DNA of 64,000 nucleotides from Escherichia phage KIT01. Positions 1 to 64,000 of this stretch are shown here, piece after piece. How positions within the stretch are numbered: the first letter of the stretch is position 1; every line of letters begins with the position of its first letter. The stretch lies in the sequence record AP019521.1; one strand, 5' to 3'. A program made the position numbers and the translations under genes. The notes under the pieces are model-generated. The model had not been told where the DNA came from, made no database searches, and worked only from the letters and a program-made list of their open reading frames with translations.

Positions 1-2211
1 TTAAGCCGCTTCCACGGCTTTCATGAATTTAACAATTTGAGCTACAGAAGCCTCGGTAATGGATGTTCCACGACGATACATGTAGTCCGAAACTAAATGG
101 TAATCAGATTCAAACTGTACAGTCATTTTATCATTGTTGCTTGAAGCATTATTGGTTAACGTATTAAACGTATTGTTACAAATTCTCTTGGTGATATTCA
201 ATTTATCATCAGTGATATAACCATGGAAATTCGTGTAACGGAATATATCATAGAAATTACTCAGACGAGTATATGCTTCAGTCACAGGCTTATCACTGAA
301 ATACTTAGTCATGAAATTAAGCTGAGGGAACTTGGCAATGATTTCAAGGTAATACCGAGCACGGGTATTACTACCAATGTATTCATCAACATCTACCGCG
401 TCTAGGGCTTCGGCATAGGCTTCTAATGTAGTTTCCATCAAGCATTCACACTGGCCTAACTTTTTAATCTTTTTGGCAATCTGAGGGCGAATGATATGGA
501 ATTCGGTGGCACCAATCAAATTAGCCATACGACACATGGTAGTGGTGTTGATGTCAAAGATACCATAAGCTTCATCCATTCCCATGATATCAGAACGGCT
601 GCCAAACAGAACATAACCTGTAATTTCTTCTGCTTCAGCTGCGGTCAAATACATGGTCTCAGTTTGCCAGCGCCCGTCTTTAATGAACCAACGATAAGCA
701 CTTGGTGTTTTAGGACGAGGTTCTGACGAACGAACCGTAACCGGAATCCATGGCTTAACAATTTTATTCAGTTCAGAGACTTTATAAAAATGAATTGTGT
801 CACCTTTAAAAAGTTCTTTAACATTTTCAAGCTGCTGCATTTGCAGCAAAGAATTAGGGTCGACAAAAATAAGGTCAGTTCCGTATTTAGGAATATTGTT
901 CTCTTTAACAATTTTCTTAGCCGAAGCACTGTTGTCCATTGCCAGGGCCCAAAGTCCTCGAACTAATGGCACACGACCTTTTTCATCATCATAAACAACA
1001 TGGATTTCTTTCTTATTAATGCCTAATAAATTACTAAGTCCTGCTACCGAAGAAGTATTACCACCTGACTTAATTCGTTTCAAACGTGGGTCTGAAACGA
1101 CTTCGTAAACCACACCTAAATTAATAAGGCCGTTTTGAAGTGTATAGCGCTGGTATAATTTCTCATATGTCAATTTTTCTGTAGTAAACAGGCTAGTTCC
1201 ACCTTTTTTGGTAAGATAGTCACGAGCACTGTAACCAAGGTTAGAAAGGTCACGATAAACATGGCGTGGATTATCAGATTCAACCCATTCCTGTGTATCG
1301 TTTTTAAAAACCACTGCATCCAGTGCTTCGATACGGGTTGCAATATTTTCCATCGTACGTTTATCAAGAGACAACACTTCACGAGAAGGAGCAATATCCA
1401 GTGAACCCATAGGGAACTTAATATAAACTACATCATGGCGAGTACGCATCCATGTGCCTTTATTATATGCAGAATCCAATGGATAAACAATACCACCGTA
1501 AACTGCATAAAGTCCTGAACGTTCGAAGTTGCCATAATTTGTAGTGGTTACAGGATAGTAATCGTCAAATTCAGGGAAATAATCAACTTCAACACCATCT
1601 ACATCACCAAGACCAATGAAAGGCCGCATGATATAACGAACTTCAGTTTCAAACTTACGGAAATCTTCTTCATCAACAGGAACTGTGATTTCGATACCTG
1701 TTTTATCACCTGGCTGCATAGGTTCTACGAAAGTAGGTTTAATCTGCGGGCCATCACCGTCCATATATGCTACATAACCGCGAACTTCGCCATTGTGCCA
1801 TGAGGTAATATTAAACGTTTCGGTATAACTGAATGGAGATTTTGAACCAAGGCCAAAGCCACCGATGAAATCGTTAGAAGCGGTTTTGGATGATGCGAAA
1901 TAAGAGTTATACAAACCTGTTTCGTTTTCATCACCACGAATTTGGAAATCACTCATACCCGGCCCGAAGTCACGGCATACGAAACGAGGGTCTAGTTTAC
2001 CAGGGACCTGTACTTTCCAACGTTCTTTATTACCATTCAGAATATGGGCATCAATCATGTTGGTAATTAGTTCACGTACTACAGCACGTACTTTATTACT
2101 ATAAAGGTCCGATGACAAAATTTTAAAGACCTTAGGCGATGCCTGGATAGTAAAGCCTGTGGACTTAGCACCATTACCAATGATTTGTTCTTTTTCGGTT
2201 TCGATAATCAT
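1..2211 (-). CDS. rIIA: rIIA protein (complete, stop at 1-3)
   Basis: 736-aa ORF; N-terminus MIIETEKEQIIGNGAKS...SPKVFKILSSDLY and C-terminal region near-collinear with T4 rIIA as recalled; first gene of the T4 map. Confidence 0.9.
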   Translation of the reverse strand: MIIETEKEQIIGNGAKSTGFTIQASPKVFKILSSDLYSNKVRAVVRELITNMIDAHILNGNKERWKVQVPGKLDPRFVCRDFGPGMSDFQIRGDENETGLYNSYFASSKTASNDFIGGFGLGSKSPFSYTETFNITSWHNGEVRGYVAYMDGDGPQIKPTFVEPMQPGDKTGIEITVPVDEEDFRKFETEVRYIMRPFIGLGDVDGVEVDYFPEFDDYYPVTTTNYGNFERSGLYAVYGGIVYPLDSAYNKGTWMRTRHDVVYIKFPMGSLDIAPSREVLSLDKRTMENIATRIEALDAVVFKNDTQEWVESDNPRHVYRDLSNLGYSARDYLTKKGGTSLFTTEKLTYEKLYQRYTLQNGLINLGVVYEVVSDPRLKRIKSGGNTSSVAGLSNLLGINKKEIHVVYDDEKGRVPLVRGLWALAMDNSASAKKIVKENNIPKYGTDLIFVDPNSLLQMQQLENVKELFKGDTIHFYKVSELNKIVKPWIPVTVRSSEPRPKTPSAYRWFIKDGRWQTETMYLTAAEAEEITGYVLFGSRSDIMGMDEAYGIFDINTTTMCRMANLIGATEFHIIRPQIAKKIKKLGQCECLMETTLEAYAEALDAVDVDEYIGSNTRARYYLEIIAKFPQLNFMTKYFSDKPVTEAYTRLSNFYDIFRYTNFHGYITDDKLNITKRICNNTFNTLTNNASSNNDKMTVQFESDYHLVSDYMYRRGTSITEASVAQIVKFMKAVEAA

Positions 2212-2218
2212 ATTTTTC

Positions 2219-2422
2219 TCAATTCAGGTTACGTTTAAAAAGGTCTGCCACTTCAAGGAGCTCGTCCTTAGTAGCGATGTCGTTAAGTATTTTATATCTG
2301 ATTTCTTTAAAGCGTTCTTTAAAATCCTCAGCCGCATTGATATCAAAAAATCGCTGGATTAACCGGAATTCTTTATGGACAGCTTTATCGAACAAATCAA
2401 TGTTGACTTTAAAGTTTGTCAT
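2219..2422 (-). CDS. hypothetical small protein (rIIA.1 position)
   Basis: 67-aa ORF directly upstream of rIIA on same strand. Confidence 0.45.
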   Translation of the reverse strand: MTNFKVNIDLFDKAVHKEFRLIQRFFDINAAEDFKERFKEIRYKILNDIATKDELLEVADLFKRNLN

Positions 2423-2732
2423 TTTTAACTACCTCATGTTGAACATATTCTCTGGTAGAACCTAGTTCAGCCAGAATTCTTCTCATAGAACCCATTGTAC
2501 TCTTGTGCTCCCGATGGCGATACATTATCTCTAAAACCTTTTCCTGGACAACAGGAGAGAGCGCCTGGTTATCTTTAATCTTTAAGGCAATAGATTTTAC
2601 AGCCTTAAGGTATTCAAGTCCCTTACCGCTTGTAGTCACTACTCCTTCGTCCTTACAGTTACGAATGGCCGTTTCCATAAAGGATAAAGCTAGGTTGCCA
2701 GTGTTCACTATACTGTTATCTTGCATAATCAT
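2409..2732 (-). CDS. hypothetical protein
   Basis: ORF track 2409..2765; start moved to ATG at 2732 preceded by GAGGTGA and lying downstream of the -10 of an early promoter. Confidence 0.45.
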   Translation of the reverse strand: MIMQDNSIVNTGNLALSFMETAIRNCKDEGVVTTSGKGLEYLKAVKSIALKIKDNQALSPVVQEKVLEIMYRHREHKSTMGSMRRILAELGSTREYVQHEVVKNDKL

Positions 2733-2751
2733 ATTCTCACCTCTAGATAAT

Positions 2752-2780
2752 CCTATCATAACCACAGGTCTTTGTAAACC
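2752..2780 (-). promoter_or_regulatory. early sigma70-type promoter (GTTTAC -35, TATGAT -10)
   Basis: plus-strand gtaaac at 2775-2780 = minus GTTTAC; drives 2409..2732. Confidence 0.45.
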
Positions 2781-2805
2781 CCGAAAAGGGCCCGAAGGCC
2801 CTTAA
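2780..2805 (-). terminator. intrinsic terminator, UUCG tetraloop hairpin
   Basis: minus strand GGGCC-UUCG-GGCCC followed by UUUU; directly after stop of 2806..3006. Confidence 0.5.
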
Positions 2806-3006
2806 TTAGTTGCTTGAATCGACCTTATAGACTTGTCCGCGGGTTTGGTAAACTTCGCCGTCCCATGTCTCGACTGTAATAGTCACGTATTCTGCAAACT
2901 GAGGTCTAGTATCAGTCCAGATATAACCGTATTCACCGGTGACGAGCGTAACCCAGTACTTTCTCATAAAGTCTCCTTTTGTATGGCACCAATTAGTACC
3001 ATACAT
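2806..3006 (-). CDS. hypothetical protein
   Basis: 66-aa ORF between gene 39 and terminator hairpin at 2786-2803. Confidence 0.4.
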   Translation of the reverse strand: MYGTNWCHTKGDFMRKYWVTLVTGEYGYIWTDTRPQFAEYVTITVETWDGEVYQTRGQVYKVDSSN

Positions 3007-3011
3007 ATTTA

Positions 3012-4829
3012 TTACGACATCCAGGCCTTACGGAGTTGTGGGTCATTACCAAGGAGCATTTCGAACTGTTCTTTCCAATCTTCAGGTAATTGAACCACAT
3101 CAAATTTAGGGTCTTGAATCATTCGGCGGTATTCAGCTTTCTCAAGAGAACCTAGTCCTTTGATGTATCGAATAGAATGTTTTGGTAGAGAGTCCTTAGC
3201 TTTGGTATAACTAGGCACATCATAAAACCATTCCTGTTCTTTACCAACCTGAGCAATAATTACCGGAGTTTTACAGAACCGTACTCGGCCTTGTTCGAAC
3301 AATTCAGGCCATTGACTAAAGAAGGCTAGCAATGACGGATAAATCGAACCAGTACCATCCACATCAGCATCAGTCATGATAGCTATATTACGATAGTTGG
3401 TTTTCTCTGCAGGTTCACCAATAACCAATCCAGTGATTGCACAGATATCAAATAGTTCCTTGTTCTTCATGATATCTGTTGCTGTCATTCCCCAGGTATT
3501 CATGACCTTACCACGTAATGGATAACCGCCTTGAAGGTCTTTATTACGGACTTCAATGAAAGGACCCATAGCGGAATCACCTTCGGTTAGGAACAGGGTT
3601 GTATCGGCATCTTTGCCGTATAAGTTAGCTTTAATATGCTTATGGACCTTGGCTTTAGAAGCTTTCTTAGCGGCTTTAGTTTCAGCTGCCTTTTCAGCTG
3701 CTAATTTACGTGCTAAAGCAGCTTCAACGATAGGCATAATCAACCCTTCGTCTTTAAGAATATACTGTGAGATTTTCTTTGCATCAATTTGAATATGGTT
3801 ACGAATTTCACCGAATGGTGACGTCAAACGTTCTTTAGTCTGGGAATCAAAACGCATATTACTCATATCGCGAATGAACATCAGCATAGTTAAGCATTCT
3901 TTAACTCGTGCCTTACTTACTTCAATGCCTTTATATTTCTTCTTGATGCCTGGCAAGAGATGTTCGCAGATATCATCAAACACACATTCAACATGATGAC
4001 CACCATTCTTAGTATGAATATTGTTCACATAAGTTAGGTGACGGAATCCATCTGGAGATGTAGTAAATGCCATTGAGACATTATCGGTTTCTTGGATTAC
4101 TACATCTTTACCAAATTGATTAGCATACTTTTTAAAGTTACCATCTACTTTTTTACCATTAAAAGTAAATTGAATATCAGGATAAATTACGGCTAGAGTT
4201 TTAAGACGATCTAGAGTAATATCCAGATAAATTTGCGACAGAGAGTTCTCTTCGAAATGGCTAAAGTCCGGAGTGAATATAACCGAAGTACCCTTACCTT
4301 TAGATTTCTTAGTAGACCAACCTTTGTTTTCCATTCCATTGGAACAGTTAACTGTAATTTCATTCTCGCCATCAGAGGTGATGCCTGTGAACAAAACAGA
4401 GAAGATATTAGTTAAACTACTACCGACACCATTCATGCCGCCTGTCTTACGCTCAGCGTCATCTCCAAAGTTACCACCAGCCTTTGGAATAGTCCATGCA
4501 GCTACAGGACCTGGAATCTGTTCACCATTTTGGTCGGTGACCATTGCTTGTGGAATACCACGACCATTATCAGAAACCGAAACCTGGTTATTCTTAATTT
4601 GAACATCAATTTTATTTGCGAATTTAAAATTGGTACGAATAGCTTCATCGACAGAGTTATCAATGATTTCGTCAATTAATTTAACCAGTCCAGGAACATA
4701 GTTCACCTGAGTAAAATTACCAAACAGGAATCGACCGTGAGCTTCATTAGCACTGGAGCCAATATACATCCCACTACGTTTTTTGATATGTTCAATGTCG
4801 GACAGTACTTTAATTTCATTCTTAATCAT
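3012..4829 (-). CDS. 39: DNA topoisomerase II large subunit (GyrB-like ATPase + Toprim), unsplit 39/60 form
   Basis: 605 aa; GHKL ATPase N-terminus (GMYIGS, IDNSVDE), Toprim LTEGDSA, PLRGK; length matches fused gp39 of T2-type phages rather than split T4 39+60. Confidence 0.9.
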   Translation of the reverse strand: MIKNEIKVLSDIEHIKKRSGMYIGSSANEAHGRFLFGNFTQVNYVPGLVKLIDEIIDNSVDEAIRTNFKFANKIDVQIKNNQVSVSDNGRGIPQAMVTDQNGEQIPGPVAAWTIPKAGGNFGDDAERKTGGMNGVGSSLTNIFSVLFTGITSDGENEITVNCSNGMENKGWSTKKSKGKGTSVIFTPDFSHFEENSLSQIYLDITLDRLKTLAVIYPDIQFTFNGKKVDGNFKKYANQFGKDVVIQETDNVSMAFTTSPDGFRHLTYVNNIHTKNGGHHVECVFDDICEHLLPGIKKKYKGIEVSKARVKECLTMLMFIRDMSNMRFDSQTKERLTSPFGEIRNHIQIDAKKISQYILKDEGLIMPIVEAALARKLAAEKAAETKAAKKASKAKVHKHIKANLYGKDADTTLFLTEGDSAMGPFIEVRNKDLQGGYPLRGKVMNTWGMTATDIMKNKELFDICAITGLVIGEPAEKTNYRNIAIMTDADVDGTGSIYPSLLAFFSQWPELFEQGRVRFCKTPVIIAQVGKEQEWFYDVPSYTKAKDSLPKHSIRYIKGLGSLEKAEYRRMIQDPKFDVVQLPEDWKEQFEMLLGNDPQLRKAWMS

Positions 4830-4847
4830 GTTATTTCCTCATGTAGT

Positions 4848-4880
4848 AGGAGAATATTATCCCATTTCACTTAAAGCATA
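4848..4880 (-). promoter_or_regulatory. candidate MotA-dependent middle promoter for gene 39
   Basis: minus strand reads tATGCTTTAAg (MotA box) - 12 nt - TAATAT, about 20 nt before the gene 39 SD. Confidence 0.45.
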
Positions 4881-4899
4881 AAAGGGCCGAAGCCCTTAA
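4876..4899 (-). terminator. terminator-like UUCG hairpin overlapping stop codon
   Basis: minus GGGC-UUCG-GCCC then UUUAUGCUUU. Confidence 0.4.
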
Positions 4900-5156
4900 T
4901 CAAATCGAATGGTCGACTTTTTAAAGAATAATCCAGAACAAACAGTTCCTTCAACCCTTTTACCTGTCGGACCCACCGCAATAAAGCCTGTACGTTGGAA
5001 ATCATCTTCAGAACAGCCAAATAGGTTGTATCCTGTAATTTGGATTTGTTCATAGCCATTTGCATCTAATACACGGGTAGCATTATCGGCATCAGTACAA
5101 CCTACCAACGAAACTGCTAGTACAAGAGCTGCAATAGAACGATTAACATATTTCAT
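4896..5156 (-). CDS. predicted lipoprotein
   Basis: N-terminal signal peptide with lipobox LVGC; 86 aa. Confidence 0.5.
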   Translation of the reverse strand: MKYVNRSIAALVLAVSLVGCTDADNATRVLDANGYEQIQITGYNLFGCSEDDFQRTGFIAVGPTGKRVEGTVCSGLFFKKSTIRFD

Positions 5157-5162
5157 AATTTC

Positions 5163-5339
5163 TCACTTAGTCAGTAGGTCGTAAAAACCGCCATTAACGT
5201 GTTTAGGAGCCGAGACTAACCGAACAGCCAGCCGTTGGCAATCAGGACAAACATCATTATCTCTTTCAGAGATTTTCTTGATTTTTTCGTATTCTTTTGC
5301 ACAGTCTTCAGATTGGCATTTGTAATCATAAAGTGGCAT
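5163..5339 (-). CDS. zinc-ribbon protein (FmdB-like)
   Basis: start set at MPLYDYKC after GGAG SD; CxxC...CPDC pattern. Confidence 0.5.
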   Translation of the reverse strand: MPLYDYKCQSEDCAKEYEKIKKISERDNDVCPDCQRLAVRLVSAPKHVNGGFYDLLTK

Positions 5340-5550
5340 TATAAGTCTCCTTCCAGAATTCAGTGCCTTCAGCAGTGATTTCACGGAACACTGCATAGAT
5401 AGGGTTTTTATCACCTTGATTTTCGTATACGTAAACCGACGATAAATGAGAAAACGTATCAGAATGTTCCTTTTGAACCACGATTAAATCAGGGTTGAAC
5501 AGGACATCTTCAAATTCTTCACGAGTCGAGTTCACAGTAACTTTAGCCAT
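5326..5550 (-). CDS. hypothetical protein
   Basis: 74-aa ORF, 14-nt overlap with downstream gene start. Confidence 0.4.
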   Translation of the reverse strand: MAKVTVNSTREEFEDVLFNPDLIVVQKEHSDTFSHLSSVYVYENQGDKNPIYAVFREITAEGTEFWKETYNATL

Positions 5551-5621
5551 TTTATTTTCCTCATTTGTTGATAGGGTAATAATATCACTACCCTACCATA
5601 TTGTATACTATTTTTTTAACT

Positions 5622-6191
5622 TTATGCACGATGAGCCGTAGCATATTCAACTATGAAGCTTTCAGGAACTACTTTAAAGCTACCAAGGAATACGATGTTA
5701 TACAGCTTAACACCTTCTTCAACCCATTGGTCTGTGATAAAACCACCCATGATAGTAGTTTTATTAGTTCCACCAAACGGCGGTTCATATTTAAATTCAA
5801 ATGGCTTAGGAGTAACAAAACGCACACCTTTACCTAATTTCCATTTGAAATCAACGCCAACATGAGATTGATCAATAGTTTCAACGTCTTGAGCTACTAC
5901 GCCACGGATATCATTGCTTTCACATACATACCCATCGTGGGATTCAACTTCTTCAACCACTGGGGTGTGAACCGGTTCAGGAACTACCGGACGCGCTTTA
6001 CCGACCTGAGGAATCAAAGTGACATAGCGTTCTTTAACGTATCCTACAAAAGAAGAAACGAAACCATTGGAACGAAATGCCTGGACTTTAACAAGACCAC
6101 GAGAGAAATTGAATCCAATAATAATACATTTTTTACCAGCAACTTTAGATTTAGAATCTTCGGAAACTGTTACGATATCACCGATTTTCAT
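5622..6191 (-). CDS. hypothetical protein, paralog A (shared C-terminal ITDQWVEEGV domain)
   Basis: 189 aa; C-terminal GGFITDQWVEEGVKLYNIVFLGSFKVVPESF resembles neighbour 6269..6823. Confidence 0.5.
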   Translation of the reverse strand: MKIGDIVTVSEDSKSKVAGKKCIIIGFNFSRGLVKVQAFRSNGFVSSFVGYVKERYVTLIPQVGKARPVVPEPVHTPVVEEVESHDGYVCESNDIRGVVAQDVETIDQSHVGVDFKWKLGKGVRFVTPKPFEFKYEPPFGGTNKTTIMGGFITDQWVEEGVKLYNIVFLGSFKVVPESFIVEYATAHRA

Positions 6192-6230
6192 AATATTACC
6201 TTTTGTTTAGGAATTAGGTTTATTCTCCAT

Positions 6231-6266
6231 GAGAGCCATTATAACATGGCTCTCGATAAAGTAAAC
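6231..6266 (-). promoter_or_regulatory. early promoter cassette with 9-bp inverted repeat flanking -10
   Basis: gtaaac 6261-6266, -10 TATAAT; gagagccat / atggctctc arms at 6231-6239 and 6246-6254. Confidence 0.5.
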
Positions 6267-6268
6267 TA

Positions 6269-6823
6269 TTAATTCAATACATTAACCACTGCACTACGAG
6301 GTACTACACTAAAATCACCTGCATGGACAACGTTCAGAAGCTCAACACCATCTTCAACCCACTGGTCTGTTACCCAACCACAGATAGGATTATCGAAAGG
6401 ACGACGGATAGACACAGCAGCACACAGAAGGTCGGTAGGGTCTTGTTCTTCAACTTCTTGGAACAGGATTAACTCTGCTTCATAAACCAGGTTTTTCTCT
6501 ATTTTGTTATTATCTAACCGGCGACCGTGGATGACGTAAGATTCGGCAAACCAGTCACTTTTGGCAAATTCTTCAACAATAAATTCGCCTTCGCCAAAAA
6601 CATCAGTCAGGGTTTTATGGCCGGAAATCAAGGCCTTAGTTTTAATTTCAGGTTCAACCAGTTTGTAGGTTTTGCCGATTTCGATAGTCTGAGTAGTCAT
6701 AGTAGGTTCCTTAATTTCCAGTGGTTTAACAGGGCATACATAAGTGCTTAAAACATCAAAATCAAAATCAATCAGCTTAGCTGCAGGATTTGGAGTGTAT
6801 TTAGGGTTGTAATTAAATTTCAT
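6269..6823 (-). CDS. hypothetical protein, paralog B
   Basis: 184 aa; C-terminal CGWVTDQWVEDGVELLNVVHAGDFSVVPRSA parallels 5622..6191. Confidence 0.5.
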   Translation of the reverse strand: MKFNYNPKYTPNPAAKLIDFDFDVLSTYVCPVKPLEIKEPTMTTQTIEIGKTYKLVEPEIKTKALISGHKTLTDVFGEGEFIVEEFAKSDWFAESYVIHGRRLDNNKIEKNLVYEAELILFQEVEEQDPTDLLCAAVSIRRPFDNPICGWVTDQWVEDGVELLNVVHAGDFSVVPRSAVVNVLN

Positions 6824-7329
6824 ATTGTTCTCAATTCAATAAAATCTACGAGTTCGGCATGGGATTTGCGGAACATTACTTGGCGGCCACCGATGACAAC
6901 CTCATCTTCCGGTATTTCGTAAACAGCAAGATAGAATCCTTTAGAAGATAATTCAGCACGCTCTTCACGAGTGAACCAACGCATCATATCATACTCGCTG
7001 GCAAAAGCAAAATGGTAGAGGTTAACAAACCAACCTGGAATATAATCATCACAGCCTTCATAATCAGGCTGGTCCCACTTAGTTCTAATGCTTTTATTAG
7101 AATTTTCCACCAACAACTTGTCTTGACCTGGTAGTGGAATATTTTTATTATTGGTATGATGGTGTCTAAAATTAGGTCTGTCGAAACCTACTTCCAATAA
7201 CCAACCTTCACTCCATTCGTCAAATGAGCCTCTATACGGGGTTAATTGGCGGCATTGATGACGAGTGATTGCGATAACATCGCTGTTGTCTAGGATACTG
7301 AACGATGACTCCACTCGATAAATTTTCAT
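6820..7329 (-). CDS. hypothetical protein
   Basis: 169-aa ORF, GAGGAG SD, ATGA overlap with downstream gene. Confidence 0.45.
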   Translation of the reverse strand: MKIYRVESSFSILDNSDVIAITRHQCRQLTPYRGSFDEWSEGWLLEVGFDRPNFRHHHTNNKNIPLPGQDKLLVENSNKSIRTKWDQPDYEGCDDYIPGWFVNLYHFAFASEYDMMRWFTREERAELSSKGFYLAVYEIPEDEVVIGGRQVMFRKSHAELVDFIELRTI

Positions 7330-7333
7330 TTTG

Positions 7334-7385
7334 TTCTCCTCATGTTGATAGGGTAGATAATATCATGTCATGAGGAGAAGTAAAC
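7334..7385 (-). promoter_or_regulatory. early promoter/stem-loop cassette (PeSL-like)
   Basis: gtaaac 7380-7385, 17-nt spacer, -10 at 7357-7362; 11-bp perfect inverted repeat 7334-7344 / 7369-7379 pairing the SD with the promoter spacer. Confidence 0.6.
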
Positions 7386-7389
7386 ACTT

Positions 7390-8064
7390 TTATCGATTTT
7401 TTACACTTAACGGGTCAGGATTCTCAGGGACATCTTCCAGACCTAAGGCATATCGTTGGGCATATTTAAGCATCAAGATATCCTTAGCACAGTCATGGAT
7501 GGAGTCATGGGCAACAAAGCCGTTCAATGTTCCATTAGGCAGAGGACACATGCTCAATCCGCGAGTCAATGAATAGGCTTCAATAGCCGTACGGATATCA
7601 CGTTGGTTCCAGAATTTAACCGGTTCTAATTTGCTGGTATCGATTTCATTCTCAGGAACACCTTCAGAACGATAAGCATCGCGAATAAGGTCGACTAAGA
7701 TAGGAAAGTCGAATGACATTCCACGACACCACATCTGTGATTTCCATTGGTCCACTTCGTTTTTACGGCAGTATTCCAGGAAATTACCGAGACCGATAGA
7801 AGTGCTCACATCCATTTCGGATGGAGCCAGGTTTTTACGTGCTTCAGGCCCTTGCTCTTTCCACCACTGCAATGTGCTTTTAGAAAACAGTCGTCTATCA
7901 CGTTGAGAAGCGAGGTCAAATTTAATACGAAGGCCTCGTTGAGTAAGCTCTTCAAACGATTCTACTACCTCTGGATTAGGGTCATAAGCAATTACTGCAA
8001 GGTCGATAACCGCCGCATTTTGGGTTGTGGCAAAGGTTTCGAAGTCAATAATTATATCTTTCAT
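7390..8064 (-). CDS. dexA: exonuclease A (DEDDh 3'-5' exonuclease)
   Basis: 224 aa; IIDFETF...AVIDLAVIA..DPNPEVVE...CRGMSFDFPILVDLIRD...FVAHDSIHDCAKDILM matches T4 DexA as recalled. Confidence 0.85.
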   Translation of the reverse strand: MKDIIIDFETFATTQNAAVIDLAVIAYDPNPEVVESFEELTQRGLRIKFDLASQRDRRLFSKSTLQWWKEQGPEARKNLAPSEMDVSTSIGLGNFLEYCRKNEVDQWKSQMWCRGMSFDFPILVDLIRDAYRSEGVPENEIDTSKLEPVKFWNQRDIRTAIEAYSLTRGLSMCPLPNGTLNGFVAHDSIHDCAKDILMLKYAQRYALGLEDVPENPDPLSVKNR

Positions 8065-8300
8065 TTAACATACCTCATAAGGTCTCGGATTTGGCCAACG
8101 GTGTAGTCTTCAATATAAACCGAAGAGATATTGTCGTCCATCAGTTTTTGTACTGCAATAAAATCGTATTCAATCTCTTTAAGTGAGTGCAAGACCTTAT
8201 GAGCCTTGCCACGAATATTTGTATCGTCTGGGTTGACCTTAATAATATATTCTGTTTCAAATTTCAGCTTATAAAATTGGTCTTTAGTTACTTTAATCAT
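8061..8300 (-). CDS. hypothetical protein
   Basis: start set at MIKVTK after GAGGAAAA SD, 8 nt past dda stop. Confidence 0.4.
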   Translation of the reverse strand: MIKVTKDQFYKLKFETEYIIKVNPDDTNIRGKAHKVLHSLKEIEYDFIAVQKLMDDNISSVYIEDYTVGQIRDLMRYVK

Positions 8301-8307
8301 ATTTTCC

Positions 8308-9639
8308 TCAAACGTAATAGGCATCATTACGAGCACGAGTAATACTAACATAAGCCAGCTGTGAAGCTAAATTCGCATCAGCCATGTGCATACATGGAGT
8401 ATAGATGAAACTGTTCTGGACTGTGAGGCCCTGCGATTTATGAACAGTGCTCACAGGAAGAGCTCGAACCTTAGTAAACATTCTCTTAGCTTTCCAGAAA
8501 TCAGCCCACTTAGGTTTCTTACCTGTTCCACGCATAGCTTTGTATTCAGTAGCAACCTTAGCCAAGAAATAATGGAACTTCTCTACTGAAGCCTCATCGA
8601 TGACCTTTAAATGCTCTACATAGTACTCGTCGTCTTCATCGACGGATTCTACTTGCAGGTCCCAGTAATTAATCATTTGTCGAGTGCCTACATCCTTGGC
8701 AGACAAGAACAATGAGGTGTGGTTCACATCCAGAATACGAACCATTTGGCCATTGTTAAAAATGGTTTCAGAGAATTTCTTACCGTCATATTCAAGCTCC
8801 TTAATAAAAGGCTCTTGCATCACTAGGATTTCGCCCTTGATATAAGGTGCATCGGTTTCATAAAGCTTTTTACGAATAATGCTATTCAGCTTTTCAACTG
8901 ATTTATTTGTATAAGCAAACATCCTATTCTCGAACAGGGCATCTGCGTCTTTTACAATGGAAAAATAATTCATCATAAAATCTTTTAAAGCCGTTTGAGA
9001 TTTAAAACCGTGGACACCATGGTCTTCGAATATACAATCTCTAAACCATCCACCATTACGGATTTCGGTGGCAACCTCAATGATAGGAGCATTACTACGC
9101 ATTACTTCAGTCAAATGCAATTGCTTAATTTTTGGGTGTGTAAAGAACGGAGACAACTGCGGACTACCATCACTTCCAGGTTCCACTGGCTGTAGCTGAG
9201 CTCTGTCGCCAATCCCTAATACAGTACACCATGGCGGCACGGAAGATTCAATAATCTTAAACAGCTTACCGTCAATCATCGAGCCTTCATCAACAACTAG
9301 CACATTACATTTACTCAAATCAGGAGCTTCGCGTTGTTCAAAGATGTCCTGGTCTTCGTATGTAGTAGGGTTAATCTTTAGAATTCTGTGGATTGTTGAT
9401 GCTTCTTGACCTGCGAGTTTCGACAACACCTTTTTGGCCGCATGAGTAGGTGCAGTCAAAATAACTCCGAGTTCACCATTCTTGACTAAATGGTCAAGGA
9501 TAAATTTGGTAAGGGTTGTTTTACCTGTACCAGCAGGACCGTTCAATGTAATCCATTCGCCCTTACGCCGTTTAATAGCTTCAATGATTTCTTTAAAGGC
9601 CGTCCTCTGGCCGATGTTCAAGTCTTCAAATGTAATCAT
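8308..9639 (-). CDS. dda: Dda DNA helicase (SF1)
   Basis: 443 aa; Walker A GPAGTGKTT, N-terminus MITFEDLNIGQ...close to T4 Dda. Confidence 0.9.
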   Translation of the reverse strand: MITFEDLNIGQRTAFKEIIEAIKRRKGEWITLNGPAGTGKTTLTKFILDHLVKNGELGVILTAPTHAAKKVLSKLAGQEASTIHRILKINPTTYEDQDIFEQREAPDLSKCNVLVVDEGSMIDGKLFKIIESSVPPWCTVLGIGDRAQLQPVEPGSDGSPQLSPFFTHPKIKQLHLTEVMRSNAPIIEVATEIRNGGWFRDCIFEDHGVHGFKSQTALKDFMMNYFSIVKDADALFENRMFAYTNKSVEKLNSIIRKKLYETDAPYIKGEILVMQEPFIKELEYDGKKFSETIFNNGQMVRILDVNHTSLFLSAKDVGTRQMINYWDLQVESVDEDDEYYVEHLKVIDEASVEKFHYFLAKVATEYKAMRGTGKKPKWADFWKAKRMFTKVRALPVSTVHKSQGLTVQNSFIYTPCMHMADANLASQLAYVSITRARNDAYYV

Positions 9640-9935
9640 GCCAATTTTACTCGCTTAACATATAAAGTGTCTAAAACTAATTTAAGTTCTCGGGCTCGTT
9701 CTTCGGTAGGATATACTGTTTTAGTTTCCCACTTATCAAACCACCATTTTCTAGGTGTGCACACTCTTTCAATGCGTCCCTTACTTAAATATCGTTTTGT
9801 AGTGTATGAATACCCTGCGCATTCGAAATCAGCAGCGGCTTTTGTGGAATATAAGGTCACCTTTCCGTCATATTCCAATGGAATTTCATACCCATCTTTG
9901 TCTTTGTGAACTAATACGTATGCATAATACATCAC
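9636..9935 (-). CDS. hypothetical protein
   Basis: 99-aa ORF immediately after upstream stop. Confidence 0.4.
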   Translation of the reverse strand: MMYYAYVLVHKDKDGYEIPLEYDGKVTLYSTKAAADFECAGYSYTTKRYLSKGRIERVCTPRKWWFDKWETKTVYPTEERARELKLVLDTLYVKRVKLA

Positions 9936-9936
9936 G

Positions 9937-10683
9937 TTAACCTCTAATCAATGAAAAAATTGAAGCATTCAGCGGAAGACCTTTTTTCAACTTCATTTTA
10001 TCAATAAAAGAAAGGTGTTCTAAACGCTCCAGACCTTGAATAATTTTATCATACATGTCGTAACGCGTTTCTGCTTCAGACAATTTAAACTTGACACGCC
10101 AATCAGGTCCACCAATTAAAGATTTAAGACCCTTTTCCATAGTACCGATTGAAGCATTAGAACCGTGGATACGGGCCTTAACCGCGATGACAGAAGGGGT
10201 CTTATCAGTAGCTCCTGATTTAATAAGGTCCTTAAGACGTTTTTCACGCTTTTTAAGACCTCTTTGGGTATCTTTAATATTTTTAACGATTTTACGAATT
10301 TTATAATAATTATCTGGGGTAACTTTAAAACTATTAGGCATTTTAGAACTACCTGAAATACGGACCGCTAAACGGGTCTGGGCTCGTTTCAATTCATCTA
10401 GAGACAAATCGGCCCGTAAGCTGTTATACTTGATTTTAACTGGGATTACATTACCCTCAATATAACCGATATCGTTGTTAAAACGTTCAAATGAAATCTT
10501 ATCACTAACTGAATTCTCATCAAAGCGCTCGCCTGAATAAGCACACACTTTTTGTTCGAGAAGTCTACGAACATACTTACTAGACAGATTGAAGTCCTTA
10601 CCGCGTTTATAAGCAGAAGCTTTGGTGTGTTTGCGGCGGTTGTAAACCTTTAACTCAAATTCAGTAGTCATGATATTTCTCAT
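9937..10683 (-). CDS. hypothetical protein in the srd position (Srd-like is position-based only)
   Basis: 248 aa basic protein between dda and modA-like genes; no motif recognised with confidence. Confidence 0.35.
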   Translation of the reverse strand: MRNIMTTEFELKVYNRRKHTKASAYKRGKDFNLSSKYVRRLLEQKVCAYSGERFDENSVSDKISFERFNNDIGYIEGNVIPVKIKYNSLRADLSLDELKRAQTRLAVRISGSSKMPNSFKVTPDNYYKIRKIVKNIKDTQRGLKKREKRLKDLIKSGATDKTPSVIAVKARIHGSNASIGTMEKGLKSLIGGPDWRVKFKLSEAETRYDMYDKIIQGLERLEHLSFIDKMKLKKGLPLNASIFSLIRG

Positions 10684-10697
10684 CTTACGGACGATTA

Positions 10698-10738
10698 GTT
10701 GATATGTCTATAGTATCAAGTTACTCGATAAAGTAAAC
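10698..10738 (-). promoter_or_regulatory. early promoter cassette
   Basis: gttgatatgtctatagtatca core; gtaaac 10733-10738; 17-nt spacer. Confidence 0.55.
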
Positions 10739-10807
10739 ACTTTTTTGCTTTAAATTTTCGACGGTATAATGAATCAAGGACTTTGCCTTTCAATTAAACT
10801 GGGTGGT

Positions 10808-11422
10808 TCAGTAAGAAAGAACGGAAAGATTCCAAATGGTGTAATTATTCCATTTAGGATTTCTCTCAATAGAGTCTACGCGCAGCGTAGTTCCCGCAGG
10901 GAACATCATCTCATCTTCATCATTGATTAATTGTAAGTTTGCTATACGGGTAGATTCAGGAAATGCGCCTGGGAACTCTTCAGGGGGCGCAGCACATAAC
11001 ATTTTAAAGATTTCTTCCTGATAATTGTACACAAATGGTGCATCATTAATACAAAAGATATTAAATGTTCCATAGAAGTTATAAGATGCAAAATTCCTTG
11101 CCACGTTGAAGTCTTTAGAGAAGCTCATCACGCGGTCGAATTCAATTACCGCACCTACACACATTGTGGATTCTAGATACTTCATAGTCTTTTTAGATAT
11201 GCCGCGATAGAGCTTATCAGGCACTACAGAAGTCAGGTTCTTACGGATGATTTTGTTCAGAGTTTCCTGGATACAATCTGGTTTATTTTCCATGCACTGC
11301 CAGAGGGTACTCTGTTCTAAATCAGAATACACCTCATCAATTTCTATCTGAGTATTCTCACGGAAATCATCGCATTTGACATTGTTGATAAATTCTGCTA
11401 ATTTATGGCTCGGATATAACAT
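10808..11422 (-). CDS. ADP-ribosyltransferase, ModA/ModB-like
   Basis: 204 aa; R-S-E triad candidates (LYRGI, SFSKDFNVARNFA, acidic QEEIF) and T4 mod locus position. Confidence 0.6.
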   Translation of the reverse strand: MLYPSHKLAEFINNVKCDDFRENTQIEIDEVYSDLEQSTLWQCMENKPDCIQETLNKIIRKNLTSVVPDKLYRGISKKTMKYLESTMCVGAVIEFDRVMSFSKDFNVARNFASYNFYGTFNIFCINDAPFVYNYQEEIFKMLCAAPPEEFPGAFPESTRIANLQLINDEDEMMFPAGTTLRVDSIERNPKWNNYTIWNLSVLSY

Positions 11423-11445
11423 ATTATTCTCCTCAGTTGATAGAA

Positions 11446-11477
11446 AGATAGTACCACAAGCTTCCTTGCCTGTAAAC
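11446..11477 (-). promoter_or_regulatory. early promoter cassette
   Basis: gtaaac 11472-11477 with gttgatag...atagta core upstream of modA-like gene. Confidence 0.5.
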
Positions 11478-12046
11478 TAAAAATTCAACATTTTTAAATG
11501 AATTGTTTTGTACTCGATGTCATACGGGTCTCTTTTGATGGTTTCGATTGCAACAATCTCAAATCGTGATAGGCTGGAGACCATGAACTCACATTCAGTT
11601 TCGACCATATCATAGAGGTCAATACGAGTTTCATCAATTTCAAGTTCATCTACATTCCCAGCAAGAACAAGGTCGATAGCATGATTGTAGTAGTCGAAAA
11701 TGAACGGTGCATTCCTGAGACTTAAAATGGTTTTGGTTCCGTATTCCCATGACCCTGCGAACTGACGAGCCTGAGAGTATTGTGTACTAAAAGAAGTAAC
11801 TCGACCAGGAGACCATTGACACCCTACTGAAAGGAGCTCTAATTGCTCAAGTTCTCTGGTGGTAATCCCACGATACAACTCTACCGGAACCGCTGAAGTA
11901 ACATGCTTACGAACCAGTTTGTCGAGGTCGTAATGGAAGTTAGGGTCCTTTTTAGCATCCAGACATTTTTCTAAAAGATTCTGTTCATGTTTTGAGAATT
12001 TGGAATTGATTCGGTCTTGGTAAAGACATTTTTGTTCGATGTTCAT
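11477..12046 (-). CDS. ADP-ribosyltransferase, ModA/ModB-like paralog
   Basis: 189 aa; LYRGIT, SFSTQYSQARQFA; tandem with 10808..11422. Confidence 0.6.
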   Translation of the reverse strand: MNIEQKCLYQDRINSKFSKHEQNLLEKCLDAKKDPNFHYDLDKLVRKHVTSAVPVELYRGITTRELEQLELLSVGCQWSPGRVTSFSTQYSQARQFAGSWEYGTKTILSLRNAPFIFDYYNHAIDLVLAGNVDELEIDETRIDLYDMVETECEFMVSSLSRFEIVAIETIKRDPYDIEYKTIHLKMLNF

Positions 12047-12061
12047 ATGACCTCCAGTGAT

Positions 12062-12099
12062 TTAGAGGTCATTATAACATGAAGGGAGGAGGTGTAAAC
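12062..12099 (-). promoter_or_regulatory. early promoter
   Basis: gtaaac 12094-12099, 17-nt spacer, TATAAT (plus attata 12071-12076) upstream of modB-like gene. Confidence 0.55.
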
Positions 12100-12353
12100 T
12101 ACTTAAACACACCAAGTGGGACGCCAAACACTGCAATGTCAGCAGCCATGCCTAATGAGGATTGGGTATATGAAGTATAAGAGCTTTTTGATTCATAAGA
12201 GCTTTTTATTTCCGGCTCTCTGGCCGTAATCTTAGGGGCTTTCGCCTGAATATTTTTTTGCTCGATTTCCTTACGAGCCTGTTTACGGTCGATATCCAAC
12301 GCCGATGTAGGTATATTAATCAGCCAATTCATTATTTTACCCAAGGAGCCCAA
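12099..12353 (-). CDS. hypothetical protein with Ser/Tyr-rich segment
   Basis: 84-aa ORF; SSYESKSSYTSYTQSS low-complexity. Confidence 0.4.
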   Translation of the reverse strand: MGSLGKIMNWLINIPTSALDIDRKQARKEIEQKNIQAKAPKITAREPEIKSSYESKSSYTSYTQSSLGMAADIAVFGVPLGVFK

Positions 12354-12520
12354 GGTGGAGGGTCTAAGTAATAAGAAGCAAGGTCACTAAGGACCTCTTT
12401 AGGCAACTTAAACCCATGCTTCTGTATAATCATATCAAGTTCGTTGACAAGGTCAACAGGCGGCTCCTGAGTTGTTTCAGGCTCAGGGTCCGGAATGACA
12501 AACATATCAAATAAGTCCAT
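12332..12520 (-). CDS. hypothetical protein
   Basis: 62-aa acidic ORF. Confidence 0.4.
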   Translation of the reverse strand: MDLFDMFVIPDPEPETTQEPPVDLVNELDMIIQKHGFKLPKEVLSDLASYYLDPPPWAPWVK

Positions 12521-13011
12521 TAGTAGCCACCGATAGGGCCGTAACCGTACATACGAGCTCGTAACTTAGCATCACGAATAGCTTCTTCGGTCGGGGTAAA
12601 ACGCAATCCAATATCAAAGTGTTTCCAAATCTGACATTCTATTTCTATCAGGTCTTCGACGGCAGAAATCAGATAAGTACGACCTTTAAGACGTTCGTTG
12701 GACATTCTATCGGTATCTTTATAGAAAATGTCCATTGTTCCTTCAGCATACGAGTCAGCCGGATAACGATAGCCTTTGATATGTAAGGCTTGAGCCACAC
12801 TAAAAGGACAACCCTCAGCAACATCAACGTTTTGATTATGGCGTACTTTCATCATAACATTTTCTGGAAGCTTAGTATCTTTTAAGCGCGTTTCTAACTG
12901 GGTGATAGAATTCATACCGTTGTCGACAAGGATAAGACTTACCGTAGCATCATAAGGACGCGTTTGACCGGCAGAATCCCGTACATGGAATTCGAGTTCA
13001 TAGACTTTCAT
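12520..13011 (-). CDS. hypothetical protein
   Basis: 163-aa ORF. Confidence 0.45.
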
Positions 13012-13165
13012 TATGTTTTCCTCTTCTTAGTTTACCTACTAAAGGACCATCCGGAATTTTATTTTCTTGGATGTATTTCTCGTTTTCTTCCATCATTTTA
13101 CTACCAATTTCAAGAAGCAAATCCAGTGCCTCTTTAGCATGTTTTTCAGCCTCTTCAGTAGTCAT
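12998..13165 (-). CDS. small hypothetical protein (55 aa, below ORF-track cutoff)
   Basis: ATGA start/stop overlap with upstream gene at 13162-13165 and stop overlapping next start; read manually. Confidence 0.3.
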
Positions 13166-13362
13166 GATTTATCCCCATAGATGTCACGCATAATTCTAAG
13201 AGCTTCGCGTTCTAATTTCTTTTCGCGTTCTTCACGGATACCTTTAAGAATCCATTCTTCGGACTCGCGTTTCATTTCTGCATTGGCTTGGTCTAACCAC
13301 CCATCGTCAAGATAATCGCCAGGACGGTCTAGCCAATCTTTAAGCCATGATAAAGGTTTCAT
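13162..13362 (-). CDS. hypothetical protein
   Basis: 66-aa ORF. Confidence 0.4.
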
Positions 13363-13685
13363 TAATCACACGAGCCGGACGATGAGTCACAGCTTCCCGA
13401 GTCATAAGATGAATAAGAAGAATCACCAGTCCATGAACTAACAGCAGCCGCAACCATAATAGGAGTGGTATCAATATGGCTTGTGCGACGAGCTTCTAGA
13501 TGTTCTTTAAACTTTTTAGAATTCAAAGGAAGGGTGCCCAGGCCTACATTATCTGCTTTTTCAGGTTGACGGATAACTTCTTCCATCATACCATCGCCTA
13601 CATAAACATATTCCTTCGGGCCTGAGATAGGAACCACCCCTTCGCCGGGTTTGGTCTTGAAAAAATTCTTAAGCCAACGAATCAT
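13362..13685 (-). CDS. hypothetical protein with Ser/Cys/Tyr-rich C-terminal tail
   Basis: 107 aa; tail SSYSSYDSGSCDSSSGSCD. Confidence 0.4.
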   Translation of the reverse strand: MIRWLKNFFKTKPGEGVVPISGPKEYVYVGDGMMEEVIRQPEKADNVGLGTLPLNSKKFKEHLEARRTSHIDTTPIMVAAAVSSWTGDSSYSSYDSGSCDSSSGSCD

Positions 13686-13891
13686 AGGAAACCTCGTTTA
13701 AATTCAACTTTATCGATATCATCAGTCTCGTGACGGATTTCGGCATTAAATTCGATAGAACCGTCTTCATGCATCATAAATGAATGGACGATAACTTCGG
13801 TATACCAAGGAGTATAAAAGTACTTTTTCAATACATGGTTAGCGATAATTTCATCCAAAGTTTTATTAGGTTTAATCCAACGATTTAACAT
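13682..13891 (-). CDS. hypothetical protein
   Basis: start set at MLNRWIK after GAGGAG SD. Confidence 0.4.
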   Translation of the reverse strand: MLNRWIKPNKTLDEIIANHVLKKYFYTPWYTEVIVHSFMMHEDGSIEFNAEIRHETDDIDKVEFKRGFL

Positions 13892-13954
13892 AGTGTTCTC
13901 CTCTATAAGGTAAGACCATCTTAACACAACCTTCCTAGAAAGTAAACCCTTAAA

Positions 13955-13982
13955 ACGAAAAAAGGAACCCGAAGGTTCCTTA
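13955..13982 (-). terminator. intrinsic terminator after soc
   Basis: minus GGAACC-UUCG-GGUUCC followed by UUUUUU. Confidence 0.6.
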
Positions 13983-13985
13983 TAA

Positions 13986-14219
13986 TTAAACTACTGGGGT
14001 CGGCGTGAACATTGCTGCGTTCTTAGTTCGCCAATCGGCTGCATCAGTTACTACAGTAGTGTAGGCTGCAACGGCCGAAGGAAAAGTCTGATAGTGTGCA
14101 TTTGCAATACGATGCTCGTTTGAATAGATTTCAAACGGGACTGACACTTCAACACCTTTAACTTCTTTACCTTCACCTGCTGGATGCGTAAAGGTTTTGA
14201 TATTAACGAAACCACCCAT
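13986..14219 (-). CDS. soc: small outer capsid protein Soc
   Basis: 77 aa; GFVNIKTF...AHYQTFPS...AAY matches T4 Soc; late promoter TATAAATA upstream and terminator hairpin downstream. Confidence 0.85.
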   Translation of the reverse strand: MGGFVNIKTFTHPAGEGKEVKGVEVSVPFEIYSNEHRIANAHYQTFPSAVAAYTTVVTDAADWRTKNAAMFTPTPVV

Positions 14220-14248
14220 AATTAACTCCTTTGTTGTTTAATTACAGG

Positions 14249-14260
14249 TGTATTTATAAC
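14249..14260 (-). promoter_or_regulatory. late promoter TATAAATA for soc
   Basis: plus tatttata at 14251-14258 = minus TATAAATA about 30 nt upstream of soc ATG and AAGGAG SD. Confidence 0.55.
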
Positions 14261-14782
14261 TTAATATCCTCGGTCTTGACGAGCAAAGTTCTCGGCATTT
14301 TTCAGATAATACAACTTAAAGATTTCTTCAGCAGTCAGACCAAGGCCTTGGAACATATTCAGAACAAAGTGCAGAATATCAATCATCTCGAATTTAATCT
14401 CGAGCTGGTCTTCAGGAGACAAATCGTTAATCAGGGTTTCACGACGTTCAGCATGTTGAGCTTTCCAAGGCTTCCATACTGCAGATGCATCTTTTTCACC
14501 ATTGCTCATACCGCCAAGAGAAGTCAGAAGTTCACGGAATTCGTCATCAATATAATCTTTCTGATTACGCAGCCAATCAACAACTTCACCTGCAGTGGCC
14601 AAATCATCAGGATGACGGTTATATTCAGGTTTATCTTTAGCCAAACGGACCTGTAATGATTTCTGCATATCAAGCATAACCTGCAGAGGGTCTTTATCTT
14701 CGTGAATCAGAGCATTAAAATAAGCTTCCTCAGCTTTATCAACACCTGCAATCAGTTGAGAACATTCATTAAAATGAGCCAT
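14261..14782 (-). CDS. 56: dCTP/dCDP pyrophosphatase (MazG-like)
   Basis: start at MAHFNEC as in T4 gp56; DPLQVMLDMQ, EIFKLYYLKN..ENFARQDRGY C-terminus matches T4. Confidence 0.85.
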   Translation of the reverse strand: MAHFNECSQLIAGVDKAEEAYFNALIHEDKDPLQVMLDMQKSLQVRLAKDKPEYNRHPDDLATAGEVVDWLRNQKDYIDDEFRELLTSLGGMSNGEKDASAVWKPWKAQHAERRETLINDLSPEDQLEIKFEMIDILHFVLNMFQGLGLTAEEIFKLYYLKNAENFARQDRGY

Positions 14783-14872
14783 TATATTTTTCCTTTTCAA
14801 TTCATTAGTAAGTTAGATAATTATAAACTGTCAGATTAAAGCGAATAAATAATAATTTAACAGGAGGATAAC

Positions 14873-15073
14873 ATGGGCAGTATTTTTTACCAAATCTGGA
14901 AATTGGCCGAAAAGAAAGACAAGAAAATGATGTTAGGTTTTCTTGCGCTAGACGTATTCCTTTGGAATCTTCTAGTAGTCCCTGTAGCCGCTAGCCAAGG
15001 GATAATTTTACCAGCGGTTACAATGGAACACGTGTTAAGCATAATTGGATTCTTTAGCGGAATTCCTGCCTAA
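14873..15073 (+). CDS. small hydrophobic protein (opposite strand)
   Basis: 66 aa; AGGAGG SD 5 nt before ATG; hydrophobic segments; convergent with gene 61. Confidence 0.4.
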   Translation: MGSIFYQIWKLAEKKDKKMMLGFLALDVFLWNLLVVPVAASQGIILPAVTMEHVLSIIGFFSGIPA

Positions 15074-16098
15074 ATTTTGGAATATTTCGAAAGTCTCATT
15101 TTAGCCATTAGACCTTGGGCTATATTAGCTTTCATATATGCCAGTACATCATTTATATCAGCTTTATCTTTCATAATCATATCATTTATATCTTTAGAAG
15201 GCCATGGAGCCTTGTCCCAGAATAGAACCCTTTCGCCGGCATCAACTAATCGTTGCATACGCTTAATTGTGTCAGGATGGCGGGGTTCATTGTCCATTAC
15301 CCAGGCGCGAGTTTCTTTACACGGAACCATAGCCAAGTCCAATGACCCACCGGTAATTGCTATTGCATTAGGTACGAATAATGAATCAATAGGACCCTCC
15401 ATTACCCATACCAACTGACGTTCGTCGACTGCATCCATTCCATATATTTTTGTAGCTTGGTCATGAGCTTTTATTGTAATATATTTTTGTGGAGCATCTT
15501 TACGTAAGGCTCGACCCTGGAAACTTTCTATTTGTTTATCCTTATTGAAAATAGGAATAACCAAACGTGGTTCAGGCATTTCTTTAGAATAGGTGCCCGG
15601 ATTCACAGAGTTAACTAATGCTGGCCATTCTTTAGTAAACCACAGCCGATTCCATTTATTTTCAGGAATGCAACGTAACGTCACATATTTGATAATAGGG
15701 TGGTCCTTTGGCATTCTATCTAATCGTTCACAGAAATTAAGCTTTTCGATGACGGGCATCTTAGCTTTAATTTTTTCAGATATCTCCACCTTAGGTGCAG
15801 CTTGTCTCCCGAACGATTGCTCTTTATGTTTCTCAAGAATATATTCGCGATATAAATCAGGCTCATATTCGTATAGATACTTCTTAATTCCTGCTGAATA
15901 ATCACAGTTAAAACAGTGCAGCATTACAGAGCCGTCATTAGCCGGATAGGCCCAAAAACGCGCTTTGTTCTCATCTTTTAGGGAGTCGCCACATACACGG
16001 CAACGACAGTTTAATTTAAAATCACTACCAGTTACTTGTCTGAATTTAGGTTGGTAATTCAAGGCACGTACAGCAAATTCTCTATCGACATATGACAT
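15070..16098 (-). CDS. 61: DNA primase
   Basis: 342 aa; zinc ribbon CRCRVCGD..HCFNCDY, Toprim region, C-terminus GLMAKMRLSKYSKI matches T4 gp61. Confidence 0.9.
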   Translation of the reverse strand: MSYVDREFAVRALNYQPKFRQVTGSDFKLNCRCRVCGDSLKDENKARFWAYPANDGSVMLHCFNCDYSAGIKKYLYEYEPDLYREYILEKHKEQSFGRQAAPKVEISEKIKAKMPVIEKLNFCERLDRMPKDHPIIKYVTLRCIPENKWNRLWFTKEWPALVNSVNPGTYSKEMPEPRLVIPIFNKDKQIESFQGRALRKDAPQKYITIKAHDQATKIYGMDAVDERQLVWVMEGPIDSLFVPNAIAITGGSLDLAMVPCKETRAWVMDNEPRHPDTIKRMQRLVDAGERVLFWDKAPWPSKDINDMIMKDKADINDVLAYMKANIAQGLMAKMRLSKYSKI

Positions 16099-16314
16099 TA
16101 TTTTTCCTTGGGCTCTAAATTAATAGAGCCATTATATCATTCGTTTTCGGATTTTTCTTTACGCTTTTTAGATGGGATTTGTTCAGGCCCTTTGTTGACG
16201 ACTGCGCCTGAGGTAGTTCCGGAGGCAATATCAGTAGGATTTCCACCTGCATCGCCTGCGACCATATCTTCGTTCATAACTTCTTTAAAAGATTTCATAG
16301 GCTCCTGGCCTTAT

Positions 16315-16506
16315 TTATATTACGAAAATAGCTTTATCACCATTTGCATCAGTGACTTCGTACGTATCTTCGTGATAAAGTGGAATAATCCAAGTCACAC
16401 CATCACTAGCAATAATATGGATAGCTTCTTGGTCTTTTGATACGATTTCATATTCTTCGAATAATTCGAATACAGAAATCTTAGAGCCCGTACACATTGC
16501 AGTCAT
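16315..16506 (-). CDS. hypothetical protein
   Basis: 63-aa ORF. Confidence 0.4.
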   Translation of the reverse strand: MTAMCTGSKISVFELFEEYEIVSKDQEAIHIIASDGVTWIIPLYHEDTYEVTDANGDKAIFVI

Positions 16507-16702
16507 ATTGTTCCCTTCTTTTAATCAGTTGGCGGTGAGCCTTTTTAAGTTTACGAATCTGACGTTTAGTCGGCCGTGCAACATAAGCTTGAGTAGTTAC
16601 TCGTCCAAAAACGCCGTACTTTGGTGAAGGAGAATCGATAAAGACTTCCCACTGACAAGAGTAACTATACACAGCTTTAGAGAATTGAGTTAAGACAAAC
16701 AT
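16481..16702 (-). CDS. hypothetical protein
   Basis: 73-aa basic ORF. Confidence 0.4.
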   Translation of the reverse strand: MFVLTQFSKAVYSYSCQWEVFIDSPSPKYGVFGRVTTQAYVARPTKRQIRKLKKAHRQLIKRREQYDCNVYGL

Positions 16703-16703
16703 A

Positions 16704-17147
16704 TTAACCTCGATTCATAAAGGCATTAAAAATCTGGTCGTCAATTGAATGAACCGGAGCTTCCAGAATTTTCAACAGACTGTTTTTGATATACTTGCTA
16801 GGGATATCCATATTAACGCGGTCGTTCAATTCGTTGTCCGGGTGGATATCTTTAAATTCGAATCCTTCAAATTCAACCTTGTCCGGAAACCCGTCAGCGA
16901 AAAAATAAACCAATTGGTGCATTGCATTGAGCGAAAATAATTTAGACTTAACAGCAATAAGTTCTTGCCAATGGTTTAATTCTCTGTTAAGAAGTTTATG
17001 AGCGAATACAATTCTATCGTCGCTATCAACAAGAAAATAACCTAGGTATTGGTGGTCGTCGCTCCAAAACATCCTGTAGGCTTGTGCGTTTGGATTTTTA
17101 CAACGAAGCTTTTTAATAACCAAAGTTCTGTTAATCATTTTACTCAC
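16704..17147 (-). CDS. hypothetical protein
   Basis: 147-aa ORF. Confidence 0.45.
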   Translation of the reverse strand: MSKMINRTLVIKKLRCKNPNAQAYRMFWSDDHQYLGYFLVDSDDRIVFAHKLLNRELNHWQELIAVKSKLFSLNAMHQLVYFFADGFPDKVEFEGFEFKDIHPDNELNDRVNMDIPSKYIKNSLLKILEAPVHSIDDQIFNAFMNRG

Positions 17148-17433
17148 CTGTCACCTCTTTAACGATATTTTTGTTATCGAAATTGGCATCACAATACAAA
17201 ACATAGTTATATTGCATAACACCACCTGAAGCTAATTGGTCTGACACTTCTTTAGCCATATCAGGGCGGTCACGTTTAGTGATGTTCATGATATCAGCAT
17301 AAATCTGATGTTCGACTGATTCTTGGTCTGCAGTCATAGACCATTCACAAAGGTCTTTATCCAATCCGGCAGTTACCGGAGCTGTGCCACATGATGCTAC
17401 TGTAAGGATTGCTGCGATTAATAACTTTTTCAT
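17140..17433 (-). CDS. secreted/periplasmic protein, spackle-like by size and position
   Basis: 97 aa; signal peptide MKKLLIAAILTVASC; T4 sp is also a 97-aa periplasmic protein near gene 61 (memory-based). Confidence 0.45.
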   Translation of the reverse strand: MKKLLIAAILTVASCGTAPVTAGLDKDLCEWSMTADQESVEHQIYADIMNITKRDRPDMAKEVSDQLASGGVMQYNYVLYCDANFDNKNIVKEVTGE

Positions 17434-17444
17434 AATGTTCTCCT

Positions 17445-17491
17445 CGGTAGTTGATAGGGGTAATATACTACATTACCCCTTTGATGTAAAC
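17445..17491 (-). promoter_or_regulatory. early promoter cassette
   Basis: gtaaac 17486-17491; gttgatagg core; ggggtaat / attacccc inverted repeat around -10. Confidence 0.5.
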
Positions 17492-17493
17492 TG

Positions 17494-17697
17494 TTATTTT
17501 TCGTTAGAACGATAATCACACTCAAAAACTTTATTGTCATCAACAAAGGCTTTCACCAGCGCATTATTCACTTCTGCATACTGCACTGTAACCCATTCAA
17601 TCATATTTTGGTCACTAACATCTAGAACGGTTTCTTTGGTAAACATATTACCATTTTCAAACCAACCAATAAACACTACTTTCTCTAATTTAGGCAT
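17494..17697 (-). CDS. hypothetical protein, tandem paralog 1
   Basis: 67 aa; KLEKVVFIGWF...VKAFVDDNKVFECD similar to neighbour. Confidence 0.45.
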   Translation of the reverse strand: MPKLEKVVFIGWFENGNMFTKETVLDVSDQNMIEWVTVQYAEVNNALVKAFVDDNKVFECDYRSNEK

Positions 17698-17892
17698 TTA
17701 GATTTCCTTAATACGTGCATCATGTTCATAAACTTCTACGTCATCAACATAGGCCTTGACTAGAATGCCATTGATTTCAGCGAATTGAGTGGCCACCCAC
17801 ACAATATCATTTTCAGGTACTGAAGCTTCTTTGGTAGTGGTATCATCATTATTAAAACAGCATACAAATTCTACCTTAACCAATTTGGACAT
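17698..17892 (-). CDS. hypothetical protein, tandem paralog 2
   Basis: 64 aa; KLVKVEFVCCF...VKAYVDDVEVYEHD. Confidence 0.45.
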   Translation of the reverse strand: MSKLVKVEFVCCFNNDDTTTKEASVPENDIVWVATQFAEINGILVKAYVDDVEVYEHDARIKEI

Positions 17893-18222
17893 TTAGATTT
17901 CCTCACAGAAGGCCCATTCAGCATGATAAACCGTAGCGCCTTTAGTATCATTTAAACAAACCACGTCTACCGGAGCAATTACACGATAAAGACGAGGTTC
18001 TCCTCCCACTGAACGGGCTGCACGTCCAGCATAAATCTTAGCCAAACCGATATCTTCAGTAAAGAACACACGATTCAGGTTTTTCTTACGACCAGTTTCA
18101 GACAGAACTCCTGTCTCCTCAGGAGGACAAAGCATATTACCGATATTAGCAACACTACAACTTCCGTGGTAATACACTTTATATTCTGCTTTACAATCGA
18201 TGGTTTTCATTTTGTTCTCCAA
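17893..18222 (-). CDS. hypothetical protein
   Basis: 109-aa ORF behind early promoter cassette. Confidence 0.45.
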   Translation of the reverse strand: MENKMKTIDCKAEYKVYYHGSCSVANIGNMLCPPEETGVLSETGRKKNLNRVFFTEDIGLAKIYAGRAARSVGGEPRLYRVIAPVDVVCLNDTKGATVYHAEWAFCEEI

Positions 18223-18263
18223 GTTGATAAGTCTATAGTATCATGCCTATAGGGGATGTAAAC
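18223..18263 (-). promoter_or_regulatory. early promoter cassette
   Basis: gttgataagtctatagtatca core; gtaaac 18258-18263; 17-nt spacer. Confidence 0.55.
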
Positions 18264-18271
18264 CCTTAAAA

Positions 18272-18297
18272 TCAAAAAAGGAGCCGAAGCTCCTTAA
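18272..18297 (-). terminator. intrinsic terminator after gene 41
   Basis: minus GGAGC-UUCG-GCUCC followed by UUUUUU; overlaps stop codon. Confidence 0.6.
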
Positions 18298-19733
18298 AAT
18301 TTGATAGATGCTGCTAAATCGTCCAAATCACTTCTATTAACACGCGTCTGTCGATTGACCTCGGCTTGGCGATTCATCTCACCTGTAGCCTCACGAACGG
18401 TGTTCACTGGGCCAGGGTTGGAATCGTCTTCAACTTCATACCAACGTTGATTTCCTTTCTTAACGCCAATCTTAAATTTGTTGTAGTAGCTCTTATCGCC
18501 ATAACGAGATTTAAGCTGCTTAACCATCTGCATACCCATCTGAGCAAACTCTTCTGTCTCGACCACACCTAACATGAAGTCTGCAGTATGCGCAATACCA
18601 AAGGATTCAGCAATATCAGCCATATCGATTTCTGCCGCAACGTTCGCGCCACGAGTAGTCTGGGCTGCCGTCCACAACAATAATTTCTTCTCTACTGCCA
18701 GTCCACGTAGTTCTTCGGCAACCATCTTAATCAATCCGTAACTGTTTTCAGAGAAAACTTTAGTACGAGACGATGCACAGATGGCCAAGTAGTCGACGAT
18801 AACAACCTGTGGGACAAAGTTTTGTTTGAGCTTGTATTCGTTTAATAATGCTCGAAACGTATCGGCATTAGCACCACCGGTAGGATACTGTTTAATCTTT
18901 AAACGACCTAAGGTAGCAGTTGAACGCCATTTATCCATCTTAGCTTTATATTCAGGCCACGAGACATGACCATCATCGATATCATCCAGTGACACGTCCA
19001 GAAGGTTGGCATCGATACGCTTAGCACATACTTCCTCTGCCATCTCCATGGAAATATAAAGAACATCGTATCCGGATTGAAGGTAATCAGCAGCCAATGA
19101 ACACAGTCCAAGAGACTTACCTACGTTTGTTCCTGCTAACAATACGTTTTCAGTACCAAACTCGGCACCGCCCTTGGTAATCTTATTCAGAATATTAAGA
19201 CGGAATGGAACCTTACGTGCTTTATCGGAATAACTTTTGAATCGTTCTTCATAGTCATCCATCCAGTCATGACCTAATTCAGAATCGAAACAAATCGATA
19301 ATGCATCACGCATGATATCTGGAATAGCACCAATACCTGGAAGTTTTCTATTTTGTTGCTCAACCGGAAGGTCGGCATTAGTTTGGATTTCAATGATTTT
19401 TGAAGTTGCATTATACATCGCTGCTTTCTGAACGTATTTCTCCGTCTCTTTAACCAACCATTCTTGGTCTTCAGGTCCGGCATTCAGTGAACTTAAAAGC
19501 TCTTTAGCGCCTTGGTGTTCAACTTCTGAAAGCGTACTGTTATCTAATGCAATGCTTAATGCGTTCTTAGAAGGCACTGCATTATATTCATTGACGTGTT
19601 TTTTAATTTCTTTGAAAAGGGTCTTTGCAGGACCCTGGTCAAAATATGAATCATTCATATAAGGCCAGACCTTAGTGAAATAATCACTATTGCCTAGCAG
19701 TTGAGCCAAAATAGTTTCTACCACTTCCACCAC
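18294..19733 (-). CDS. 41: replicative DNA helicase (DnaB-like)
   Basis: 479 aa; Walker A GTNVGKSLG, near-collinear with T4 gp41. Confidence 0.9.
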   Translation of the reverse strand: MVEVVETILAQLLGNSDYFTKVWPYMNDSYFDQGPAKTLFKEIKKHVNEYNAVPSKNALSIALDNSTLSEVEHQGAKELLSSLNAGPEDQEWLVKETEKYVQKAAMYNATSKIIEIQTNADLPVEQQNRKLPGIGAIPDIMRDALSICFDSELGHDWMDDYEERFKSYSDKARKVPFRLNILNKITKGGAEFGTENVLLAGTNVGKSLGLCSLAADYLQSGYDVLYISMEMAEEVCAKRIDANLLDVSLDDIDDGHVSWPEYKAKMDKWRSTATLGRLKIKQYPTGGANADTFRALLNEYKLKQNFVPQVVIVDYLAICASSRTKVFSENSYGLIKMVAEELRGLAVEKKLLLWTAAQTTRGANVAAEIDMADIAESFGIAHTADFMLGVVETEEFAQMGMQMVKQLKSRYGDKSYYNKFKIGVKKGNQRWYEVEDDSNPGPVNTVREATGEMNRQAEVNRQTRVNRSDLDDLAASIKF

Positions 19734-20047
19734 CTCTTAGATTTAATTTTATCCAGTTCTTCTTGTATTTGCATTGTAACACATTTTTCTACATGAAGCG
19801 CTAGCTCTTCTTTTCGGTCTTCGGAAGGTGTTCCGAAATCAACCGACACTTTTCCATCTTTCTCAATAACAATATTCATCACATAAACGATGTGAGCAGT
19901 GCCATCGGGTAAAGTAAGCATAATTTCCTGCTTAACAGAACCCATTGACTTACGGATTATATCTAATGATTTCTCATAATAACGAGGGTCACTAGGACCC
20001 TCTTCGGTATCTTTAACAAAATTATCTAAATCAGATAAATCAGTCAT
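19718..20047 (-). CDS. hypothetical protein at gene 40 position
   Basis: 109 aa between 41 and uvsX; assignment by synteny only. Confidence 0.4.
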   Translation of the reverse strand: MTDLSDLDNFVKDTEEGPSDPRYYEKSLDIIRKSMGSVKQEIMLTLPDGTAHIVYVMNIVIEKDGKVSVDFGTPSEDRKEELALHVEKCVTMQIQEELDKIKSKRWWKW

Positions 20048-21212
20048 CTAAATCCATCTCTTCTAAATCGTTTTCGATATCAGCGGCGCTTTGGGTATTT
20101 CCACCTAATTTAACAGCAACGTTCTTAGAGACACGAGAGTTAATAAGGTCGTTCACTGCATCGTCAACTTCTTTAATAGAATTAATTGCACCGAGCTTAT
20201 ACTTATTCTCGATTGCTTCACGGAACGGAGCATGTTTAAACAGCGGTCCCCAGAACTCAACACAATCGGTAGCTTTAGCACGCCATGCTTTTTCTTCTTG
20301 AACCATTTCACCTGTGGTTTCGTCAAGGAATGCACGATTATACCAGCCAGCTTTAGGTTTCACGACAAAGCCAATATCAGTAGCCATTTCAAGCAATCCG
20401 CTGAATGGGTCGATACCACCTTCGAAGTTAACAGTGATAGGGAACGTTGATTTCTCTTTAACCGTACGAGATTTCTCAGCCTTCAGTGTGAAGTCATAAC
20501 CAGTGAGCTCAGTACCATCTTTAACCTGACGTTTAGAGATAAAGAACACGGTAGAAGCAGAGTACAGAATACCAGTACCACCACCCATAATCTCTTTAGG
20601 ATACATTCCACCAATTTCCATAGCCGTGTGGTTAATTGCTACACAAGGGATATCTTTGATGGTCAGATAAGGTGTTACGATACGGAACAGAGATTTCAGT
20701 GACTTAGCACGAGTCATATCACCTACAACTTTCTCGTTCAAAGCATCTTCGGTTTCTTTCTTAGAAGCAGTGTTACCGATGGAGTCGATAAAGATAATAA
20801 CCTTTTCGCCACGAGTAATTTCTTCTAACTGGTTGGTCATATCAACTTTAAGCTGTTCGACTGACTGGATTGGGGTATGAACCACACGTTCCAAATCAAC
20901 ACCCATCGAACGGAAATAAGATTCTGAAGCACCAAACTCAGAGTCATAGAACAAACAAATTGCGTCTGGATATTTCTTCATATATGCCGCAACCATGGTA
21001 AGTCCAAACAACGTTTTAAAGTGTTTAGATGGAGCAGCAAAGATTGTCAAACCTGATTGTAAGCCTGCATTCAACGCACCACCTAATGCAATATTCAGCA
21101 TAGGGATACGAGTAGGAACTTCGTCACGACCATTAAACAATTTAGATTTGGTCAGGTCGGCAGTCATTTTAGAAGTAGAAGCTTTAATCAAACGGGATTT
21201 TAAATCAGACAT
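20040..21212 (-). CDS. uvsX: UvsX recombinase (RecA-like)
   Basis: 390 aa; MSDLKSRLIKASTSK...FYDSEFG... very close to T4 UvsX. Confidence 0.95.
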   Translation of the reverse strand: MSDLKSRLIKASTSKMTADLTKSKLFNGRDEVPTRIPMLNIALGGALNAGLQSGLTIFAAPSKHFKTLFGLTMVAAYMKKYPDAICLFYDSEFGASESYFRSMGVDLERVVHTPIQSVEQLKVDMTNQLEEITRGEKVIIFIDSIGNTASKKETEDALNEKVVGDMTRAKSLKSLFRIVTPYLTIKDIPCVAINHTAMEIGGMYPKEIMGGGTGILYSASTVFFISKRQVKDGTELTGYDFTLKAEKSRTVKEKSTFPITVNFEGGIDPFSGLLEMATDIGFVVKPKAGWYNRAFLDETTGEMVQEEKAWRAKATDCVEFWGPLFKHAPFREAIENKYKLGAINSIKEVDDAVNDLINSRVSKNVAVKLGGNTQSAADIENDLEEMDLDD

Positions 21213-21289
21213 TATATTTTTCCATAGGCATCATTATATTTTACTCACGTTTTAAGATAGGGTAATTATATCACTTCATATTTACAGCG

Positions 21290-22183
21290 TTAAAGGACCA
21301 CGTCCTCATAACTTGGCATTTCGTGCTCAGAATGGATATGGGCACCGAAATAAATGAATTCAGCTAGACCAGGATGGAATACTAAACCAGGATTCTCATG
21401 ATAAATGATATGAGGTCTTGATTTCAGAATCTGATAATATTCAACCTTACTCGGTTTGAATTTAATAATCTCTACATCAGGACGATAGTCTTCACGCTTA
21501 AATGAATCATTCGGATCGGTGATATAAAGGCGAGAACCTCCAGCCGCAGCTTGGTCTACAACTCTTTCGAATTGATAGCATTTATCAGAGATACGGAATG
21601 GATGGAAAATACCATCAATTTTAATAGGCGCTAGACCTTCAGAGTAACGCTCAATTACTGCCGGATTAATTACCTTTTGGTCTACAAAAATCTTATCAGA
21701 GGACGCACCTCGTGACACCAGGACGTCTTTCTGGCATTGATTCAAGACTGTAGTATAAATCGAACGTTCAACTGAAGACACGTCGATATCAATGAACTCA
21801 TCGATGTAATAACGAGGAACTTCAGGGTCCATTGTAATGTTAAAGTTGAATTGTACAGTATGAGCACCATCATAACCTGTGATATCGGTTACCAATCCTG
21901 AGCAGTCATAGTATTCGATTAACGAATCAACAACGAACTCATTTTCAGACCAAAAATGTTTACGAGTTTCATAAGCATTTTCTTTATACCAAAGCGGTAC
22001 AAAATTCAGTTCAGGAAACAATTCAATACATTCTTTGATATCGCTCGAATTTCTAGGATAAGCCAGATAATCACCTGGGCAAGCACGGTTTAAATGGAGT
22101 TGAAAATTACCGTCCTTAAGGACGGCATATTCACCTGTTTCGTAACTACGCATACTGAAAATAGGAACGATAAACAAACTCAT
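21290..22183 (-). CDS. unrecognised protein at the beta-glucosyltransferase locus (candidate hmC-modifying transferase)
   Basis: 297 aa; lies between uvsX and gene 42 where T4 has beta-gt; no similarity to T4 beta-gt detected by eye. Confidence 0.55.
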   Translation of the reverse strand: MSLFIVPIFSMRSYETGEYAVLKDGNFQLHLNRACPGDYLAYPRNSSDIKECIELFPELNFVPLWYKENAYETRKHFWSENEFVVDSLIEYYDCSGLVTDITGYDGAHTVQFNFNITMDPEVPRYYIDEFIDIDVSSVERSIYTTVLNQCQKDVLVSRGASSDKIFVDQKVINPAVIERYSEGLAPIKIDGIFHPFRISDKCYQFERVVDQAAAGGSRLYITDPNDSFKREDYRPDVEIIKFKPSKVEYYQILKSRPHIIYHENPGLVFHPGLAEFIYFGAHIHSEHEMPSYEDVVL

Positions 22184-22878
22184 TTCAGGAATCCTCGAAC
22201 GTAGTCAAAATCACGTTCAAATACATGTGCACTAACCATAGTATGGGAATACGTACCCAGACCAACACCACACTGTTCAGCAATAAAGGCCATCAGTTTA
22301 CCCTGCAGATAGAAATCCAGCTGCATAACGATAGCACAGTTCTGTGAACGCATATGGGTATGTGCATAAAGACGTCCATCACGAATATAATATGTTACCG
22401 AATCGGTGCACGGATATTCTAAGGATTCGTCAGAATCAAGGAGGGCTTGGTCTTGTTCTTGGAGAATTTGGAACACAACTCGTCTCGAGTTAGGCTTTTC
22501 TTTAAGCTCTTTAAGTAAGGCTGGGAGTTGGGCCACAATTCGAGGTCCATAGAAAGTGTTGAAGTTTGCAGGCAATACGTCACTTTTCGGCTTATCAATG
22601 AACTTAGCAACATTAGGGTATTCCTTAAATGCTTCGGCGGCATCAGTACCGCCGGAAATCATAAACTTCCAGAAAGATTCGGCATAATCATAGTTGATAC
22701 GATTAATACGAGGGTCGGTGAATTTATAGGTGCTTGCATCCAGTACTTCTACCGAAGCAGAACCAATTTCATAACAACGGCCGATACGAGAATCAACTGC
22801 AAACTGTGGAGCTTCCAGGATTTCTTCGTTCATTTGCTTAAACGCGTTTTCAAAACTAACAGCGGTAATGTGTTTCAT
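22180..22878 (-). CDS. 42: dCMP hydroxymethylase (thymidylate synthase fold)
   Basis: 232 aa; PCTDSVTYYIRDGRL...MRSQN...QLDFY aligns with T4 gp42 CTNTVQYLIRD...MRSND...RNDY; synteny. Confidence 0.8.
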   Translation of the reverse strand: MKHITAVSFENAFKQMNEEILEAPQFAVDSRIGRCYEIGSASVEVLDASTYKFTDPRINRINYDYAESFWKFMISGGTDAAEAFKEYPNVAKFIDKPKSDVLPANFNTFYGPRIVAQLPALLKELKEKPNSRRVVFQILQEQDQALLDSDESLEYPCTDSVTYYIRDGRLYAHTHMRSQNCAIVMQLDFYLQGKLMAFIAEQCGVGLGTYSHTMVSAHVFERDFDYVRGFLK

Positions 22879-23411
22879 TTATTCACCTTATTTTCAATAT
22901 ATTCATTCAGACGTTTTAATTCTACCATATCGACGTTAAGCAAGTTATTATGCCCGTCATGGTTTAAAACTTTAAAAACATTTTTAAAACAGTCTTCATA
23001 TTTTTGGATAGTTAAGTTGAATTCATCTTTAGTCAGTTTAATGAGGTCATCTTCAAAGTCTTTATCCAACGGATTACGGGTTAAAATAATCTCAATGATA
23101 TTGAATTCTTTTTTGAAATCAATCCAATCTGCTAGTTCTACATAAGGGTCCATTTCACCACGAAGGAATCCCGAGTAAACAATATTACTAGGATACCCAC
23201 GGTCTAAGATGTAGACAAAATTAGGGTCTAAAAACTTATACAACGTCTCGACTAAAGCCTTGTCATTATCAGTCCCTAATGAAATGCATTTGCCATTAAT
23301 CTTTTTAGGGAAATCAATAAGACGATATTTCTTATCAGATAAAAGTGATTCAATTAAAGTAGACTTCCCGGAATTATCCGGGCCGTCGATAACAATGATT
23401 TTTGGTTTCAC
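22875..23411 (-). CDS. P-loop nucleoside/nucleotide kinase-like protein
   Basis: 178 aa; Walker A IIVIDGPDNSGKSTL at N-terminus; small kinase fold typical of dNK/TMK-like enzymes. Confidence 0.6.
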   Translation of the reverse strand: MKPKIIVIDGPDNSGKSTLIESLLSDKKYRLIDFPKKINGKCISLGTDNDKALVETLYKFLDPNFVYILDRGYPSNIVYSGFLRGEMDPYVELADWIDFKKEFNIIEIILTRNPLDKDFEDDLIKLTKDEFNLTIQKYEDCFKNVFKVLNHDGHNNLLNVDMVELKRLNEYIENKVNK

Positions 23412-23782
23412 GGATGATATGCCTTATAGGTTTCAAGAGTTCCTTCACGAACCATTTCTTTAAAGTGGTCAGGACGGATTGCTCGGTCATCGATGATAAA
23501 AGTATAACTCGGCTTATGTGTAAGCAGATTATGATATTTCAATCCGATCTTTTCAAGGTTCTTAACCAATGCAGGAACTACTTCAACCAAGATTCGACCA
23601 GGGCCGCATGAAGTCATGCCACGGGCAGTGAACAAGGTAATCTCATGACCTTCGTCATAAAGCTTATTAATCATGGACACCATTTCGGTGTCCGGTTTAA
23701 AGTTTTCGTAATCACGGTCATCTTGCCAGTGAGTAATGGTATTATCGATATCAAAACACAGATGCATTAAATTTTCTTCCAT
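23408..23782 (-). CDS. HAD-superfamily phosphatase-like protein
   Basis: 124 aa; motif I FDIDNTI (DxDxT), later TAR and IIDD motifs; alternative start at 23767. Confidence 0.55.
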   Translation of the reverse strand: MEENLMHLCFDIDNTITHWQDDRDYENFKPDTEMVSMINKLYDEGHEITLFTARGMTSCGPGRILVEVVPALVKNLEKIGLKYHNLLTHKPSYTFIIDDRAIRPDHFKEMVREGTLETYKAYHP

Positions 23783-25440
23783 TGTTTGTGGAGTTCAGTA
23801 GAACCTGTAGGTTTATATTTTACACCAGTTTCCTGGTCAAGCAAAACCCACTTATCAGGGCAACGAGTGATAATTTGAGCCGTAATAGGGTCACGAACTT
23901 CATCGACAAATTCACCTGTAATAAGCTTACGCTTACGAGGATGCCGCTTCAGCAGCACACTCAGTTGGTATAGACCGTTGTAATAAGCACCCAGAGCTTT
24001 CAGAGGATTATTCTTAAAGTAACCTGCCAGTGCCATCCAAATAACGGCAATCCAGAGCTTGTGCTTAAATGTACACATCGGAATATCATCTAAAGGCATA
24101 ACCTTTTCAATATCAACGAATACACGAGTTCCGTTACGAGTTAATCCACCCCATAGAGGGTCAGAGTTAAATTTGTCATAGCCATCGATAGAATAAAGCA
24201 CCTTAGCTTCGTCATAAATCGCAGGGCCTTTAGAACTATTACCAAAATAACCACGTGGGTCGATGATTTTAATATCACCTTCGTCCGACAGCATAATATT
24301 ACTGTAGTGCGGGTCACCATGAATAAGTTGGTATGGTTCTTTATGTTCAGACAGAATTTCTAGTGCATGACGGAGAAGTTTTTCAGGGTCGCCTACCTTG
24401 AAGTCGTTAACATGGGTAATGCCCTGTGGAGCAAAGCCTTCAATCAATCCAGCAATAGAAGCATTACGAATAAGGACCTTGTCCAATACTTCTTTCTTAA
24501 CATCAGAATACCATTGCTCATCGGATGGGTTATCGATAGTTCCGCCGAATGAACGCAATGCACTAATGACCTTATAAACCATGAGGACTTTGGTTTCTTT
24601 AGACATAAACCGGTAGGCATCTGCCATGGTACGACCAAAGATACGTTCCATTTTAATGAATTCGCCTGGAGCAAAGTCTACAATGCTAGGAACGAATTCA
24701 GAATCAATAGAATTATACCAATTGATTTCTTTAGATTGGATTTCTTTACCTAATTCGTTGGTAGGTACTTTAATAGCCAGATTCTCAGTGAATTCTAATT
24801 TATTAAATTCACGGTTAATTTCAGAATCTTCATGGGCCTTAGCCAGTTTCAATTTGTCACCGACATCAACCACAAAGTCCAGCTTACGTTCAGTCAAATG
24901 GACCATCGAATCCAGGTTGTCTGCAAGGTCTTCGCCATAATTAGAACGGTCGAAACCTGTCCAATTAGCCACCTGATACAAACCAACCACACCACCGCCA
25001 GTACCAATTTCACGCAAGTACGGTTCTTCAAATGTAAAACGACAGTCGGTCCCATAGGTATAACAGTAGTCGTTATCCCACTCAACTTTATGACCTTCAG
25101 GAATAATATCACACCAGTTAAACAAGACATTATGCCCGATGATATCTTCGGCAATGCAATCGATAGCATGAGCTGAACCATTGGCCACATCTACGTTACG
25201 GATAGTGAATTTAGGCTTATCACTGGTAATCATGTTAATGGATTTAATATAGCCTTTAACGAGGTCGTTAAATTTGCTGTGAATAACCAGAATAATTTCA
25301 TCTGATTGGTTACTATACAAATCATACAAATGTTTTAATACGGTATGTTGTTTGTAGTTAACCAATACCTTCGGGATTTCGTTAGTAATTGGATACAACC
25401 GTGAGCCAAGACCCGCGCCTAAAATAACAACCTTTTTCAT
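23767..25440 (-). CDS. bifunctional sugar-1-phosphate nucleotidyltransferase / APH-choline-kinase-like sugar kinase
   Basis: start set at MKKVV after GAGGAA SD; N-terminus VVILGAGLGSRLYPIT..IPKVLV = RmlA/GlmU signature; C-terminal HGDPHYSNIML...IIDPRGYFG = Brenner kinase motif. Confidence 0.7.
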   Translation of the reverse strand: MKKVVILGAGLGSRLYPITNEIPKVLVNYKQHTVLKHLYDLYSNQSDEIILVIHSKFNDLVKGYIKSINMITSDKPKFTIRNVDVANGSAHAIDCIAEDIIGHNVLFNWCDIIPEGHKVEWDNDYCYTYGTDCRFTFEEPYLREIGTGGGVVGLYQVANWTGFDRSNYGEDLADNLDSMVHLTERKLDFVVDVGDKLKLAKAHEDSEINREFNKLEFTENLAIKVPTNELGKEIQSKEINWYNSIDSEFVPSIVDFAPGEFIKMERIFGRTMADAYRFMSKETKVLMVYKVISALRSFGGTIDNPSDEQWYSDVKKEVLDKVLIRNASIAGLIEGFAPQGITHVNDFKVGDPEKLLRHALEILSEHKEPYQLIHGDPHYSNIMLSDEGDIKIIDPRGYFGNSSKGPAIYDEAKVLYSIDGYDKFNSDPLWGGLTRNGTRVFVDIEKVMPLDDIPMCTFKHKLWIAVIWMALAGYFKNNPLKALGAYYNGLYQLSVLLKRHPRKRKLITGEFVDEVRDPITAQIITRCPDKWVLLDQETGVKYKPTGSTELHKQWKKI

Positions 25441-25500
25441 TATCTGTTCCTCAAGTGAATGTAGGTACATTATACACTATTTTTAATAAATTGGTATTGC

Positions 25501-26001
25501 TTAAATCTTATCTTTACCGATTTCAATACACTGTTCTATTGCCGCCGGTACTTTGGTCTTGAGCTTATCGATTTGTTTCTTATAATCACGAGCTTTACCG
25601 AAGCTCTCGGTTTCGAGCATTTCGTAATAACGAGCCTCATGGATAGAAATCTGTAGATTGATATGGTTTACACACATCGCATACAGTTTCTGCTTTTTGT
25701 ACAAATCATCTTGGCGCTTCATTTCTGCCTGGTGTTTGGCTAGTACCGCTTCACGCTTGGACTCTTGTTCACGTTGGAATTCGATTTCCCTTTGAGCATA
25801 TTTTGCACAGTTATTACCGCATTGATTATTAGCTCGGGTATACACAAGTCCAGAACCAGCACGGAATTTCATTTCGCCATCGAATTGTTTCTGTTCAGCT
25901 GCGATACGAGCTTTACCAACTTCATCGGTCGAAACTGCATCACCATATTGGACCGCGCAACCTGATAGGAGCATACTCATTGCGATAATTAACTTTTTCA
26001 T
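25501..26001 (-). CDS. predicted lipoprotein
   Basis: 166 aa; signal peptide with lipobox LSGC; charged coiled region. Confidence 0.5.
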   Translation of the reverse strand: MKKLIIAMSMLLSGCAVQYGDAVSTDEVGKARIAAEQKQFDGEMKFRAGSGLVYTRANNQCGNNCAKYAQREIEFQREQESKREAVLAKHQAEMKRQDDLYKKQKLYAMCVNHINLQISIHEARYYEMLETESFGKARDYKKQIDKLKTKVPAAIEQCIEIGKDKI

Positions 26002-26008
26002 AATATCC

Positions 26009-26146
26009 TCAATTAAAACAGTTATACTTAATTTGTGCTATAAGAATAATCCATCCAATGATGAGTGTCGGAATCATTGGCGGAATTGCCACTGCCCAAT
26101 AAATGGTAAAGGCAGTCATTATAAGAAATAAAATAATTATTTTCAT
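26009..26146 (-). CDS. small hydrophobic protein (45 aa)
   Basis: read manually: MKIIILFLIMTAFTIYWAV...; ATGA overlap with stop of upstream gene. Confidence 0.3.
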   Translation of the reverse strand: MKIIILFLIMTAFTIYWAVAIPPMIPTLIIGWIILIAQIKYNCFN

Positions 26147-26379
26147 TGTTTAACAATAATGATTTGTGCGTTTGATTTACGTTCAGCGACGATAGCCCAG
26201 ATTAAAGCCACTACCCAACCAATCATCGTCCAGCCTAACAGAAGATTAAGGAAGAAAATTCCGACATTACTACGAGTGCCTCGCAGAAGAGCCAGAATCC
26301 ATGGTAAAAAGTAACCGATGAACATAATAGCCAGAGAACCAAATCCTAAAACACCAGCACTAACGATTAAAGCTTCCAT
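26143..26379 (-). CDS. imm: superinfection immunity protein Imm-like membrane protein
   Basis: 78 aa, two hydrophobic helices, LLGWTMIGWVVALIWA motif; position between 42 and 43. Confidence 0.55.
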   Translation of the reverse strand: MEALIVSAGVLGFGSLAIMFIGYFLPWILALLRGTRSNVGIFFLNLLLGWTMIGWVVALIWAIVAERKSNAQIIIVKQ

Positions 26380-26394
26380 TGTAATTTCCTCATG

Positions 26395-26439
26395 TAGTTG
26401 ATAGGAAGGATACTACCACGTTCCATGTGGTATGTAAAC
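26395..26439 (-). promoter_or_regulatory. early promoter cassette upstream of imm
   Basis: gtaaac 26434-26439; gttgatagg core. Confidence 0.5.
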
Positions 26440-26441
26440 AC

Positions 26442-29153
26442 TTAAAAGTCGAACATATCAAATAATGTTGCTTTTTTCTCGTAGTCGATTTTAGCAGATT
26501 CAGTAAAACCAGTCAGAGGTTTGATAAAGGTCTTTTGGAACAGTACGTTGTAGTCCATCCAACGGAGGACCTGGTCACGAATCTGAACCGGAAGTTCAAT
26601 ACCCGACGGCCATGCCATACAAGCTTCACCAAACGGGTTGCCTTCTTTAAGCGGCAGCACATATACCTTTTCACCATCAACGATACGAGGCATAGTCAAA
26701 TCACCTGCAGAAGCACGCATGTAAGCTAAGCAACCTTTGATGTGGTATGGACATTTAGAGCCAGGGAATCCACCTTCATTATATTTCTCGATGTTGTTAG
26801 CACTGGATACTGCTGCAATGCTTACATAGTTGAGTTCGTTAAATTCCTTATTAAACTGTTTGAAATATTCTTGCAAAGATGCCTCGCCTTCCTGAAGCAT
26901 ACGACGGATACATTCCTTCAGAGCTTTCTGAACTGCTTTAGGTGTACTTGATTTCTGAGTTTCAAGACCCATGATTTTCAAGTGTGGTTCGGCATAACGA
27001 GTACCTTCCATGTCCCAAACGTTAAGTGCATAACGTTTCTTGCCTGTCCAGAATCCACCAAGACCTTTAGAACCAAGTGGAGGACCAGCGATAGCTTCTC
27101 GGTCCATGAACATCAAGTGCTGTTTGTTGTTCATATACTCGCACATCTCACGGAAGCCTGCATCAATAGCAGGTTCCATACGTTCACGTGCAAATTTATC
27201 TAAGAAGTCGACCCAGTGGTTAGTATCACGGAATTTATCTTCGCCTACTTTATTGATGATTGCATCCGCCTTAACATAAATGGAGTCAGTATCACCATAG
27301 AGCACGAACTTCTGATTTTCAGTCTTACACACGCTATTCAGATATTCGTTAACCTTACGTTCAATCCATTGGAGGGCCATTTGACCAAACAGTGTGATTG
27401 CAGTTGCGTTCCTGAGGTCATAGTAACGGAACCATACGTTACCAAGTGCACCATAAAGGGAGTTGATAAGCAACTTACGGTTAATCTGAGCAGTGTTACC
27501 TGCAACTTCAGTGAGCTCGGCTTTCTTCAACATTTCTCTTAAAGAAGGCGCTGACAGTGCTTTAATCTGGGCTTTGATTTCGTCAGAGAAGTCAAAACGA
27601 TAATCGATATCCAGTGGACTATCAACTGAGAGATTAGGATTTTCCAATGCTTCTTTAATTAACTCACCATTACGTTGAGCTGCAAGCATGTAACCTTTAT
27701 GTTCTTTACGCTGCAAGAATACCTTGGTGATTTCTGTCGGAATCACACCTTCACGGTCTTTATAATACATCATGCCGTTAGGAGAGCAACTGTAGACGTC
27801 GCTAGGACGCGGAGCTGTTCCGGCAATATATTCATGTATCGGTGCGTTAGCGAATGTCCCTGCGATGGTCTCTGGGCTTATATTCACTTGTCGAATGATA
27901 CTCGGGTACAGAGATGTAAGGTCGAAACTCATTACATATTTGTAAGCGTTAGGAATCGGTTCCTTAACGAAAGCACCAGGATAAGGTTGGACCACGTGTG
28001 AACGAGCTTGTGGAATTACCTTGCCTTGTTCTTTAAGACTATTAAAGATAATAGCGTCCCAAGTCTTAATTGGACTGAACACCGACTGAATCTGCATCTT
28101 GGCATAATAACCCATGTCCAAACTCAGAAGAATGAACTGGCGTTTCATATCAATCTGCACTACACGATATACGTCGATAATGTTATAGGAAATATATCGT
28201 TGGTGGTTCGTCTCACGTAACTTAGAGATCGGACCATCATATTTCAACTTACCTACTTTCAATTCATATTCAGAAACATAATCCAGAGAATAAGAAGGCT
28301 GGTTGGTGAAGCTGAATTTTTTATAAAGGTCGATATAATCTAGAACAGAGATACCGAACAAAGTAATGATTTCACGAGCACCGTACATGTTCTCGATAAC
28401 TTTAACACGAGTTTTACGATGCGGGCTTAATCGCTTAGCAGTGTTCTCACCGAACAGATTTTTCAGACGGTTATAAACGTACGGCACGTCAAACGACTCA
28501 ACGTTCCATCCAGTCAAAATCACAGGGGTTTTCTGTTGCCAGAAATTCAAGTACTCAAGCATCATTTCTTCTTCGGAATTAAACGGAAGATAAACGATTT
28601 TGTCAATGATTTCCTGTGGAACTTCGTCACCACCTTCTTCTTGGAGTTTCTCAGCGATTTTAATCGACCACTCTTCAACAGTACCATAAGGCGAAACTAA
28701 AAGGTCGAATACATAGAATTTATCGTCAATCGAGTCGTAGTGGGTAATGGCATCGATAGGATGTTTGGCCTGAGCTGGTTCAGGGAATCCATCAGGAGAT
28801 GTTACCTCGATGTCGAAGTTAGCAATACGAATCTTAGAAGAATCATATTTGATTTCTTTACGATAGGTATCAGACAAATAGGCTAATTTATAGTCGTCCA
28901 TACCCAGGGCTTCGAGACCCATATCGTCCATACGTTTCATCCATTGGGATGCATCACGCATAGAATCGAATTCTTTCTTAACACAACCCTTACCATAGAT
29001 ATCAATGTATTTTACGGCTTGCTCTGGATTAGCATGCATAAACATTGTAGGCTTGTATGGAACTTCACGACTACGTTCGTTACCATTTTTATCGATGTAA
29101 CGTTCGAGAATATTATCACCGATTTGTTCGACTGTCAAATAGAATTCTTGCAT
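26442..29153 (-). CDS. 43: DNA polymerase (family B)
   Basis: start set at MQEFYLTVEQIG matching T4 MKEFYISIETVG; exonuclease motifs, YGDTDS, C-terminal clamp-binding tail. Confidence 0.95.
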   Translation of the reverse strand: MQEFYLTVEQIGDNILERYIDKNGNERSREVPYKPTMFMHANPEQAVKYIDIYGKGCVKKEFDSMRDASQWMKRMDDMGLEALGMDDYKLAYLSDTYRKEIKYDSSKIRIANFDIEVTSPDGFPEPAQAKHPIDAITHYDSIDDKFYVFDLLVSPYGTVEEWSIKIAEKLQEEGGDEVPQEIIDKIVYLPFNSEEEMMLEYLNFWQQKTPVILTGWNVESFDVPYVYNRLKNLFGENTAKRLSPHRKTRVKVIENMYGAREIITLFGISVLDYIDLYKKFSFTNQPSYSLDYVSEYELKVGKLKYDGPISKLRETNHQRYISYNIIDVYRVVQIDMKRQFILLSLDMGYYAKMQIQSVFSPIKTWDAIIFNSLKEQGKVIPQARSHVVQPYPGAFVKEPIPNAYKYVMSFDLTSLYPSIIRQVNISPETIAGTFANAPIHEYIAGTAPRPSDVYSCSPNGMMYYKDREGVIPTEITKVFLQRKEHKGYMLAAQRNGELIKEALENPNLSVDSPLDIDYRFDFSDEIKAQIKALSAPSLREMLKKAELTEVAGNTAQINRKLLINSLYGALGNVWFRYYDLRNATAITLFGQMALQWIERKVNEYLNSVCKTENQKFVLYGDTDSIYVKADAIINKVGEDKFRDTNHWVDFLDKFARERMEPAIDAGFREMCEYMNNKQHLMFMDREAIAGPPLGSKGLGGFWTGKKRYALNVWDMEGTRYAEPHLKIMGLETQKSSTPKAVQKALKECIRRMLQEGEASLQEYFKQFNKEFNELNYVSIAAVSSANNIEKYNEGGFPGSKCPYHIKGCLAYMRASAGDLTMPRIVDGEKVYVLPLKEGNPFGEACMAWPSGIELPVQIRDQVLRWMDYNVLFQKTFIKPLTGFTESAKIDYEKKATLFDMFDF

Positions 29154-29208
29154 TTCATTTCCTTTATAGACGAGTGATTGTCTTTTGTTTGTTGATGAAT
29201 CATTATAC

Positions 29209-29233
29209 TCCAAAAGGGACCGAAGTCCCTTTG
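29209..29233 (-). terminator. UUCG hairpin between regA-downstream ORF and gene 43
   Basis: minus GGGAC-UUCG-GUCCC followed by UUUU; may also act as gene 43 leader structure. Confidence 0.45.
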
Positions 29234-29234
29234 C

Positions 29235-29450
29235 TTAAATTTCTATTGTAAAACGTTTAATGGATGGATTGCCATATTCGTCTTTAGTTCTAATCATAGC
29301 CTGGAAGACTTTCTGACCTGGATGTAGCAACTTATGGAGTTCCTTTTGAAATTCTATTTGGAGCTCTTCGGAAAGGTCAAAAACAGTTTGAGTTGGGGAA
29401 AGTCCGTATACCTCTTTAAGACGTTCACACGTTTCAATTTCAAGAATCAT
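29235..29450 (-). CDS. small hypothetical protein
   Basis: start MILEIE 1 nt after regA stop; terminator hairpin just downstream. Confidence 0.35.
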   Translation of the reverse strand: MILEIETCERLKEVYGLSPTQTVFDLSEELQIEFQKELHKLLHPGQKVFQAMIRTKDEYGNPSIKRFTIEI

Positions 29451-29451
29451 A

Positions 29452-29814
29452 TTAATTACCAATGGTGTACTTAGACAACAGTTCCCAGTCATTTTTCTGC
29501 TTAAAGGAAATGACACGGAAATTATTAGTGATTTCGAACAGGTCAGAGTCGTCTACGATATCAATCAGTCCCCACTCCTTAAGAAGCTGGGCAATTGAAT
29601 CACGACGTTGGTAGTCTTCACCATCGATATCAACTTGGCGGCCATCCATACGTAACATCTCTTTAAAGTGGACGATATAGTATAGTCCTTGCTTTTGCAG
29701 AATGTGGCAGGATTGATATAGTTTCTTTTCTTTATTATTAGCGATACCCATACGAGTTAGGGTCTCTTTCACTTTCAAGAAGTCTTCAGGTTGTTTCAGA
29801 GTAATTTCAATCAT
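29452..29814 (-). CDS. regA: translational repressor RegA
   Basis: 120 aa; MIEITLKQPEDFLKVKETLTRMGIANNKEK...FRVISFKQK matches T4 RegA. Confidence 0.85.
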   Translation of the reverse strand: MIEITLKQPEDFLKVKETLTRMGIANNKEKKLYQSCHILQKQGLYYIVHFKEMLRMDGRQVDIDGEDYQRRDSIAQLLKEWGLIDIVDDSDLFEITNNFRVISFKQKNDWELLSKYTIGN

Positions 29815-29820
29815 TTTAAT

Positions 29821-30393
29821 TTACCATTCCAATGCTTTCTTTTTCAAGTCTTTTTGTTCTTTAACATTTTTAGTTACAGATTTCAGGAATTCGTCCGTAA
29901 CCAACCCTTTCATCTTCTTAAGCACAGCCGGAAGATGGCCTTTAATTTTATAAGTCTCGAGATAACGATAAGCGTCATCATTATTAATTGAATGGTATTT
30001 CATCAATAAACGAGTAATAAAAACTACACTAACTTCATCATCATGGGCCTTAGCCCATTTACCAAATCTCTTACCCTTAGGAACCGCGTGTAAAAGATAG
30101 TTAAAATGACTTTGGTCATCAAGTTTCAAACAGTTAACCATTGCAGCTTGCATAATGCAATCCACATGTTGGCTCAAACTATTATCAAGCCAAAATTGAT
30201 TGTAGTTTTCCGATTGAGCCAAGTTACGTTGGTTCTTACCATATGTGATATCGTTCATAATGGCGAACAATTCGTTTTCAGCCTTTTCTTTAAATGAATC
30301 AGCCAAGGCTTGAATAGCTGCATCGTTACGTTGTTTCCATGCAACTTCATGTTCGTTCAGTTCAACGTCATCATCAAAAAGACTTATAGCCAT
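29821..30393 (-). CDS. 62: clamp loader small subunit
   Basis: 190 aa; SFKEKAENE...GLVTDEFLK.VTKNVKEQK.LKK.ALEW matches T4 gp62. Confidence 0.85.
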   Translation of the reverse strand: MAISLFDDDVELNEHEVAWKQRNDAAIQALADSFKEKAENELFAIMNDITYGKNQRNLAQSENYNQFWLDNSLSQHVDCIMQAAMVNCLKLDDQSHFNYLLHAVPKGKRFGKWAKAHDDEVSVVFITRLLMKYHSINNDDAYRYLETYKIKGHLPAVLKKMKGLVTDEFLKSVTKNVKEQKDLKKKALEW

Positions 30394-31343
30394 TGGAGCT
30401 CCAGAGCAAGTTGGATGAACAGATAAGTCATGTGAATTTCTGGGTTAGCCGCAATACCGTGGTATTGGTTATTTTCACCGACAATTTCGTACATTCTAAC
30501 AATGCTTGGCCCAGGCAATTTACCATAGAGTTCGTTAGCCAGCGACATAATAAAGTTGGAATAATCGTTGACATGACGTGGAGCTAATGCACGGAGTTCT
30601 TTAAAGTTTTTATCTTTAAGTGCAGCCACTACTTCATCGATAGGCGAATTGGTATTCATTACAATACTCAAAATGCCTGTATCGATTTTACCACTGGATG
30701 AGTAACGGTCCAGTTGGTTAACTGTTTTACGGAAGTCAGGAAAGTTTTGCTTAACTAAGGCAGCAATAACTTTAAGGTCTTCGACTTCGATATTTTCGTT
30801 TTTACAGATTGCTACAGCACGATGAATCATTTCTTTCATCATGGATGTTTGGTCGGCTGGAGTGGCTTCACCAAATTTAATAACACGACAACGGGATTGA
30901 AGTGGACCGATAATACCATCAATATTGTTTGCTGTAATAATTACAGAACAGTTTGAGGAATAGGCTTCTAAGAACGAACGAAGGTGACGTTGAGCTTCAG
31001 CAACACCAGCACGGTCGAATTCGTCGATAACAATTACCTTACGTTTACCTTCAATAGATTTGGAAGATGCAAAACGAGTAAGTTCATTACGAACGAAATC
31101 AATACGGCAGTCGGAACCGTTAACAAACAGCATGTCTGAATTTGTATCAGCACACAATGCTTTAGCGACGGTAGTTTTGCCTGTGCCTGGTGAAGAAGAG
31201 ACTAGGATAATGTTAGGGATTAGGCCCTTATTAACAATGGCTTGGAGGGTTTCTTTATCATGCGCAGGCAGAATACACTCAGATAAAGTACCCGGACGAT
31301 ATTTCTGCTCGAACATGAATTCATTATTGTTTACTGTAAGCAT
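30384..31343 (-). CDS. 44: clamp loader ATPase subunit
   Basis: 319 aa; SPGTGKTTVAKALC, VIDEFDR, near-collinear with T4 gp44. Confidence 0.9.
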   Translation of the reverse strand: MLTVNNNEFMFEQKYRPGTLSECILPAHDKETLQAIVNKGLIPNIILVSSSPGTGKTTVAKALCADTNSDMLFVNGSDCRIDFVRNELTRFASSKSIEGKRKVIVIDEFDRAGVAEAQRHLRSFLEAYSSNCSVIITANNIDGIIGPLQSRCRVIKFGEATPADQTSMMKEMIHRAVAICKNENIEVEDLKVIAALVKQNFPDFRKTVNQLDRYSSSGKIDTGILSIVMNTNSPIDEVVAALKDKNFKELRALAPRHVNDYSNFIMSLANELYGKLPGPSIVRMYEIVGENNQYHGIAANPEIHMTYLFIQLALELQWL

Positions 31344-31404
31344 ATTAATTTCCTCAGGTTTGTTTTTACATTATACTCCAAGGGAGGAATCTCCTCCCTA
31401 TGCT

Positions 31405-32103
31405 TTAGAACGAGTGGCTTGAGCCTGCTTCCATAGCCAATACATAAGAAGCTTGTGAACCTTCAAACTTGGCTGCGAAACGAGCGTCCTGACCTTCACC
31501 ACGAGCCCATAACAATACATGGTAATCGGCAGGCATCATTTTCATATTAGTTTTGTTGATAATGAATTTGAATTCAGGGCCATCATGGTCTGCAACCACT
31601 AAGGAATACAATGGACGTGCCAGGTCCTTATCATCAACTTGTTTGTAACCGTTGATTACAATTTTACCATTGTCTACAGTAATAGCAAATGTATCAATAC
31701 TCAGTCCAGAGGACACACGCATCAACTGTTGGTAATCTTCGGCTTTAAGGTCAAAAATAACTTCAGCCACTGGGAACGGAATAGCTTTGCTTGGGAATGC
31801 AATTGTGCTTGGGTCGGCAATAGGCCACTTAATAGTTGAACGTTGGTCTTTAATAATTAGAGTGGTTTGGTCTTCACTTACCGAAACTTCAGCACTTTCA
31901 GATACCAATGACAGAATACTTAAGAAGCCGTTCAGGTCGTAGATTGCGGCTTCGATATCAAAGGTGTCATTTACAGTAGCTTCACCATAACTTGCACCAG
32001 TTACTGAACGAGTTAGAATAGTGTTACCAGGTTTAAGCATGATACCTGGGTTAATACTGGAGAAGTTTTTCAGAATGTTCAGAGTTTCTTTAGAGAATTT
32101 CAT
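31405..32103 (-). CDS. 45: sliding clamp
   Basis: 232 aa; collinear with T4 gp45 (LKNF..IN.GIML..., KFEG..A.YV.A.EA.S.H.F). Confidence 0.9.
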   Translation of the reverse strand: MKFSKETLNILKNFSSINPGIMLKPGNTILTRSVTGASYGEATVNDTFDIEAAIYDLNGFLSILSLVSESAEVSVSEDQTTLIIKDQRSTIKWPIADPSTIAFPSKAIPFPVAEVIFDLKAEDYQQLMRVSSGLSIDTFAITVDNGKIVINGYKQVDDKDLARPLYSLVVADHDGPEFKFIINKTNMKMMPADYHVLLWARGEGQDARFAAKFEGSQASYVLAMEAGSSHSF

Positions 32104-32131
32104 AATGTTTCCTTATCAAGTCAAAAATTAA

Positions 32132-32545
32132 TTAAGCAATAACGATCATTTGTTTACGAATGGATTCAGGCAGAGATTCAATATACTCTGGAATCTGGGA
32201 AGCAACAATAGCACCAGCTTCAAGCAGTTGTTCGTCAAAATCTACGCAATAATCATCTTCGAGACGTTCAGAACCATCACGGTCGATAACCAGTTTAGCA
32301 CCTGCGGCCAGTGAATCATTATAGTGGCGACGCATAATTTCTACCCACTTATCGGATACGTCGTTATCAATGATACCGTAGAGCATGAACTTAGTTTCTT
32401 GTGGAAGAGACTGCAGACGACGTGCAGAGTTGGTATCAATATTCAGTACCCATGATTTACGGATACGGTTTTGATTATGTGGGTTGGAATCAGTACGAAT
32501 GGTTTTAACTTGGATATCTTTAACAGTAATAGCGTTAGCAAACAT
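32132..32545 (-). CDS. RNA polymerase-binding protein RpbA-like (by position)
   Basis: start set at MFANAITV; MotA-box middle promoter immediately upstream; position between 45 and 46. Confidence 0.45.
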   Translation of the reverse strand: MFANAITVKDIQVKTIRTDSNPHNQNRIRKSWVLNIDTNSARRLQSLPQETKFMLYGIIDNDVSDKWVEIMRRHYNDSLAAGAKLVIDRDGSERLEDDYCVDFDEQLLEAGAIVASQIPEYIESLPESIRKQMIVIA

Positions 32546-32572
32546 AATATTTTCTCTCATTTGGTTGGTAGA

Positions 32573-32601
32573 TGTATTATAAATCAATATTTTAAAGCAC
32601 T
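32573..32601 (-). promoter_or_regulatory. candidate MotA-dependent middle promoter for rpbA-like gene
   Basis: minus strand GTGCTTTAAA - 11 nt - TATAAT. Confidence 0.45.
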
Positions 32602-32607
32602 TAACGT

Positions 32608-32802
32608 TTAATCAAAGTATTCATAAACGAACCAGGCAGGGTTCCTGTTCGACATGATTCTATCATACTCTGACTTAAAAGCATTTCGGAGATAATCTTC
32701 AGTAACAAGATGTTCGTCTCCAGAGAAGTTATTAACTAAAACATACCGCTTTAGTTCAGGAACGGCCAACAAATGCTGGCCTGTTATAAAATTGGAAGCC
32801 AT
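32608..32802 (-). CDS. hypothetical protein
   Basis: 64-aa ORF. Confidence 0.4.
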   Translation of the reverse strand: MASNFITGQHLLAVPELKRYVLVNNFSGDEHLVTEDYLRNAFKSEYDRIMSNRNPAWFVYEYFD

Positions 32803-32845
32803 ATAAATATCTTTATCAGTCGCTGTATCAAATAAGGATTTGATA

Positions 32846-33562
32846 ATGAATTATAAATCAATATACGAAAAGCTTATTCAACGAGCAGTTAATAGAAATT
32901 TAACTACCTATAAAGAACGTCATCACATTATACCACAATGCATGGGTGGGACGGATGACGCTTTAAACTTGGTAGACTTAACACCTGAAGAACATTACTT
33001 GGCTCATCAGTTGTTAGTTAAAATCCATCCAGATAACGCATCGTTAGTCTACGCAGCAAGAATGATGACAGTTAGCTCACCAAAAGCTGATAGGTCTAAA
33101 AATAAATTATTTGGATGGCTTCGTCGTAAGAATTCAGAAGCCCAAAAGGATAAAGAATTCTCTGAAGAAACCAGAAAGAAAATGTCAATTTCTGCTTTAA
33201 AAAAGCCTAGAGTTACCTGTCCACACTGCGGCAAAACTGGATTGGTAGGCAATATGAACAGATGGCATTTCGATAACTGCCCTAAAGGCCCTAATAAAGT
33301 GGACCGCTCTATATCTGAAGAGCAAAAATTAAAAATAAAGAAAGGCCTAGAAAACATGGTCTATAAAATTGTGGAATGTGAATTCTGCGGCCTTTCAGGA
33401 AAATCCTGTGTTATTGCCTCTCATAAAGTTTTTTGTAAGAAAAATCCTAACGGGCGCAAAAAAACAGAAAAGAAGGTAGAATGCCCTCATTGTGGTAAAC
33501 AAGGGAATTCCGGTAATATGAATCGTTGGCATTTCGATAACTGTAAAATGAAGCCTCAATAA
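32846..33562 (+). CDS. free-standing HNH homing endonuclease with repeated zinc-finger modules
   Basis: ATG at 32846 after AAGGA; HNH core HHIIPQCMGGTDDALNLVDLTPEEHYLAHQ; three CxxC..C modules, two near-identical (CPHCGK.G..GNMNRWHFDNC). Confidence 0.8.
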   Translation: MNYKSIYEKLIQRAVNRNLTTYKERHHIIPQCMGGTDDALNLVDLTPEEHYLAHQLLVKIHPDNASLVYAARMMTVSSPKADRSKNKLFGWLRRKNSEAQKDKEFSEETRKKMSISALKKPRVTCPHCGKTGLVGNMNRWHFDNCPKGPNKVDRSISEEQKLKIKKGLENMVYKIVECEFCGLSGKSCVIASHKVFCKKNPNGRKKTEKKVECPHCGKQGNSGNMNRWHFDNCKMKPQ

Positions 33563-33567
33563 GAGGC

Positions 33568-35262
33568 TTATTCCATAATTGTAAATCGACCAACCTTTTT
33601 CATTTGTAAATGCTGACCGTACGCTTGAGGGTCATGGTCCCTGTGGCTGATTATAAAAACATTACTGTCTTCAAGACTATTAAGAATACTTGCAATCGCC
33701 TTAACAGCCTCAGCGTCAACTGCTCCGTCAAAAACTTCATCCAACACTAATGTACTGATGTGGACTCCACTGACTTTTTCAGCAATATCACGCCATGTAA
33801 AAAGTAGTGCGATATCAATACGTGCTTTCTCACCCTGTGAAAATGAAGCATAACTAAAGTCTTCACGTCCACGTGATTTAATCGTCTCATTGAATTCTTC
33901 GTCTAGGGTAAAGACGTAGTCGGCTTCCATAATCTTCAAATAAGAATTTATCTGCTTATTAAAGATAGGAATGTATTTCTTAATAATGGAACCTTTAATA
34001 CCGGTATCCTTCAACATTTCTGTTAGAATTCCACGATGATATTTTTCCATTACCAATGTGGATTTGGTAGAGACGATTTTATCAAGTTCTGCTTGAAGCG
34101 CTGCAATCTCTTCGGCGTTACTTACGAACTCAGCAGCGGCCTGGTCAATTAATACTTTAACCTTTTTAGCTTTCTCTACGGCAGTAATGGCTTGTTGCTT
34201 ATGAGTAGCTATCTGGGATTTAATAGCCAGAGCTTTATTACGTTGTTCGGTTACTTGGTCCTTAATGAGCTTGAGTTCTTGATACTGCTCATTAATCTTA
34301 TCCAAAGATTTTTGAAGCTCAAAGTTCTTATCCTTAATTTTAGTAAGGATATTTCCGTGCTCTTCCAATCCTTGCATACACGTAGGACAGCTGCCGCCAG
34401 TTTCGTATAATTTCACGACCTTAGTAAAGGTTGCCATATCATTCTTGATTGCAAACCCTTTATTGCTCAGGTCACTCATGGAGTTGCTAGGGTCATCATC
34501 GACGATAACATTGAGTAATTCATCAGTTAGTTTTTCTATATTGCCCTTCGCAGTCCTGGCTTCTTTAACGAGCTCGTCATACATTACTTGTAGACGTGCT
34601 GCGTTCTCGCCAGATAATTTACGTTGACGTTCTTCGTTGTCATTATAAATTTTAATCTGTTGGGTAATAGAATCCTGTTTAACGTCGATTACTTGGATTT
34701 GGCTATTAGTCTCACGAATCAAAGATTTGTTCAACTTATCCATATCCGCTAATACAGAAACCTCTAAGAGGTCTTCGACGAGTTTTCTTCTTGCAGGAGT
34801 GGATAGGCCCATAAAAGGGGTATATCCAGCTGTCCCGAGTACGACAATCTGTTTGAAGCTTGTGTAGGACATTCCGATAAGCTGTTCAAATTCTGCTTGG
34901 AAGTCCTTACTGCTGGCAGATTCATCAAGACGTTCACCGCCACAAGAGATTTCAAAAACGTTGGGTTTTTGCCCACGTTTGATGTAGTATTCTTTGCCAT
35001 CATATTCCATCCACAGTTCGACCAAAAGGTCTTTCTTATTACTTGAGTTAATCAACTGCCCTTTCTTAACATCACGAAAAGGCTTACCAAACAGAGCAAA
35101 TGTAACAGCTTCAAGGAACGTAGATTTCCCAGCGCCATTTTTACCGGTGACTAAGGTCTTTTGGACCTTATCAAGTTGGATTGTAATAGGTTGCTGGCCT
35201 ACCGACATAATATTTTTATACGTTACTTTCTTTAACTTAAAAGTCTTCATCGTTATAAGCAT
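33568..35262 (-). CDS. 46: recombination endonuclease subunit (Rad50/SbcC-like)
   Basis: 564 aa; Walker A GKNGAGKST, coiled-coil middle with CPTC zinc hook, Walker B/D-loop at C-terminus. Confidence 0.9.
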   Translation of the reverse strand: MLITMKTFKLKKVTYKNIMSVGQQPITIQLDKVQKTLVTGKNGAGKSTFLEAVTFALFGKPFRDVKKGQLINSSNKKDLLVELWMEYDGKEYYIKRGQKPNVFEISCGGERLDESASSKDFQAEFEQLIGMSYTSFKQIVVLGTAGYTPFMGLSTPARRKLVEDLLEVSVLADMDKLNKSLIRETNSQIQVIDVKQDSITQQIKIYNDNEERQRKLSGENAARLQVMYDELVKEARTAKGNIEKLTDELLNVIVDDDPSNSMSDLSNKGFAIKNDMATFTKVVKLYETGGSCPTCMQGLEEHGNILTKIKDKNFELQKSLDKINEQYQELKLIKDQVTEQRNKALAIKSQIATHKQQAITAVEKAKKVKVLIDQAAAEFVSNAEEIAALQAELDKIVSTKSTLVMEKYHRGILTEMLKDTGIKGSIIKKYIPIFNKQINSYLKIMEADYVFTLDEEFNETIKSRGREDFSYASFSQGEKARIDIALLFTWRDIAEKVSGVHISTLVLDEVFDGAVDAEAVKAIASILNSLEDSNVFIISHRDHDPQAYGQHLQMKKVGRFTIME

Positions 35263-35500
35263 CCTTGATGCATGATTCAGCCATATGAATTAATGTTTCT
35301 GGAGTATCATCTACCATTACATTAAAGCTAAATTCCACAGCCCAATCGGTAGCAACATAAACTTTAATAAGCTCGTTGGTATCGCGAGTGCTCACGGCTT
35401 CAAACCAGAACTTAATTGTATTAGGTTGTCCGTCGTCATCAATAACGATACAGTCGTGTTCTAGTTCAAGGCCTGATTTTTTGAATTCATCTAAAGTCAT
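35237..35500 (-). CDS. hypothetical protein
   Basis: 87-aa acidic ORF between 46 and 47. Confidence 0.4.
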   Translation of the reverse strand: MTLDEFKKSGLELEHDCIVIDDDGQPNTIKFWFEAVSTRDTNELIKVYVATDWAVEFSFNVMVDDTPETLIHMAESCIKDAYNDEDF

Positions 35501-36519
35501 CGTGTAACCTCATTATAAAGTTGCGCGGCCATAGTCTTAAGGGCTTTAACATCATCTTCAGTGTGGCCGTCAGGAAGGGCATCGATATAATCATACATCA
35601 TATCCAAGAGGGACTTAACTTCATCTTCCTCTTCAGAATCATCGATATCAACACTGTTATCTACCTTAGACACAATACGTAAAGAATGGACAACCTTTTC
35701 AAGCTCTGATTCGAACTTAGTAAGTCCATCATCGATTTTATCGACTATAACACGAACTGCGATATTTGTAAAATCTTTGTAATCGATAGTCGCATTTGGA
35801 TAATGAATCTTACGGTGCCAACAGGTTTCATTGATGATGAAATCCATCTTATGAGTTTCTGTATCGAAAATCCAGAAGCCGCGAGGGTCATTCTCATCAC
35901 CTGCAGTTAGGGTCCAGGGCGTACCAATATACTTAACGTTTGCTGCATCAGAAATAGTGTGGAAGTGGCCTGACCAAACCTGCTTATATCTCTTAAGGAA
36001 ATCAGGTTCTAAACCATGGGATTTCATTCCTTTATAGAAATAGAAACCATTTAATTCCCAGTGACCTATACAGAAATCTGCCGTGGTATTTTTGATATGG
36101 TCCATGATATCAGTCGTGTTTTCTTCACACATCCATGGAATCAAATCAATTTCGGTGCCATCAAAATTAACAGTAGTAGGTTTCTCGTAAACAGTAAAAT
36201 TTTCATACTGAGTAAGAAGTTCAGAAACTGCATTAGGAGTTATGCTATTTTTAAACGTTGCATCATGGTTACCAATTATAACATGGACTTTAATACCTGC
36301 ATCGCTGATAATTTCCACCAGACCACGATTAAATTCCATACATTTATGGGTGATAGCCTTGCGTACATCGAACCAATCACCATATTGAATCCATGTATCA
36401 ATATTGTTTGCTTTAGAATATTCTACAGCCTGTTTAATACCGTTAAGCTGGATTTTCTGAATCCAAGGGTCATCGGCTTTTACTCCGATATGCAAATCAC
36501 CTATATTCAAAATTTTCAT
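35497..36519 (-). CDS. 47: recombination endonuclease subunit (Mre11/SbcD-like)
   Basis: 340 aa; phosphoesterase motifs GDLHIG, GNHD, GHWE matching T4 gp47. Confidence 0.9.
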   Translation of the reverse strand: MKILNIGDLHIGVKADDPWIQKIQLNGIKQAVEYSKANNIDTWIQYGDWFDVRKAITHKCMEFNRGLVEIISDAGIKVHVIIGNHDATFKNSITPNAVSELLTQYENFTVYEKPTTVNFDGTEIDLIPWMCEENTTDIMDHIKNTTADFCIGHWELNGFYFYKGMKSHGLEPDFLKRYKQVWSGHFHTISDAANVKYIGTPWTLTAGDENDPRGFWIFDTETHKMDFIINETCWHRKIHYPNATIDYKDFTNIAVRVIVDKIDDGLTKFESELEKVVHSLRIVSKVDNSVDIDDSEEEDEVKSLLDMMYDYIDALPDGHTEDDVKALKTMAAQLYNEVTR

Positions 36520-37370
36520 AATCTACCTTTATAATGTATTTCACTATTAAATTCTATCTCAGAAATCATAAAGCTTTTTATGCCGTCATTAGCCCAGATT
36601 TTCTTAGGTCTAGTAATTGTAACTGTAGGCTTAAAAATTTTATAAACCAAATTGTGATAATTACCATCCATAAAACCTTTAGCTAAAGCTATTTCTCTAA
36701 ATTTATACGGTGGCAAAAATCCAGTAGAAATCCAAAGCTCTTTTAATTCTTTTTGAATATCAGGGTCATATATCCCATCGGTCTTTTTCAAGTTTTTCTT
36801 ATGTTCATCGGTTAGAAAACTGCCAAGGACCCAAGATTCAGGTTGTTTTCCTTCTACAAATAATCCTTTATCAACGCCATTGTTATACCACTTCTTACCC
36901 TTATTATGACTAGATGCTTTATAATTAGGAGAACGACCTTCTACGTATCCTTCGGGGACTGTAGGTGCAAAGGTTTGTTCTAATGTAACAGGATTATAGG
37001 AATGAATATATCCTTTGGCATTATGAGAGCCATAAAGAGGGTGTTGCTCTTTAGGTAGCGAAAGCCCAAAGAATCCTTTAGGAGCGGCGACAGCCCTATT
37101 AAAGAATAGAGGATTTTGGGCTGCGTCAGTTCTTAACTGGTACATTCTTTCAGCTTCTAAAGCCTCTTCTCTTGTAGGGTGTTCGCTTACAATACACGAG
37201 TCGAATAATTCAGGATGCTCTAAAAGCTCATTTTTATATATTTCTTTATATGCTTTAGAAAGGACACTCCCGTGATACCCTTTCAAATGCTTCTCCAAAG
37301 TGGTAGACCCTATATAAAACGGTGGAAGCTTAGTCCCGGAATATATTGTCAGGTATGTGATGTATTTCAT
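36516..37370 (-). CDS. GIY-YIG homing endonuclease (Seg-like)
   Basis: 284 aa; N-terminal YITYLTIYSG...FYIGST, conserved R and E (EALEAER); sits where T4 has 47.1/alpha-gt. Confidence 0.7.
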   Translation of the reverse strand: MKYITYLTIYSGTKLPPFYIGSTTLEKHLKGYHGSVLSKAYKEIYKNELLEHPELFDSCIVSEHPTREEALEAERMYQLRTDAAQNPLFFNRAVAAPKGFFGLSLPKEQHPLYGSHNAKGYIHSYNPVTLEQTFAPTVPEGYVEGRSPNYKASSHNKGKKWYNNGVDKGLFVEGKQPESWVLGSFLTDEHKKNLKKTDGIYDPDIQKELKELWISTGFLPPYKFREIALAKGFMDGNYHNLVYKIFKPTVTITRPKKIWANDGIKSFMISEIEFNSEIHYKGRL

Positions 37371-37396
37371 AGATTTATTTTATCATCCATTCAGAA

Positions 37397-37422
37397 AGCA
37401 AAAAAGGAGCCTAAGCTCCTTT
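37397..37422 (-). terminator. intrinsic terminator
   Basis: minus GGAGC-UUAG-GCUCC followed by UUUUUU. Confidence 0.5.
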
Positions 37423-37642
37423 ACCAACTAATACACCATACAGAGGTTCATGAGAAGACCTGAACTTGATTTTCTTATAGGTAATAGTACCTTCGTTTTC
37501 TGCTTTAATACGAGCGGCTTCAAATTGAAGAATCATCTCGTTTTTGTCAGATTTAATCTTATCAAAATCCATCGAATTCGTCATTCATACGACCTCTTAA
37601 ACTTTTTCGTATTCGTCTTTCATTAGCCACCTGTCCACGTTA

Positions 37643-37843
37643 TCATCGTTGCCACCATTTCTTAAGTTGATGAGAATCTACCCAAACCTTGGCTACGGGC
37701 TCAATCTTAAAAATACCATCAGAATATTGGCCCATCATTTTGTATTCGGTTTCGGACTGCTTAATACAGATATTACCGTATGAGCGAAGTCTAAAGGCGG
37801 CTCCAATAAGAAGCCGTTTAAAGGGTTTATTTACTAGAGCCAT
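37643..37843 (-). CDS. hypothetical protein
   Basis: 66-aa ORF. Confidence 0.4.
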   Translation of the reverse strand: MALVNKPFKRLLIGAAFRLRSYGNICIKQSETEYKMMGQYSDGIFKIEPVAKVWVDSHQLKKWWQR

Positions 37844-38138
37844 TGACGATTTCCCAAATTTGTTTGCGGGTAGATTCCCACATCAATTGAACAAGTTCAT
37901 CAGTAACAGGTTGACGGTAAATACCACGTAATTTAATTAAAGCGTACTTATATGCTTCAAAGTTGTTTTCAAGTACAGCGCCTTGGGCATGGAGATTTAA
38001 ACGACGGATTTCACGAGCGTTCTTCTTAAGAATCTTAGCCGCTTGCGAATTAGCTTCTTTAATATTGTGCTCTTCTAAACGTTGCTGGGCTTCTTCAATT
38101 TGCTCATCAGTCAATTGAGAAATGACATGGCTTTGCAT
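37827..38138 (-). CDS. hypothetical protein
   Basis: 103-aa ORF. Confidence 0.4.
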   Translation of the reverse strand: MQSHVISQLTDEQIEEAQQRLEEHNIKEANSQAAKILKKNAREIRRLNLHAQGAVLENNFEAYKYALIKLRGIYRQPVTDELVQLMWESTRKQIWEIVNGSSK

Positions 38139-38139
38139 A

Positions 38140-38370
38140 TTAATCCTTTGGAGTCAATTCAATAGTGAAGTAGAAATTAGCGTTCTCAACATGATAACGA
38201 TAATCTACGTTATTGTCAGGAGAAGTGAATTCAATATTCCTGACGTTAAGTGGGTCAATATCAATAGGAAGGCCTTTAACATCCCGTAATATCAATTTAA
38301 TAAAATAAGGGAGTGCTTCGAAGTCTTCCATTCCATCTAAAAGTGGAGTGATATTAATCTGATGTTCCAT
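38140..38370 (-). CDS. hypothetical protein
   Basis: ORF overlapping 3' end of gene 55; start uncertain (ATG 38370 or GTG 38406). Confidence 0.35.
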
Positions 38371-38911
38371 ATAAAAAATCCAGTTCACCAACTTTAGGTT
38401 CGGCACTCTTATCAGACCCTGGTGCTTTAGTTAAAGAGGTTTCATACTGAGTCATTTTGTCGTAGATATCTTGGATAAAGGTTTCATCTGCAATACCTAC
38501 CATGTCGTCATCATTACTGTCATAGACATTATGGACGAAGTAGCTATATTTCTTTGCCATTTCTTTACGTTCTTTTTTGATACGCTGAACGAAGGCATTA
38601 AAACAAGCCATAGTGATATATGCATGTGGGTTGTCGTATTTTGTTTCGTCGAAGTTGTGAAGACCTTTAATCGAAGCTTCGATTCCATCAGCAATCATTT
38701 CTTGCTTCCAAGATTGGGTATATCCTGAGAAGTTGAAACGTTTACTTAGTCCTTCAGCAATGAGCATAATAGCCAAGCCAATAACGTCGTTCTGGCGAAC
38801 TATTTTATTAGGATCGGTATTTTCTCTGAGCTCTGTTTTCCATTGGGTGATAGCTTTCAGAAGCTCCTTATTATTTACATAGTTATTTTTAGTCAGTTTA
38901 ATTTCGGTCAT
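38354..38911 (-). CDS. 55: late transcription sigma factor
   Basis: 185 aa; [16 protein letters not shown]...[58 protein letters not shown] essentially identical to T4 gp55. Confidence 0.92.
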
Positions 38912-38977
38912 TGTTACCTCGGATAACTCAAATCATAGGTCTATTATATCATGGTATTTGAAGACCCTTTTAAAGCA

Positions 38978-39241
38978 TCAACGGAGTAAGCAATAAGCCT
39001 GAAATACTGTTTCAAGGATTTGTGTGAACTCGGAATAAGAAATTGTATCAGTACATCCATGTTCAGACATATATCCACAAAATTCTTTAAAAAGACCTGG
39101 ATATTCACGATGGTTGTATTTGGAAATATGAGACTTCCATACTAAAGAAGTCTCACCACAAACAAACTCAACATCCATACGGTTATCTATTAAGAAAAAT
39201 CCGAGACCTTCGTAGGCGAGGGTGGTGGATATGGGTTTCAT
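38978..39241 (-). CDS. hypothetical protein
   Basis: 87-aa ORF. Confidence 0.4.
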   Translation of the reverse strand: MKPISTTLAYEGLGFFLIDNRMDVEFVCGETSLVWKSHISKYNHREYPGLFKEFCGYMSEHGCTDTISYSEFTQILETVFQAYCLLR

Positions 39242-39504
39242 TGTAGGAATCGGGCTCCTTCCAAGGCATCATCTAGGTTATCGAACTCGTCGACATAATC
39301 AACACCGCCAACTTCGTCCTTCGCATAAAGCCAATACTGTTTAAATTCATATTCAATAATAAAGTGGTCGCCTTCAATTTGAAGAGCCCCATCACCATTA
39401 AATTGAACTGCATAACCTGTAAAGCGGACATCATTCAAGAGTTCTTCTTTCATAGCAATCATTTCCAAGTTTTTATCGTAATTAGAGAGTTTTATTTTAA
39501 TCAT
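39238..39504 (-). CDS. hypothetical protein
   Basis: 88-aa acidic ORF. Confidence 0.4.
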   Translation of the reverse strand: MIKIKLSNYDKNLEMIAMKEELLNDVRFTGYAVQFNGDGALQIEGDHFIIEYEFKQYWLYAKDEVGGVDYVDEFDNLDDALEGARFLQ

Positions 39505-39830
39505 TTCGCTGCCTTAACAATTTTCAGGTCAACGAATTTTTTCTTACGTTGGTTTTTCATACGACGGATAGTTTTATCCGTGATTTCACCAGGGGCCCAA
39601 GCTTTAGATTCAACACCAAATGCAGCGACATCGAATTCATCAAGGATATATTGAACCAGGATTTCACGAATACCGTTCTTACCAATTTTCTGGTCTTTAG
39701 AGTGCATGATTGGTAATAGTTCAGCAACCCATTGGTCAAGAACCTGAGGAGTTACAAAACCGGTTTTCATCAGTTCGTTTACTTTATCGAAAGCGAAAGA
39801 GTTCAGTACGTTTTTAATAGCTTGTGACAT
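39501..39830 (-). CDS. hypothetical protein
   Basis: start set at MSQAIKNV after GAGGAAA SD, downstream of early promoter cassette. Confidence 0.4.
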   Translation of the reverse strand: MSQAIKNVLNSFAFDKVNELMKTGFVTPQVLDQWVAELLPIMHSKDQKIGKNGIREILVQYILDEFDVAAFGVESKAWAPGEITDKTIRRMKNQRKKKFVDLKIVKAAK

Positions 39831-39864
39831 AATAATTTCCTCAGTTTTAAAGTTATAATCCGTA

Positions 39865-39899
39865 GGACCATTATACTCTGGTCCCAAGAGTTTGTAAAC
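39865..39899 (-). promoter_or_regulatory. early promoter cassette
   Basis: gtaaac 39894-39899; -10 TATAAT flanked by ggacca/tggtcc inverted repeat. Confidence 0.5.
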
Positions 39900-40099
39900 T
39901 ATTTTTGTGCTTTGGCGCCTTTCCAACCTTCATACATCATTCCGGCGGAAATTAACAAAGCACCCGAGCAACTTGAATACTTGTGATTCCAAAACCAGTT
40001 TAGAAAAACTTCGTCATCAATACCTTGAGCTATCATATTTTCAAAGAACTGACGACGAGCTTCAGCAATTCGCTGTGATAATTTAGATTCAGGATTCAT
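39899..40099 (-). CDS. hypothetical protein
   Basis: 66-aa ORF. Confidence 0.4.
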   Translation of the reverse strand: MNPESKLSQRIAEARRQFFENMIAQGIDDEVFLNWFWNHKYSSCSGALLISAGMMYEGWKGAKAQK

Positions 40100-40231
40100 T
40101 TAAATTTTCCAATTGCCATTTTCATCAATGAATTTAACCCAGTCATTTACTGACCACTTGGTTGTATCGCCTTTTGGACTAACATTTAAAGTGTATAGTC
40201 CTTGCTTAAAAAGCATTCGTTTGATATTCAT
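40100..40231 (-). CDS. small hypothetical protein (43 aa)
   Basis: start MNIKRML after GAGGAAAAT SD. Confidence 0.3.
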   Translation of the reverse strand: MNIKRMLFKQGLYTLNVSPKGDTTKWSVNDWVKFIDENGNWKI

Positions 40232-40238
40232 ATTTTCC

Positions 40239-40532
40239 TCAGCTGTAACGATAACACTCGTTTGATTTACGTTTTGCAACTTGATGAGAAGTATTGTAAT
40301 CAGGTTCATCGTCGTTGTAAACATCTTTTTTCAGCTTTCTCACTTCTTTACGAAGTTGGCGATTCATTTCATTCTTAACTTCAGAGTCAACGCCTCTCAT
40401 ACGTTTCCACTTGTCGGAACGGAAGATATTTTCTTCAACCAAATCCTGACTTACGCCGACCGGTGCTTTACGACGTCCGGAATAATAAAAATCTTTTACA
40501 GACAATTCTTTACGACGAATAGTTTTACCCAT
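40239..40532 (-). CDS. hypothetical basic protein
   Basis: 97 aa, Lys/Arg-rich. Confidence 0.4.
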   Translation of the reverse strand: MGKTIRRKELSVKDFYYSGRRKAPVGVSQDLVEENIFRSDKWKRMRGVDSEVKNEMNRQLRKEVRKLKKDVYNDDEPDYNTSHQVAKRKSNECYRYS

Positions 40533-40534
40533 AG

Positions 40535-40789
40535 TTACCTCAGCAGTTTGTATCCAATAAGATTTTTAATGTATTGGACATCTTTGACATCCAAATCTAA
40601 CTTAATATCTTTCAGGCGTTCAGCCAGAGTAAGAAATGTTACACGTTTCCAATTCTTAACAGGGCAGCAATAAGTTTTCGGGCCGTTAGCGATTTCAATA
40701 TTTTTATCAGTGATGGTGAGAAAAATCAGGCGCTCATCATCCAGATTAAGTGTGACGATATTTTTCATTGAATGTAATTTCAGGCTCAT
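40535..40789 (-). CDS. hypothetical protein
   Basis: 84-aa ORF. Confidence 0.4.
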   Translation of the reverse strand: MSLKLHSMKNIVTLNLDDERLIFLTITDKNIEIANGPKTYCCPVKNWKRVTFLTLAERLKDIKLDLDVKDVQYIKNLIGYKLLR

Positions 40790-40968
40790 AATTTGATTTC
40801 CTTAGCTATTGAACAAAACACGCTACGGTCACATACCATCATTGGAATATTTCTATGGTCTAGTACACGATACCATACGTCTGAATCGCTAGCAGCAATT
40901 ACACGAACCGCACGCCCATTTACCAAATAATACTGGTCGGCTTTAATTTCTTTATCTTGGATAGTCAT
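40786..40968 (-). CDS. hypothetical protein
   Basis: 60-aa ORF behind early promoter cassette. Confidence 0.4.
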   Translation of the reverse strand: MTIQDKEIKADQYYLVNGRAVRVIAASDSDVWYRVLDHRNIPMMVCDRSVFCSIAKEIKL

Positions 40969-40971
40969 AAT

Positions 40972-41026
40972 GTTCTCCTCATGTGTTGGTAGGATAGACT
41001 ATAACACGTGAGGAGAGGAAGTAAAC
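40972..41026 (-). promoter_or_regulatory. early promoter/stem-loop cassette
   Basis: gtaaac 41021-41026; arms cctcatgtgtt / aacacgtgagg (1 mismatch) pair SD with spacer. Confidence 0.55.
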
Positions 41027-41027
41027 A

Positions 41028-41345
41028 CTAATCTTCAATTAAATCTCGGTCATAACCAAGTTCAATCAAAAGTGATTTGAAGGTAGGAATATTTTCTATT
41101 TTCTTATTATCGACAAATATGACAGGATAGCGTATCGCTAAGCTCTTGAAGCCGGCACGTTTGGCCAATGATACTATAAGAGGCTTGTCATATACTGCGC
41201 CTGACGGCGTCTGGTTAATCACGGGATAGAAAGTATGTGGGATAGAAAGGGAATTTAGGAGCGATAGAACTGCAATGCACCCTGGACAGCGCATGACTGT
41301 CTCAGGGATGCCGTAGATTTCGATTTTAGTTAACTTTTGGTCCAC
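41028..41345 (-). CDS. glutaredoxin/thioredoxin-like protein (NrdH-like)
   Basis: 105 aa; CPGC active-site-like motif near N-terminus. Confidence 0.5.
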   Translation of the reverse strand: MDQKLTKIEIYGIPETVMRCPGCIAVLSLLNSLSIPHTFYPVINQTPSGAVYDKPLIVSLAKRAGFKSLAIRYPVIFVDNKKIENIPTFKSLLIELGYDRDLIED

Positions 41346-41622
41346 AGGAAATAACTCCTTGGTAGTCCCATGTTTTTAGAACTTCGTCTTCATTAGTTCC
41401 GTATGGGACGTAAACCTGTACAAGAAAACCTGTGTCATCGAAAGAGAAATAAACTGTCGGTTTGATTCCGTGAATCTCTGATAGAGCATAGATGTCTTTA
41501 AGGTCTTCTTCCTTACCGACAAAGAATTCCGGGTTCAGGTCACAGTCATGGAAGTACCAATCATCACCGAACTTGTCCCATGCGGTCCAATTCAAAGCTA
41601 CATATTCTTCAAAACGTTTCAT
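41326..41622 (-). CDS. hypothetical protein
   Basis: 98-aa ORF. Confidence 0.4.
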   Translation of the reverse strand: MKRFEEYVALNWTAWDKFGDDWYFHDCDLNPEFFVGKEEDLKDIYALSEIHGIKPTVYFSFDDTGFLVQVYVPYGTNEDEVLKTWDYQGVISCGPKVN

Positions 41623-41846
41623 TCTTTCACCTTCATCATTTTAGAAATAACACTATGAACAGACTGGATTCGTTTTTCGAACTCAGACGCTTCAAGACCT
41701 TTTTCAGTACTCAGGGCGCCAATAATCACAAACAGCAATCCAAATGGGATGACCAGGATTAAAAGGCACACGATAAACAGGACAAATGTAATATTGGCCA
41801 GGATATCAGAAACAGCATTACGAAATTTGTTCATTAAAGAACCCAC
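41619..41846 (-). CDS. small membrane protein
   Basis: 75 aa with central hydrophobic helix pair. Confidence 0.4.
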   Translation of the reverse strand: MGSLMNKFRNAVSDILANITFVLFIVCLLILVIPFGLLFVIIGALSTEKGLEASEFEKRIQSVHSVISKMMKVKE

Positions 41847-41955
41847 ATGTTAGTTACAACAAATAACCATTGAGCAGGATACTCAACACCCATAATACGT
41901 ACCACATCGTTCAGAGATTCGGCTAAAGCATAAAATGTGTAGCCATAAAAATTAA

Positions 41956-42429
41956 TCATTTAAGCGATTTCCTCAGTTGTTTTTTGAATGAATCCACCAT
42001 TTGTTTCTTAGTGGCAGATTCATTATAAGTCATTCCATGTGAAAGCATTTCAGCAATCATTTCTTCCTTACCCAACCTGCTGAACTCTTTGGTTTTATCA
42101 GGAACGAAATTAGGATGAATATTGTTTTCAGTATAATCAGCTTTCAGATAGACCAGCAAATTCTCTAACCATTCGAGGTAGTCAACGTTTTGACCTTTAA
42201 GACCAGAACGGTTGAACTTATGCTTCATTTGTCCTTCTGCAGCATTGCACAGGTTACATAGTAAACCACGAACCTTACCGGCTTTTGGCCCGTTCAATTC
42301 ATGGTCGTGGTCAAGGTGGTTACTTTGAACATCAGGGTTTAATTCACGTTTACAAATCAAACACTTACCACATTGTACATCATAAAGTTTTTGTTTTTCT
42401 TCTTTGTATAATTTGCCGGTCAACAACAT
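41956..42429 (-). CDS. 49: endonuclease VII (Holliday junction resolvase)
   Basis: 157 aa; MLLTGKLYKEEKQK.YD.Q.GKCLIC.RELNPDVQ.NHLDHDHELNGPKAGKVRGLLCNLCNAAEGQMKHKFNRSGLKGQ nearly identical to T4 gp49. Confidence 0.92.
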   Translation of the reverse strand: MLLTGKLYKEEKQKLYDVQCGKCLICKRELNPDVQSNHLDHDHELNGPKAGKVRGLLCNLCNAAEGQMKHKFNRSGLKGQNVDYLEWLENLLVYLKADYTENNIHPNFVPDKTKEFSRLGKEEMIAEMLSHGMTYNESATKKQMVDSFKKQLRKSLK

Positions 42430-42464
42430 AATAAACCCTTACCATTATTAGATAAGGGTATTTA

Positions 42465-42650
42465 TTATTTTTCAAATGTACTATAAAACGAGCGATGCAA
42501 CCGTTTAAATTGACGAATCATCTTTTTAGTAGGACGGGTGTATAATCCTACACAAGTGGCCATAAACTGGTCAGTTGGACTTCCTTTGATAAGAAGTTTC
42601 CAGACCTTGTCACCGTTTAACTTTTCGGTATAGACTAATACAGTTTTCAT
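42465..42650 (-). CDS. hypothetical protein
   Basis: 61-aa ORF. Confidence 0.4.
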   Translation of the reverse strand: MKTVLVYTEKLNGDKVWKLLIKGSPTDQFMATCVGLYTRPTKKMIRQFKRLHRSFYSTFEK

Positions 42651-42949
42651 GCGACCTCAAATTCATTATCATCGTTAGTCCAAAAACACCAGAATGCAGA
42701 TTTGGTGCCTTCATACATTTCTTTGGTGTATTCATATACCTTACCATTGAACTCAATAGCAGTCACACCAATGATTTCAGGATTACCCCAGGGAGAAATC
42801 TCCACCTTCAAGATTTTAACTTCAGCACCTTCACAGAGCTTACCGGATTCAAAGCCGCGATTGCCGTTTAATTCAGGCCAGTCAACATAATGGTCAACGG
42901 TTTCTTCAGTAATACGAACAGTTTTACCTTCAAATTCAAATAAATTCAT
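42647..42949 (-). CDS. hypothetical protein
   Basis: 100-aa ORF. Confidence 0.4.
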   Translation of the reverse strand: MNLFEFEGKTVRITEETVDHYVDWPELNGNRGFESGKLCEGAEVKILKVEISPWGNPEIIGVTAIEFNGKVYEYTKEMYEGTKSAFWCFWTNDDNEFEVA

Positions 42950-43238
42950 CAGAATACCTCATCAGAAAAGCGAAGTTGAGCTTCAAGCCAATGGATATAG
43001 TCAGCGGCAGCTTTAATCAAATCGGATTCTAGGTCAGGTAAAGAACCTGAATCCGACAACTCGTAAAGCGAATGTTCAATCAGACGGCCCTTATGACGGC
43101 CAACTTCAATTTTGGTACTCATATCCAAACTCCATATCGATTAAATCATTGTTTGAAGGTTCATTATACTCTATTTCGGAATCATTGTAAACCGGTTCCT
43201 CTGGCTCGGTAGTTTCCCACCGAGCGACATACCATGGC

Positions 43239-43547
43239 TTAACGGTCACACCACCAACTCGATACTTCAAAATCGGGTTCGCCGTGTTCCCAGTACCAAG
43301 GGCCGACTGGGTGCCAATCACCGTGTTCATCTTCTTCAAATTCTTCGGATTCAAGCCCAACGTATTGCCATTGAACTTCATAAGCGGTGCCACCTATTAC
43401 AACGGTGTTCTCGCCATATGGGTGAGCTACAGCAAAGTCTATACCTTCTGCTTTAGCCAGCCAAACCATATATTCATATAGTTTATATTCCAGGTCATCT
43501 TCGGTACCATCACCTAGAAAAATGGTTTGTTCGTTTAATTCAATCAT
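43239..43547 (-). CDS. hypothetical acidic protein
   Basis: 102-aa ORF; preferred over overlapping 43106..43393. Confidence 0.4.
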   Translation of the reverse strand: MIELNEQTIFLGDGTEDDLEYKLYEYMVWLAKAEGIDFAVAHPYGENTVVIGGTAYEVQWQYVGLESEEFEEDEHGDWHPVGPWYWEHGEPDFEVSSWWCDR

Positions 43548-43732
43548 AACTCCACCATAAATTCAAATAGCTGGTCACGTACACAGGTATCAGTCCAACC
43601 CCATTCGTTGGCTTCTTCTTTTAACCAATCAGGGAGACTTGCCAATACGGTTTCTTTACTAGGGGCAGGAGTATAAAACTCACTTGCAAAATCTCTTGCG
43701 CAGGTTTCATAAGCCGTATCAAATTCAGTCAT
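43544..43732 (-). CDS. hypothetical protein
   Basis: 62-aa ORF. Confidence 0.4.
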   Translation of the reverse strand: MTEFDTAYETCARDFASEFYTPAPSKETVLASLPDWLKEEANEWGWTDTCVRDQLFEFMVEL

Positions 43733-43892
43733 TTAAAGTTCCAGAATGAAGCACCAACCAGAAATAAAGGCCAACAAATCATAGACGTCAGCCACCAACA
43801 AAAGTCACCTATACCAGAATCATCTAATTTAGCTAGGGTCTTAGCATAACCAATACCGATGATAAGATACAAAATACCCAACAATAATTCAA

Positions 43893-44156
43893 TCATTTGA
43901 AGTATGCTCGCAGTTGGTCAAAGCCGCCAATATGACTTCCATCCGGAGCAAATACTTGAGGCATAGTCAAACCCACCTGAGATTCACGTCCAAGGGCAGC
44001 CAGGAGTTCGGCAATCTTCTCATCATCAAATACACCTTTTTCCGGCATCACGTTAATGAATTCGTAAGGTTGTTTCTTAACATCAAGCAGACGTTTGGCA
44101 TTATCACAGAAAACACAACGGTGAATATTTGAATCATAACCATAAACTTTAAACAT
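43893..44156 (-). CDS. nrdC: thioredoxin/glutaredoxin NrdC
   Basis: 87 aa; MFKVYGYDSNIH.CV.CDNAKRLL.VKKQP.EFIN.MPEKGVFDDEKIAELL nearly identical to T4 NrdC. Confidence 0.92.
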   Translation of the reverse strand: MFKVYGYDSNIHRCVFCDNAKRLLDVKKQPYEFINVMPEKGVFDDEKIAELLAALGRESQVGLTMPQVFAPDGSHIGGFDQLRAYFK

Positions 44157-44157
44157 T

Positions 44158-44394
44158 TTAAATTCCTAATATTTGTTTGAATGCTTCAGAACGGTCGAGT
44201 TCTGTTCCATATTTTTCCATGTGCTCATATTTTAAATTATACACATCAGATAGTATATTATTATACGAACGAGTTAAAGCAGATTTTAAAACTGAATAAC
44301 TGTCTGGGAATTTACCATGCTCTTTATAATAAGCTAGGGTAAGTTCGCGGACTGCCTTATCGGCAGCCTCTACATATTCTTTACGCTTTGCCAT
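44158..44394 (-). CDS. hypothetical protein
   Basis: start MAKRK overlapping upstream stop by 14 nt. Confidence 0.4.
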
Positions 44395-44689
44395 TTTCGT
44401 CTCGCTCAAATCGGTGTTTGCAATGGCGGCATTTGTAACGAAGATTACTAGTCTGCCAATGGACCAATTGGACCTGTTCTGTACCGCACTCAGGACAGTT
44501 AGGAACATTCTTAGAAGATTGTTCTCGTCGTGCGACCATAGCCATTACGGCATCCCAATTAACAGGGCTATAATCATCACAGCCATGAATCTTACCAACC
44601 AATTCAGCTTCAACATCCTCGGCTTTAATAAATTTCAATAAACCGGTATTAGATGCCGAAGCAATATCTTCAGCTAAACGTTGTTTCAT
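44381..44689 (-). CDS. zinc-ribbon protein
   Basis: 102 aa; CPECG...CRHCKH. Confidence 0.4.
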
Positions 44690-45696
44690 TTCAGCAGCTC
44701 CAGAGCCTGTTCAAGACGGTCTAAACGATTGGTAGACTCTTCCCAAAGTTTCTTGGCAGCAGTATATTGCCCGGTCAGTTTTTTGTTGATAGCAAGGGCA
44801 TCTTTATACGCTTTTTCTAAGGCAACGACTTCTGGTAACTTGGATTTAGTAATTGGTGTAGGGGCCATGATAGGGCTGTTCAAGTCGTTAATCAAGTCTT
44901 CTAATGTAGCAGGCTCTTTATCAGTGTTCACAATTTCCTCACATTTTTCTTGGTAAATTTCAGCATCAGTTTTTGGAACGGTATATTTGATTTCACGGAC
45001 TGTTACTAAAACTTCATATCCTTTCCAGCCTAAGTGGTGTTTAACTTCTTGGGTCTCATATTTCTCTACGGTATCCATCAGAGCTAAAGCTTGTTCGATA
45101 GTATTCAAGGTATCGTAAGCAATATCTTGATACTTTACAACTTCCGCATCATCTTTAGGTTTCCTATTAGGTGACCAAATAACAGAAATAATAGCTTTTC
45201 CTTTATAACTATTTGTTTTAATCATGCAATTAGCCAGCGGGTGAATAGTACGACAATCACCGGAAACTATAGTTTTAGAGGCCGCTTTGAGAATTAATGC
45301 AGAGTTAGCCTTGAATTCGCTAACCCAACGTTGCGGAAATAAACTACTAGGGTCCATACCTTTAATTTTGACATAATCTTTTATGGTATCACCAAACCAT
45401 TTGTAGCTAACAACATGGCTAGAACCCGGATATTTCTCTTTACCGAACTCAGAAAGGATGTCCTTATTGACCAGACGCGAAAGAAGTCGAGAACCTTTAA
45501 ATGTATCTACGATATCAGAAATAAACAAACGGCCTGCGATCTTTTCGATTTCAGCTTTGAAACAGCGCGATAATGCATCATCAATTTGGTCGACCCATTT
45601 ATTGATATTAGAAACTATTACCACATATGGGGTTAATGGAGGGGTGTTGGCAGTGATATACGTAGTAAAGGCATTGATGTATTCAGTACGAGTCAT
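44686..45696 (-). CDS. hypothetical protein with C-terminal coiled coil
   Basis: 336 aa; tail ...[14 protein letters not shown]. Confidence 0.45.
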   Translation of the reverse strand: MTRTEYINAFTTYITANTPPLTPYVVIVSNINKWVDQIDDALSRCFKAEIEKIAGRLFISDIVDTFKGSRLLSRLVNKDILSEFGKEKYPGSSHVVSYKWFGDTIKDYVKIKGMDPSSLFPQRWVSEFKANSALILKAASKTIVSGDCRTIHPLANCMIKTNSYKGKAIISVIWSPNRKPKDDAEVVKYQDIAYDTLNTIEQALALMDTVEKYETQEVKHHLGWKGYEVLVTVREIKYTVPKTDAEIYQEKCEEIVNTDKEPATLEDLINDLNSPIMAPTPITKSKLPEVVALEKAYKDALAINKKLTGQYTAAKKLWEESTNRLDRLEQALELLK

Positions 45697-45704
45697 GATA
45701 TTCT

Positions 45705-45752
45705 CCTCAAGTTGATAGAAAGATTATACTCCATCCATCCTTGGATGTAAAC
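45705..45752 (-). promoter_or_regulatory. early promoter cassette
   Basis: gtaaac 45747-45752; TATAAT; gttgataga core. Confidence 0.5.
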
Positions 45753-45753
45753 A

Positions 45754-46659
45754 TTATTTTAGAGCTAATACTGCCGCGCGGAGCTTGTCACGCTGGAGTT
45801 CCATGTTCTTGATGCGAATCAATACGTCTTGGATACTCTTTTTCTCATCTTCGATTTGACCGTTTAAACGGTGGATTGATTCCTGGAGGTGGTCCTCATG
45901 ATACTTCTCGATAGGTTTCATCGTAGGGTTAGTAACAACCAAAGAATTATCAGGTTTAATTTTCCAATGATACGGTTCGGAATTGAATGGGCTTGGTACA
46001 GCCGTGGTTTTGAATTTGTCATAGGCTGCATACTGGCCTACGCTATCACATGATACGGCAGAGGTAGAGATAGATATACGACGTTCCATTTGTGCGTCCT
46101 TTTGTTGGGATTGATAAGGGGCATAAGACAAAAGATATTCACTAGTTAGTTTAACGTTGATATACACTGCATCAGCCCGTCCAGAACAATCAGCGTATTC
46201 ATCGGTTGTAACTTTATATGATTCTACAGCCTTAATACGGGTCATTGCTTCCCTGAATAAGGTTTCAAATGCTTCACGAAGAGCCTTATTACCTTTTGAG
46301 GTAGGACGGAAACGAACTTGAATGCCGTCATTCAGAATATTAATGACTAGGTTACGAGCCGTAAAATTAATATTTTTGATATTGACAGGAACCGTAGAAA
46401 TACGTCCTGCGGTAGCCAAGAGGTCTTTGATATTAGCTCGCAATGTTGCACCGAACAGGTGGGCCGGGCAACGGCAATAATCGTTCAAAGAACCAATATA
46501 AGTTCCTTTACGGCCTACACCATAAGTATAATTACCATTACAAATATGGCCAAAGTCTGCCAGCCGATCGATAGCGATACGACGAGTCGTGTCATGGTCA
46601 TAGATGGAATATTCTTTACGTGTTTTAATGTTCATATCAGAGTCCAAATAATTTTTCAT
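45754..46659 (-). CDS. hypothetical protein with C-terminal coiled coil
   Basis: 301 aa; tail ...MELQRDKLRAAVLALK. Confidence 0.45.
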   Translation of the reverse strand: MKNYLDSDMNIKTRKEYSIYDHDTTRRIAIDRLADFGHICNGNYTYGVGRKGTYIGSLNDYCRCPAHLFGATLRANIKDLLATAGRISTVPVNIKNINFTARNLVINILNDGIQVRFRPTSKGNKALREAFETLFREAMTRIKAVESYKVTTDEYADCSGRADAVYINVKLTSEYLLSYAPYQSQQKDAQMERRISISTSAVSCDSVGQYAAYDKFKTTAVPSPFNSEPYHWKIKPDNSLVVTNPTMKPIEKYHEDHLQESIHRLNGQIEDEKKSIQDVLIRIKNMELQRDKLRAAVLALK

Positions 46660-46852
46660 AGAATTTAGCGATAGGCCACAGAATTAGCATACATAACCAA
46701 GCAAAGCAAAATACTGGCCATACAAATGTAATGAATACTGCATCATAGCTTGATTCAATTTTAACCGGGTTCCATGCGCCTGTTTTATGCGCAATCAAAG
46801 CAGTAATAAATCCTATCACAAGATATCCAAGAATAAAACTAATAATTTCCAT
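46637..46852 (-). CDS. small membrane protein
   Basis: 71 aa, two hydrophobic helices. Confidence 0.4.
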   Translation of the reverse strand: MEIISFILGYLVIGFITALIAHKTGAWNPVKIESSYDAVFITFVWPVFCFAWLCMLILWPIAKFYEKLFGL

Positions 46853-46854
46853 GA

Positions 46855-47697
46855 TTAATCCTTAAGAAGATTTAGGATATCGATATATTTTTGTCGTTCA
46901 GCCTTAGCTTTAGCGTTCAGACTAGAGAGTCGGAAAATCTCATCATCTTGTTGCTGAATTGTAACATTCAAGCAAGTAAGCAAATTGCTAAAATACTCGA
47001 TTTGAGATTGATGCTTCTCATTGCTGCGCACTGGTACAGGTTCCGGTTTAGGAGCTTCTGGGTGCTCTTCAGCCAGGTCTTTAATTTTATAAAGTTTAAT
47101 ACGCTGACCCGCGCCAGTTTCGGCATCACCAAAACTAAGAACACCGTGCTGTTCTAATTCAGACAAGGCCAGTCGGAGATGGAACTTCCAGTTGTCGTAT
47201 TGACAACCACTGTAATGGGAAATGGTATACTCATTTTCATTTCTGGGGTGGTTAACAATACTAAAGATAATCCAATCACCTGAACCATTGGTCTTAAAGG
47301 TCATTTGTTTATCAAGACCTTTTGCAAGGCGAGCGCCAAGAGCCAGTAGACGTCGTTGGTTGGCATGAAGGTCTTGAACAACTTCGTCAAATGACATCGC
47401 CGGGATTAAACGACCATAAAGGTCGTAGCCTTTGTTATAATTTTTAAGAATAATTTTGGCATTAGCACGAGACAACATACCTGTTTTACGAAGAGTTTTC
47501 ATGACCCGGTCTTCTAAGGTAAAAGACCCTTTGGTCTTGTCAAAGATTTTAGTGAAGTCATCTTTAACAGTACAAACATTGAACTTGTCCCACATCATAT
47601 ATAGAACCTTTTCAACCACTTCTTTAGTACTCGGAATACGACCAAATTTAATAACTTTTTTAACTTCAGAACGAATTTGATTAATTGCCTGTGACAT
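46855..47697 (-). CDS. hypothetical protein with C-terminal coiled coil
   Basis: 280 aa; tail ...AKAKAERQKYIDILNLLKD. Confidence 0.45.
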   Translation of the reverse strand: MSQAINQIRSEVKKVIKFGRIPSTKEVVEKVLYMMWDKFNVCTVKDDFTKIFDKTKGSFTLEDRVMKTLRKTGMLSRANAKIILKNYNKGYDLYGRLIPAMSFDEVVQDLHANQRRLLALGARLAKGLDKQMTFKTNGSGDWIIFSIVNHPRNENEYTISHYSGCQYDNWKFHLRLALSELEQHGVLSFGDAETGAGQRIKLYKIKDLAEEHPEAPKPEPVPVRSNEKHQSQIEYFSNLLTCLNVTIQQQDDEIFRLSSLNAKAKAERQKYIDILNLLKD

Positions 47698-47763
47698 AAT
47701 AATAATTTCCTCAGTAAGTAATTAAGAACCTAGAACCATTATACCATCCTTGGTATAAAGCGT

Positions 47764-48288
47764 TTATGCGAGAACCGTCTTTAAACGCTCTTCAAATTTC
47801 TGAAGCAGAGCTTGGCGTTCAGCTCGTTGTGATTTGTACTGCTCGATACGACCTGAAGTGAGGGCGTACTGTTCGTTTACTGATTCCCGCATGAATTCAG
47901 GAATCTCTTTACAAGCTTTGATTTCGTCAAACTTATCAATAACAGCTTGTTGTTCAGCAATCAGATTATCGAAATAAGCGATATCAGATTTAACGTTTGC
48001 CAGGTCGGATTCGGTAGGCATTAAACGTTTGTTACGTTCAGCTTGATAAGCCTGATTGGTTTCACGACTCCAGTGAAGAGTACGTTTTTTGTTAGTGTTT
48101 TTATAGAGCTCTACAATACCAACTGAATCGATGACTGCAATCCAGTTCCAACGGCTTTTGTAAATCTCTCCTCCGGATACGGTAATCTCATTACCACAAG
48201 CAACATCGTTAAAGAACTTGCTTTGTTTTTCAGATTTGAAATTACCGTTGTTGAAATTAATCAGTGAAAAAATATCTTTAGCGTTCAT
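47764..48288 (-). CDS. hypothetical protein with C-terminal coiled coil
   Basis: 174 aa; tail ...RAERQALLQKFEERLKTVLA. Confidence 0.45.
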   Translation of the reverse strand: MNAKDIFSLINFNNGNFKSEKQSKFFNDVACGNEITVSGGEIYKSRWNWIAVIDSVGIVELYKNTNKKRTLHWSRETNQAYQAERNKRLMPTESDLANVKSDIAYFDNLIAEQQAVIDKFDEIKACKEIPEFMRESVNEQYALTSGRIEQYKSQRAERQALLQKFEERLKTVLA

Positions 48289-48294
48289 GATAAC

Positions 48295-48343
48295 CTCCAG
48301 TAGTTGATAGGTCTATAGTATCATTTCTACTGGAGATGTAAAC
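48295..48343 (-). promoter_or_regulatory. early promoter/stem-loop cassette
   Basis: gttgataggtctatagtatca core; gtaaac 48338-48343; 9-bp arms ctccagtag 48295-48303 / ctactggag 48327-48335. Confidence 0.6.
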
Positions 48344-48345
48344 AA

Positions 48346-48687
48346 CTAATAGAAACTTTTTTCACCTGATTGTCCACTAAACCATGCGGATTGGGTATTC
48401 TCTTTCCGTTGGTGTTCGATACGAATGCGATATTCATTCCTGATGGCGCAGAGTTCACCTCGGAAGTCGCCTACCAACTTTACCTGCTTATGGTCTAGAT
48501 TTATTAAGGCTTGGGTCTTCGCTGCCAAGAGCAGTCTCCTGTAGTCTCCTTCTTCACAATCAGTTTTATAAACTCTATTAGTATATCCGTCGACAACTTC
48601 TTTATCATAGTCCTCGACAGACTGTTTCATGGCTTTAGAAAAAGTCTGACCTGCGTTAAAAAGATTGTAAATAAATTGTTCAAACAT
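48346..48687 (-). CDS. hypothetical protein
   Basis: 113-aa ORF. Confidence 0.4.
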   Translation of the reverse strand: MFEQFIYNLFNAGQTFSKAMKQSVEDYDKEVVDGYTNRVYKTDCEEGDYRRLLLAAKTQALINLDHKQVKLVGDFRGELCAIRNEYRIRIEHQRKENTQSAWFSGQSGEKSFY

Positions 48688-48696
48688 AATTCACCT

Positions 48697-49678
48697 TTAT
48701 TTCAGAAGGGTAACTTCAGCGATTTCGCTCCAGTCATTTTTATCGGTGGCAATGAAGTCCGCCAGATAAAGAGCTGTACGTAATGATACGTTACGAAGAC
48801 GAGATACATTAGCCTTCATCCATGCTAAAGCTTGATAAGTCTCAGCATCAGTCAGACCTCGATTTTGCATCATATCAGTGGACAGGATAACGTCTTCAAC
48901 ACGAACCATAATCTCTTCGTTAGAGTGAACTCCGAGGTCTAAGTAAACTGAACGAGATACTAAAGCCTGGAGGTGTGGAGCAAGTTTAGTTCCACGCTCT
49001 AATTCACGGTCGATATCAACGTTGGTGATGAACACGATGGTGCCTTCGTATTCAAATTCTTTATCGATATTTTTATCATCGAGGTAAGAACTTGAAGTGC
49101 TCCAGCACACCTTACGTTTTTCACCTGTATCCAATGCCGCTTTTAACAGGTTCAGGATATCCATATCAGAGAATACATCAACATCATCAATAAGAAGAAC
49201 ACTATTAGGGCCGCGGTTATTCCAAAGCTGCTCGTAAAGACCGATTCCACTAATCTTTCCGTTGATTGATTTATATTCGATAGTTTCATTTTCGTGGGCA
49301 TTTTGTAATGCTTTATCCAAAGAATACGTTTTACCAATACCTGCGGCACCAGAGATGATAAGGGAACGAATTTTACCATCGATGATTCCGTTGGTCATCA
49401 TGTTCATTACTTTAAAACGTTTGTTAATGCGATGTTTCATTTCTTCAGCGGATTCAGTAACCATTGCAGGAGCTTCAGCACCTTCCATTTCAACGTCACA
49501 TTTGAACACCCATACACCACGTTCAACACCATCAATCTGTACGAATACCTTGCCATCACCGAGGTGAGCTTCGGATTCATGAATTTTGTTAGGGAACCAG
49601 GTTTTACCTGAACTCATGAACGTACCAGAGATTTCATTACCGCGATAGATGCCTTTGTTGATTTTGATAGTTAACATT
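48697..49678 (-). CDS. AAA+/P-loop ATPase
   Basis: start set at MLTIKINKG after GGAG SD and downstream of promoter -10; Walker A GAAGIGKTY, Walker B VLLIDDVD. Confidence 0.6.
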
Positions 49679-49699
49679 ATATTCTCCATTTCACTCAGT

Positions 49700-49743
49700 A
49701 GATTTGATAGGTCCATAATAACATGCTCTACGAGAGTGTAAAC
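49700..49743 (-). promoter_or_regulatory. early promoter cassette upstream of AAA+ ATPase gene
   Basis: gtaaac 49738-49743, 17-nt spacer, TATTAT. Confidence 0.5.
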
Positions 49744-49760
49744 TCTTTTTTGCACTAAAC

Positions 49761-49784
49761 CCAAAAAGGCCCGAAGGCCTTTTA
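49761..49784 (-). terminator. intrinsic terminator after nucleotidyltransferase-fold gene
   Basis: minus GGCC-UUCG-GGCC followed by UUUUU. Confidence 0.5.
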
Positions 49785-50825
49785 TCATTTATAATACGAG
49801 TTGTGGTTGTCGAGGTATACCTCTTCAACGAACTTGTCCCAGAACTTCATGTCTACCTTCTCAGGCATACCGTTCTTAGCGGCCCAGATAGCATTAGTTT
49901 CGACTTCATCAACGATGGCTTCAAGTTCGGCCTGCACATCTTTAAAAGCATGAAGCCCTTGTTTGATTTCAAGGATAAACGGTGCCGTACGTAAAGGATA
50001 TTGGAGGTCACCTGTTTGATAGATTTCCTTCAACTGATAACCAGCACGATAAGCATGGCTCAGAGCTTTCCAGTCAATACCTTCGTTAGCTTCAGCCTTA
50101 CGAGCACGTTCACCATATTCCGCATCGAGCTTATTCAGAGATTGCTTGAGCTCGATTAATGACAGGGTGGTTTGGTATTTACGCCCGAGAACAGTATAGA
50201 ACGTTTGAGGGCCTGTTTTCTCATGGTTATGGAATACCCATTCACAGAATTCGTTTTCAGGGAGTCGATGTTTGATATCTTCTACCTTAGTACGACGTTG
50301 CTTAGTCGAACCATCTTCTTGATAATCGACCCACTGTTCAGGAATCTGGTTAACAATAGCCAGTACACCACGCAGAGCAGCCAGTCGAGAACCCTTAACA
50401 CCATATTTAGAAGCTTGCTTACGGACATACCCTAAATAGGCTTTCATGTTAGTTGTATAGAACCGAGAACGGTTATCTTGGATAAATTTCCATACATCAG
50501 GTAAATCAGATTTAACCACCAGTTCAGGTGGGGTGTGGAGCATATCCAGAGCAACGGTTTCGCCTTCAGCCGCTAGTTTAAAGAAATATTTCAGGCTGTA
50601 AAGCTCATGGTCAACATCATCTTTAGTGTTTTTGGAAGCAGTGTTATTCGTATTCAGGTTGGTATGGTTCATAGCCGTACCTAACAGAATATCACGCGGA
50701 TGTGGAACAAAGATTTCTTTAAAATCGACATCAGATTCCGGAGTACTTGTTCCATAAAGGTGGCTACCGAAGTAGCCTTTCATAACTGTTCTCATTCTTT
50801 GTTCTCGAAGTGGATTACAGGACAC
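49785..50825 (-). CDS. Pol-beta-superfamily nucleotidyltransferase-fold protein
   Basis: 346 aa; N-terminal YFGSHLYGTSTPESDVDF = G[SG]x9-13 D-x-D NTase signature. Confidence 0.5.
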   Translation of the reverse strand: MSCNPLREQRMRTVMKGYFGSHLYGTSTPESDVDFKEIFVPHPRDILLGTAMNHTNLNTNNTASKNTKDDVDHELYSLKYFFKLAAEGETVALDMLHTPPELVVKSDLPDVWKFIQDNRSRFYTTNMKAYLGYVRKQASKYGVKGSRLAALRGVLAIVNQIPEQWVDYQEDGSTKQRRTKVEDIKHRLPENEFCEWVFHNHEKTGPQTFYTVLGRKYQTTLSLIELKQSLNKLDAEYGERARKAEANEGIDWKALSHAYRAGYQLKEIYQTGDLQYPLRTAPFILEIKQGLHAFKDVQAELEAIVDEVETNAIWAAKNGMPEKVDMKFWDKFVEEVYLDNHNSYYK

Positions 50826-51244
50826 ATCTTAGATTTACGAGCTTTAATGTATTGAATAACGATATTTTCTTTAGTTTCTCGGCCTTCACGCTCAGCTTGA
50901 ATACGTTGCCATTCCTTTTCTTCTCTACGGGCATCATACCATGCGTGTAAATTCATCGCACCGAATGCCAAACCAATGGATAGCGCAATAATAAGAGCTA
51001 TTGCAACCAACCCTAAAACAAACCCAAGGCTCAACAGAACAGGAGTACTTAATACAAAGAAATGCTCTAATACGCCAGCGCCCGCGACAGTTAATCCAAA
51101 AAGCGTACTACCTGCAACAACAGCACAAGCAAAACAAGCCCAAATCATTTTCCAGAAATAAGCGCACAGAGAGTGTGGTCGAGAATGACGGTCGTAAAAA
51201 CGGTCATGTAGTTTAACGTGCCAAGAGTTCGCATTGATAATCAT
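50792..51244 (-). CDS. membrane protein
   Basis: 150 aa; three or more hydrophobic helices. Confidence 0.45.
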   Translation of the reverse strand: MIINANSWHVKLHDRFYDRHSRPHSLCAYFWKMIWACFACAVVAGSTLFGLTVAGAGVLEHFFVLSTPVLLSLGFVLGLVAIALIIALSIGLAFGAMNLHAWYDARREEKEWQRIQAEREGRETKENIVIQYIKARKSKMCPVIHFENKE

Positions 51245-51254
51245 AATATTTTCC

Positions 51255-51815
51255 TTAAGAGTTCATAGTTGGGATAACAGAGTTCAGATAAGAGACTAAA
51301 ACTTTTAGCTCGTCTTTAGTAAATACCACTTCATTTTCACCGTCGTGTCTTTGGGTCAAGGATAGTAAATCACGGCCCTGATATTGATACACGGTTAATT
51401 CGGTATCATAATCCAGTTCTTCTTCATCACCTTCAAATGTTTCACTAGAACGAATCACCGCATCTTGACCTGGGACTTTCCATTCAACTTCCGGATGGCA
51501 TTCTTCCTGGAACAGTTTAAAAATACATTTAAAGAAATTAGCAGAATCACTAATGCTTAGGCATTCTTTGTCAGTTTCGATATTAAACCCAACTTCATGT
51601 TTATAAATTTTGGCCCATACATCGCTGTTAATATCAATCGAGGCACTATGGCGTCCATCAAGATAATCCTGTTTGTCCAAAACCTTTAAATCGTAAAGTG
51701 GTTTGATATCTTGGATAGTCAGTACGATTTTATCGTCTTCTTGTGAAAGCACAATTGCATTATCAACTACTTCAGCGGTCAGTTCGCCAAACAATTCAGT
51801 TGTTTCAATAATCAT
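51255..51815 (-). CDS. hypothetical acidic protein
   Basis: 186-aa ORF. Confidence 0.45.
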   Translation of the reverse strand: MIIETTELFGELTAEVVDNAIVLSQEDDKIVLTIQDIKPLYDLKVLDKQDYLDGRHSASIDINSDVWAKIYKHEVGFNIETDKECLSISDSANFFKCIFKLFQEECHPEVEWKVPGQDAVIRSSETFEGDEEELDYDTELTVYQYQGRDLLSLTQRHDGENEVVFTKDELKVLVSYLNSVIPTMNS

Positions 51816-51825
51816 TTTCTGTTCC

Positions 51826-52098
51826 TCAACGGTTATGTTTTAAAATACTATAAAGCTCTTCAACTTGGCTTGCGTTCAGACAAATCATATCATTTTCTTG
51901 TTGGAGCGTAATTCCACCTTTTTCTTCCCAATCTTTAACAAAGACATCATCGTCAGATTCTTCAACATCTGCCAAAAGGACAATAATACCATCTTCAGAA
52001 TTACCACTCGGATCATATAACATTACAGTTTCCTCGCTAACCGTGAAAAGAATAAACCAATTAAAACAGGCCCTACAACCATTGTTAACCAAGCCCAA
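51826..52098 (-). CDS. hypothetical protein
   Basis: 90-aa ORF. Confidence 0.4.
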   Translation of the reverse strand: MGLVNNGCRACFNWFILFTVSEETVMLYDPSGNSEDGIIVLLADVEESDDDVFVKDWEEKGGITLQQENDMICLNASQVEELYSILKHNR

Positions 52099-52143
52099 GG
52101 TTCAAGATAGTAAATCATCTTCAGGCTCCTGTGCCATCAGCCA

Positions 52144-52326
52144 TTATGCTTTCAACTCATTAAGATACTCAACCAAGGCCGCTTTAGAGTTAGCCAAATC
52201 TCGTTTACACTGCTCTATTCCGGAATATGAATAACCTTCGCAATATTCAACAGCCAGGTCATTGGATGCGTTTTCAATGTGCCGGGCGAGTTTGATAATT
52301 TTCTCAATCTGTTCAGTAGTTAACAT
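52144..52326 (-). CDS. hypothetical protein
   Basis: 60-aa ORF. Confidence 0.4.
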   Translation of the reverse strand: MLTTEQIEKIIKLARHIENASNDLAVEYCEGYSYSGIEQCKRDLANSKAALVEYLNELKA

Positions 52327-52330
52327 AATA

Positions 52331-52567
52331 TCACCAGTATTTGTTGATAGTAGAAATTAATTCTTGGGCTTGGGTAGTCTTCAGTTTACATCCACAACCC
52401 TTTAATGTGTCTTTAAGGAGCCACGGTTCCTTGAGCTCGTCCTTTTCTAGACGAATTCTGTATCCTCGATAATCGGCGAAGATACTTCGGTCGTCGAATA
52501 TCTTAATCTCAAGGATACGGCCATTGATTTCGTATTCTAATGAAACCGTAGTACTCGTAAGTTTCAT
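52331..52567 (-). CDS. hypothetical protein
   Basis: 78-aa ORF behind early promoter cassette. Confidence 0.4.
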   Translation of the reverse strand: MKLTSTTVSLEYEINGRILEIKIFDDRSIFADYRGYRIRLEKDELKEPWLLKDTLKGCGCKLKTTQAQELISTINKYW

Positions 52568-52576
52568 ATTGTTCTC

Positions 52577-52624
52577 CTCATTAGTTGATAGGTCTATAGT
52601 ATCATGTTCCTAGAGGATGTAAAC
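52577..52624 (-). promoter_or_regulatory. early promoter cassette
   Basis: gttgataggtctatagtatca core identical to 48303-48323; gtaaac 52619-52624. Confidence 0.6.
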
Positions 52625-52631
52625 ACCTAAA

Positions 52632-52662
52632 CGAAAAAAGGTCCCACCGAAGTGAGACCTTT
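52632..52662 (-). terminator. intrinsic terminator
   Basis: minus GGUCUCAC-UUCG-GUGGGACC followed by UUUUUU. Confidence 0.55.
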
Positions 52663-52664
52663 GA

Positions 52665-53048
52665 TTATTCTAACGTTAGCAAATACTTAGTCTGGTAAAA
52701 GACACCAGTGATATCGTCCAAAGTCGACTGGATGGCCTTAGGAAGGGTATCATAGATTTTATCAGATGCTTTAAGAAGCTCGTCAAGAAAATCTACCGGG
52801 TCCTTAGGCAAGTCTGAAGCAGACGGTAATGATGCTTTATATTCTTTGCCACTGAATCCAAGATATTGCTCACTAAATTGGTCCAGAGGTCCTTGAACTT
52901 CTACATAATAGAAGTCATACGCTTTGTGTCTTGCATAGCTTTTGGTTTCTAAATGGGCTGACTTAAAATAGGCTAAAGAAACCAGTAGCCAACCAATATA
53001 AGAATCCACTTCAGACCCTCGACCGGGTACGAAATCATTGAACTTCAT
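52665..53048 (-). CDS. hypothetical protein
   Basis: 127-aa ORF followed by terminator hairpin. Confidence 0.45.
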   Translation of the reverse strand: MKFNDFVPGRGSEVDSYIGWLLVSLAYFKSAHLETKSYARHKAYDFYYVEVQGPLDQFSEQYLGFSGKEYKASLPSASDLPKDPVDFLDELLKASDKIYDTLPKAIQSTLDDITGVFYQTKYLLTLE

Positions 53049-53328
53049 CTTCCACCTTCATTAGTTTTACATAACGCTCTCCGATGGCACGACCTTCAAT
53101 TGAGCATGTTTCTACAGTCTGACAACTTGAAATCTTCCAGGAAGCCGTAACATAAGCCCAATAGTCTTCGGAGGCCTTTACGCTAGGTCTACTCATTTGC
53201 GCATAAACAGGCATCGCACTACTAGCAAATGCATCCATCAATTTACCATTGGTATCATTTGCTAGTGAAACTGTAGGGCTTAAACATCCCGCCATAAGGA
53301 TACAAGCCGCTGTACGGAAAATATCCAT
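53035..53328 (-). CDS. rI: lysis inhibition regulator RI-like
   Basis: 97 aa, N-terminal signal-anchor, C-terminal SC..ETCSIEGRAIGERYVKLMKVEDE pattern resembles T4 RI; adjacent to tk as in T4. Confidence 0.55.
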   Translation of the reverse strand: MDIFRTAACILMAGCLSPTVSLANDTNGKLMDAFASSAMPVYAQMSRPSVKASEDYWAYVTASWKISSCQTVETCSIEGRAIGERYVKLMKVEDEVQ

Positions 53329-53352
53329 ACAAAAGTCCTTTGTTGTTTTATA

Positions 53353-53700
53353 CTATTTGCCTTTCGGCCTTAACCGATAGCGATTACCAAAAGCTAAAGC
53401 TCTACGGTTAGTATTATTATTTATAGCTTTTTTAAGCTTACGACAATAAGAATAGAACACGTCGTTAAAATTATGCTCAACCCAATTCCTCTGTATAGGC
53501 GAGGTAATGGAAAGCATATAATGCGCTTTAATTAAATCCATCCCATTTTTATTAGGACATTCTTTATTATTAGCATTATATGTCGCTGCTACAACCTCTA
53601 TCTCTCTTTTGTAAGCCACATCATCCATGATAGGCGAAAGAACAATATAAGAAATGGCCACAGCGAACGCTAGAATTAAAATCTTTGAATTTAGGTCCAT
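53353..53700 (-). CDS. hypothetical membrane-anchored protein
   Basis: 115 aa with N-terminal hydrophobic segment. Confidence 0.4.
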   Translation of the reverse strand: MDLNSKILILAFAVAISYIVLSPIMDDVAYKREIEVVAATYNANNKECPNKNGMDLIKAHYMLSITSPIQRNWVEHNFNDVFYSYCRKLKKAINNNTNRRALAFGNRYRLRPKGK

Positions 53701-53707
53701 AGTACCC

Positions 53708-54280
53708 TCAACTCGTTATTTCTATCCAGTGCTTCCTGCACAATGACACGTAAGAATCGTTGCCACCTATAGAAACTTGGGCGCCGTCCTTAATTGCGAT
53801 ACCATCCTGGACCCTAGCAGTCATAGTAGCTTTACGGCCACAATGGCACACACCTTTGTACTCAACGAGTTTATCTGCTGTAGCGAGTAATTCAGCAGAG
53901 CCAGGAAACAGTTTACCCTGAAAATCAGTTCTTAGCCCGTAGCACATAACCGGGACATTATAATTGTCTACTATCTTTGCCAGTTGTTTTATCTGTGCAG
54001 GTTCTAAGAACTGTGCTTCATCCACAAATACACAGTGGATATCTTTTTGAGATTCAGCCCAACGATAGAACTCGTATAGGTCCATATCCGGAGTCACGGC
54101 ATTAGCCTCTTGACTAATCCCTATACGAGACGAAATGGTATGGCTTGATTCTCTATTGTCTATCGCAGGCTTTAAAAGGAGTACGCCCATACCGCGTTCT
54201 TTGTAGTTATGAGCGGCCGTTAGCAATGAAGCAGTTTTCCCGGAATTCATTGCCGCATAGTGAAAATAAAGTTGAGCCAT
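53708..54280 (-). CDS. tk: thymidine kinase
   Basis: 190 aa; YAAMNSGKTASLL, CHCGRKA zinc motif, collinear with T4 Tk. Confidence 0.9.
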   Translation of the reverse strand: MAQLYFHYAAMNSGKTASLLTAAHNYKERGMGVLLLKPAIDNRESSHTISSRIGISQEANAVTPDMDLYEFYRWAESQKDIHCVFVDEAQFLEPAQIKQLAKIVDNYNVPVMCYGLRTDFQGKLFPGSAELLATADKLVEYKGVCHCGRKATMTARVQDGIAIKDGAQVSIGGNDSYVSLCRKHWIEITS

Positions 54281-54289
54281 ATTACCTTC

Positions 54290-54496
54290 TTAAAGACTAT
54301 TTACATAAGCAATTAATTCGTTTTCTTTCTCATCAAATCGATTAGCAAATTCTTCCAAATGGTCGGCATCTATCGGGCCATATTCATCATAAAAGGCATT
54401 TGCTTCCGTATGCTCATCCAAAAGCTCATGGATAAGCTCAAACAATTTATCTTTCTGTTCTTTACTCAGACTCATAACCATTGTACCTTTAAGCAA
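54290..54496 (-). CDS. hypothetical protein
   Basis: 68-aa acidic ORF. Confidence 0.4.
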   Translation of the reverse strand: MLKGTMVMSLSKEQKDKLFELIHELLDEHTEANAFYDEYGPIDADHLEEFANRFDEKENELIAYVNSL

Positions 54497-54684
54497 TATT
54501 CTTCTACGTGCTGTTTACGTTTATTTTTATCTATAAAAGTATATTCAACATATTCGCCAATATACCATTTATCGGTGTTGTGTTGACTTTTTATAGGACA
54601 TTTAGTTACTCGAGTTTCGGTCCAGCGTCGAATAATTTCCGCTTTGTTTTTAGGGTCAAACGGATGTGGGTAATGGGCTTTCAT
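54472..54684 (-). CDS. hypothetical protein
   Basis: 70-aa ORF. Confidence 0.4.
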   Translation of the reverse strand: MKAHYPHPFDPKNKAEIIRRWTETRVTKCPIKSQHNTDKWYIGEYVEYTFIDKNKRKQHVEEYCLKVQWL

Positions 54685-55123
54685 AATCTACCACCACTAA
54701 ATTAATATCAGGAGTAAACAAATTAATCAATTGGTAAACCTTGTCCCAATCACCACCAGCAATACCACAACCAATGCGAGGGATATAAATTCTTGGTTTA
54801 AACAAAAGACCTTTTGCTTGTTGATTTAATTCTATCATACAGTTTACTAAAGCGCCGTAATCAAGATTAGGGCCTGGTTCGTATTGGGTATATAAATTAT
54901 AGCAAATTTGGCCATTATTACCTGTAGCTTGAGTAAACGTGCCAAGTTTTGCCAAATTACCTAAATAAGTAGTTTTATCGATAGCGAGAATAGGCGGATA
55001 AGCCTTAGCCAATTGCCCAGCTACACCTGAACCCATCGTGTGGAAACAGTTACACCCGTGTGCAACATTATTACCTTGAAGAAACAGGGCGACGATATCG
55101 CCCTTAATATAATCAATAATCAT
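54656..55123 (-). CDS. macrodomain (ADP-ribose binding/processing) protein
   Basis: 155 aa; N-terminal GDIVALFL..NNVAHGCNCFHTMGSGVAGQLA resembles macro domain GDIT..DAIVNAAN...GGGV signature. Confidence 0.5.
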   Translation of the reverse strand: MIIDYIKGDIVALFLQGNNVAHGCNCFHTMGSGVAGQLAKAYPPILAIDKTTYLGNLAKLGTFTQATGNNGQICYNLYTQYEPGPNLDYGALVNCMIELNQQAKGLLFKPRIYIPRIGCGIAGGDWDKVYQLINLFTPDINLVVVDYESPLPTSV

Positions 55124-55476
55124 TTAGAGTTTAATCCTCGATTGTATGAGTCAACGAGTCTGTCTACCATAGACGCGCACATTTCTTTGTACTTTTTATC
55201 AGATGGAATACATTCAGTAACGTTTAGACGTTGCTCGTATCTTTTAGAAAGGGTTTTCTCTTTCATTCGGCGATGCTCTACGTCGTTCTGGCCATCTTTA
55301 AAAGCAGCTGTGATTTTTGAACTGAATTCGATAATGCATTCAGTATTACTCGGATGACAATAATCTTTTGCTGTACGGGTAGCATACTCGACAATTGAAT
55401 TATTACTATCATCAACTTGTGACGCTAATACTCCCGGAGCAATCAACATAAGCGCTATAGTCATCTGCTTAATCAT
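55120..55476 (-). CDS. secreted protein
   Basis: 118 aa with signal peptide. Confidence 0.4.
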   Translation of the reverse strand: MIKQMTIALMLIAPGVLASQVDDSNNSIVEYATRTAKDYCHPSNTECIIEFSSKITAAFKDGQNDVEHRRMKEKTLSKRYEQRLNVTECIPSDKKYKEMCASMVDRLVDSYNRGLNSK

Positions 55477-56016
55477 TTAATACACCGCCTCAAACATCTT
55501 TTTAGATTTTAGGTAATTGGCCTTTTCTAGAACTTCAGAAGCATATTTACTGCCTGCTTTGACGTTCCAGCCTGCATTATAAGAAGCAATCGCTTTTCTC
55601 AGGTCACCTTTGTGAACATCAATCCAATAAGACAGTTCAATGTAGGCCCAAGAGGCACTGTTCTGTCGTTTTTGGACCATACGAATTATTTCTTTGTCTG
55701 ACATCTTCCAACCTACCTGTTGAACACGACTTCTTAACGTAGGCAAGTAATTTTGGAACATGCCATAAGCATGGTGCTTATCTTTATTTAAACCCTGATT
55801 AATTCCGGCGGATGATTCCTGCCATAGTAATCCGGCCATAATATATCCTAATCCTTTTTGATTAGGGTTTTCTTTGAACTTTCCCGACTTTTGGTATTGT
55901 TCACCGAAAGCATACGCATAATGTAAATTATCGAGTTGTTCATTACTGAAAGTAGGCTCTACGCTATAGGCAGACATACTAACTGTCAATAGTAAAGTGG
56001 CTAATACTTTTTTCAT
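55477..56016 (-). CDS. secreted lytic transglycosylase-like protein
   Basis: 179 aa; signal peptide; E-S (WQESS), GMFQ and SYNAG motifs typical of SLT domain. Confidence 0.5.
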   Translation of the reverse strand: MKKVLATLLLTVSMSAYSVEPTFSNEQLDNLHYAYAFGEQYQKSGKFKENPNQKGLGYIMAGLLWQESSAGINQGLNKDKHHAYGMFQNYLPTLRSRVQQVGWKMSDKEIIRMVQKRQNSASWAYIELSYWIDVHKGDLRKAIASYNAGWNVKAGSKYASEVLEKANYLKSKKMFEAVY

Positions 56017-56028
56017 GAGACCTCATTA

Positions 56029-56487
56029 TTAAAGATAGATTACTTTCGTGCTGGTTTTACCTTCTAAACGTTTAGAGTTAACAAATGCCATACGACATTT
56101 AAGGGAATATCCTTTATCAGGATGTTTACGGTCTACGGTCATACCCAACCATAAGGTTTTATCGGTAATTTCGAGACGCAACGGGCGATACACTTTACCA
56201 GGGACAATTTCGGATTCAACATCAGGCAGAGGTTCCTGGATTAAGAATTCATGAATTTCTTTAACATGGATATGGAGTTGCTTGAATAAAGCAAAAACGT
56301 ATTTTTCGTCGATTTCACGTTGGATAGCACGGTCCAACAAGTGATTAGAGTACTTAATAAAGAAGGCTGGGACTCCGCTCTTAATGGCGGCTTTTTTGAT
56401 GGACGCATTCAGTTCACGGAATTCGGTTTCGAACTGACGACGTAATTTGTTGCGGCGGATGAATACTTCTGAATTAATTTCTGACAT
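56029..56487 (-). CDS. regB: endoribonuclease RegB
   Basis: 152 aa; EVFIRRNKLRR.FE.EFR..N, HLLDRAIQREIDE.YVF, RLEITD..LWLG matches T4 RegB. Confidence 0.9.
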   Translation of the reverse strand: MSEINSEVFIRRNKLRRQFETEFRELNASIKKAAIKSGVPAFFIKYSNHLLDRAIQREIDEKYVFALFKQLHIHVKEIHEFLIQEPLPDVESEIVPGKVYRPLRLEITDKTLWLGMTVDRKHPDKGYSLKCRMAFVNSKRLEGKTSTKVIYL

Positions 56488-56493
56488 TTTGTA

Positions 56494-56544
56494 ATCTCCT
56501 GTAGATGATAGGTCTATAGTACCACGTCTACAGGAGATGTAAAC
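56494..56544 (-). promoter_or_regulatory. early promoter/stem-loop cassette upstream of regB
   Basis: gtaaac 56539-56544; 12-bp perfect inverted repeat 56494-56505 / 56527-56538 containing the regB SD. Confidence 0.6.
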
Positions 56545-56550
56545 TGCTTT

Positions 56551-56832
56551 TTAGTATTTCTCTTCAGGTCGGAAAACACCGCGACAAGCCCACATAGAAG
56601 CTTCTTTCAAACGGTCTTTGGCCTTAGACAGACAATCAGATGCAAAGAGTACCGGGTCCAACTCTTCTTCTGGGGTGGAAGAGCTGTTGGCTAGTCGATT
56701 ATATTCTTCGATAATCTCGTCTTCAAGCGCTTTAAAGATTAAACCCAATCGAACTTCAGCGTCTTTGATAGCATTCACTTTACTGATTTTATCGTCGGTA
56801 TGTGGTTTATAACCCTTGATATCTTCAATCAT
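56551..56832 (-). CDS. hypothetical protein
   Basis: 93-aa ORF. Confidence 0.4.
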   Translation of the reverse strand: MIEDIKGYKPHTDDKISKVNAIKDAEVRLGLIFKALEDEIIEEYNRLANSSSTPEEELDPVLFASDCLSKAKDRLKEASMWACRGVFRPEEKY

Positions 56833-57047
56833 TTCACTTCCTCATCAGATGCAATATCATATTCAACTAAATGAAGCCCATCATATCCACCACGAACAGA
56901 GATATATGTGTTTGGATAAACGGTTTCTTTACCATTCCATTGACCACTGTCCCAGCATTCCAGAAAGTCTTGTTCACCTTGGCCATGGAACCAATCAACA
57001 AACACCTTCAAAGCCTCATCAGAACCTTCAATAGTCAATTTAGACAT
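56829..57047 (-). CDS. hypothetical protein
   Basis: 72-aa ORF. Confidence 0.4.
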   Translation of the reverse strand: MSKLTIEGSDEALKVFVDWFHGQGEQDFLECWDSGQWNGKETVYPNTYISVRGGYDGLHLVEYDIASDEEVK

Positions 57048-57384
57048 ATTTTTTCCAGTCAGAAATCATATGAATCTCTTGGTCATAAGTCAAGAGACTG
57101 CGAGTAATAATACCCTTACAAGGCCCTGAGATGAACTCGAGGGTGAAGTAAGGAACCTGTTTCATTAATCGGATGCTTGGGGCATGGCATCTAAAACGAG
57201 AGCCCTTAAAGGGTCCTGTCATGAACACGTATTCTAGTGGATAGAAATAAGCATATTCGAAATTTTTAGTAAGGTCCTCTCTTCGAACCTTACGTGAGAA
57301 ATAACAGAACTCAAAAAGTTCTTCATCAGTCATCATTGCATTCCTATCACAAAGAACAGAGGCAAAGGCTTGTCGCCTTGGCAC
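57040..57384 (-). CDS. hypothetical protein
   Basis: 114-aa ORF. Confidence 0.4.
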   Translation of the reverse strand: MPRRQAFASVLCDRNAMMTDEELFEFCYFSRKVRREDLTKNFEYAYFYPLEYVFMTGPFKGSRFRCHAPSIRLMKQVPYFTLEFISGPCKGIITRSLLTYDQEIHMISDWKKYV

Positions 57385-57860
57385 ATAAATTTATTAATCA
57401 TTATCTGGTAAGCTTCGTAGAACTTATCCATCGCTGGAAGGCGCATCGGCTCTTCGATAATAATCAATAATCTAGTAACAGATAGTCCACGATACTTATG
57501 GAAATTGTCTTCATCAAGGAAACTGCGCACAGTATCATAGACAACAAAACCGGGACCTTCGACTTGGAGATGTGGGTGTGCCTTAGAAACCTGTTTTATT
57601 ATATTACAAATTTCTCGCGAGCGATGCGAACTACTTGACATAACAATCACATCATTACCTTTGGAAACCCAATCGGCTGCGAACTGAGCAAGGGCACTTG
57701 TTTTACCTGTTTGTCGACCACCATCAAGACGAAGAGTACCAAACTCTTGCATTCTTGAAGCAGGTTCATACCAGGTATATTGGTCTGAGTCTAAACGTTC
57801 AATGGCGCGTTCAGCGAAGGCGTGCATTAAGGTTAGATAAATAGGGGTTAAAAATTTCAT
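57333..57860 (-). CDS. P-loop NTPase-like protein
   Basis: 175 aa; GGRQTGKTSA Walker A-like, IIIEEP Walker B-like. Confidence 0.45.
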   Translation of the reverse strand: MKFLTPIYLTLMHAFAERAIERLDSDQYTWYEPASRMQEFGTLRLDGGRQTGKTSALAQFAADWVSKGNDVIVMSSSSHRSREICNIIKQVSKAHPHLQVEGPGFVVYDTVRSFLDEDNFHKYRGLSVTRLLIIIEEPMRLPAMDKFYEAYQIMINKFMCQGDKPLPLFFVIGMQ

Positions 57861-58021
57861 AGGTGTCTCTTAGTTGGTGGGGCCGTTCCTTGGCACATAA
57901 TTCATCCATGTATCCGTATGTAAACCCTTTACCGCACTTGGGCTCGACCTTATTACAGGTAGGGAAAGGTCCATCACTCAGAGGACGCGACGTTCATGAG
58001 GAGAGGGCCGGCTTGCCTTTA

Positions 58022-58321
58022 TTAGAAAGAACCAGAACCTTTAATTGTGTTCTGACGACCTTTATTTTCCAATTCGGAGTGGTCGATTTCATATGCTTGT
58101 GCTACGCCAAAGGCCTTTTTAACTTTAGCTAAAGAACCTTTAGATGTAACAATATTAAAAGTATTACCTTTGGTAAAATCAACCAAATCCACTTGTACAC
58201 CCTGCTTGCCGAGGCTTGCTACAATAGCATCAACATATTGTTGGTCTAAAGTACCTTGGACGCCAATTTGAAATGCTTTAGGAGCTTTGGCTTCTGTAAT
58301 AAATTCTTGATAAGTTTTCAT
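58022..58321 (-). CDS. internal protein (IP-like) with capsid targeting sequence
   Basis: N-terminus MKTYQEFITEA = T4 IP capsid-targeting leader MKTYQEFIAE. Confidence 0.7.
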   Translation of the reverse strand: MKTYQEFITEAKAPKAFQIGVQGTLDQQYVDAIVASLGKQGVQVDLVDFTKGNTFNIVTSKGSLAKVKKAFGVAQAYEIDHSELENKGRQNTIKGSGSF

Positions 58322-58329
58322 ATTAAGCC

Positions 58330-58689
58330 TTAAAGATGGTCTAGTGCTGGGTTATGAGGTTTTTCTGCTTTAGTAGTGTTTTTATGCCAATCTGATTTAG
58401 AAACACGGATGGCATCAGCGCCATAAGAACTCTTAAGGAGACCTTTTTTATTGTACACGCTTATTGAAGTAAGAGAATCACCATTCCATGTAGCATGAAT
58501 GAAGTTAGATTTAGATTTAAGTTCTTTAGCCAAGCTCTGGTTAGTGGCCATGGAAGCAAAGTCTTTACCTGTAACTTTAAAAACTTCAGATGGGTTCAGC
58601 CCTTCTTTAGCCTTAGCCAATTGTTCAGGAGACATAGCTTCGTTAATGCGCTGAGTAGATTCAGTAATAAATTGTTGGTAAGTTTTCAT
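58330..58689 (-). CDS. internal protein (IP-like) with capsid targeting sequence
   Basis: N-terminus MKTYQQFITES. Confidence 0.7.
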   Translation of the reverse strand: MKTYQQFITESTQRINEAMSPEQLAKAKEGLNPSEVFKVTGKDFASMATNQSLAKELKSKSNFIHATWNGDSLTSISVYNKKGLLKSSYGADAIRVSKSDWHKNTTKAEKPHNPALDHL

Positions 58690-58731
58690 ATTATTCCTTA
58701 AGTTGATAGAAGTATTCTATCACGGATTTAA

Positions 58732-59148
58732 TTAAGCGTAAATAGCCTTGCCGTAATGTTTGTACCAGGTAGGACGCTGTGCAATTTTTTCGTCCAAACG
58801 GGCTTGTGAAATGGCGATAGAAGCTTCGTGTGGAGTATAATCACCACGGAATTCCTGAGGAATATCACTAATGTCCTGGACCGTAGTATCCTTGATATTA
58901 AAACCACGTTTTAAACATTCCGCTATAAGCTCGATTTGACGTTTACGTAAAAACTCAAGCTTATCATAAAAGAAAGTAACATGGCCTGTACCAAGGATAA
59001 AAGTAGAGCTAATTTTAAAATCACGAACACGTTTACCATTAGCAACATGCTTACGAACTGCACCGAAAACACGTGGCAATTCACGATATTCAGCCATTAA
59101 GTGTTGGTCAGCCAATTCAGATACTAAGGTAAGGTTGATACGAGTCAT
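58732..59148 (-). CDS. denV: endonuclease V (pyrimidine dimer DNA glycosylase)
   Basis: start set at [34 protein letters not shown], essentially identical to T4 endo V; 138 aa. Confidence 0.92.
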
Positions 59149-59208
59149 TTTAGTGTTCTCCATGTTTGTATGAGAACACTATATCACAGCTATTGTAAAA
59201 GTAAACTG

Positions 59209-59511
59209 TTATTTAGCTTTAATTGCTTTAGCTGCTTCGGTAGCCGCTTGCTGAAGGTCATCCATAGACATACCGAACTTAGAAGCAAAGTTATCAATTT
59301 TCTTTTCGACAGAATTCAAAGGCTTGGCCTGTTTACCTTCATTAGCGCCCGGGAGAGCGAGAATACGCTCTTTGTCAATATAAAGGCTTACAAGTTTCTT
59401 ACGGTCTTTATCCGACAAATCATGAAATGAATGGGCCTTTTTATTTACAGCGGCTTCTAATTTACCTGCGGTTACGCGGGCTTCAGTGATAAATTCTTGA
59501 TAGGTTTTCAT
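59209..59511 (-). CDS. internal protein (IP-like) with capsid targeting sequence
   Basis: N-terminus MKTYQEFITEA. Confidence 0.7.
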   Translation of the reverse strand: MKTYQEFITEARVTAGKLEAAVNKKAHSFHDLSDKDRKKLVSLYIDKERILALPGANEGKQAKPLNSVEKKIDNFASKFGMSMDDLQQAATEAAKAIKAK

Positions 59512-59559
59512 ATGTTTCCTTAAAGGTAAATATTTTAATTGGTATGTTCAAGTAACTGT

Positions 59560-59592
59560 AGATATACTATCACAATTCTAGGAGATGTAAAC
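59560..59592 (-). promoter_or_regulatory. early promoter upstream of IP-like gene
   Basis: gtaaac 59587-59592, 17-nt spacer, TAGTAT. Confidence 0.5.
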
Positions 59593-59991
59593 TTATTTGT
59601 AGGTTTTCATCCAATTCTTGAACAAAGCCGCGACGTCTTTCTCTTTAACGTTCAGTTTAACGTCCAACATTTTACCACCCGCTGCTCTCGTTTGGCGAAT
59701 CTTAGCAGTACCGGTTTCACCATTCCACTCAACATAATACTGTCCAGTGTTCATTGCAATACCATCACCATAGTCTTCATTTTTAGAAGTGGTGAATGCC
59801 AGCTTCATAGTCTTAGATACACGAGCCTGCATGCCTGTCTGAAGGGCATTACGAACTCGAATAACCTGAGGAGTGGCCTGGGTCAGGTTCTCATTCAGTT
59901 CTTCAGTGAACTCTTCGGATTCGAACATCGCCAAAAGTTCTTTAGATGCAGGAATTACATTCTCTGCGATAAATTCATTATAAGTTTTCAT
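59593..59991 (-). CDS. internal protein (IP-like) with capsid targeting sequence
   Basis: N-terminus [11 protein letters not shown]. Confidence 0.7.
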
Positions 59992-60472
59992 ATGCTTTCC
60001 AAGTACCTGTTTTAAATGTAGAAATCACGCGCTTAGCACGATTAGGAGTTTGTTTATACCAACGGGATTGAGCCAGGTTAACTGCCGCATCGTTCCAACG
60101 TTTCTGTCGGAGCATACGTAAAGAGTTAGTGAACCCTGCTACACCTGCTTCACCCATTTGGAAGACCATGTTAATTAAAGCACAACGACGAACTTCGTCC
60201 AATACATCGTAAACAGGTTTCAATTTAGGATTACGCAGAATAGCTCTACGAGCATTTTCAACCGATCGGTTAAAGAGTTGTTCAGCTTCAGCCATAGTAA
60301 TACGTCCATTGCAAACTCGACCCATAAGCTTATCAAGTTCAGCCCGAGCAACATCTTTAGAAGGATTCTTAGTAATCAATTGGCCAATACCAATAGTCCA
60401 ATAACCTTCGGTGTCTTTATAAAGATTTAAATCAAGACCTTCGTCTTGACGTAACATATCAAAAATATCCAT
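59978..60472 (-). CDS. e: lysozyme (endolysin)
   Basis: 164 aa; collinear with T4 lysozyme ([23 protein letters not shown], catalytic E11/D20/T26 context, [25 protein letters not shown]). Confidence 0.95.
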
Positions 60473-60505
60473 AATACCTCCTGAGTATAGGAGGTATTTA
60501 TATCA
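60470..60505 (-). promoter_or_regulatory. late promoter TATAAATA plus SD-sequestering hairpin for lysozyme gene e
   Basis: minus strand reads TATAAATACCTCCTATACTCAGGAGGTATTATG: arms ACCTCC / GGAGGT pair across the SD. Confidence 0.6.
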
Positions 60506-60952
60506 AAAGAGCGAATCTAAAACCTTAAACATCGACGGGCCCATGACATATTCCCATTGCGGACGTTTAATCAAAGCAAAAGCATCGAATTCAGGAATCG
60601 TGCGACCATCAGGGAACGTATGGTAAGCTGTACATTTGCAATCCTTGAACTGCTCGTGTTCCACAGGCACCGTATATAAGAACAGGTGTAGATTCTTATT
60701 GCTTGAATATTTGAACTCACCTAGGTCTTTCAGGAACGCAGGATCGTATGCTGTGAATCCAATCTCTTCTTCGGTTTCACGCATTGCCGCTTGAATAGGC
60801 TCTTCGCCTGGTTCGACATGACCTTTAGGAATGTCCCATTTATGACGCATATTCTCTGGATTACGAGAGCCTGTTACACGACCCATAACTAGTTCTTTAT
60901 CAACGGTCATGAACAAAATACCTGCCGATAATTCCTTAGCTTTCTTACTCAT
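60503..60952 (-). CDS. nudE: Nudix hydrolase
   Basis: 149 aa; Nudix box GHVEPGEEPIQAAMRETEEEIG. Confidence 0.8.
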   Translation of the reverse strand: MSKKAKELSAGILFMTVDKELVMGRVTGSRNPENMRHKWDIPKGHVEPGEEPIQAAMRETEEEIGFTAYDPAFLKDLGEFKYSSNKNLHLFLYTVPVEHEQFKDCKCTAYHTFPDGRTIPEFDAFALIKRPQWEYVMGPSMFKVLDSLF

Positions 60953-60972
60953 CGTCTCGTTCCCATGATTGT

Positions 60973-61182
60973 TTAAAAAATATCTCGTATAATAATTTCA
61001 ACACATGTTTCTGTTGACGGACTTTCACTATCAGATATTTGGACCATATAATCAGAAATAGGTCGGAACATATCCAAGTCGCTTTCTAAATCTTCTTTGA
61101 TTTTCTCTTCTGATGTTCCGGTATCATAGGAATACAGGTAAGAATCACATGACTCAGATTTAATATAAATTGCAATACTCAT
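60973..61182 (-). CDS. hypothetical protein
   Basis: 69-aa acidic ORF. Confidence 0.4.
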   Translation of the reverse strand: MSIAIYIKSESCDSYLYSYDTGTSEEKIKEDLESDLDMFRPISDYMVQISDSESPSTETCVEIIIRDIF

Positions 61183-61766
61183 TTACGGCATTCCTTAATA
61201 AAAGAGTTTAATGTATTTTTCTTGGTGATATCATCATATACCTTTTTAACTTTAGAAATACGAAAAGGTACTTCAATAACGGAGGTCCATAAAAATGATG
61301 CGATAAGACCTAAGATAGCAGCAGACATCGCTGAAGCGAATACACAAATAGGCAGGTCATTATCTGTTGTCAGGAAAAACCCTAGGAGTAGGAAAAATAA
61401 TATACCCATCCAAACATAGAATCTAGAACTCACCAATTTGTCGTATTCATCACTCCAGGCACGGAAGCCGTATTTTTTGCTATAACAAATCAATGGGTCT
61501 GGAGTCTGTTCTTTATGTGGTTCTGGTTGCCAGCCGTTTACGATATAGCCCATTTTATATTCCTCAATTAAAAGCCGTTTCATTTCGGCAGTACAACCTG
61601 ACCAATCTATTGTACTGGCTGAAATTCCTTCATCACCGTCATCGATATTTCGCCAGGACTTTTTAATAATCATAGTCTCACCACTTGGGATAATAATTCC
61701 GGCATTTTCCGACCGACGGATGAAGTTTGCATCAATACCCATACACCCAGGTTCATAAAGGGCCAT
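61179..61766 (-). CDS. membrane protein
   Basis: 195 aa; two C-terminal hydrophobic helices. Confidence 0.45.
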   Translation of the reverse strand: MALYEPGCMGIDANFIRRSENAGIIIPSGETMIIKKSWRNIDDGDEGISASTIDWSGCTAEMKRLLIEEYKMGYIVNGWQPEPHKEQTPDPLICYSKKYGFRAWSDEYDKLVSSRFYVWMGILFFLLLGFFLTTDNDLPICVFASAMSAAILGLIASFLWTSVIEVPFRISKVKKVYDDITKKNTLNSFIKECRK

Positions 61767-62455
61767 TACCAGCCCTCCATAGGGAATTCCAGATATACTT
61801 GAGCATTAACACGGATTTCATTAGTAATCTTTTTAACACGGTCTGTATTACGAGACACACGACCAAACCAGCGCCAACCGTTACTTACTGCACGAGAACC
61901 TGTATGCCATGTCTGCCAATCAAACTGGAGCAACGTGCGGTCAGGAGCATCCCACTTGGTTAATTCATTGGACTCAATTTTTTCCAGAACTTCTTTATGC
62001 CACTGGCGATAGATAAGTTCGCCTTCAGGAATCTGACTGAACTGTGCAGTTCCGGTTGCAAAATGAGTAGGACACACATCAGCGTTAACAAGACCAAGAA
62101 TATGTTCAGAATGGTATCGAGGATTATCATAATCAGGTTGCCCTGCGGTAATAAAGTGTTGACCAACCGGAATATCCGGACGTGGTACATCATCATGGTG
62201 GAAGCCTGGAATTGCAGGGTACCAGCCAGGCATTAACATGTGTACACGGGAATCAAATACAATATCAGGGCCACATTGCCAATCTTCAGGCAGGTTTTCA
62301 ATAAAGCTACGAGTAATAGGACCACCGTGTTTATGAGCAAAATAAGCATCGCAATTAAAGAACATAGGCTCATTTTTAATCATACCATTACTGATATCTT
62401 GAGCAAAATTACCTACTATAGAAGCTTTAGAATTAAAAGTTTTCGGACCGTTCAT
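61766..62455 (-). CDS. hypothetical protein (possible metal-dependent enzyme; His-rich motifs)
   Basis: 229 aa; GFHHDDVP ... YHSEH ... FGRVSR could be an HxD..H..RxS 2OG-Fe(II) oxygenase-like arrangement but this is speculative. Confidence 0.4.
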   Translation of the reverse strand: MNGPKTFNSKASIVGNFAQDISNGMIKNEPMFFNCDAYFAHKHGGPITRSFIENLPEDWQCGPDIVFDSRVHMLMPGWYPAIPGFHHDDVPRPDIPVGQHFITAGQPDYDNPRYHSEHILGLVNADVCPTHFATGTAQFSQIPEGELIYRQWHKEVLEKIESNELTKWDAPDRTLLQFDWQTWHTGSRAVSNGWRWFGRVSRNTDRVKKITNEIRVNAQVYLEFPMEGW

Positions 62456-62469
62456 AATATTTTCCTCAC

Positions 62470-62682
62470 TTACTTTTTGTTGAAAAAGTACATTTTACCT
62501 TTAGGAGATAAGGATACACGAAGTGCGTTACCAATACCAACTGAACATTTAACCAGGTCAGCAGATTTCAATTCACCAAATGCTTGACGAAGGTCACCAT
62601 CACGAGTGTTAACCATCAGGCATTTAGCACCAGCTGCACGAACTTCGTTTAACATGTTGATTGCTTGGTTAGAAAGTTTCAT
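62470..62682 (-). CDS. hypothetical protein
   Basis: start set at MKLSNQ after GGAGAA, downstream of promoter cassette. Confidence 0.4.
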   Translation of the reverse strand: MKLSNQAINMLNEVRAAGAKCLMVNTRDGDLRQAFGELKSADLVKCSVGIGNALRVSLSPKGKMYFFNKK

Positions 62683-62704
62683 TTTATTCTCCATTTCACT
62701 CTGT

Positions 62705-62750
62705 TGTTTTGATAGGTCTATAGTATCACACCTATAGACCTTGTACACTG
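62705..62750 (-). promoter_or_regulatory. early promoter cassette, variant -35
   Basis: ttgataggtctatagtatca core; -35 reads GTGTAC rather than GTTTAC. Confidence 0.4.
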
Positions 62751-62760
62751 TTTTGTGCAA

Positions 62761-63720
62761 TTATTTTTCGAAAGGACGAATTAAATGATGGTTATCTTGG
62801 AAACGCTTGATGTAGTCGTTTTCACCTAAAGTCTTGTACATATTAACCACAGCTTGGTAGTTTTCCCAGGCGTACTCACGGAACCAACCTGAAGTGATTG
62901 AGGTACACACTTTCTCAAGGGCCATATAGAAACTTAATGATGGTGAAATATTGAAGTCATTAGGAACCTGTGAACGTTCTAGGGCAAGGACACAAGTTTC
63001 TTCATACACGCCAGCCAATTTAATAGCTTCAGGCAAAGCCTCGAACTTCTCACGAGAGGTCATGACTTCAGAACCTTCCTTCATATAAAAGGTATATGCA
63101 GGGCGCCCTGCCAATGCTACTGCTTCATGAATAGAGTCATGGTCCAGCGTATAAATGGTATCATTAAAGAATGATGATTTGTTTACGTCCAATTTAGGGT
63201 GGGAATAGCTCAACGTTTCTTTTTGACGCTGCAGCATAATTTCCTGGAGTTCTTCGTTCAGGGTGATACCTTTATTACGAAGGTATTTGATGTGGGACAT
63301 AGTTTTCAGGAAGAACGGAGTATTCTTCAGGAAACGATGAGAGGTTTTGATAGCCAGACAGATATCAGGCGTAGCCCAATAGAAACCTGTAAGACGGTCC
63401 TTTTTAATATGATTTTCGGCATATTTCAAAAGACGATAACTTGAGGTGAAATCTTCGTCTTGAAGCTCACCGGTGATTTCGCGTACATTAGTCAGAGCAC
63501 GAACGATATAAGCTTCAAAATAGGTTTCTTTACCATTATGCATACATTTGAAAGCCTGGACATCAGGATTGTCAACGTGTACATGGGCACCGAACATCCG
63601 AGCTTTAAAGTGATTCCATGAGCCTTGGTCGGCAATGAAATCCCAATCAGAATTTTCGATTTGCTTACTTTCAATCAGGCCAGCGTGGTGCAGTGCACGA
63701 GAACCAATAACTAACATCAT
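62761..63720 (-). CDS. hypothetical protein
   Basis: start MMLVIGSR after GAGGAAAA SD; 320 aa. Confidence 0.45.
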   Translation of the reverse strand: MMLVIGSRALHHAGLIESKQIENSDWDFIADQGSWNHFKARMFGAHVHVDNPDVQAFKCMHNGKETYFEAYIVRALTNVREITGELQDEDFTSSYRLLKYAENHIKKDRLTGFYWATPDICLAIKTSHRFLKNTPFFLKTMSHIKYLRNKGITLNEELQEIMLQRQKETLSYSHPKLDVNKSSFFNDTIYTLDHDSIHEAVALAGRPAYTFYMKEGSEVMTSREKFEALPEAIKLAGVYEETCVLALERSQVPNDFNISPSLSFYMALEKVCTSITSGWFREYAWENYQAVVNMYKTLGENDYIKRFQDNHHLIRPFEK

Positions 63721-63739
63721 AATATTTTCCTCATTAAAC

Positions 63740-63979
63740 TTAAATTTCAGCAACGTAATCGTTATGCAATTCCCACATATCATCAGAATTATTCTTAATG
63801 ATAGGAATTATCTCATTAGAGATTTCTTCTGCATAAGGGTCATTGATACAGTGAGCATCTTCAAAACGAACACCGTAATCAGACTTCTTATAGGCAAAGC
63901 CATAAATCTTTTTAAACTTGGCACGGGTAATGCGTACCGGTTCATTAGACTTATCAGACAACGGAGAGTAATACCACAT
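63740..63979 (-). CDS. hypothetical protein
   Basis: 79-aa ORF with GAGGAG SD. Confidence 0.4.
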   Translation of the reverse strand: MWYYSPLSDKSNEPVRITRAKFKKIYGFAYKKSDYGVRFEDAHCINDPYAEEISNEIIPIIKNNSDDMWELHNDYVAEI

Positions 63980-64000
63980 ATGTTCTCCTCATGTTTGTGT

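Follow-up and report, generated by a model that had tools for sequence, protein, structure and literature searches.

The closest described system is AfhE of the E. coli phage HY126, together with RB69 gp52:53 and gp82 of Acinetobacter phage DLP3 (He et al., Nat Chem Biol 2026; Lee et al., NAR 2026, PMC13326640). As the work of He et al. 2026 is relayed in PMC13326640, HY126 AfhE is a bifunctional D-arabinose-5-phosphate 1-kinase and UDP-arabinofuranose pyrophosphorylase. The same secondary account calls it analogous to RB69 gp52:53 and DLP3 gp82. In the text of that paper, so far as it describes AfhE, Araf5P becomes Araf1,5P2 and AfhF then removes a phosphate. Table 1 of PMC13326640 has an alternative order, with the phosphatase first and then the kinase on free arabinose. 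RB69 gp48 has been experimentally shown to make 5hodCMP, and the Dhakaviruses are among the genera listed with a syntenic arabinosylation cluster (PMC13326640). Citing papers credit Thomas et al. 2018 with the first mention of the RB69 fusion. Both the enzyme family and the pathway are already known (published 2018-2026, with the pathway worked out 2025-2026), and the gene described here is an unannotated member.

The window is the whole 64-kb stretch of phage KIT01 that was analysed. Its source is a Dhakavirus, a T4-like coliphage. The AfhE-like gene lies between DNA polymerase and uvsX, and the record labels it "hypothetical protein". Its open reading frame has a first ATG at 25470 (567 aa), a second ATG at 25440 (557 aa) and a stop at 23767-23769. 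The second ATG is preferred: a GAGG Shine-Dalgarno precedes it by 8 nt, and the first ATG sits within a TATAAT-like box. All homologues in a 35-sequence alignment begin with MKK..., and 557 aa is the length called by most GenBank records of the protein. The longer start was rejected, since the ribosome binding site and the homologue N-termini favour the second ATG. The initial annotation had placed the gene at 23767-25440, which is the better choice on these same grounds. Among Dhakavirus copies the DNA is 95.8-97% identical and the protein 98.7-99.6%. The protein is more conserved than the DNA, so the gene is under purifying selection. The two-domain gene is confirmed as real, with conservation far beyond chance.

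Table 1. Coordinates of the AfhE-like gene, its domains and the related genes in the window.
Feature	Position	Strand	Details
AfhE-like bifunctional enzyme gene	23767..25440	minus	557 aa + stop; KIT01_044 (BBI57392.1), exact match
N-terminal sugar-1-phosphate nucleotidyltransferase domain	24814..25440	minus	~residues 1-209; signature LGAGLGSRLYPIT, K24, D111, D192-x-G-D195-x-x-K198
C-terminal APH/choline-kinase-fold kinase domain	23941..24813	minus	~residues 210-500; K224, E238, Brenner motif H374-G-D-P-H-Y-S-N381, D394-PRGYFG
C-terminal extension, ~55 aa	23770..23940	minus	residues ~501-557; alignment columns ~690-756
HAD-superfamily phosphatase, AfhF / RB69 gp51 homologue	23408..23782	minus	DxDxT motif, CFDIDNTIT; 63% identity to RB69 gp51, E 6e-65; phrog_1238
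P-loop nucleotide kinase, thymidylate-kinase-like, RB69 gp45 homologue	22875..23411	minus	37% identity, E 7e-36; phrog_761
Thymidylate-synthase homologue, predicted 5-hydroxy-dCMP synthase	22180..22878	minus	79% identity to RB69 gp48, E 1e-145; Pfam Thymidylat_synt
Predicted first DNA arabinosyltransferase, RB69 gp46:47 homologue, 297 aa	21290..22183	minus	69% to gp47, 63% to gp46; phrog_3891
gp56 dCTPase homologue	14261..14800	minus	ORF; JS10 annotation of syntenic gene 56

The protein had been read as a fused RmlA-like nucleotidyltransferase and APH/choline-kinase-like kinase, and profile, structure and catalytic-residue tests all bear this out. Both Pfam domains exceed their curated cut-offs and the motifs align with catalytic residues, which is the profile-search check that had been named beforehand. 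The N-terminal domain has an RmlA/MurU/LicC-like nucleotidyltransferase fold. The signature recognized there is intact in G-x-G-x-R, the catalytic Lys and the metal-binding Asp, and G10, R14, K24, D111, D192, G194, D195 and K198 are invariant across the 35 aligned sequences, whose identity goes down to 30%. The C-terminal domain is an APH/ELK-fold kinase with its beta3 Lys, alphaC Glu, Brenner HGDxxxxN and metal-binding Asp. The Brenner motif and IIDPRGYFG pointed out earlier hold up equally well: K224, E238, H374-G375-D376, N381 and D394 followed by PRGYFG are invariant in the same alignment. The C-terminal extension is confined to the T4-like clade of the family in this alignment, and its pLDDT is lower, at 69-85.

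It is worth considering which family the protein belongs to. The MurU equivalog models of NCBIfam give 24 and 20 bits against cut-offs of 370 and 250. For rmlA_long the score is 21.5 against 320, and for GalU 19.9 against 548. The MurU, RmlA, GalU and LicC equivalog scores are far under their cut-offs, so the protein shares their fold yet falls outside these orthologous groups. It matches phrog_4098 from end to end (protein 1-557 against profile 1-559 of 559, E 2.9e-269). The two halves of RB69 gp52:53 align collinearly with it: gp53 at 44% identity (E 8e-56) and gp52 at 41% identity (E 6e-78). At 100% coverage the identity is 47% to Serratia 92A1 and 44% to TH1_060 of Shewanella phage Thanatos, and the Acinetobacter Maestro homologue is 43% identical end to end. 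The homology is thus full-length and collinear to relatives in phages with arabinosylated 5hoC DNA, as reported for the Serratia 92A1 and Acinetobacter Maestro phages. Thanatos is a pentose-cytosine phage, and TH1_060, which has been knocked out with trans-complementation, is essential for its propagation. Recombinant TH1_060 had no activity in the assays tried, with xylose-1-phosphate. Matches that span 80% or more of the protein occur in 367 phage records. Metagenomic proteins of 922-946 aa carry HAD, SIS (isomerase), NTP_transferase and APH in one chain, which is Rosetta-stone support. Our protein is most likely the Dhakavirus orthologue of AfhE (RB69 gp52:53, DLP3 gp82), judging from these alignments; HY126 AfhE itself is reached via homologues and a secondary description. 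Named-source members of the cluster are without exception labelled "hypothetical protein" or "nucleotidyl transferase domain-containing protein". GenBank labels of some homologues read 'capsular polysaccharide' or 'GlmU'.

The AfhE-like gene is the first of a five-gene operon in which stops and starts overlap. The AfhF-type HAD phosphatase gene adjoins it, and the start of this second gene overlaps the AfhE-like stop, either as the ATG at 23782 or as a TAATG overlap at 23767. The nucleotide kinase gene has a 4-nt overlap with each of its neighbours. Homologues of the 5-hydroxy-dCMP synthase and the DNA arabinosyltransferase share this overlapping operon. The 64-kb window holds no glycosyltransferase candidate besides the arabinosyltransferase homologue, and its other large unknown ORFs have no glycosyltransferase domain. 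A 284-aa ORF (36516-37370) at the T4 alpha-gt position was considered as a second transferase and rejected, as it is an HNH homing endonuclease. The gp56 dCTPase homologue would supply dCMP and exclude dCTP, an upstream step of a base-replacement pathway.

We argue that the AfhE-like enzyme and its operon partners probably make UDP-arabinofuranose to arabinosylate phage cytosine, with the kinase acting on arabinose-5-phosphate, the phosphatase next and then the transferase. The folds, the catalytic residues, the orthology and the operon setting come from the present analysis, and for the substrates, the step order, the UDP carrier and the final DNA modification we draw on published work on homologues. 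The C-terminal kinase would take D-arabinofuranose-5-phosphate from the host and, with ATP, add a phosphate at its anomeric C1, so that arabinose-1,5-bisphosphate forms. If the kinase product is a 1,5-bisphosphate, then a separate HAD phosphatase must act before the nucleotidyltransferase step. The phosphatase of the next, overlapping gene would take off the 5-phosphate. The N-terminal domain would then combine arabinose-1-phosphate and UTP into UDP-arabinofuranose, and the operon's 297-aa glycosyltransferase would move arabinose onto 5-hydroxycytosine. That base would enter DNA via the thymidylate-synthase-like 5-hydroxy-dCMP synthase and the nucleotide kinase of the operon. The outcome would be an arabinosylated cytosine that shields phage DNA against host nucleases.

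The initial annotation had proposed an NDP-sugar donor for phage DNA modification. This is supported by the full-length homologues in arabinosyl-5hoC phages and by an operon with 5-hydroxy-dCMP synthase and arabinosyltransferase homologues. Its free precursor has to be given up, as the substrate is probably arabinose-5-phosphate according to the AfhE biochemistry relayed in PMC13326640. Its AmgK/MurU-type salvage logic also gives way to something closer to HldE/GmhB, in which a separate HAD phosphatase acts between the two domain steps. Several points count against our explanation: the identity to homologues is only 41-47%, the link to the assayed HY126 enzyme is indirect, no isomerase or U32-like gene was found, Table 1 of PMC13326640 gives the other order, recombinant TH1_060 was inactive in the assays tried, and the literature searched gave no data on Dhakavirus DNA or enzyme activity.

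The missing genes need some discussion. A tblastn search with RB69 gp55 gave no arabinose-5-phosphate isomerase in either stretch searched, the 64-kb window and JS10 1-66 kb (best E 3.7-9). The RB69 U32-like gene was looked for in the same two stretches and was not found. Among Escherichia-named records, those with a phage isomerase match number 137, which equals the number of non-Dhakavirus Escherichia records (176 minus 39). A phage isomerase in the cluster is a feature of the RB69/DLP3 pathway, not of the enzyme itself. It appears to be dispensable, because no SIS gene lies within 8 kb of the Thanatos cluster, and Thanatos DNA is still pentosylated and described as mono-arabinosylated. E. 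coli itself makes arabinose-5-phosphate for Kdo synthesis, by way of KdsD and GutQ. Since no phage isomerase was found, the precursor would have to be host-derived, from this Kdo pathway. Since the window has one glycosyltransferase candidate, mono-arabinosyl-5-hydroxycytosine is expected. In RB69 and DLP3 a pentosyl-5-hydroxy-dC species is seen at m/z 376. A bolder proposal, which we regard as doubtful, has two forms. The Dhakavirus operon could be a five-gene stripped-down arabinosylation system, with no isomerase, no U32/chorismate-mutase accessories, one transferase and arabinose-5-phosphate wholly from the host Kdo pathway. Or a diverged AfhE-like enzyme could activate another pentose phosphate, giving an undescribed sugar on 5-hydroxycytosine.

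The same UDP-arabinose product could be reached in a free-sugar salvage order, where the HAD protein dephosphorylates arabinose-5-phosphate and the kinase domain acts on free arabinose. Table 1 of PMC13326640 can be cited for it, with RB69 gp51 taking Araf5p to Ara and the C-terminal domain taking Ara to Araf1p. The closest kinase folds also include glucosamine kinase, maltokinase and choline kinase, which have unphosphorylated substrates. However, the text of the same paper, in its account of AfhE, has Araf1,5P2 made before AfhF acts, and the HAD homologues of RB69 and DLP3 are structurally similar to the sugar-bisphosphate phosphatase GmhB (PMC13326640). We infer that the invariant basic kinase residues K321, R325, R396, K413 and K481 could bind a phosphate. 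The salvage order is unlikely. It is also improbable that the subclade of Dhakavirus, Marfavirus and a Providencia phage activates another sugar phosphate or NTP, which would mean the sugar on Dhakavirus DNA is not arabinose. This subclade is ~44% identical to other T4-like members, its genomes are without the phage arabinose-5-phosphate isomerase, and two differences in the Brenner motif are fixed (HGDPHYSN in the subclade vs HGDPNFSN in the others). The literature searched gave neither chemical data on the composition of Dhakavirus DNA nor an enzyme assay. However, 44% is no outlier when the other T4-like members are ~52% identical among themselves, and the clades are fixed for different residues at just 9 positions. 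For these reasons the 42-44% identity to RB69 carries no convincing signal of a specificity change. RB69 ara-GT1 shares 63-69% identity with the operon's transferase, and the base-hydroxylating enzyme is 79% identical to its RB69 counterpart. Thanatos is described as mono-arabinosylated despite having no SIS-domain gene near its cluster, and E. coli supplies arabinose-5-phosphate through the Kdo enzymes.

CDP-choline had been raised as an alternative product. The protein would then be a LicA/LicC-like fusion of a choline/alcohol kinase and a CTP:phospho-alcohol cytidylyltransferase, with CDP-choline or another NDP-alcohol of that kind as its product. This is very unlikely and has no contextual support. 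RmlA, GalU and MurU score as well or better, and the full-length relatives belong to phages with arabinosylated DNA. The operon is without a LicD-type phosphocholine transferase; what it has is a glycosyltransferase homologue and a cytosine-hydroxylating enzyme. We find it hardest of all to credit a moron role, in which the enzyme would be an auxiliary one and its target host envelope glycans (LPS or capsule, for example) instead of phage DNA. The downstream HAD protein does resemble the TIGR01689 capsule-biosynthesis phosphatase (E 5e-14, below its cut-off), and the capsular and GlmU labels on some homologues would fit. However, the gene sits in the interval from DNA polymerase to uvsX, and its operon of overlapping genes includes nucleotide-metabolism genes. 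Its homologue is essential in Thanatos, and in the literature the cluster is linked to DNA arabinosylation (PMC13326640). Synthesis of UDP-arabinofuranose for phage cytosine is the reading we keep.

If this pathway assignment is true, the AfhE-like enzyme is the activated-sugar supply for DNA hypermodification. Such hypermodification lets T4-like phages resist restriction enzymes and CRISPR nucleases, yet leaves them sensitive to some modification-dependent defences. Both effects matter when phages are selected for therapy, for which many Dhakaviruses are candidates. The minimal cluster without an isomerase predicts mono-arabinosylated DNA. It also predicts reliance on host arabinose-5-phosphate (KdsD/GutQ), which is a host-factor requirement. 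The practical value is in annotation: a gene labelled hypothetical can be assigned to a published pathway.

Compared with known systems, the locus is closest to AfhE, RB69 gp52:53 and DLP3 gp82. These proteins have the same length (~550-565 aa), the same order of an N-terminal nucleotidyltransferase and a C-terminal kinase, and the same catalytic residues. The RB69-type locus likewise lies between DNA polymerase and uvsX, and the partners are alike: HAD phosphatase, 5hodCMP synthase, ara-GT and nucleotide kinase. It differs in that KIT01_044 falls in the separate subclade without the isomerase, and in the stretches searched Dhakavirus shows neither the U32-like gene nor a second arabinosyltransferase. 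AmgK/MurU of MurNAc recycling and LicA/LicC of the phosphocholine pathway are less similar, being separate proteins that take unphosphorylated substrates and have no phosphatase step. Fkp of Bacteroides is an L-fucokinase/GDP-fucose pyrophosphorylase, so it too has a sugar-1-kinase and an NDP-sugar pyrophosphorylase on one polypeptide. However, Fkp has a GHMP-type kinase where KIT01_044 has an APH/ELK fold, and it starts from free fucose. In ADP-heptose synthesis the bifunctional HldE (RfaE) phosphorylates C1, the HAD protein GmhB removes the distal phosphate, and the second HldE domain makes the NDP-sugar. This is the same three-step logic, starting from a sugar that carries a phosphate on its distal carbon. 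The HldE folds are unrelated (a ribokinase-type kinase and a cytidylyltransferase-type transferase), and the sugar is a heptose, the carrier ADP and the destination LPS. The likeness to HldE/GmhB is one of analogy and not of membership.

The AfhE-like reading frame lies on the minus strand, with its end at 23767, and could begin at either of two in-frame ATGs. The ATG at 25470 falls inside a TATAAT-like box, whereas the one at 25440 has a GAGG Shine-Dalgarno sequence 8 nt upstream, so 25470 was rejected. Translation from 25440 gives the 557 aa called in most database records and the MKK with which all homologues in the alignment begin, which bears out the coordinates of the initial annotation. 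The translated sequence matches BBI57392.1 ("hypothetical protein KIT01_044", Escherichia phage KIT01) at every residue. The 1.7-kb region is 96-97% identical at the DNA level in 51 T4-like Dhakavirus coliphages (e.g. JS10, QL01, WG01). Among Dhakavirus copies the divergence is 3-4% in DNA but only 0.4-1.3% in protein, and this gap indicates that the gene is under purifying selection.

The product had been described as a nucleotidyltransferase fused to a kinase, and this is confirmed in full. The profile searches proposed as a check find both Pfam domains above their cut-offs: NTP_transferase at residues 13-110 (34 bits against 21.2) and APH at residues 356-427 (25.6 bits against 23.2). AlphaFold2, run on an alignment of 35 sequences, gives a high-confidence model (pLDDT 92.3, pTM 0.88). 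Catalytic residues are invariant across 35 sequences reaching down to 30% identity, both in the transferase (G10, R14, K24, D111, D192, G194, D195, K198) and in the kinase (K224, E238, H374-G-D376, N381, D394-PRGYFG). The protein ends in an extension of ~55 residues (…ITRCPDKWVLLDQETGVKYKP…) kept by the T4-like members but largely lacking in the distant clade (30-33% identity), and the model is less certain over this stretch (pLDDT 69-85).

Matches by tblastn that span 80% or more of the protein occur in 367 phage records. The orthologue in RB69, gp52:53, is split by a frameshift into two halves that are collinear with our protein (44% and 41% identity). Identity is 47% to Serratia phage 92A1, 44% to Shewanella phage Thanatos TH1_060, which is published as essential for propagation, and 43% to Acinetobacter phage Maestro. 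In RB69 and DLP3, cytosine is replaced by mono- and poly-arabinosylated 5-hydroxycytosine, and the thymidylate-synthase homologues of both phages make 5-hydroxy-dCMP (Lee et al., NAR 2026, PMC13326640). The same paper names RB69 gp52:53 and DLP3 gp82 as counterparts of AfhE, the bifunctional D-arabinose-5-phosphate 1-kinase and UDP-arabinofuranose pyrophosphorylase of HY126, and includes Dhakaviruses in its list of genera that have the syntenic cluster. That the RB69 protein combines RmlA and aminoglycoside-phosphotransferase parts, presumably for UDP-arabinose synthesis, is credited to Thomas et al. 2018. The literature already covers the enzyme family with its two domains, the pathway and the occurrence of the cluster in Dhakaviruses. 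The useful outcome here is functional annotation, since every named record checked labels the protein hypothetical or only a nucleotidyl-transferase-domain protein. It must be noted that annotation errors propagate in GenBank. The gene also appears as 'GlmU', 'UDP-glucose dehydrogenase', 'capsular polysaccharide' and 'mannose-1-phosphate guanyltransferase', and many records call the HAD phosphatase 'phosphoheptose isomerase'.

Features of the cluster and of related positions in the window
Feature	Position	Strand	Length	Remarks
AfhE-like gene	23767-25440	-	557 aa	first of five cluster genes
C-terminal extension	23770-23940	-	~55 residues	residues ~501-557
HAD phosphatase		-	124 aa	DxDxT motif; 63% identity to RB69 gp51
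HAD start region	23765-23782	-		ambiguous start
P-loop nucleotide kinase		-	178 aa	37% identity to RB69 gp45
Thymidylate-synthase homologue		-	232 aa	79% identity to RB69 gp48, validated 5-hydroxy-dCMP synthase
Predicted first arabinosyltransferase		-	297 aa	69% and 63% identity to RB69 gp47 and gp46, proposed first arabinosyltransferase
gp56 dCTPase homologue	14261-14800
Lipoprotein-type ORF	25501-26001	-	166 aa	signal …LLSGC; phrog_1754
HNH homing endonuclease	36516-37370	-	284 aa	phrog_10820, E 8e-83
STAND/AAA-like NTPase with C-terminal HTH, then RlaP-family (pol-beta-type) nucleotidyltransferase	48697-49788 and 49785-50825	-		overlapping pair; positional counterparts JS10 nrdC.10 and nrdC.11 (as annotated)

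The five cluster genes form an operon (25440 to 21290) in which each stop codon overlaps the next start. Its minus-strand surroundings keep the gene order of the T4 replication-recombination region: gp41, gp40, uvsX, the cluster, a lipoprotein-like ORF, imm, DNA polymerase gp43, regA and gp62/44/45. The HAD could start at ATG 23782, which would overlap the AfhE-like gene by 16 nt, or at ATG 23767 with a TAATG stop-start overlap and 119 aa. That length of 119 aa is also the annotation in Marfavirus Potts1 and the call made for the Serratia 92A1-like contig; JS10 is annotated with a still longer 132-aa form. The AfhE-like gene and imm flank the lipoprotein-type ORF. RB69 has its arabinose-5-phosphate isomerase at about this position. 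The ORF may encode a superinfection-exclusion factor. Two metagenomic proteins, P0075 (922 aa) and P0089 (946 aa), join HAD, sugar-phosphate isomerase (SIS) and NTP_transferase domains in one chain, and APH also scores in P0075. Such fusions are independent, Rosetta-stone support for a functional link across the sugar branch.

Neither the window nor JS10 1-66 kb has an arabinose-5-phosphate isomerase or a U32-peptidase-like gene. Escherichia-named records with a phage isomerase number 137, which equals the 176 with an AfhE-like gene minus the 39 Escherichia-named Dhakavirus records. The closest relatives are a Klebsiella Marfavirus, at 80.7% identity, and Providencia phage PSTCR6, at 71.7%; the regions fetched from them have no isomerase and keep the U32-like gene. 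E. coli makes arabinose-5-phosphate for Kdo synthesis. There is no SIS-domain gene within 8 kb of the Thanatos cluster, yet the literature describes Thanatos as having one transferase and mono-arabinosylated DNA. The missing isomerase is therefore no argument against arabinosylation. RB69 has its second transferase between rIIA.1 and gene 39; here these two lie only ~590 bp apart, and no gene is annotated between them. The only other candidate suspected, at the T4 alpha-gt position, directly after gene 47, was rejected as an HNH homing endonuclease. It is 99% identical in phage LQ5, JS10 has no annotated gene there, and relatives occur sporadically across many T4-like phages. With no isomerase, a single transferase candidate and the Thanatos precedent, we therefore predict mono-arabinosyl-5-hydroxycytosine made from a host-supplied precursor in Dhakavirus DNA.

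Elsewhere a U32-like gene accompanies the cluster, in Thanatos-1 (L008 12428-13818), the Serratia 92A1-like contig (L009 10805-12449) and two more comparison loci (L005 9675-10835, L006 10493-11656). Thanatos and the 92A1-like contig also have a chorismate-mutase (CM_2) gene, which is likewise absent from the window. With prephenate, U32-family enzymes add a hydroxyl group to pyrimidine C5 in rRNA and tRNA, so these genes may provide a different or oxygen-independent way to the hydroxylation.

One can imagine that the enzyme of the Dhakavirus subclade acts on a different sugar. It averages 44% identity to other T4-like members, and Brenner-motif positions are fixed differently (H378/Y379 against N/F). 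But identity among those members is itself only 52%, and just nine positions are differently fixed, these two included. We consider another sugar unlikely because the transferase and hydroxylase are so well conserved with RB69. Arabinose is the sugar in the scheme we favour as most likely. It builds on the folds, active sites, orthology and operon demonstrated here, and takes its substrates, step order and UDP as carrier by inference from the published homologue. The C-terminal kinase would phosphorylate C1 of arabinose-5-phosphate, the neighbouring HAD would remove the 5-phosphate, and the N-terminal domain would make UDP-arabinofuranose for the 297-aa transferase to use on 5-hydroxycytosine. 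An order with the phosphatase first and the kinase acting on free arabinose still stands in Table 1 of the NAR paper (PMC13326640), and we regard it as unlikely. Gene context lends no support to an envelope-glycan role or to the CDP-choline product once offered as an alternative.

The initial annotation was correct in outline. The AmgK/MurU and LicA/LicC systems that it named are two-step schemes, unlike the three-step logic proposed here. That logic is the one of ADP-heptose synthesis by HldE/GmhB: a kinase takes a sugar that carries a phosphate already, a HAD phosphatase on its own chain acts next, and the last step falls to a nucleotidyltransferase that shares the kinase's polypeptide.

What the first reader, a model, noticed from the sequence alone, without database searches (positions are those of the whole stretch)
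32846..33562. Plus-strand HNH homing endonuclease with duplicated zinc-finger modules
This is the only sizeable plus-strand gene in a 64-kb minus-strand block, between the rpbA-like gene and gene 46. It has an N-terminal HNH core and two near-identical 21-aa CxxC..C modules (CPHCGK.G..GNMNRWHFDNC at DNA 33218-33280 and 33483-33544) plus a third degenerate one. This is typical of a free-standing homing endonuclease insertion and a likely source of local marker exclusion.
Basis: partly seen in the sequence, partly recalled or inferred. Interest (0 to 1): 0.5.

Follow-up and report, generated by a model that had tools for sequence, protein, structure and literature searches.

The report
Mob-like HNH homing endonuclease cassette
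This is an ordinary, already annotated selfish gene of T4-type phages: a DNA-cutting enzyme gene inserted between genes 45.2 and 46 that appears to copy itself, with a short piece of gene 46, into related phages that lack it.

Summary
Window 32846-33562 (+) is an intact 238-aa ORF and the only credible plus-strand gene in the window. It has a MobE-like HNH N-terminus and three CX2CX12HX3C zinc fingers. Fingers 1 and 3 are 18/21 identical.

The window is a Dhakavirus (JS98/Bp7 group). Near-identical copies are already annotated as "putative homing endonuclease" in MX01, Bp7 and IME281. Orthologs (46-68% aa) sit at the same 45.2/46 junction in Tequatrovirus (RB51 RB32ORF054w), Mosigvirus, Slopekvirus and a Klebsiella phage.

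Most Dhakaviruses lack a 772-bp insert (32795-33566), and there genes 46 and 45.2 overlap. All 55 fixed differences between carriers and non-carriers lie at the insert edge or in the last ~220 bp of gene 46 (33569-33780). That block occurs only with the gene in 50,697 phage records, which is a co-conversion signature.

The HNH residues are invariant and dN/dS is 0.02-0.3. A TATAAATA late-promoter motif lies upstream.

I infer a target in the conserved gene-46 tail. The Leu codon of H-L-Q-M starts with C in 35/38 gene-less tails but in only 1/10 carrier tails.

The parts
32846..33562 (+). Homing endonuclease ORF, 238 aa plus stop
   Evidence: ORF. PHROG 655 'homing endonuclease', E=1e-68. 99.6% aa identity to the MX01 'putative homing endonuclease'. 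dN/dS is 0.02-0.08 against the other Dhakavirus copies.
32903..33025 (+). HNH (beta-beta-alpha-metal) nuclease core, residues about 20-60. H26/H27 are at 32921-32926, N41 at 32966-32968, H50 at 32993-32995 and H54 at 33005-33007.
   Evidence: These residues are invariant in alignment A2. The profile aligns them to the HNH motif of McrA 6ghc, E=0.0046. The model has strands 24-27 and 42-45 and helix 47-60, with pLDDT above 90. 46% identity to T4 MobE over 120 aa.
33218..33280 (+). Zinc finger 1, CX2CX12HX3C (residues 125-145)
   Evidence: Motif found. Predicted beta-beta-alpha fold at residues 122-144. 18/21 identical to finger 3.
33377..33436 (+). Zinc finger 2, CX2CX11HX3C (residues 178-197), a distinct type
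   Evidence: Motif found. It aligns with the first finger of the T4 I-TevIII remnant. Predicted beta-beta-alpha fold at residues 175-199.
33482..33544 (+). Zinc finger 3, CX2CX12HX3C (residues 213-233), the family-wide C-terminal finger
   Evidence: C213, C216, H229 and C233 are invariant in all 28 homologs. It aligns with the second finger of I-TevIII.
32802..32809 (+). TATAAATA, matching the T4-type late promoter consensus, 36 nt upstream of the ATG. It overlaps the start codon of 45.2 on the other strand.
   Evidence: It is the only plus-strand copy in the 64 kb. The motif is conserved 41-53 nt upstream of the ATG in 9 of 12 carrier loci from four lineages. The total count in the window is not above chance. 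Promoter function is inferred.
32834..32838 (+). Shine-Dalgarno AAGGA, 7 nt before the ATG
   Evidence: Read directly from the sequence. Conserved in the Bp7, FB, MX01, IME281 and F2 upstream regions.
33551..33569 (.). Hairpin AAGCCTC-AATAA-GAGGCTT. The endonuclease stop codon is in the loop and the gene-46 stop codon is in the 3' arm.
   Evidence: Free energy is -10.6 kcal/mol (+ strand RNA) and -13.0 kcal/mol (- strand RNA), z about -3.1 to -3.2. Roth78 has two compensatory pair changes. There is no T-run, and the terminator scan did not call it. Its function is unknown.
32795..33566 (.). Segment absent from all seven endonuclease-less Dhakaviruses aligned. 32793-32794 also differ. This is the inserted cassette.
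   Evidence: In insert-less relatives the 45.2 start overlaps the 46 stop as ATGA.
33569..33790 (-). Diverged 3' tail of gene 46 that travels with the endonuclease gene (a co-conversion tract)
   Evidence: 64 mismatches against LHE83 in 222 bp, followed by 212 bp with none. 54 of the 55 fixed carrier/non-carrier differences lie in 33569-33780. The changes are mostly synonymous. The block is at least 95% identical only in the carrier records and at most 76% in more than 1000 others.
33601..33612 (-). CAT TTA CAA ATG (H-L-Q-M of gp46). This is the window's presumably resistant version of the candidate target core, CAT CTT CAA ATG. The Leu codon is 33607-33609.
   Evidence: The first base of the Leu codon is C in 35/38 distinct endonuclease-less tails but in only 1/10 distinct carrier tails. 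The near-isogenic Mosigvirus pair F2/ZQ3 differs there as well. This is inference only.
32608..32802 (-). Gene 45.2, whose first codons are supplied by the cassette (MASNF instead of MSDF)
   Evidence: The same extra Ala codon after the start is present in the Mosigvirus and Tequatrovirus carriers.
33568..35262 (-). Gene 46 (Rad50/SbcC-like recombination nuclease subunit), tail-to-tail with the endonuclease gene. Relatives annotate 1683 nt, which would put the start at 35250.

Best explanation
The ORF is a free-standing, Mob-like HNH homing endonuclease gene carried on a roughly 775-bp cassette that replaced the 46/45.2 junction of a Dhakavirus.

Shown:
- The gene is intact and under purifying selection.
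- It has a MobE-type HNH domain followed by three I-TevIII-type CCHC zinc fingers.
- It is present in a minority of genomes in at least four genera, always at the same junction and on the opposite strand to gene 46.
- In Dhakavirus it is perfectly linked to a foreign-looking version of the last ~220 bp of gene 46.

Inferred mechanism:
1. The gene is transcribed late, in the late (opposite) direction, from its own TATAAATA promoter.
2. In a mixed infection with a relative that lacks it, the zinc-finger array binds the conserved coding sequence at the 3' end of gene 46 (...CAT CTT CAA ATG AAG AAA GTT GG...).
3. The HNH domain nicks or, as a dimer like I-TevIII, cuts nearby.
4. Recombinational repair from the carrier genome copies the cassette and co-converts the adjoining gene-46 tail.
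5. The carrier protects itself through synonymous changes in that site (Leu CTT to TTA at 33607-33609).

The expected consequence is preferential inheritance of local markers around genes 45.2 and 46 in crosses.
For: Identity:
- PHROG 655, E=1e-68.
- 46% identity to T4 MobE over 120 aa, E=5e-31.
- Fingers 2-3 are 33% identical over 82 aa to the T4 I-TevIII two-finger remnant, E=7e-10.
- The CX2CX12-13HX3C fingers of I-TevIII bind zinc and are needed for DNA binding and dimerisation (PMC1865063).
- H26, H27, N41, H50 and H54 are invariant and align to HNH motifs of solved nucleases.
- The structure model is confident, pLDDT 89.8, with a beta-beta-alpha core plus three beta-beta-alpha fingers.

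Mobility:
- Insert 32795-33566 is absent from 7 aligned Dhakaviruses.
- All 55 fixed carrier/non-carrier differences in 4.5 kb lie at 32793 or in 33569-33780.
- That gene-46 tail is found only in carrier records (7 of 50,697) and is at most 76% identical elsewhere.
- Orthologs occupy the same junction and orientation in Tequatrovirus, Mosigvirus, Slopekvirus and Klebsiella phage Roth78. At least 80% of the query, which requires the insert, was covered in 60 of 532 matching records for the Tequatrovirus query and 14 of 219 for the Mosigvirus query.
- The cassette's left edge, an extra Ala codon after the 45.2 start, is shared across genera.

Activity proxies:
- dN/dS is 0.02-0.08 within Dhakavirus and 0.17-0.31 between genera.
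- The TATAAATA motif is conserved upstream.

Target:
- The near-isogenic pair F2/ST0 against ZQ3 differs at only 5 positions in the first ~75 bp of the gene-46 tail, including Leu CTT to TTG.
- Leu-codon position 1 is C in 35/38 gene-less tails against 1/10 carrier tails.
- MobE gives the precedent: a nick about 120 nt inside the neighbouring gene at a polymorphic site (PMC2790892).
Against: - No enzymatic or genetic test was possible. Cleavage, nicking versus double-strand cutting, and super-Mendelian inheritance are all unshown.
- The Pfam HNH models score below their cut-offs (HNH 12.8 against 21.4 bits; HNH_5 17.2 against 27.5).
- The Leu-codon association is not corrected for phylogeny. 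One carrier lineage (FB) keeps CTT. Several gene-less phages of other genera have non-CTT codons.
- The count of TATAAATA in the window is at chance level: 5 found against 6.1 expected.
- The donor of the diverged gene-46 tail was not found.
Confidence: 0.8

Rival explanations
1. It is the same kind of element, but the recognition or cleavage site is the 46/45.2 junction itself. Insertion would then destroy the site, as it does for intron-encoded enzymes. On this reading the diverged gene-46 tail is only passively co-converted donor sequence and has no role in immunity.
For: The cassette replaces the junction precisely, and the same left edge is shared across genera. A ~29% diverged, 222-bp tract is far more change than immunity would need. 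FB keeps the CTT codon although it carries the gene.
Against: The empty junctions are not conserved between genera. Dhakavirus has an ATGA overlap, while T4 and Mosigvirus have a spacer of about 55 bp. Yet orthologous endonucleases occupy the site in all of them. The adjoining gp46 coding sequence is highly conserved. In the Mosigvirus pair the only flank differences are 5 substitutions within ~75 bp inside gene 46.
Confidence: 0.3
2. It is a currently inactive passenger: a formerly mobile endonuclease gene that persists only by linkage and will decay.
For: Homing endonuclease genes commonly degenerate after fixation; T4 I-TevIII is a truncated remnant (PMC1865063). The gene is at low frequency in each genus. 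Activity was not tested.
Against: The ORF is full-length in all eight carriers examined, with no stops. dN/dS is 0.02-0.08, with 9-10 synonymous against 1-3 non-synonymous differences. The catalytic and zinc ligands are invariant. The upstream promoter-like motif and Shine-Dalgarno are conserved.
Confidence: 0.1
3. It is a domesticated nuclease or DNA-binding protein with a role other than homing. Examples would be excluding competing phages or satellites, or regulating the convergent gene 46 transcript.
For: The gene is antisense to the early/middle 46-45.2 transcription unit and ends in a conserved hairpin shared with the stop of gene 46. I-TevI shows that such enzymes can double as repressors (PMC2988022).
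Against: The patchy presence and absence, the linkage to a co-conversion tract and the alternative occupancy of the same site by a Seg-like endonuclease gene are the hallmarks of a selfish element, not of a fixed host function.
Confidence: 0.05

Closest known systems
T4 MobE (free-standing HNH homing endonuclease between nrdA and nrdB)
   Same: The N-terminal HNH domain is homologous: 46% identity over 120 aa, starting with the same MNY..IY...HHIIP.CMGG..D..NLV.LT..EH motif. Both are free-standing between conserved genes and are inherited with flanking sequence. In MobE the target lies inside the neighbouring gene at a polymorphic site (PMC2790892).
   Different: The locus differs (45.2/46 rather than nrdA/nrdB). 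This gene is on the opposite strand to its neighbours and has its own late-promoter-like motif, whereas mobE is promoterless and co-transcribed. The C-terminal region here is three zinc fingers; the annotated T4 MobE of 141 aa has none.
I-TevIII of phage RB3 (intron-encoded HNH endonuclease with two zinc fingers)
   Same: It has the same overall plan: an N-terminal H-N-H domain plus C-terminal CX2CX12-13HX3C zinc fingers. Fingers 2-3 here align to the I-TevIII two-finger domain as kept in the T4 remnant (33% over 82 aa). In I-TevIII the fingers bind zinc and mediate DNA binding and dimerisation, and the enzyme makes a double-strand break with 2-nt 3' overhangs (PMC1865063).
   Different: This gene is free-standing, not intron-encoded. 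It has three fingers rather than two, because of an extra copy of the C-terminal finger. Its presumed target is gene 46, not nrdB.
RB51/RB32 ORF054w and other annotated 'homing endonucleases' at the 45.2/46 junction (fFiEco06, F2/ST0, KpCCP1, Roth78; MX01, Bp7, IME281)
   Same: These are orthologs at the same junction, in the same orientation and of the same length (238 aa). Identity is 99.6% (MX01), 64-68% (Tequatrovirus and Mosigvirus) and 46% (Slopekvirus).
   Different: Nothing essential. The window's copy is a member of the Bp7/MX01 allele group. The FB allele differs in its C-terminal half (pS 0.79 for codons 131-238 against 0.14 for codons 1-130).
Seg-like (GIY-YIG) endonuclease gene of Dhakavirus UGJNEcP3/UGJNEcP4/UP19
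   Same: It occupies the same 45.2/46 junction. It ends in the same CCHC finger (VKCPYCDKIGSNNIMKRWHFDNCK), which is 78% nt identical over 78 nt to finger 3 of the FB allele.
   Different: It has a different nuclease domain: PHROG 314, with only weak GIY-YIG matches (E 0.012-0.042), plus a NUMOD3 motif. It is on the same strand as gene 46. It is present in only 3 records.
I-HmuI (Bacillus phage SPO1 intron HNH nicking endonuclease)
   Same: It is a modular HNH homing enzyme with an extended DNA-binding region that nicks one strand. It is cited as the structural model for MobE-type enzymes (PMC2790892).
   Different: No detectable sequence match was found in the PDB search. I-HmuI uses NUMOD and helix-turn-helix modules rather than zinc fingers (from my own knowledge, not tested here).

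Membership tests
HNH (beta-beta-alpha-metal) nuclease superfamily | Conserved His ... Asn ... His catalytic and metal-binding residues | tested here: met
   H26, H27, N41, H50 and H54 are invariant in 28 homologs. They align with the HH..N..H of McrA 6ghc (E=0.0046), a group II intron maturase and Cas8-HNH.
HNH (beta-beta-alpha-metal) nuclease superfamily | Beta-beta-alpha fold around the motif | tested here: met
HNH (beta-beta-alpha-metal) nuclease superfamily | Match to curated HNH sequence models | tested here: inconclusive
   Pfam HNH scores 12.8 bits against a cut-off of 21.4, and HNH_5 scores 17.2 against 27.5. However, PHROG 655 'homing endonuclease' gives E=1e-68 and T4 MobE is 46% identical.
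Mob-like free-standing HNH homing endonucleases of T4-type phages | N-terminal domain homologous to MobA-E | tested here: met
   BLASTP against T4 MobE: 46% over 120 aa, E=5e-31. The RB51 ortholog is annotated 'similar to mobB'.
Mob-like free-standing HNH homing endonucleases of T4-type phages | Free-standing ORF between genes conserved among relatives | tested here: met
   It lies between 45.2 and 46, which are contiguous in relatives that lack it.
Mob-like free-standing HNH homing endonucleases of T4-type phages | Sporadic presence and absence among close relatives, with linked conversion of flanking sequence | tested here: met
   Window 32795-33566 is absent from 7 Dhakaviruses. The fixed differences are confined to the cassette edge and 33569-33780. 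That block is exclusive to carriers.
Mob-like free-standing HNH homing endonucleases of T4-type phages | Site-specific nicking or cleavage of the endonuclease-less allele | not testable with these tools
   Only a sequence-based candidate site is available, CAT CTT CAA ATG in gene 46.
Mob-like free-standing HNH homing endonucleases of T4-type phages | Preferential (super-Mendelian) inheritance in mixed infection, dependent on the nuclease | not testable with these tools
   This needs phage crosses.
I-TevIII-type zinc-finger DNA-binding domain | CX2CX12-13HX3C spacing | tested here: met
   Fingers at residues 125-145 and 213-233 have CX2CX12HX3C. The finger at 178-197 has CX2CX11HX3C. The motif was defined in PMC1865063.
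I-TevIII-type zinc-finger DNA-binding domain | Sequence homology to the I-TevIII two-finger domain | tested here: met
   33% identity over 82 aa to the T4 I-TevIII remnant, E=7e-10. PHROG 27406 (E=2.9e-9) and PHROG 12324 (E=4.4e-7) match residues 169-236.
I-TevIII-type zinc-finger DNA-binding domain | Zinc binding, DNA binding and dimerisation | not testable with these tools
   These were shown for I-TevIII only (PMC1865063).
I-TevIII (as the same enzyme) | Encoded inside the nrdB group I intron | tested here: not met
   The gene is free-standing at the 45.2/46 junction. It is therefore a relative in architecture, not I-TevIII itself.
NUMOD3-containing nucleases | Pfam PF07460 motif | tested here: not met
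   There is no NUMOD3 hit in this protein at E up to 1, although many more distant relatives carry it in place of the internal fingers.

The most novel reading that the evidence does not exclude
The three-finger array may be a natural, modular 'zinc-finger nuclease' system. On this reading the CCHC beta-beta-alpha fingers read the conserved gene-46 tail in a base-specific way, and the same finger module is swapped between HNH (Mob-like) and GIY-YIG (Seg-like) nuclease domains that compete for one genomic site. Variation in finger number and sequence (Bp7 allele against FB allele) would track changes in the linked target sequence.
Probability: 0.2. Interest if true: 0.45.

Novelty: already known. 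Interest (0 to 1): 0.2.

Why it matters
This matters little beyond annotation. It confirms that a Dhakavirus carries a Mob-like homing endonuclease cassette. That group was listed in 2010 as having no homing endonuclease genes in JS98 and JS10 (PMC2993671).

It also yields a concrete, testable target prediction: the conserved H-L-Q-M codons near the end of the Rad50-like gene 46.

The same gene lineage at one junction in at least four genera, plus a Seg-like gene with a homologous finger at the same junction, makes this a convenient natural system. It could be used to study how free-standing endonuclease genes spread between phage genera and create local mosaicism around essential recombination and replication genes.

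Tried and rejected
- phmmer of the single protein against PDB sequences gave only spurious flavivirus envelope and eukaryotic zinc-finger hits with E above 0.3. The family profile was needed to reach HNH structures.
- The IMG/VR scan with the protein returned only four same-locus orthologs: the copy of IME281 and three Slopekvirus loci. Two of the Slopekvirus loci were reused as extra carrier tails in the tally, but it was too few for a carrier logo.
- TATAAATA is not enriched in the window, so the promoter call rests on position, strand and conservation only.
- The hairpin at the stop codon is not a canonical intrinsic terminator: it has no T-run and was not called.
- A search for the donor of the diverged gene-46 tail found nothing closer than 76%.
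- I checked whether Bp7's ~200 extra bases were an insertion in gene 46. They are gene 46.1, which the window lacks.
- No paralog of the endonuclease exists elsewhere in the window.
Full report
**Context.** The window is a T4-type phage of the genus Dhakavirus. Region 31400-35300 is 96.8% identical to phages Bp7 and MX01 and 90-95% identical to JS98, IME08, QL01 and others. The gene order on the minus strand is 44, 45, rpbA, 45.2, then the plus-strand ORF, then 46, 46.2 and 47.

**Observation.** The ORF runs from 32846 to 33562 on the plus strand and encodes 238 aa.
- The ORF listing starts it at a TTG at 32840. The MNY N-terminus is conserved in all homologs and an AAGGA lies 7 nt upstream, so the ATG at 32846 is the start. 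Public annotations use the same start.
- No other plus-strand ORF of at least 90 aa is free of a longer minus-strand ORF, apart from 16108-16440. None of eight such plus-strand ORFs hits a PHROG family.
- The two modules at 33218-33280 and 33482-33544 are 18/21 aa identical, against a maximum of 8/21 in 200 shuffles. They are only 43/63 nt identical, with ten synonymous codon differences, so this is an old duplication kept by selection.
- A third CX2C...HX3C unit lies at residues 178-197.

**What the protein is.**
- PHROG 655 'homing endonuclease' matches at E=1e-68. Pfam HNH models are sub-threshold.
- The first 120 residues are 46% identical to T4 MobE.
- Across 28 homologs H26, H27, N41, H50 and H54 are invariant. 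A profile of that alignment aligns them to the HH..N..H motif of McrA, a group II intron maturase and Cas8-HNH.
- The AlphaFold model is confident (pLDDT 89.8). It shows a beta-beta-alpha core at residues 24-60, then three repeats of a helix followed by a beta-beta-alpha unit at 122-144, 175-199 and 210-232.
- Fingers 2 and 3 align to the two-finger C-terminal domain retained in the T4 I-TevIII remnant (33% over 82 aa, E=7e-10).
- For RB3 I-TevIII, fingers with exactly this CX2CX12-13HX3C spacing bind zinc and are required for DNA binding and dimerisation, and the enzyme makes a double-strand break (PMC1865063).
- The C-terminal finger is invariant across the family. The internal region varies, and many relatives carry NUMOD3 motifs there instead.
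- The architecture is therefore a MobE-type nuclease, plus an I-TevIII-type two-finger domain, plus an extra copy of the terminal finger.

**Evidence that it is, or recently was, mobile.**
- Seven aligned Dhakaviruses (LHE83, PSD9, QL01, IME08, AnYang, JS98, VR5) lack exactly window 32795-33566. In them the 45.2 start overlaps the 46 stop as ATGA.
- Besides the window, four aligned genomes carry the same allele (Bp7, MX01, IME281, 04086), and FB carries a mosaic allele.
- In a 4.5-kb alignment, flanks are 93-100% identical between carriers and non-carriers. The exception is the last ~220 bp of gene 46. There the window differs from LHE83 at 64 positions between 33569 and 33790, followed by 212 bp without a single difference.
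- All 55 positions where the two groups share no base lie at 32793 or in 33569-33780.
- The changes are mostly synonymous, and the gp46 C-terminus is nearly unchanged.
- This 253-bp block is at least 95% identical only in the seven carrier records out of 50,697 phage records. It is at most 76% identical in more than 1000 others. It is about equally distant, roughly 70%, from all aligned gene-46 tails I sampled. The block therefore came in with the gene from an unsampled donor, which is the classic co-conversion footprint.

**Distribution beyond Dhakavirus.**
- Orthologs of 46-68% identity occupy the same junction, on the opposite strand to gene 46. They lie tail-to-tail with its stop or overlap it. 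They occur in Tequatrovirus (fFiEco06; RB51 'RB32ORF054w, similar to mobB'), Mosigvirus (F2, ST0), Slopekvirus (KpCCP1) and Klebsiella phage Roth78.
- At least 80% of the query, which requires the insert, was covered in 60 of 532 matching records for the Tequatrovirus query and in 14 of 219 for the Mosigvirus query.
- The left edge of the cassette is the same in three genera: it provides a new 45.2 start plus an extra Ala codon. This argues for one ancestral insertion spread by homologous repair.
- A 2010 survey listed JS98 and JS10 as free of homing endonuclease genes and counted mob-like genes in RB32 and RB51 (PMC2993671).

**Selection and expression signals.**
- All eight carrier ORFs examined are intact.
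- Within Dhakavirus there are 9-10 synonymous against 1-3 non-synonymous differences (dN/dS 0.02-0.08). Between genera dN/dS is 0.17-0.31, although those alignments are ungapped and dS is saturated.
- TATAAATA, the T4 late-promoter consensus (established knowledge), lies at 32802-32809. It is the only plus-strand copy in the window. The motif is conserved 41-53 nt upstream of the ATG in 9 of 12 carrier loci. Its total count in the window is no more than chance.
- The plus-strand orientation matches the usual direction of late transcription in T4-type genomes (established knowledge).
- MobE, by contrast, is promoterless (PMC2790892).

**The hairpin.** A hairpin at 33551-33569 holds the endonuclease stop codon in its loop and the gene-46 stop codon in its 3' arm. 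Its free energy is -10.6 kcal/mol on one strand and -13.0 on the other, with z about -3. Roth78 shows two compensatory changes. It lacks a T-run and is not a canonical terminator. Its role is unknown.

**Likely target (inference).**
- The empty junctions differ between genera: an overlap in Dhakavirus and a spacer of about 55 bp in T4 and Mosigvirus. The adjoining coding sequence for ...YGQHLQMKKVGRFTVM... is highly conserved.
- In the near-isogenic Mosigvirus pair F2/ST0 (carriers) against ZQ3 (non-carrier), the gene-46 flank differs at only five positions within ~75 bp and is then identical. The differences include Leu CTT to TTG in H-L-Q-M.
- The window has TTA at 33607-33609. fFiEco06 and RB51 have ATT, Roth78 has TTA, and KpCCP1 has ATT. 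Only FB keeps CTT, and there the preceding His codon is CAC.
- Over all loci in hand, the first base of that codon is C in 35 of 38 distinct gene-less tails and in 1 of 10 distinct carrier tails. This is the strongest discriminator in the last 100 nt.
- The association is suggestive and not corrected for phylogeny. Some gene-less phages of other genera also have non-CTT codons.
- It parallels MobE, which nicks about 120 nt inside nrdB at a polymorphic stretch (PMC2790892).
- Whether this enzyme nicks like MobE or cuts both strands as a dimer like I-TevIII cannot be decided here.

**Related observations at the same site.**
- UGJNEcP3, UGJNEcP4 and UP19 carry a different endonuclease gene at this junction, on the gene-46 strand. 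It belongs to PHROG 314, has weak GIY-YIG matches, and its relatives are annotated as Seg-like.
- That gene ends in the same CCHC finger, which is 78% nt identical over 78 nt to FB's finger 3.
- FB's allele is nearly identical to the window's in codons 1-130 (pS 0.14) but highly diverged in codons 131-238 (pS 0.79). The divergence continues into its own gene-46 tail, which is 84% identical to that of UGJNEcP3.

**Verdict.** The element is a typical, already annotated Mob-like free-standing homing endonuclease with an I-TevIII-type finger domain. The additions here are the cassette boundaries, the exclusive linkage to a converted gene-46 tail, and a specific target prediction. Novelty is low, and enzymatic activity remains untested.

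Noticed in passing
L004:1890-2573 (Escherichia phage UGJNEcP3), equivalent to the window junction at about 32795/33567: A different, Seg-like (weak GIY-YIG, PHROG 314) endonuclease gene occupies the same 45.2/46 junction on the gene-46 strand in UGJNEcP3, UGJNEcP4 and UP19. Its C-terminal CCHC finger is homologous at the DNA level (78% over 78 nt) to finger 3 of the FB HNH allele. This suggests the finger module is shared between two nuclease families at one site.
   Followed up: partly
L005:1945-2661 (phage vB_EcoM_FB) against window 32846-33562: The FB allele is mosaic. Codons 1-130 are nearly identical to the window (pS 0.14). Codons 131-238 are strongly diverged (pS 0.79), and so is the adjoining gene-46 tail. 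The DNA-binding half and the presumed target region seem to have been exchanged together.
   Followed up: partly
window 31344-31404 (intergenic between genes 44 and 45); L140:1174-1740 in MX01: MX01 and Bp7 carry an extra 188-192 aa gene between genes 44 and 45 that the window lacks. It hits PHROG 314 'homing endonuclease' at E=8.5e-16. This is a second polymorphic endonuclease site about 1.5 kb from the first.
   Followed up: partly
window about 35243: A 209-bp segment carrying gene 46.1 is present in Bp7, FB, IME08, QL01 and JS98 between genes 46 and 46.2. It is absent from the window, LHE83, MX01 and others. This is another presence/absence polymorphism flanking gene 46.
   Followed up: no
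window 32800-32830 (minus strand, upstream of the 45.2 start): In the window the cassette removes the translational coupling of 45.2 to gene 46 and leaves no clear Shine-Dalgarno before the new 45.2 ATG. The Mosigvirus, Tequatrovirus and Roth78 cassettes provide GGAG or GGAGG there. Expression of 45.2 may be reduced in this lineage.
   Followed up: no
L001:2839-4339 (phage Bp7): Gene 46 of Bp7 is annotated as two CDS (183 nt and 1239 nt), although the DNA aligns with the window's intact gene. This is probably a frameshift or a sequencing error in that record.
   Followed up: no
window 14251-14258, 16312-16319, 53418-53425 and 60495-60502 (minus strand): These are four further exact TATAAATA motifs, all on the minus strand. 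They are candidate late promoters inside the early/middle gene block.
   Followed up: no

Follow-up and report, generated by a model that had tools for sequence, protein, structure and literature searches.

The reading frame between a-gt.2 and gene 47

The window analysed here is a stretch of 64,000 nucleotides from Escherichia phage KIT01 (sequence record AP019521.1), a Dhakavirus of the JS98-like T-even phages. Between its homologue of T4 a-gt.2 and gene 47 lies a separate, intergenic reading frame, annotated below as a homing endonuclease gene (HEG); the genes upstream of it are homologues of a-gt.2, a-gt.3, a-gt.4, a-gt.5 and 55, and no intron-like structure was seen around it. The features at the locus are as follows.

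35497–36519, minus strand: gene 47, Mre11/SbcD-like recombination nuclease subunit (Pfam Metallophos; PHROG_100, SbcD-like, E 8e-133)
36516–37370, minus strand: free-standing HEG, long form, stop codon included (from the reading frame, homologues, PHROG matches and dN/dS)
37377–37400, minus strand: putative MotA-type middle promoter of gene 47, TGCTTTC-N11-TAAAAT (from a pattern match and relatives)
37403–37422, minus strand: intrinsic-terminator-like hairpin after a-gt.2, kept in Dhakavirus relatives

The HEG is a real open reading frame, which begins with ATG and encodes 284 amino acids; its translation starts MKYITYLTIYSGTKLPPFYIGST, as quoted in an earlier note on this DNA. The databases contain 255 homologues of it at E ≤ 1e-3 (best E 8e-192); it matches PHROG_10820 (8e-83) and PHROG_314 ('homing endonuclease', 1e-17), and displays a dN/dS of 0.036–0.037 when the window copy is compared with those of phages LQ5 and SHP1. 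With this many homologues and a dN/dS of about 0.04, the frame is clearly not a chance one; intact copies are under purifying selection and their function is maintained. The TGA stop codon (36518–36516) overlaps the gene 47 ATG (36519–36517) in the sequence ATGA, so that 4 nt are common to both genes, in agreement with the overlap described earlier.

In T4 the interval from gene 47 to a-gt.2 holds 47.1, a-gt and mobB, and the earlier placement of the frame 'where T4 has 47.1/alpha-gt' is therefore right as synteny; its exact positional equivalent is 47.1. The 47.1 gene of phage JS10 is 144 nt long and also overlaps gene 47 by 4 nt, as the HEG does, and homology between the window and JS10 stops at 37374 and restarts at 36521, which gives precise boundaries for the insertion. 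The HEG fills the T4 gene 47.1 slot in a nearly exact ORF-for-ORF swap with JS10 47.1.

The promoter pattern TGCTTTC-N11-TAAAAT has 11 matches in the window (3.6 ± 2.0 in shuffled sequence), and the same element lies upstream of JS10 47.1 and RB69 gene 47, both of which have a normal leader and GAGG. The HEG ATG starts 7 nt past the end of the putative -10 element, with no Shine-Dalgarno sequence upstream of it. Judging from the sequence, the HEG may be poorly expressed, and its expression would come by read-through or from a leaderless middle transcript. A Shine-Dalgarno-like AAGG(T)AG for gene 47 is found at about 36524–36530, inside the last codons of the HEG, and purine-rich (K/R)GR codons also stand right before the gene 47 ATG in the metagenomic relatives L012, L013 and L015. 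Upstream of the HEG the best 8-mer for a T4 late promoter (TATAAATA) was AATAAATC, which matches at 6 of 8 positions by eye and is unconvincing, and a scan for sigma-70 promoters gave matches no commoner than in shuffled sequence.

Domains and family of the protein

The protein can be divided into four predicted segments.

37071–37370, minus strand: divergent GIY-YIG nuclease domain, aa 1–100; key residues Y6/Y10, Y19-I20-G21, K27, H33, E74 and N91
36816–37070, minus strand: linker, aa 101–185, with HPLYGSH and a first 'NKGKKWYNNG...W.LG' beta-hairpin module (predicted strands 122–125, 132–135, 159–163 and 168–172)
36624–36764, minus strand: putative DNA-binding domain of three helices, HTH-like, aa 203–249
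36519–36608, minus strand: second 'KKIWANDG' beta-hairpin module (strands 257–261 and 266–270) and C-terminal KGRL, aa 255–284

The earlier note had described a Seg-like GIY-YIG protein and named profile searches as the evidence that could overturn this, and these searches gave a borderline answer. Pfam GIY-YIG (PF01541) matches aa 4–81 with E 0.021 and 15.6 bits, under the gathering score of 22.6; the same model matches 19 of 40 homologues at E ≤ 0.1 (best 4.9e-4), and hhalign of the HEG family against I-TevI gives E 0.0038. Taken alone, the sequence evidence is thus no more than suggestive. When the protein and the family profile were searched against PDB sequences, neither retrieved a GIY-YIG protein, and an NCBIfam search returned nothing relevant. 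The AF2 model of the protein (mean pLDDT 86) has the three-stranded antiparallel sheet flanked by helices of the GIY-YIG fold, its best match among solved structures is the I-TevI catalytic domain, and 55 structures in BFVD that match it at E ≤ 1e-3 bear the names GIY-YIG, Seg-like, NUMOD or group I intron endonuclease. The identity proposed earlier, a free-standing, Seg-like GIY-YIG endonuclease, is thus supported, mainly by the predicted fold and by family-wide evidence.

In an alignment of 121 sequences Y6, Y10, Y19, G21, E74 and N91 are invariant, so that the YIG, Glu and Asn motifs are kept; the first motif is YLTIY rather than a literal G-I-Y, and Y19-I20-G21 is invariant or nearly so. 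The hhalign alignment pairs E74 with I-TevI E75, the catalytic Glu, and N91 falls near the downstream Asn, I-TevI N90. Canonical GIY-YIG enzymes have an arginine that is held to be essential (R27 in I-TevI). Position 27 of the HEG protein, in helix 25–29, is Lys; of the 121 sequences 89 have K there, 19 R, 12 N and 1 A. The helix bearing I-TevI R27 falls in a gap of the hhalign alignment, without a strictly conserved counterpart in the HEG family, and R67, which is nearly invariant in the family, lies elsewhere in the fold than I-TevI R27. In the linker, HPLYGSH looks like a NUMOD3-like element, seemingly a remnant, when read by eye; Pfam NUMOD3 (PF07460) has no match in the HEG protein and is found in the linker region of 19 of 40 more distant relatives.

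The likeness to I-TevI (the T4 td intron endonuclease; PDB 1LN0, 1MK0), the best structural match from aa 1 to about 100, extends to the alignment of YIG and of H33 with H40 as well as E74 with E75, and to a modular order of nuclease domain, long linker and C-terminal helical DNA-binding domain. The T4 Seg proteins (SegA–G) are also free-standing and intergenic, with the GIY-YIG domain at the N-terminus and the region for DNA binding at the C-terminus; among the viral structures that match the HEG model are proteins named 'Seg-like' and 'GIY-YIG_SegABCDEFG', and two members of the HEG family weakly match Pfam SegE_GIY-YIG. T4 is not among the matches listed by tblastn (60 of 173 records). Cleavage by Seg enzymes, SegB for instance, yields mostly 2-nt 3' overhangs. 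Unlike the T4 Seg proteins as these are described, the HEG protein has a divergent catalytic domain with YLTIY as first motif, an invariant Y32-x-G34...S38 loop and K/R at position 27, and it has no recognisable NUMOD3, with WYNNG hairpins and an HTH-like domain instead. Like the Seg genes, of which two papers describe a patchy occurrence and the co-transfer of flanking markers (PMC2330249, PMC2988022), the HEG is patchily distributed among close relatives.

States of the slot and the gene 47 mosaic

A hand count from the megablast list gives about 38 distinct Dhakavirus-like phages with a match to gene 47, and 17 loci were checked by hand. HEG DNA is present in 9 of the approximately 38, and 3 of these 9 have the long form or the deletion derivative of phage vB_EcoM_005. 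The uninvaded state is represented by JS10, with 47.1, and the intact long form by the window, LQ5 and SHP1. IME08 carries a short-form chimera of 205 aa with a different C-terminus; the homology of IME08, IME540 and QL01 ends at 36877 (HEG nt 494), and the recombination point with the short-form C-terminus lies at about this position. Phage 005 has a 99-bp in-frame deletion in the HEG, by which residues 203–235 are gone, and in Bp7, PSD9, E33 and ABTNLS3 the HEG has been cleanly lost between 10-nt direct repeats, leaving an identical scar in all four. The IME08 record has no annotation for the HEG, and in both IME08 and IME540 gene 47 is annotated too long. The repeats, and the part of gene 47 considered below, are placed as follows.

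37360–37369, minus strand: direct repeat 1, TGAAATACAT, HEG nt 2–11; one copy in the deleted phages
36534–36543, minus strand: direct repeat 2, TGAAATACAT, HEG nt 828–837
36180–36519, minus strand: 5' end of gene 47 (about 340 nt, gp47 aa 1–113), 'type A' allele co-inherited with the long-form HEG, from an identity comparison

Recombination between the two copies of TGAAATACAT takes out 826 bp, and exactly one copy remains in Bp7, PSD9, E33 and ABTNLS3, where it fuses the HEG start to the last 18 nt of the gene. The Dhakavirus series matches the stages expected of an HEG, namely the uninvaded site, the intact gene, the swap of its C-terminus, in-frame decay and clean loss.

The slot is also taken by homologues of 57–73% identity in the metagenomic relatives L012–L015 and in Mosigvirus LF82-4, and by a 64%-identical short form in Tequatrovirus fPS-90; a homologue in KPV15 likewise lies upstream of gp47. 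The wider family is spread over other loci, with multiple copies in some contigs. Only 3 of its 80 IMG/VR loci have a gp47 homologue directly downstream (in a fourth, L030, a 28%-identical gp47 homologue adjoins on the opposite strand), and linkage to gene 47 is therefore a trait of the subfamily rather than of all proteins with this N-terminal domain. Sandegren et al. (2005) are said to have described SegH and Hef as taking over the loci of mobC and mobE in T4-related phages. The present locus is similar in that one intergenic slot has alternative occupants (47.1, long HEG, short HEG or nothing); it differs in position and in the proteins concerned, and the displaced 47.1 is not an HEG. T4 mobB, an HNH gene between a-gt and a-gt.2, is likewise a mobile endonuclease gene in the interval from 47 to 55, but it belongs to another nuclease superfamily, occupies another position and is absent from the window.

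The type A tract of gene 47 displays 64–67% nucleotide and 60–62% amino acid identity to JS10, IME08 and IME540, compared to 93–97% and 99%, respectively, for the remainder of the gene (gp47 aa 114–340). To LQ5, SHP1, 005, Bp7 and PSD9 the tract is 96–100% identical at the nucleotide level, and full-length megablast matches to it occur only in LQ5, E33, PSD9, ABTNLS3, Bp7, SHP1 and 005; Bp7, PSD9, E33 and ABTNLS3 have thus kept the type A allele after losing the HEG. A comparison of RB69 (no HEG) with LF82-4 (HEG) reveals the same mosaic, with the break at about nt 360 of gene 47. No donor of the type A tract was found, the closest sequence being that of metagenomic L012 (77% nucleotide identity). 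These patterns are consistent with co-conversion of gene 47 from nt 1 to about 340 together with the long form, as a correlation between sequences. The gene 47 sequences of T4 and fPS-90 are 90–100% identical in every 60-nt bin, and since the short-form HEG of fPS-90 is not accompanied by a divergent gene 47 allele, the co-conversion picture fails for some members. Most comparisons between lineages show stronger divergence in the first third of gene 47 than further on, and a general hot spot, not this HEG, could account for part of the mosaic.

The earlier suggestion of a recombination-prone junction holds for the sharp breaks at about 36877 inside the HEG and about 36180 in gene 47, and not for the a-gt side. 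A HEG-linked identity break was sought upstream, from a-gt.2 to gene 55, and none is present; only JS10 differs there, independently of the HEG. The sequences do not reveal a cleavage site. The alternation of Trp and Leu in GD(W/L)H was considered as a marker of the target site, GDLH being found in the long-form genomes of the window, L012, L013 and LF82-4 and GDWH in T4, JS10 and short-form genomes; two exceptions, GDWH in the long-form genome L015 and GDFH in RB69, which has no HEG, led to the rule being abandoned.

Probable homing, alternatives and a possible role in the evolution of gene 47

We consider it probable that the frame is a free-standing Seg-like HEG residing in the 47.1 slot and homing together with its gene 47 flank. 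The protein would comprise a divergent GIY-YIG nuclease domain, an extended linker with 'WYNNG' beta-hairpins and a C-terminal three-helix, HTH-like DNA-binding domain, and its gene would lie between the middle promoter of gene 47 and gene 47 itself, where uninvaded relatives have 47.1. During mixed infection the enzyme would cut the genome of a HEG-less relative in or near the region of 47.1 and the gene 47 start, and the phage recombination machinery would repair the break using the HEG-bearing genome as template. Repair would bring in the HEG and the neighbouring ~340 nt of gene 47, up to its first strongly conserved block. We infer the nuclease activity of the protein and the position of its cut site, whereas presence and absence of the gene at a fixed site among near-identical genomes is observed. 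Non-reciprocal transfer of such genes with flanking DNA has been described for Seg and Mob endonucleases (PMC2330249, PMC2790892).

The most serious alternative, which we nevertheless regard as unlikely, is a domesticated or inactive GIY-YIG relic, kept for the ribosome-binding site and coupling of gene 47 or for regulating the 47/46 operon as a DNA-binding protein. Such a relic would account for the Lys in place of the canonical Arg at position 27, for an ATG that follows the putative -10 element by 7 nt without a Shine-Dalgarno sequence, for the placing of AAGGTAG for gene 47 in the last HEG codons beside the ATGA overlap, and for the retention of precisely the last 18 nt of the HEG in the deletion derivatives; the low dN/dS also indicates that some function is selected. 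However, Y6, Y10, Y19-I-G, E74 and N91 are invariant in the 121 relatives, and the HEG is dispensable, because four phages have deleted it and most Dhakaviruses never had it. Its patchy spread, the repeated use of one site across several genera and its foreign flank bear the signature of an HEG that is, or was until recently, active. That it is instead an HNH endonuclease, the label given by RefSeq and PHROG, is hardly credible: HNH appears in database names only (PHROG_10820; vB_EcoM_005, QL01, fPS-90 and LF82-4), no Pfam HNH family is matched at E ≤ 0.1 by the HEG protein or 40 homologues, the modelled fold matches GIY-YIG nucleases, and the protein has the YIG, Glu and Asn motifs. The window does encode a genuine HNH homing endonuclease, at 32840–33562, and the HNH_5 match and zinc ribbons seen there are missing from the HEG protein.

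Two further readings concern the history of the site. The 65-nt 'empty' sites of Bp7, PSD9, E33 and ABTNLS3 might be the ancestral target, with the 10-nt repeat made on insertion, as illegitimate insertion can give a duplicated 10-mer around the insert. This is very unlikely, as the 'empty' sequence contains the HEG start codons ATGAAATACAT (M-K-Y-I), which are conserved in other genera, and the HEG end TATAAAGGTAGATTATGA (Y-K-G-R-L-stop), which is conserved in P0002–P0005, and as all four phages bear the HEG-linked type A tract of gene 47. The earlier note had also tied the endonuclease to a missing alpha-glucosyltransferase, and in T4 both a-gt and another HEG (mobB) do lie inside the interval from 47 to a-gt.2. 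Nevertheless, it is highly improbable that insertion of the HEG displaced a-gt or marks its loss at the junction. JS10, without the HEG and with 47.1, also lacks a-gt, nine Dhakavirus loci aligned across the interval from 55 to 47 have no room for a-gt whatever the state of the slot, and none is annotated there in E33 or ABTNLS3. It is also missing in Bp7, PSD9, metagenomic relatives and RB69, which has neither a-gt nor HEG, and is listed as 'T-even type phages only' (PMC2993671), a restriction that further weakens the link. In Tequatrovirus fPS-90, a-gt, 47.1 sequence and a homologue of the endonuclease are neighbours, and the glucosyltransferase link therefore fails; the lack of a HEG-linked identity break upstream speaks against it as well.

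Returning to a homing gene that carries its gene 47 flank, a broader proposal, which we put forward tentatively and consider rather doubtful, is that the HEG makes up an exchangeable cassette together with the first third of gene 47, in which HEG-driven conversion would repeatedly swap the N-terminal catalytic module of gp47 between lineages. By our reading, gp47 aa 1–113 would include the Mre11-type phosphoesterase motifs GD(L/W)H, GD.FD and GNHD, and the junction at about nt 340–360 of gene 47 is found in at least two genera, Dhakavirus and Mosigvirus. If this were true, the HEG would be built into the expression of gene 47 through the promoter, the leaderless HEG, the internal ribosome-binding site and the ATGA coupling.

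Among the known sources of mosaicism in T4-like phages, free-standing HEGs are a common one, and the HEG itself is therefore ordinary. The locus offers a compact natural series of the stages in the life cycle of an HEG in sequenced, culturable coliphages; it also corrects the annotation of a family widely named 'HNH endonuclease' and removes a tempting link to DNA glucosylation. That the N-terminal third of gp47, an essential Mre11-like protein, shows HEG-linked allelic replacement in two genera matters for phylogenies based on gene 47 and for the use of 46/47 as core markers. If the swapped gp47 alleles differ in function, possibly in sensitivity to host or rival-phage inhibitors of gp46/47, a selfish element would be driving the adaptive diversification of the very nuclease that its homing needs.

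The endonuclease gene and its nuclease domain

The homing endonuclease ORF (HEG) and gene 47 share four bases, ATGA, at 36516–36519, where the TGA stop of the former overlaps the ATG of the latter:

36516..37370, minus strand: HEG, ATG start, 284 aa, N-terminus MKYITYLTIYSGTKLPPFYIGST
35497..36519, minus strand: gene 47, Mre11/SbcD-like nuclease subunit (Pfam Metallophos; PHROG_100 at 8e-133)

After gene 47 come 46.2 (Pfam T4_Y03C) and then 46, while upstream of HEG lie homologues of a-gt.2 (DUF5486), a-gt.3, a-gt.4 (DUF2654), a-gt.5 (DUF5491) and the late sigma factor gp55. Re-reading the ORF and sequence confirmed the coordinates, peptide and 4-nt overlap given in an earlier note, as well as its placement of the gene at the T4 47.1/alpha-gt position, since the T4 interval from 47 to a-gt.2 contains 47.1, a-gt (alpha-glucosyltransferase) and mobB. 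As listed, the a-gt.5 homologue (38140-38406, noted together with 38354-38911) starts with a GTG at 38406 (88 aa), but its true start is probably internal, because its annotated length in relatives is 228–231 nt (about 76 aa) and matches to Pfam and PHROG begin at aa 13–17.

The earlier note also described the product as a Seg-like GIY-YIG protein and looked to profile searches for support. Taken by themselves, sequence profiles are borderline: the protein's own Pfam GIY-YIG score (E 0.021, 15.6 bits) falls below the gathering score of 22.6 bits, whereas 19 of 40 homologues match at E ≤ 0.1 (best 4.9e-4). Among these 40, two match SegE_GIY-YIG, 19 NUMOD3 and two the I-TevI zinc finger. NCBIfam gave no relevant match to the HEG protein, and neither this protein nor the 40-member family profile found a GIY-YIG protein among PDB sequences. 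An AlphaFold2 model made from the family alignment (mean pLDDT 86; aa 1–90 at 90–98) predicts strands at 3–10 and 18–24, helices at 25–29 and 42–51, a strand at 56–64 and a helix at 67–80. The top three Foldseek matches in the PDB were the I-TevI catalytic domain (1mk0, 1ln0; probabilities 0.87–0.99), beyond which nothing was better than E 2.5, and 55 predicted viral structures matched at E ≤ 1e-3, many named GIY-YIG, Seg-like, NUMOD-containing or group I intron endonuclease. The family aligned to I-TevI residues 1–97 by hhalign (E 0.0038), pairing FYIGS with VYVGS, GYHGS with GCHSS, LFDSCIV with VFECSIL and E74 with E75; the I-TevI query matched the 1LN0 and 1MK0 chains (E about 2e-63), the sole difference in the printed 1MK0 alignment being that entry's E75A change. 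Y6, T8, Y10, G12, P16, Y19, G21, Y32, E48, F56, E74 and N91 are invariant in 121 aligned relatives. The canonical first-helix arginine (I-TevI R27) is not clearly present, position 27 being lysine in the HEG protein and, across the family, lysine in 89 sequences, arginine in 19 and asparagine in 12. On this family-wide and structural-model evidence the nuclease domain is a divergent GIY-YIG domain, and the Seg-like assignment stands. Public records commonly call the family 'HNH endonuclease'.

From about aa 100 the model enters a low-confidence linker in which HPLYGSH, judged by eye, resembles the last part of a NUMOD3 repeat. I-TevI and Seg-type enzymes usually consist of a nuclease domain, a long linker and sequence-reading modules, and HEG has this build of nuclease domain, long linker and further modules in common with them.

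States of the slot upstream of gene 47

All matches to the surrounding 4-kb region with a genus-level assignment belong to Dhakavirus (Tevenvirinae). Identity to the window is 96–97% in Escherichia phage LQ5, Salmonella phage SHP1 and vB_EcoM_005, and about 91–97% in the matching parts of JS10, IME08, Bp7, QL01 and others. The distribution of HEG within this group is patchy, its DNA occurring in nine of about 38 distinct Dhakavirus-like phages with a gene 47 match (our own count from the rows of the gene 47 megablast listing). In JS10 the slot holds a 144-nt gene 47.1, again with the 4-nt overlap onto gene 47. Homology between the window and JS10 ends at 37374 and restarts at 36521, and therefore the 852-nt HEG coding sequence stands in for about 155 bp of JS10, nearly ORF for ORF.

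HEG is full-length in LQ5 and SHP1 (23 and 36 nucleotide changes, 3 and 4 amino acid changes), and these intact copies are under purifying selection (dN/dS 0.036 and 0.037 against the window). In vB_EcoM_005 an in-frame 99-bp deletion removes aa 203–235 of the three-helix (HTH-like) domain. IME08 and IME540 encode a 205-aa form, which shares the first 165 aa, diverges from the NKGKKWYNNG motif on and has a C-terminus like that of the 205–208-aa short forms common in Tequatrovirus-like phages; we infer the same form in QL01, NC-G, Esco_phi_B-01 and Ec2-ASingh because only the same 5' 57–58% of the HEG DNA matched. The 205-aa endonuclease is unannotated in the IME08 record, and the gene 47 annotations of IME08 (1104 nt) and IME540 (1095 nt) overshoot the 1023-nt gene by 72–81 nt.

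In Bp7, PSD9, E33 and ABTNLS3 the slot is a 65-nt gap (...CTATGAAATACAT joined to TATAAAGGTAGATTATG...), in which the start of HEG is fused to its last 18 nt through a single copy of a 10-nt direct repeat that the window has twice:

37369..37360 and 36543..36534, minus strand: two copies of direct repeat TGAAATACAT

On both sides of the gap stand HEG codons that distant homologues conserve, so that these are deletion scars rather than virgin sites, and it is unlikely that the empty sites are ancestral.

The same slot is occupied in other lineages. In metagenomic T4-like contigs, homologues of 73% (L012), 71% (L013/L014) and 62% (L015) identity adjoin gene 47 on its upstream side and share the 4-nt overlap. 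The slot holds a 271-aa homologue in Mosigvirus LF82-4 but only a 69-nt spacer in RB69, and in Tequatrovirus fPS-90 a 207-aa homologue is placed exactly at the gene 47 ATG, with a-gt and the 3' sequence of 47.1 (present, though unannotated) retained upstream. Klebsiella phage KPV15, too, carries a homologue on the upstream side of gp47; it matches in two tblastn pieces and is annotated as a pair of hypothetical proteins, and the gp47 match is split as well. A frameshift, a sequencing error or a further copy in decay could account for this. The wider N-terminal-domain family comprises 152 stretches in IMG/VR, scattered over other loci and sometimes in at least three copies per contig, with a gp47 homologue immediately downstream in only 3 of the 80 IMG/VR loci listed. 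Two environmental phage contigs (3300008266_000538, loci L036/L049/L068; 3300008120_000180, L039/L050/L072) carry at least three GIY-YIG N-terminal-domain paralogues at different loci, which fits a proliferating family. At a further locus (L030) a family member has as its neighbour, on the other strand, a gp47 homologue of 28% identity.

A linked tract in gene 47

The first ~340 nt of gene 47 in the window are 96–100% identical to LQ5, SHP1, 005, Bp7 and PSD9, but only 64–67% identical to JS10, IME08 and IME540, as distant as the window is from T4; from nt ~360 on, identity is 93–97% across all of these phages. Compared with relatives carrying the divergent allele, gp47 is 60–62% identical over aa 1–113 and 99% over aa 114–340, and dN between the window and JS10 falls from 0.30 in the first part to 0.004 in the remainder. 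By megablast the full-length allele was confined to three phages with long-form or derived HEG and the four scar phages. The Mosigvirus pair RB69 (without HEG) and LF82-4 (with HEG) is 59–64% identical over nt 1–360 and 95–100% thereafter, and no comparable HEG-linked break was found upstream of HEG in loci aligned across the 55–47 interval. These patterns argue that a single inherited block spans the 3' part of HEG and the 5' third of gene 47, stopping at the first strongly conserved stretch of that gene. This third is the most divergent part of the gene in most inter-lineage comparisons, although it encodes conserved phosphoesterase motifs. The short form in Tequatrovirus, without a linked tract, does not follow this pattern: T4 and fPS-90 gene 47 are 90–100% identical in every 60-nt bin, except for four clustered synonymous changes at nt 9–18, where the last HEG codons overlap the gene. 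The recombination-prone junction proposed earlier is borne out.

A second homing endonuclease gene lies by gene 46:

32793-33566 (segment), ORF 32840..33562, plus strand: PHROG_655 'homing endonuclease' (7e-69), weak Pfam HNH_5, zinc ribbons

It is antisense to its neighbours. The 774-bp segment is an insertion precisely at the boundary of 45.2 and gene 46, and 005, IME08 and JS10 lack it. Next to it, the 3' end of gene 46 shows just 82% identity to 005, against 95–99% elsewhere, and the 46/47 recombination-nuclease operon is therefore bracketed by two different endonuclease genes, each with a divergent flank.

Expression signals, proposed homing and alternatives

Putative expression signals lie around HEG.

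37422..37403, minus strand: terminator-like hairpin after a-gt.2
37400..37377, minus strand: TGCTTTC-N11-TAAAAT, putative middle promoter directly after the hairpin
125-148, 4854-4878, 32576-32599, 37377-37400, 42022-42047, 51727-51751, minus strand: examples of MotA-box-like sites from the pattern search

The promoter layout matches the MotA box and minus-10 of T4 middle promoters. A search with TGCTTYM-N10-13-TANNNT finds 11 sites in the window, where shuffled sequence gives 3.6 ± 2.0 (0 of 100 shuffles reached 11); seven are on the minus strand, that of the genes around HEG. JS10 has the same element ahead of 47.1, and RB69 has it ahead of gene 47; in both it comes with a normal leader and a GAGG. 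In the window, L012 and L013 the HEG ATG lies 7 nt past the -10 element, so that a transcript from this putative promoter would be leaderless or nearly so, and no Shine-Dalgarno sequence precedes the ATG in these three. The last HEG codons, AAA GGT AGA TTA TGA, form a purine-rich stretch and a coupled start, and probably supply the ribosome-binding site of gene 47; it is exactly this part that the deletion scars keep. Weak expression of HEG with conservation of the gene 47 signals is plausible.

The alternatives differ in how they fare. That the protein is domesticated or inactive, and kept for gene 47 expression, seems to us improbable, at roughly one chance in eight. An HNH enzyme, as labelled by PHROG_10820 and several RefSeq records, is rejected, there being no HNH profile match in the protein or in the 40 homologues. 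A connection with loss of a-gt, the missing glucosyltransferase to which the earlier note tied the junction, also fails: nine Dhakavirus loci aligned across the 55–47 interval have no room for a-gt in any state of the slot, no a-gt is annotated there in E33 or ABTNLS3, and fPS-90 has a-gt and a HEG homologue side by side. Petrov et al. (PMC2993671) list alpha-gt for 'T-even type phages only' and JS98 as without glucosyltransferases. The absence of a-gt is a lineage trait unrelated to HEG.

HEG is best read as a classical free-standing homing endonuclease. During co-infection the enzyme, whose activity and cut site we infer, would cut HEG-less relatives near the 47.1/47 start; recombinational repair would then copy HEG in together with flanking DNA, and after its spread the gene would decay or be lost. 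Such a course has been described for SegB and MobE (PMC2330249, PMC2790892). HEG is a new example of a well-known kind of element, and what it adds is a complete series of life-cycle stages and the repeated replacement, linked to HEG, of the N-terminal third of gp47.
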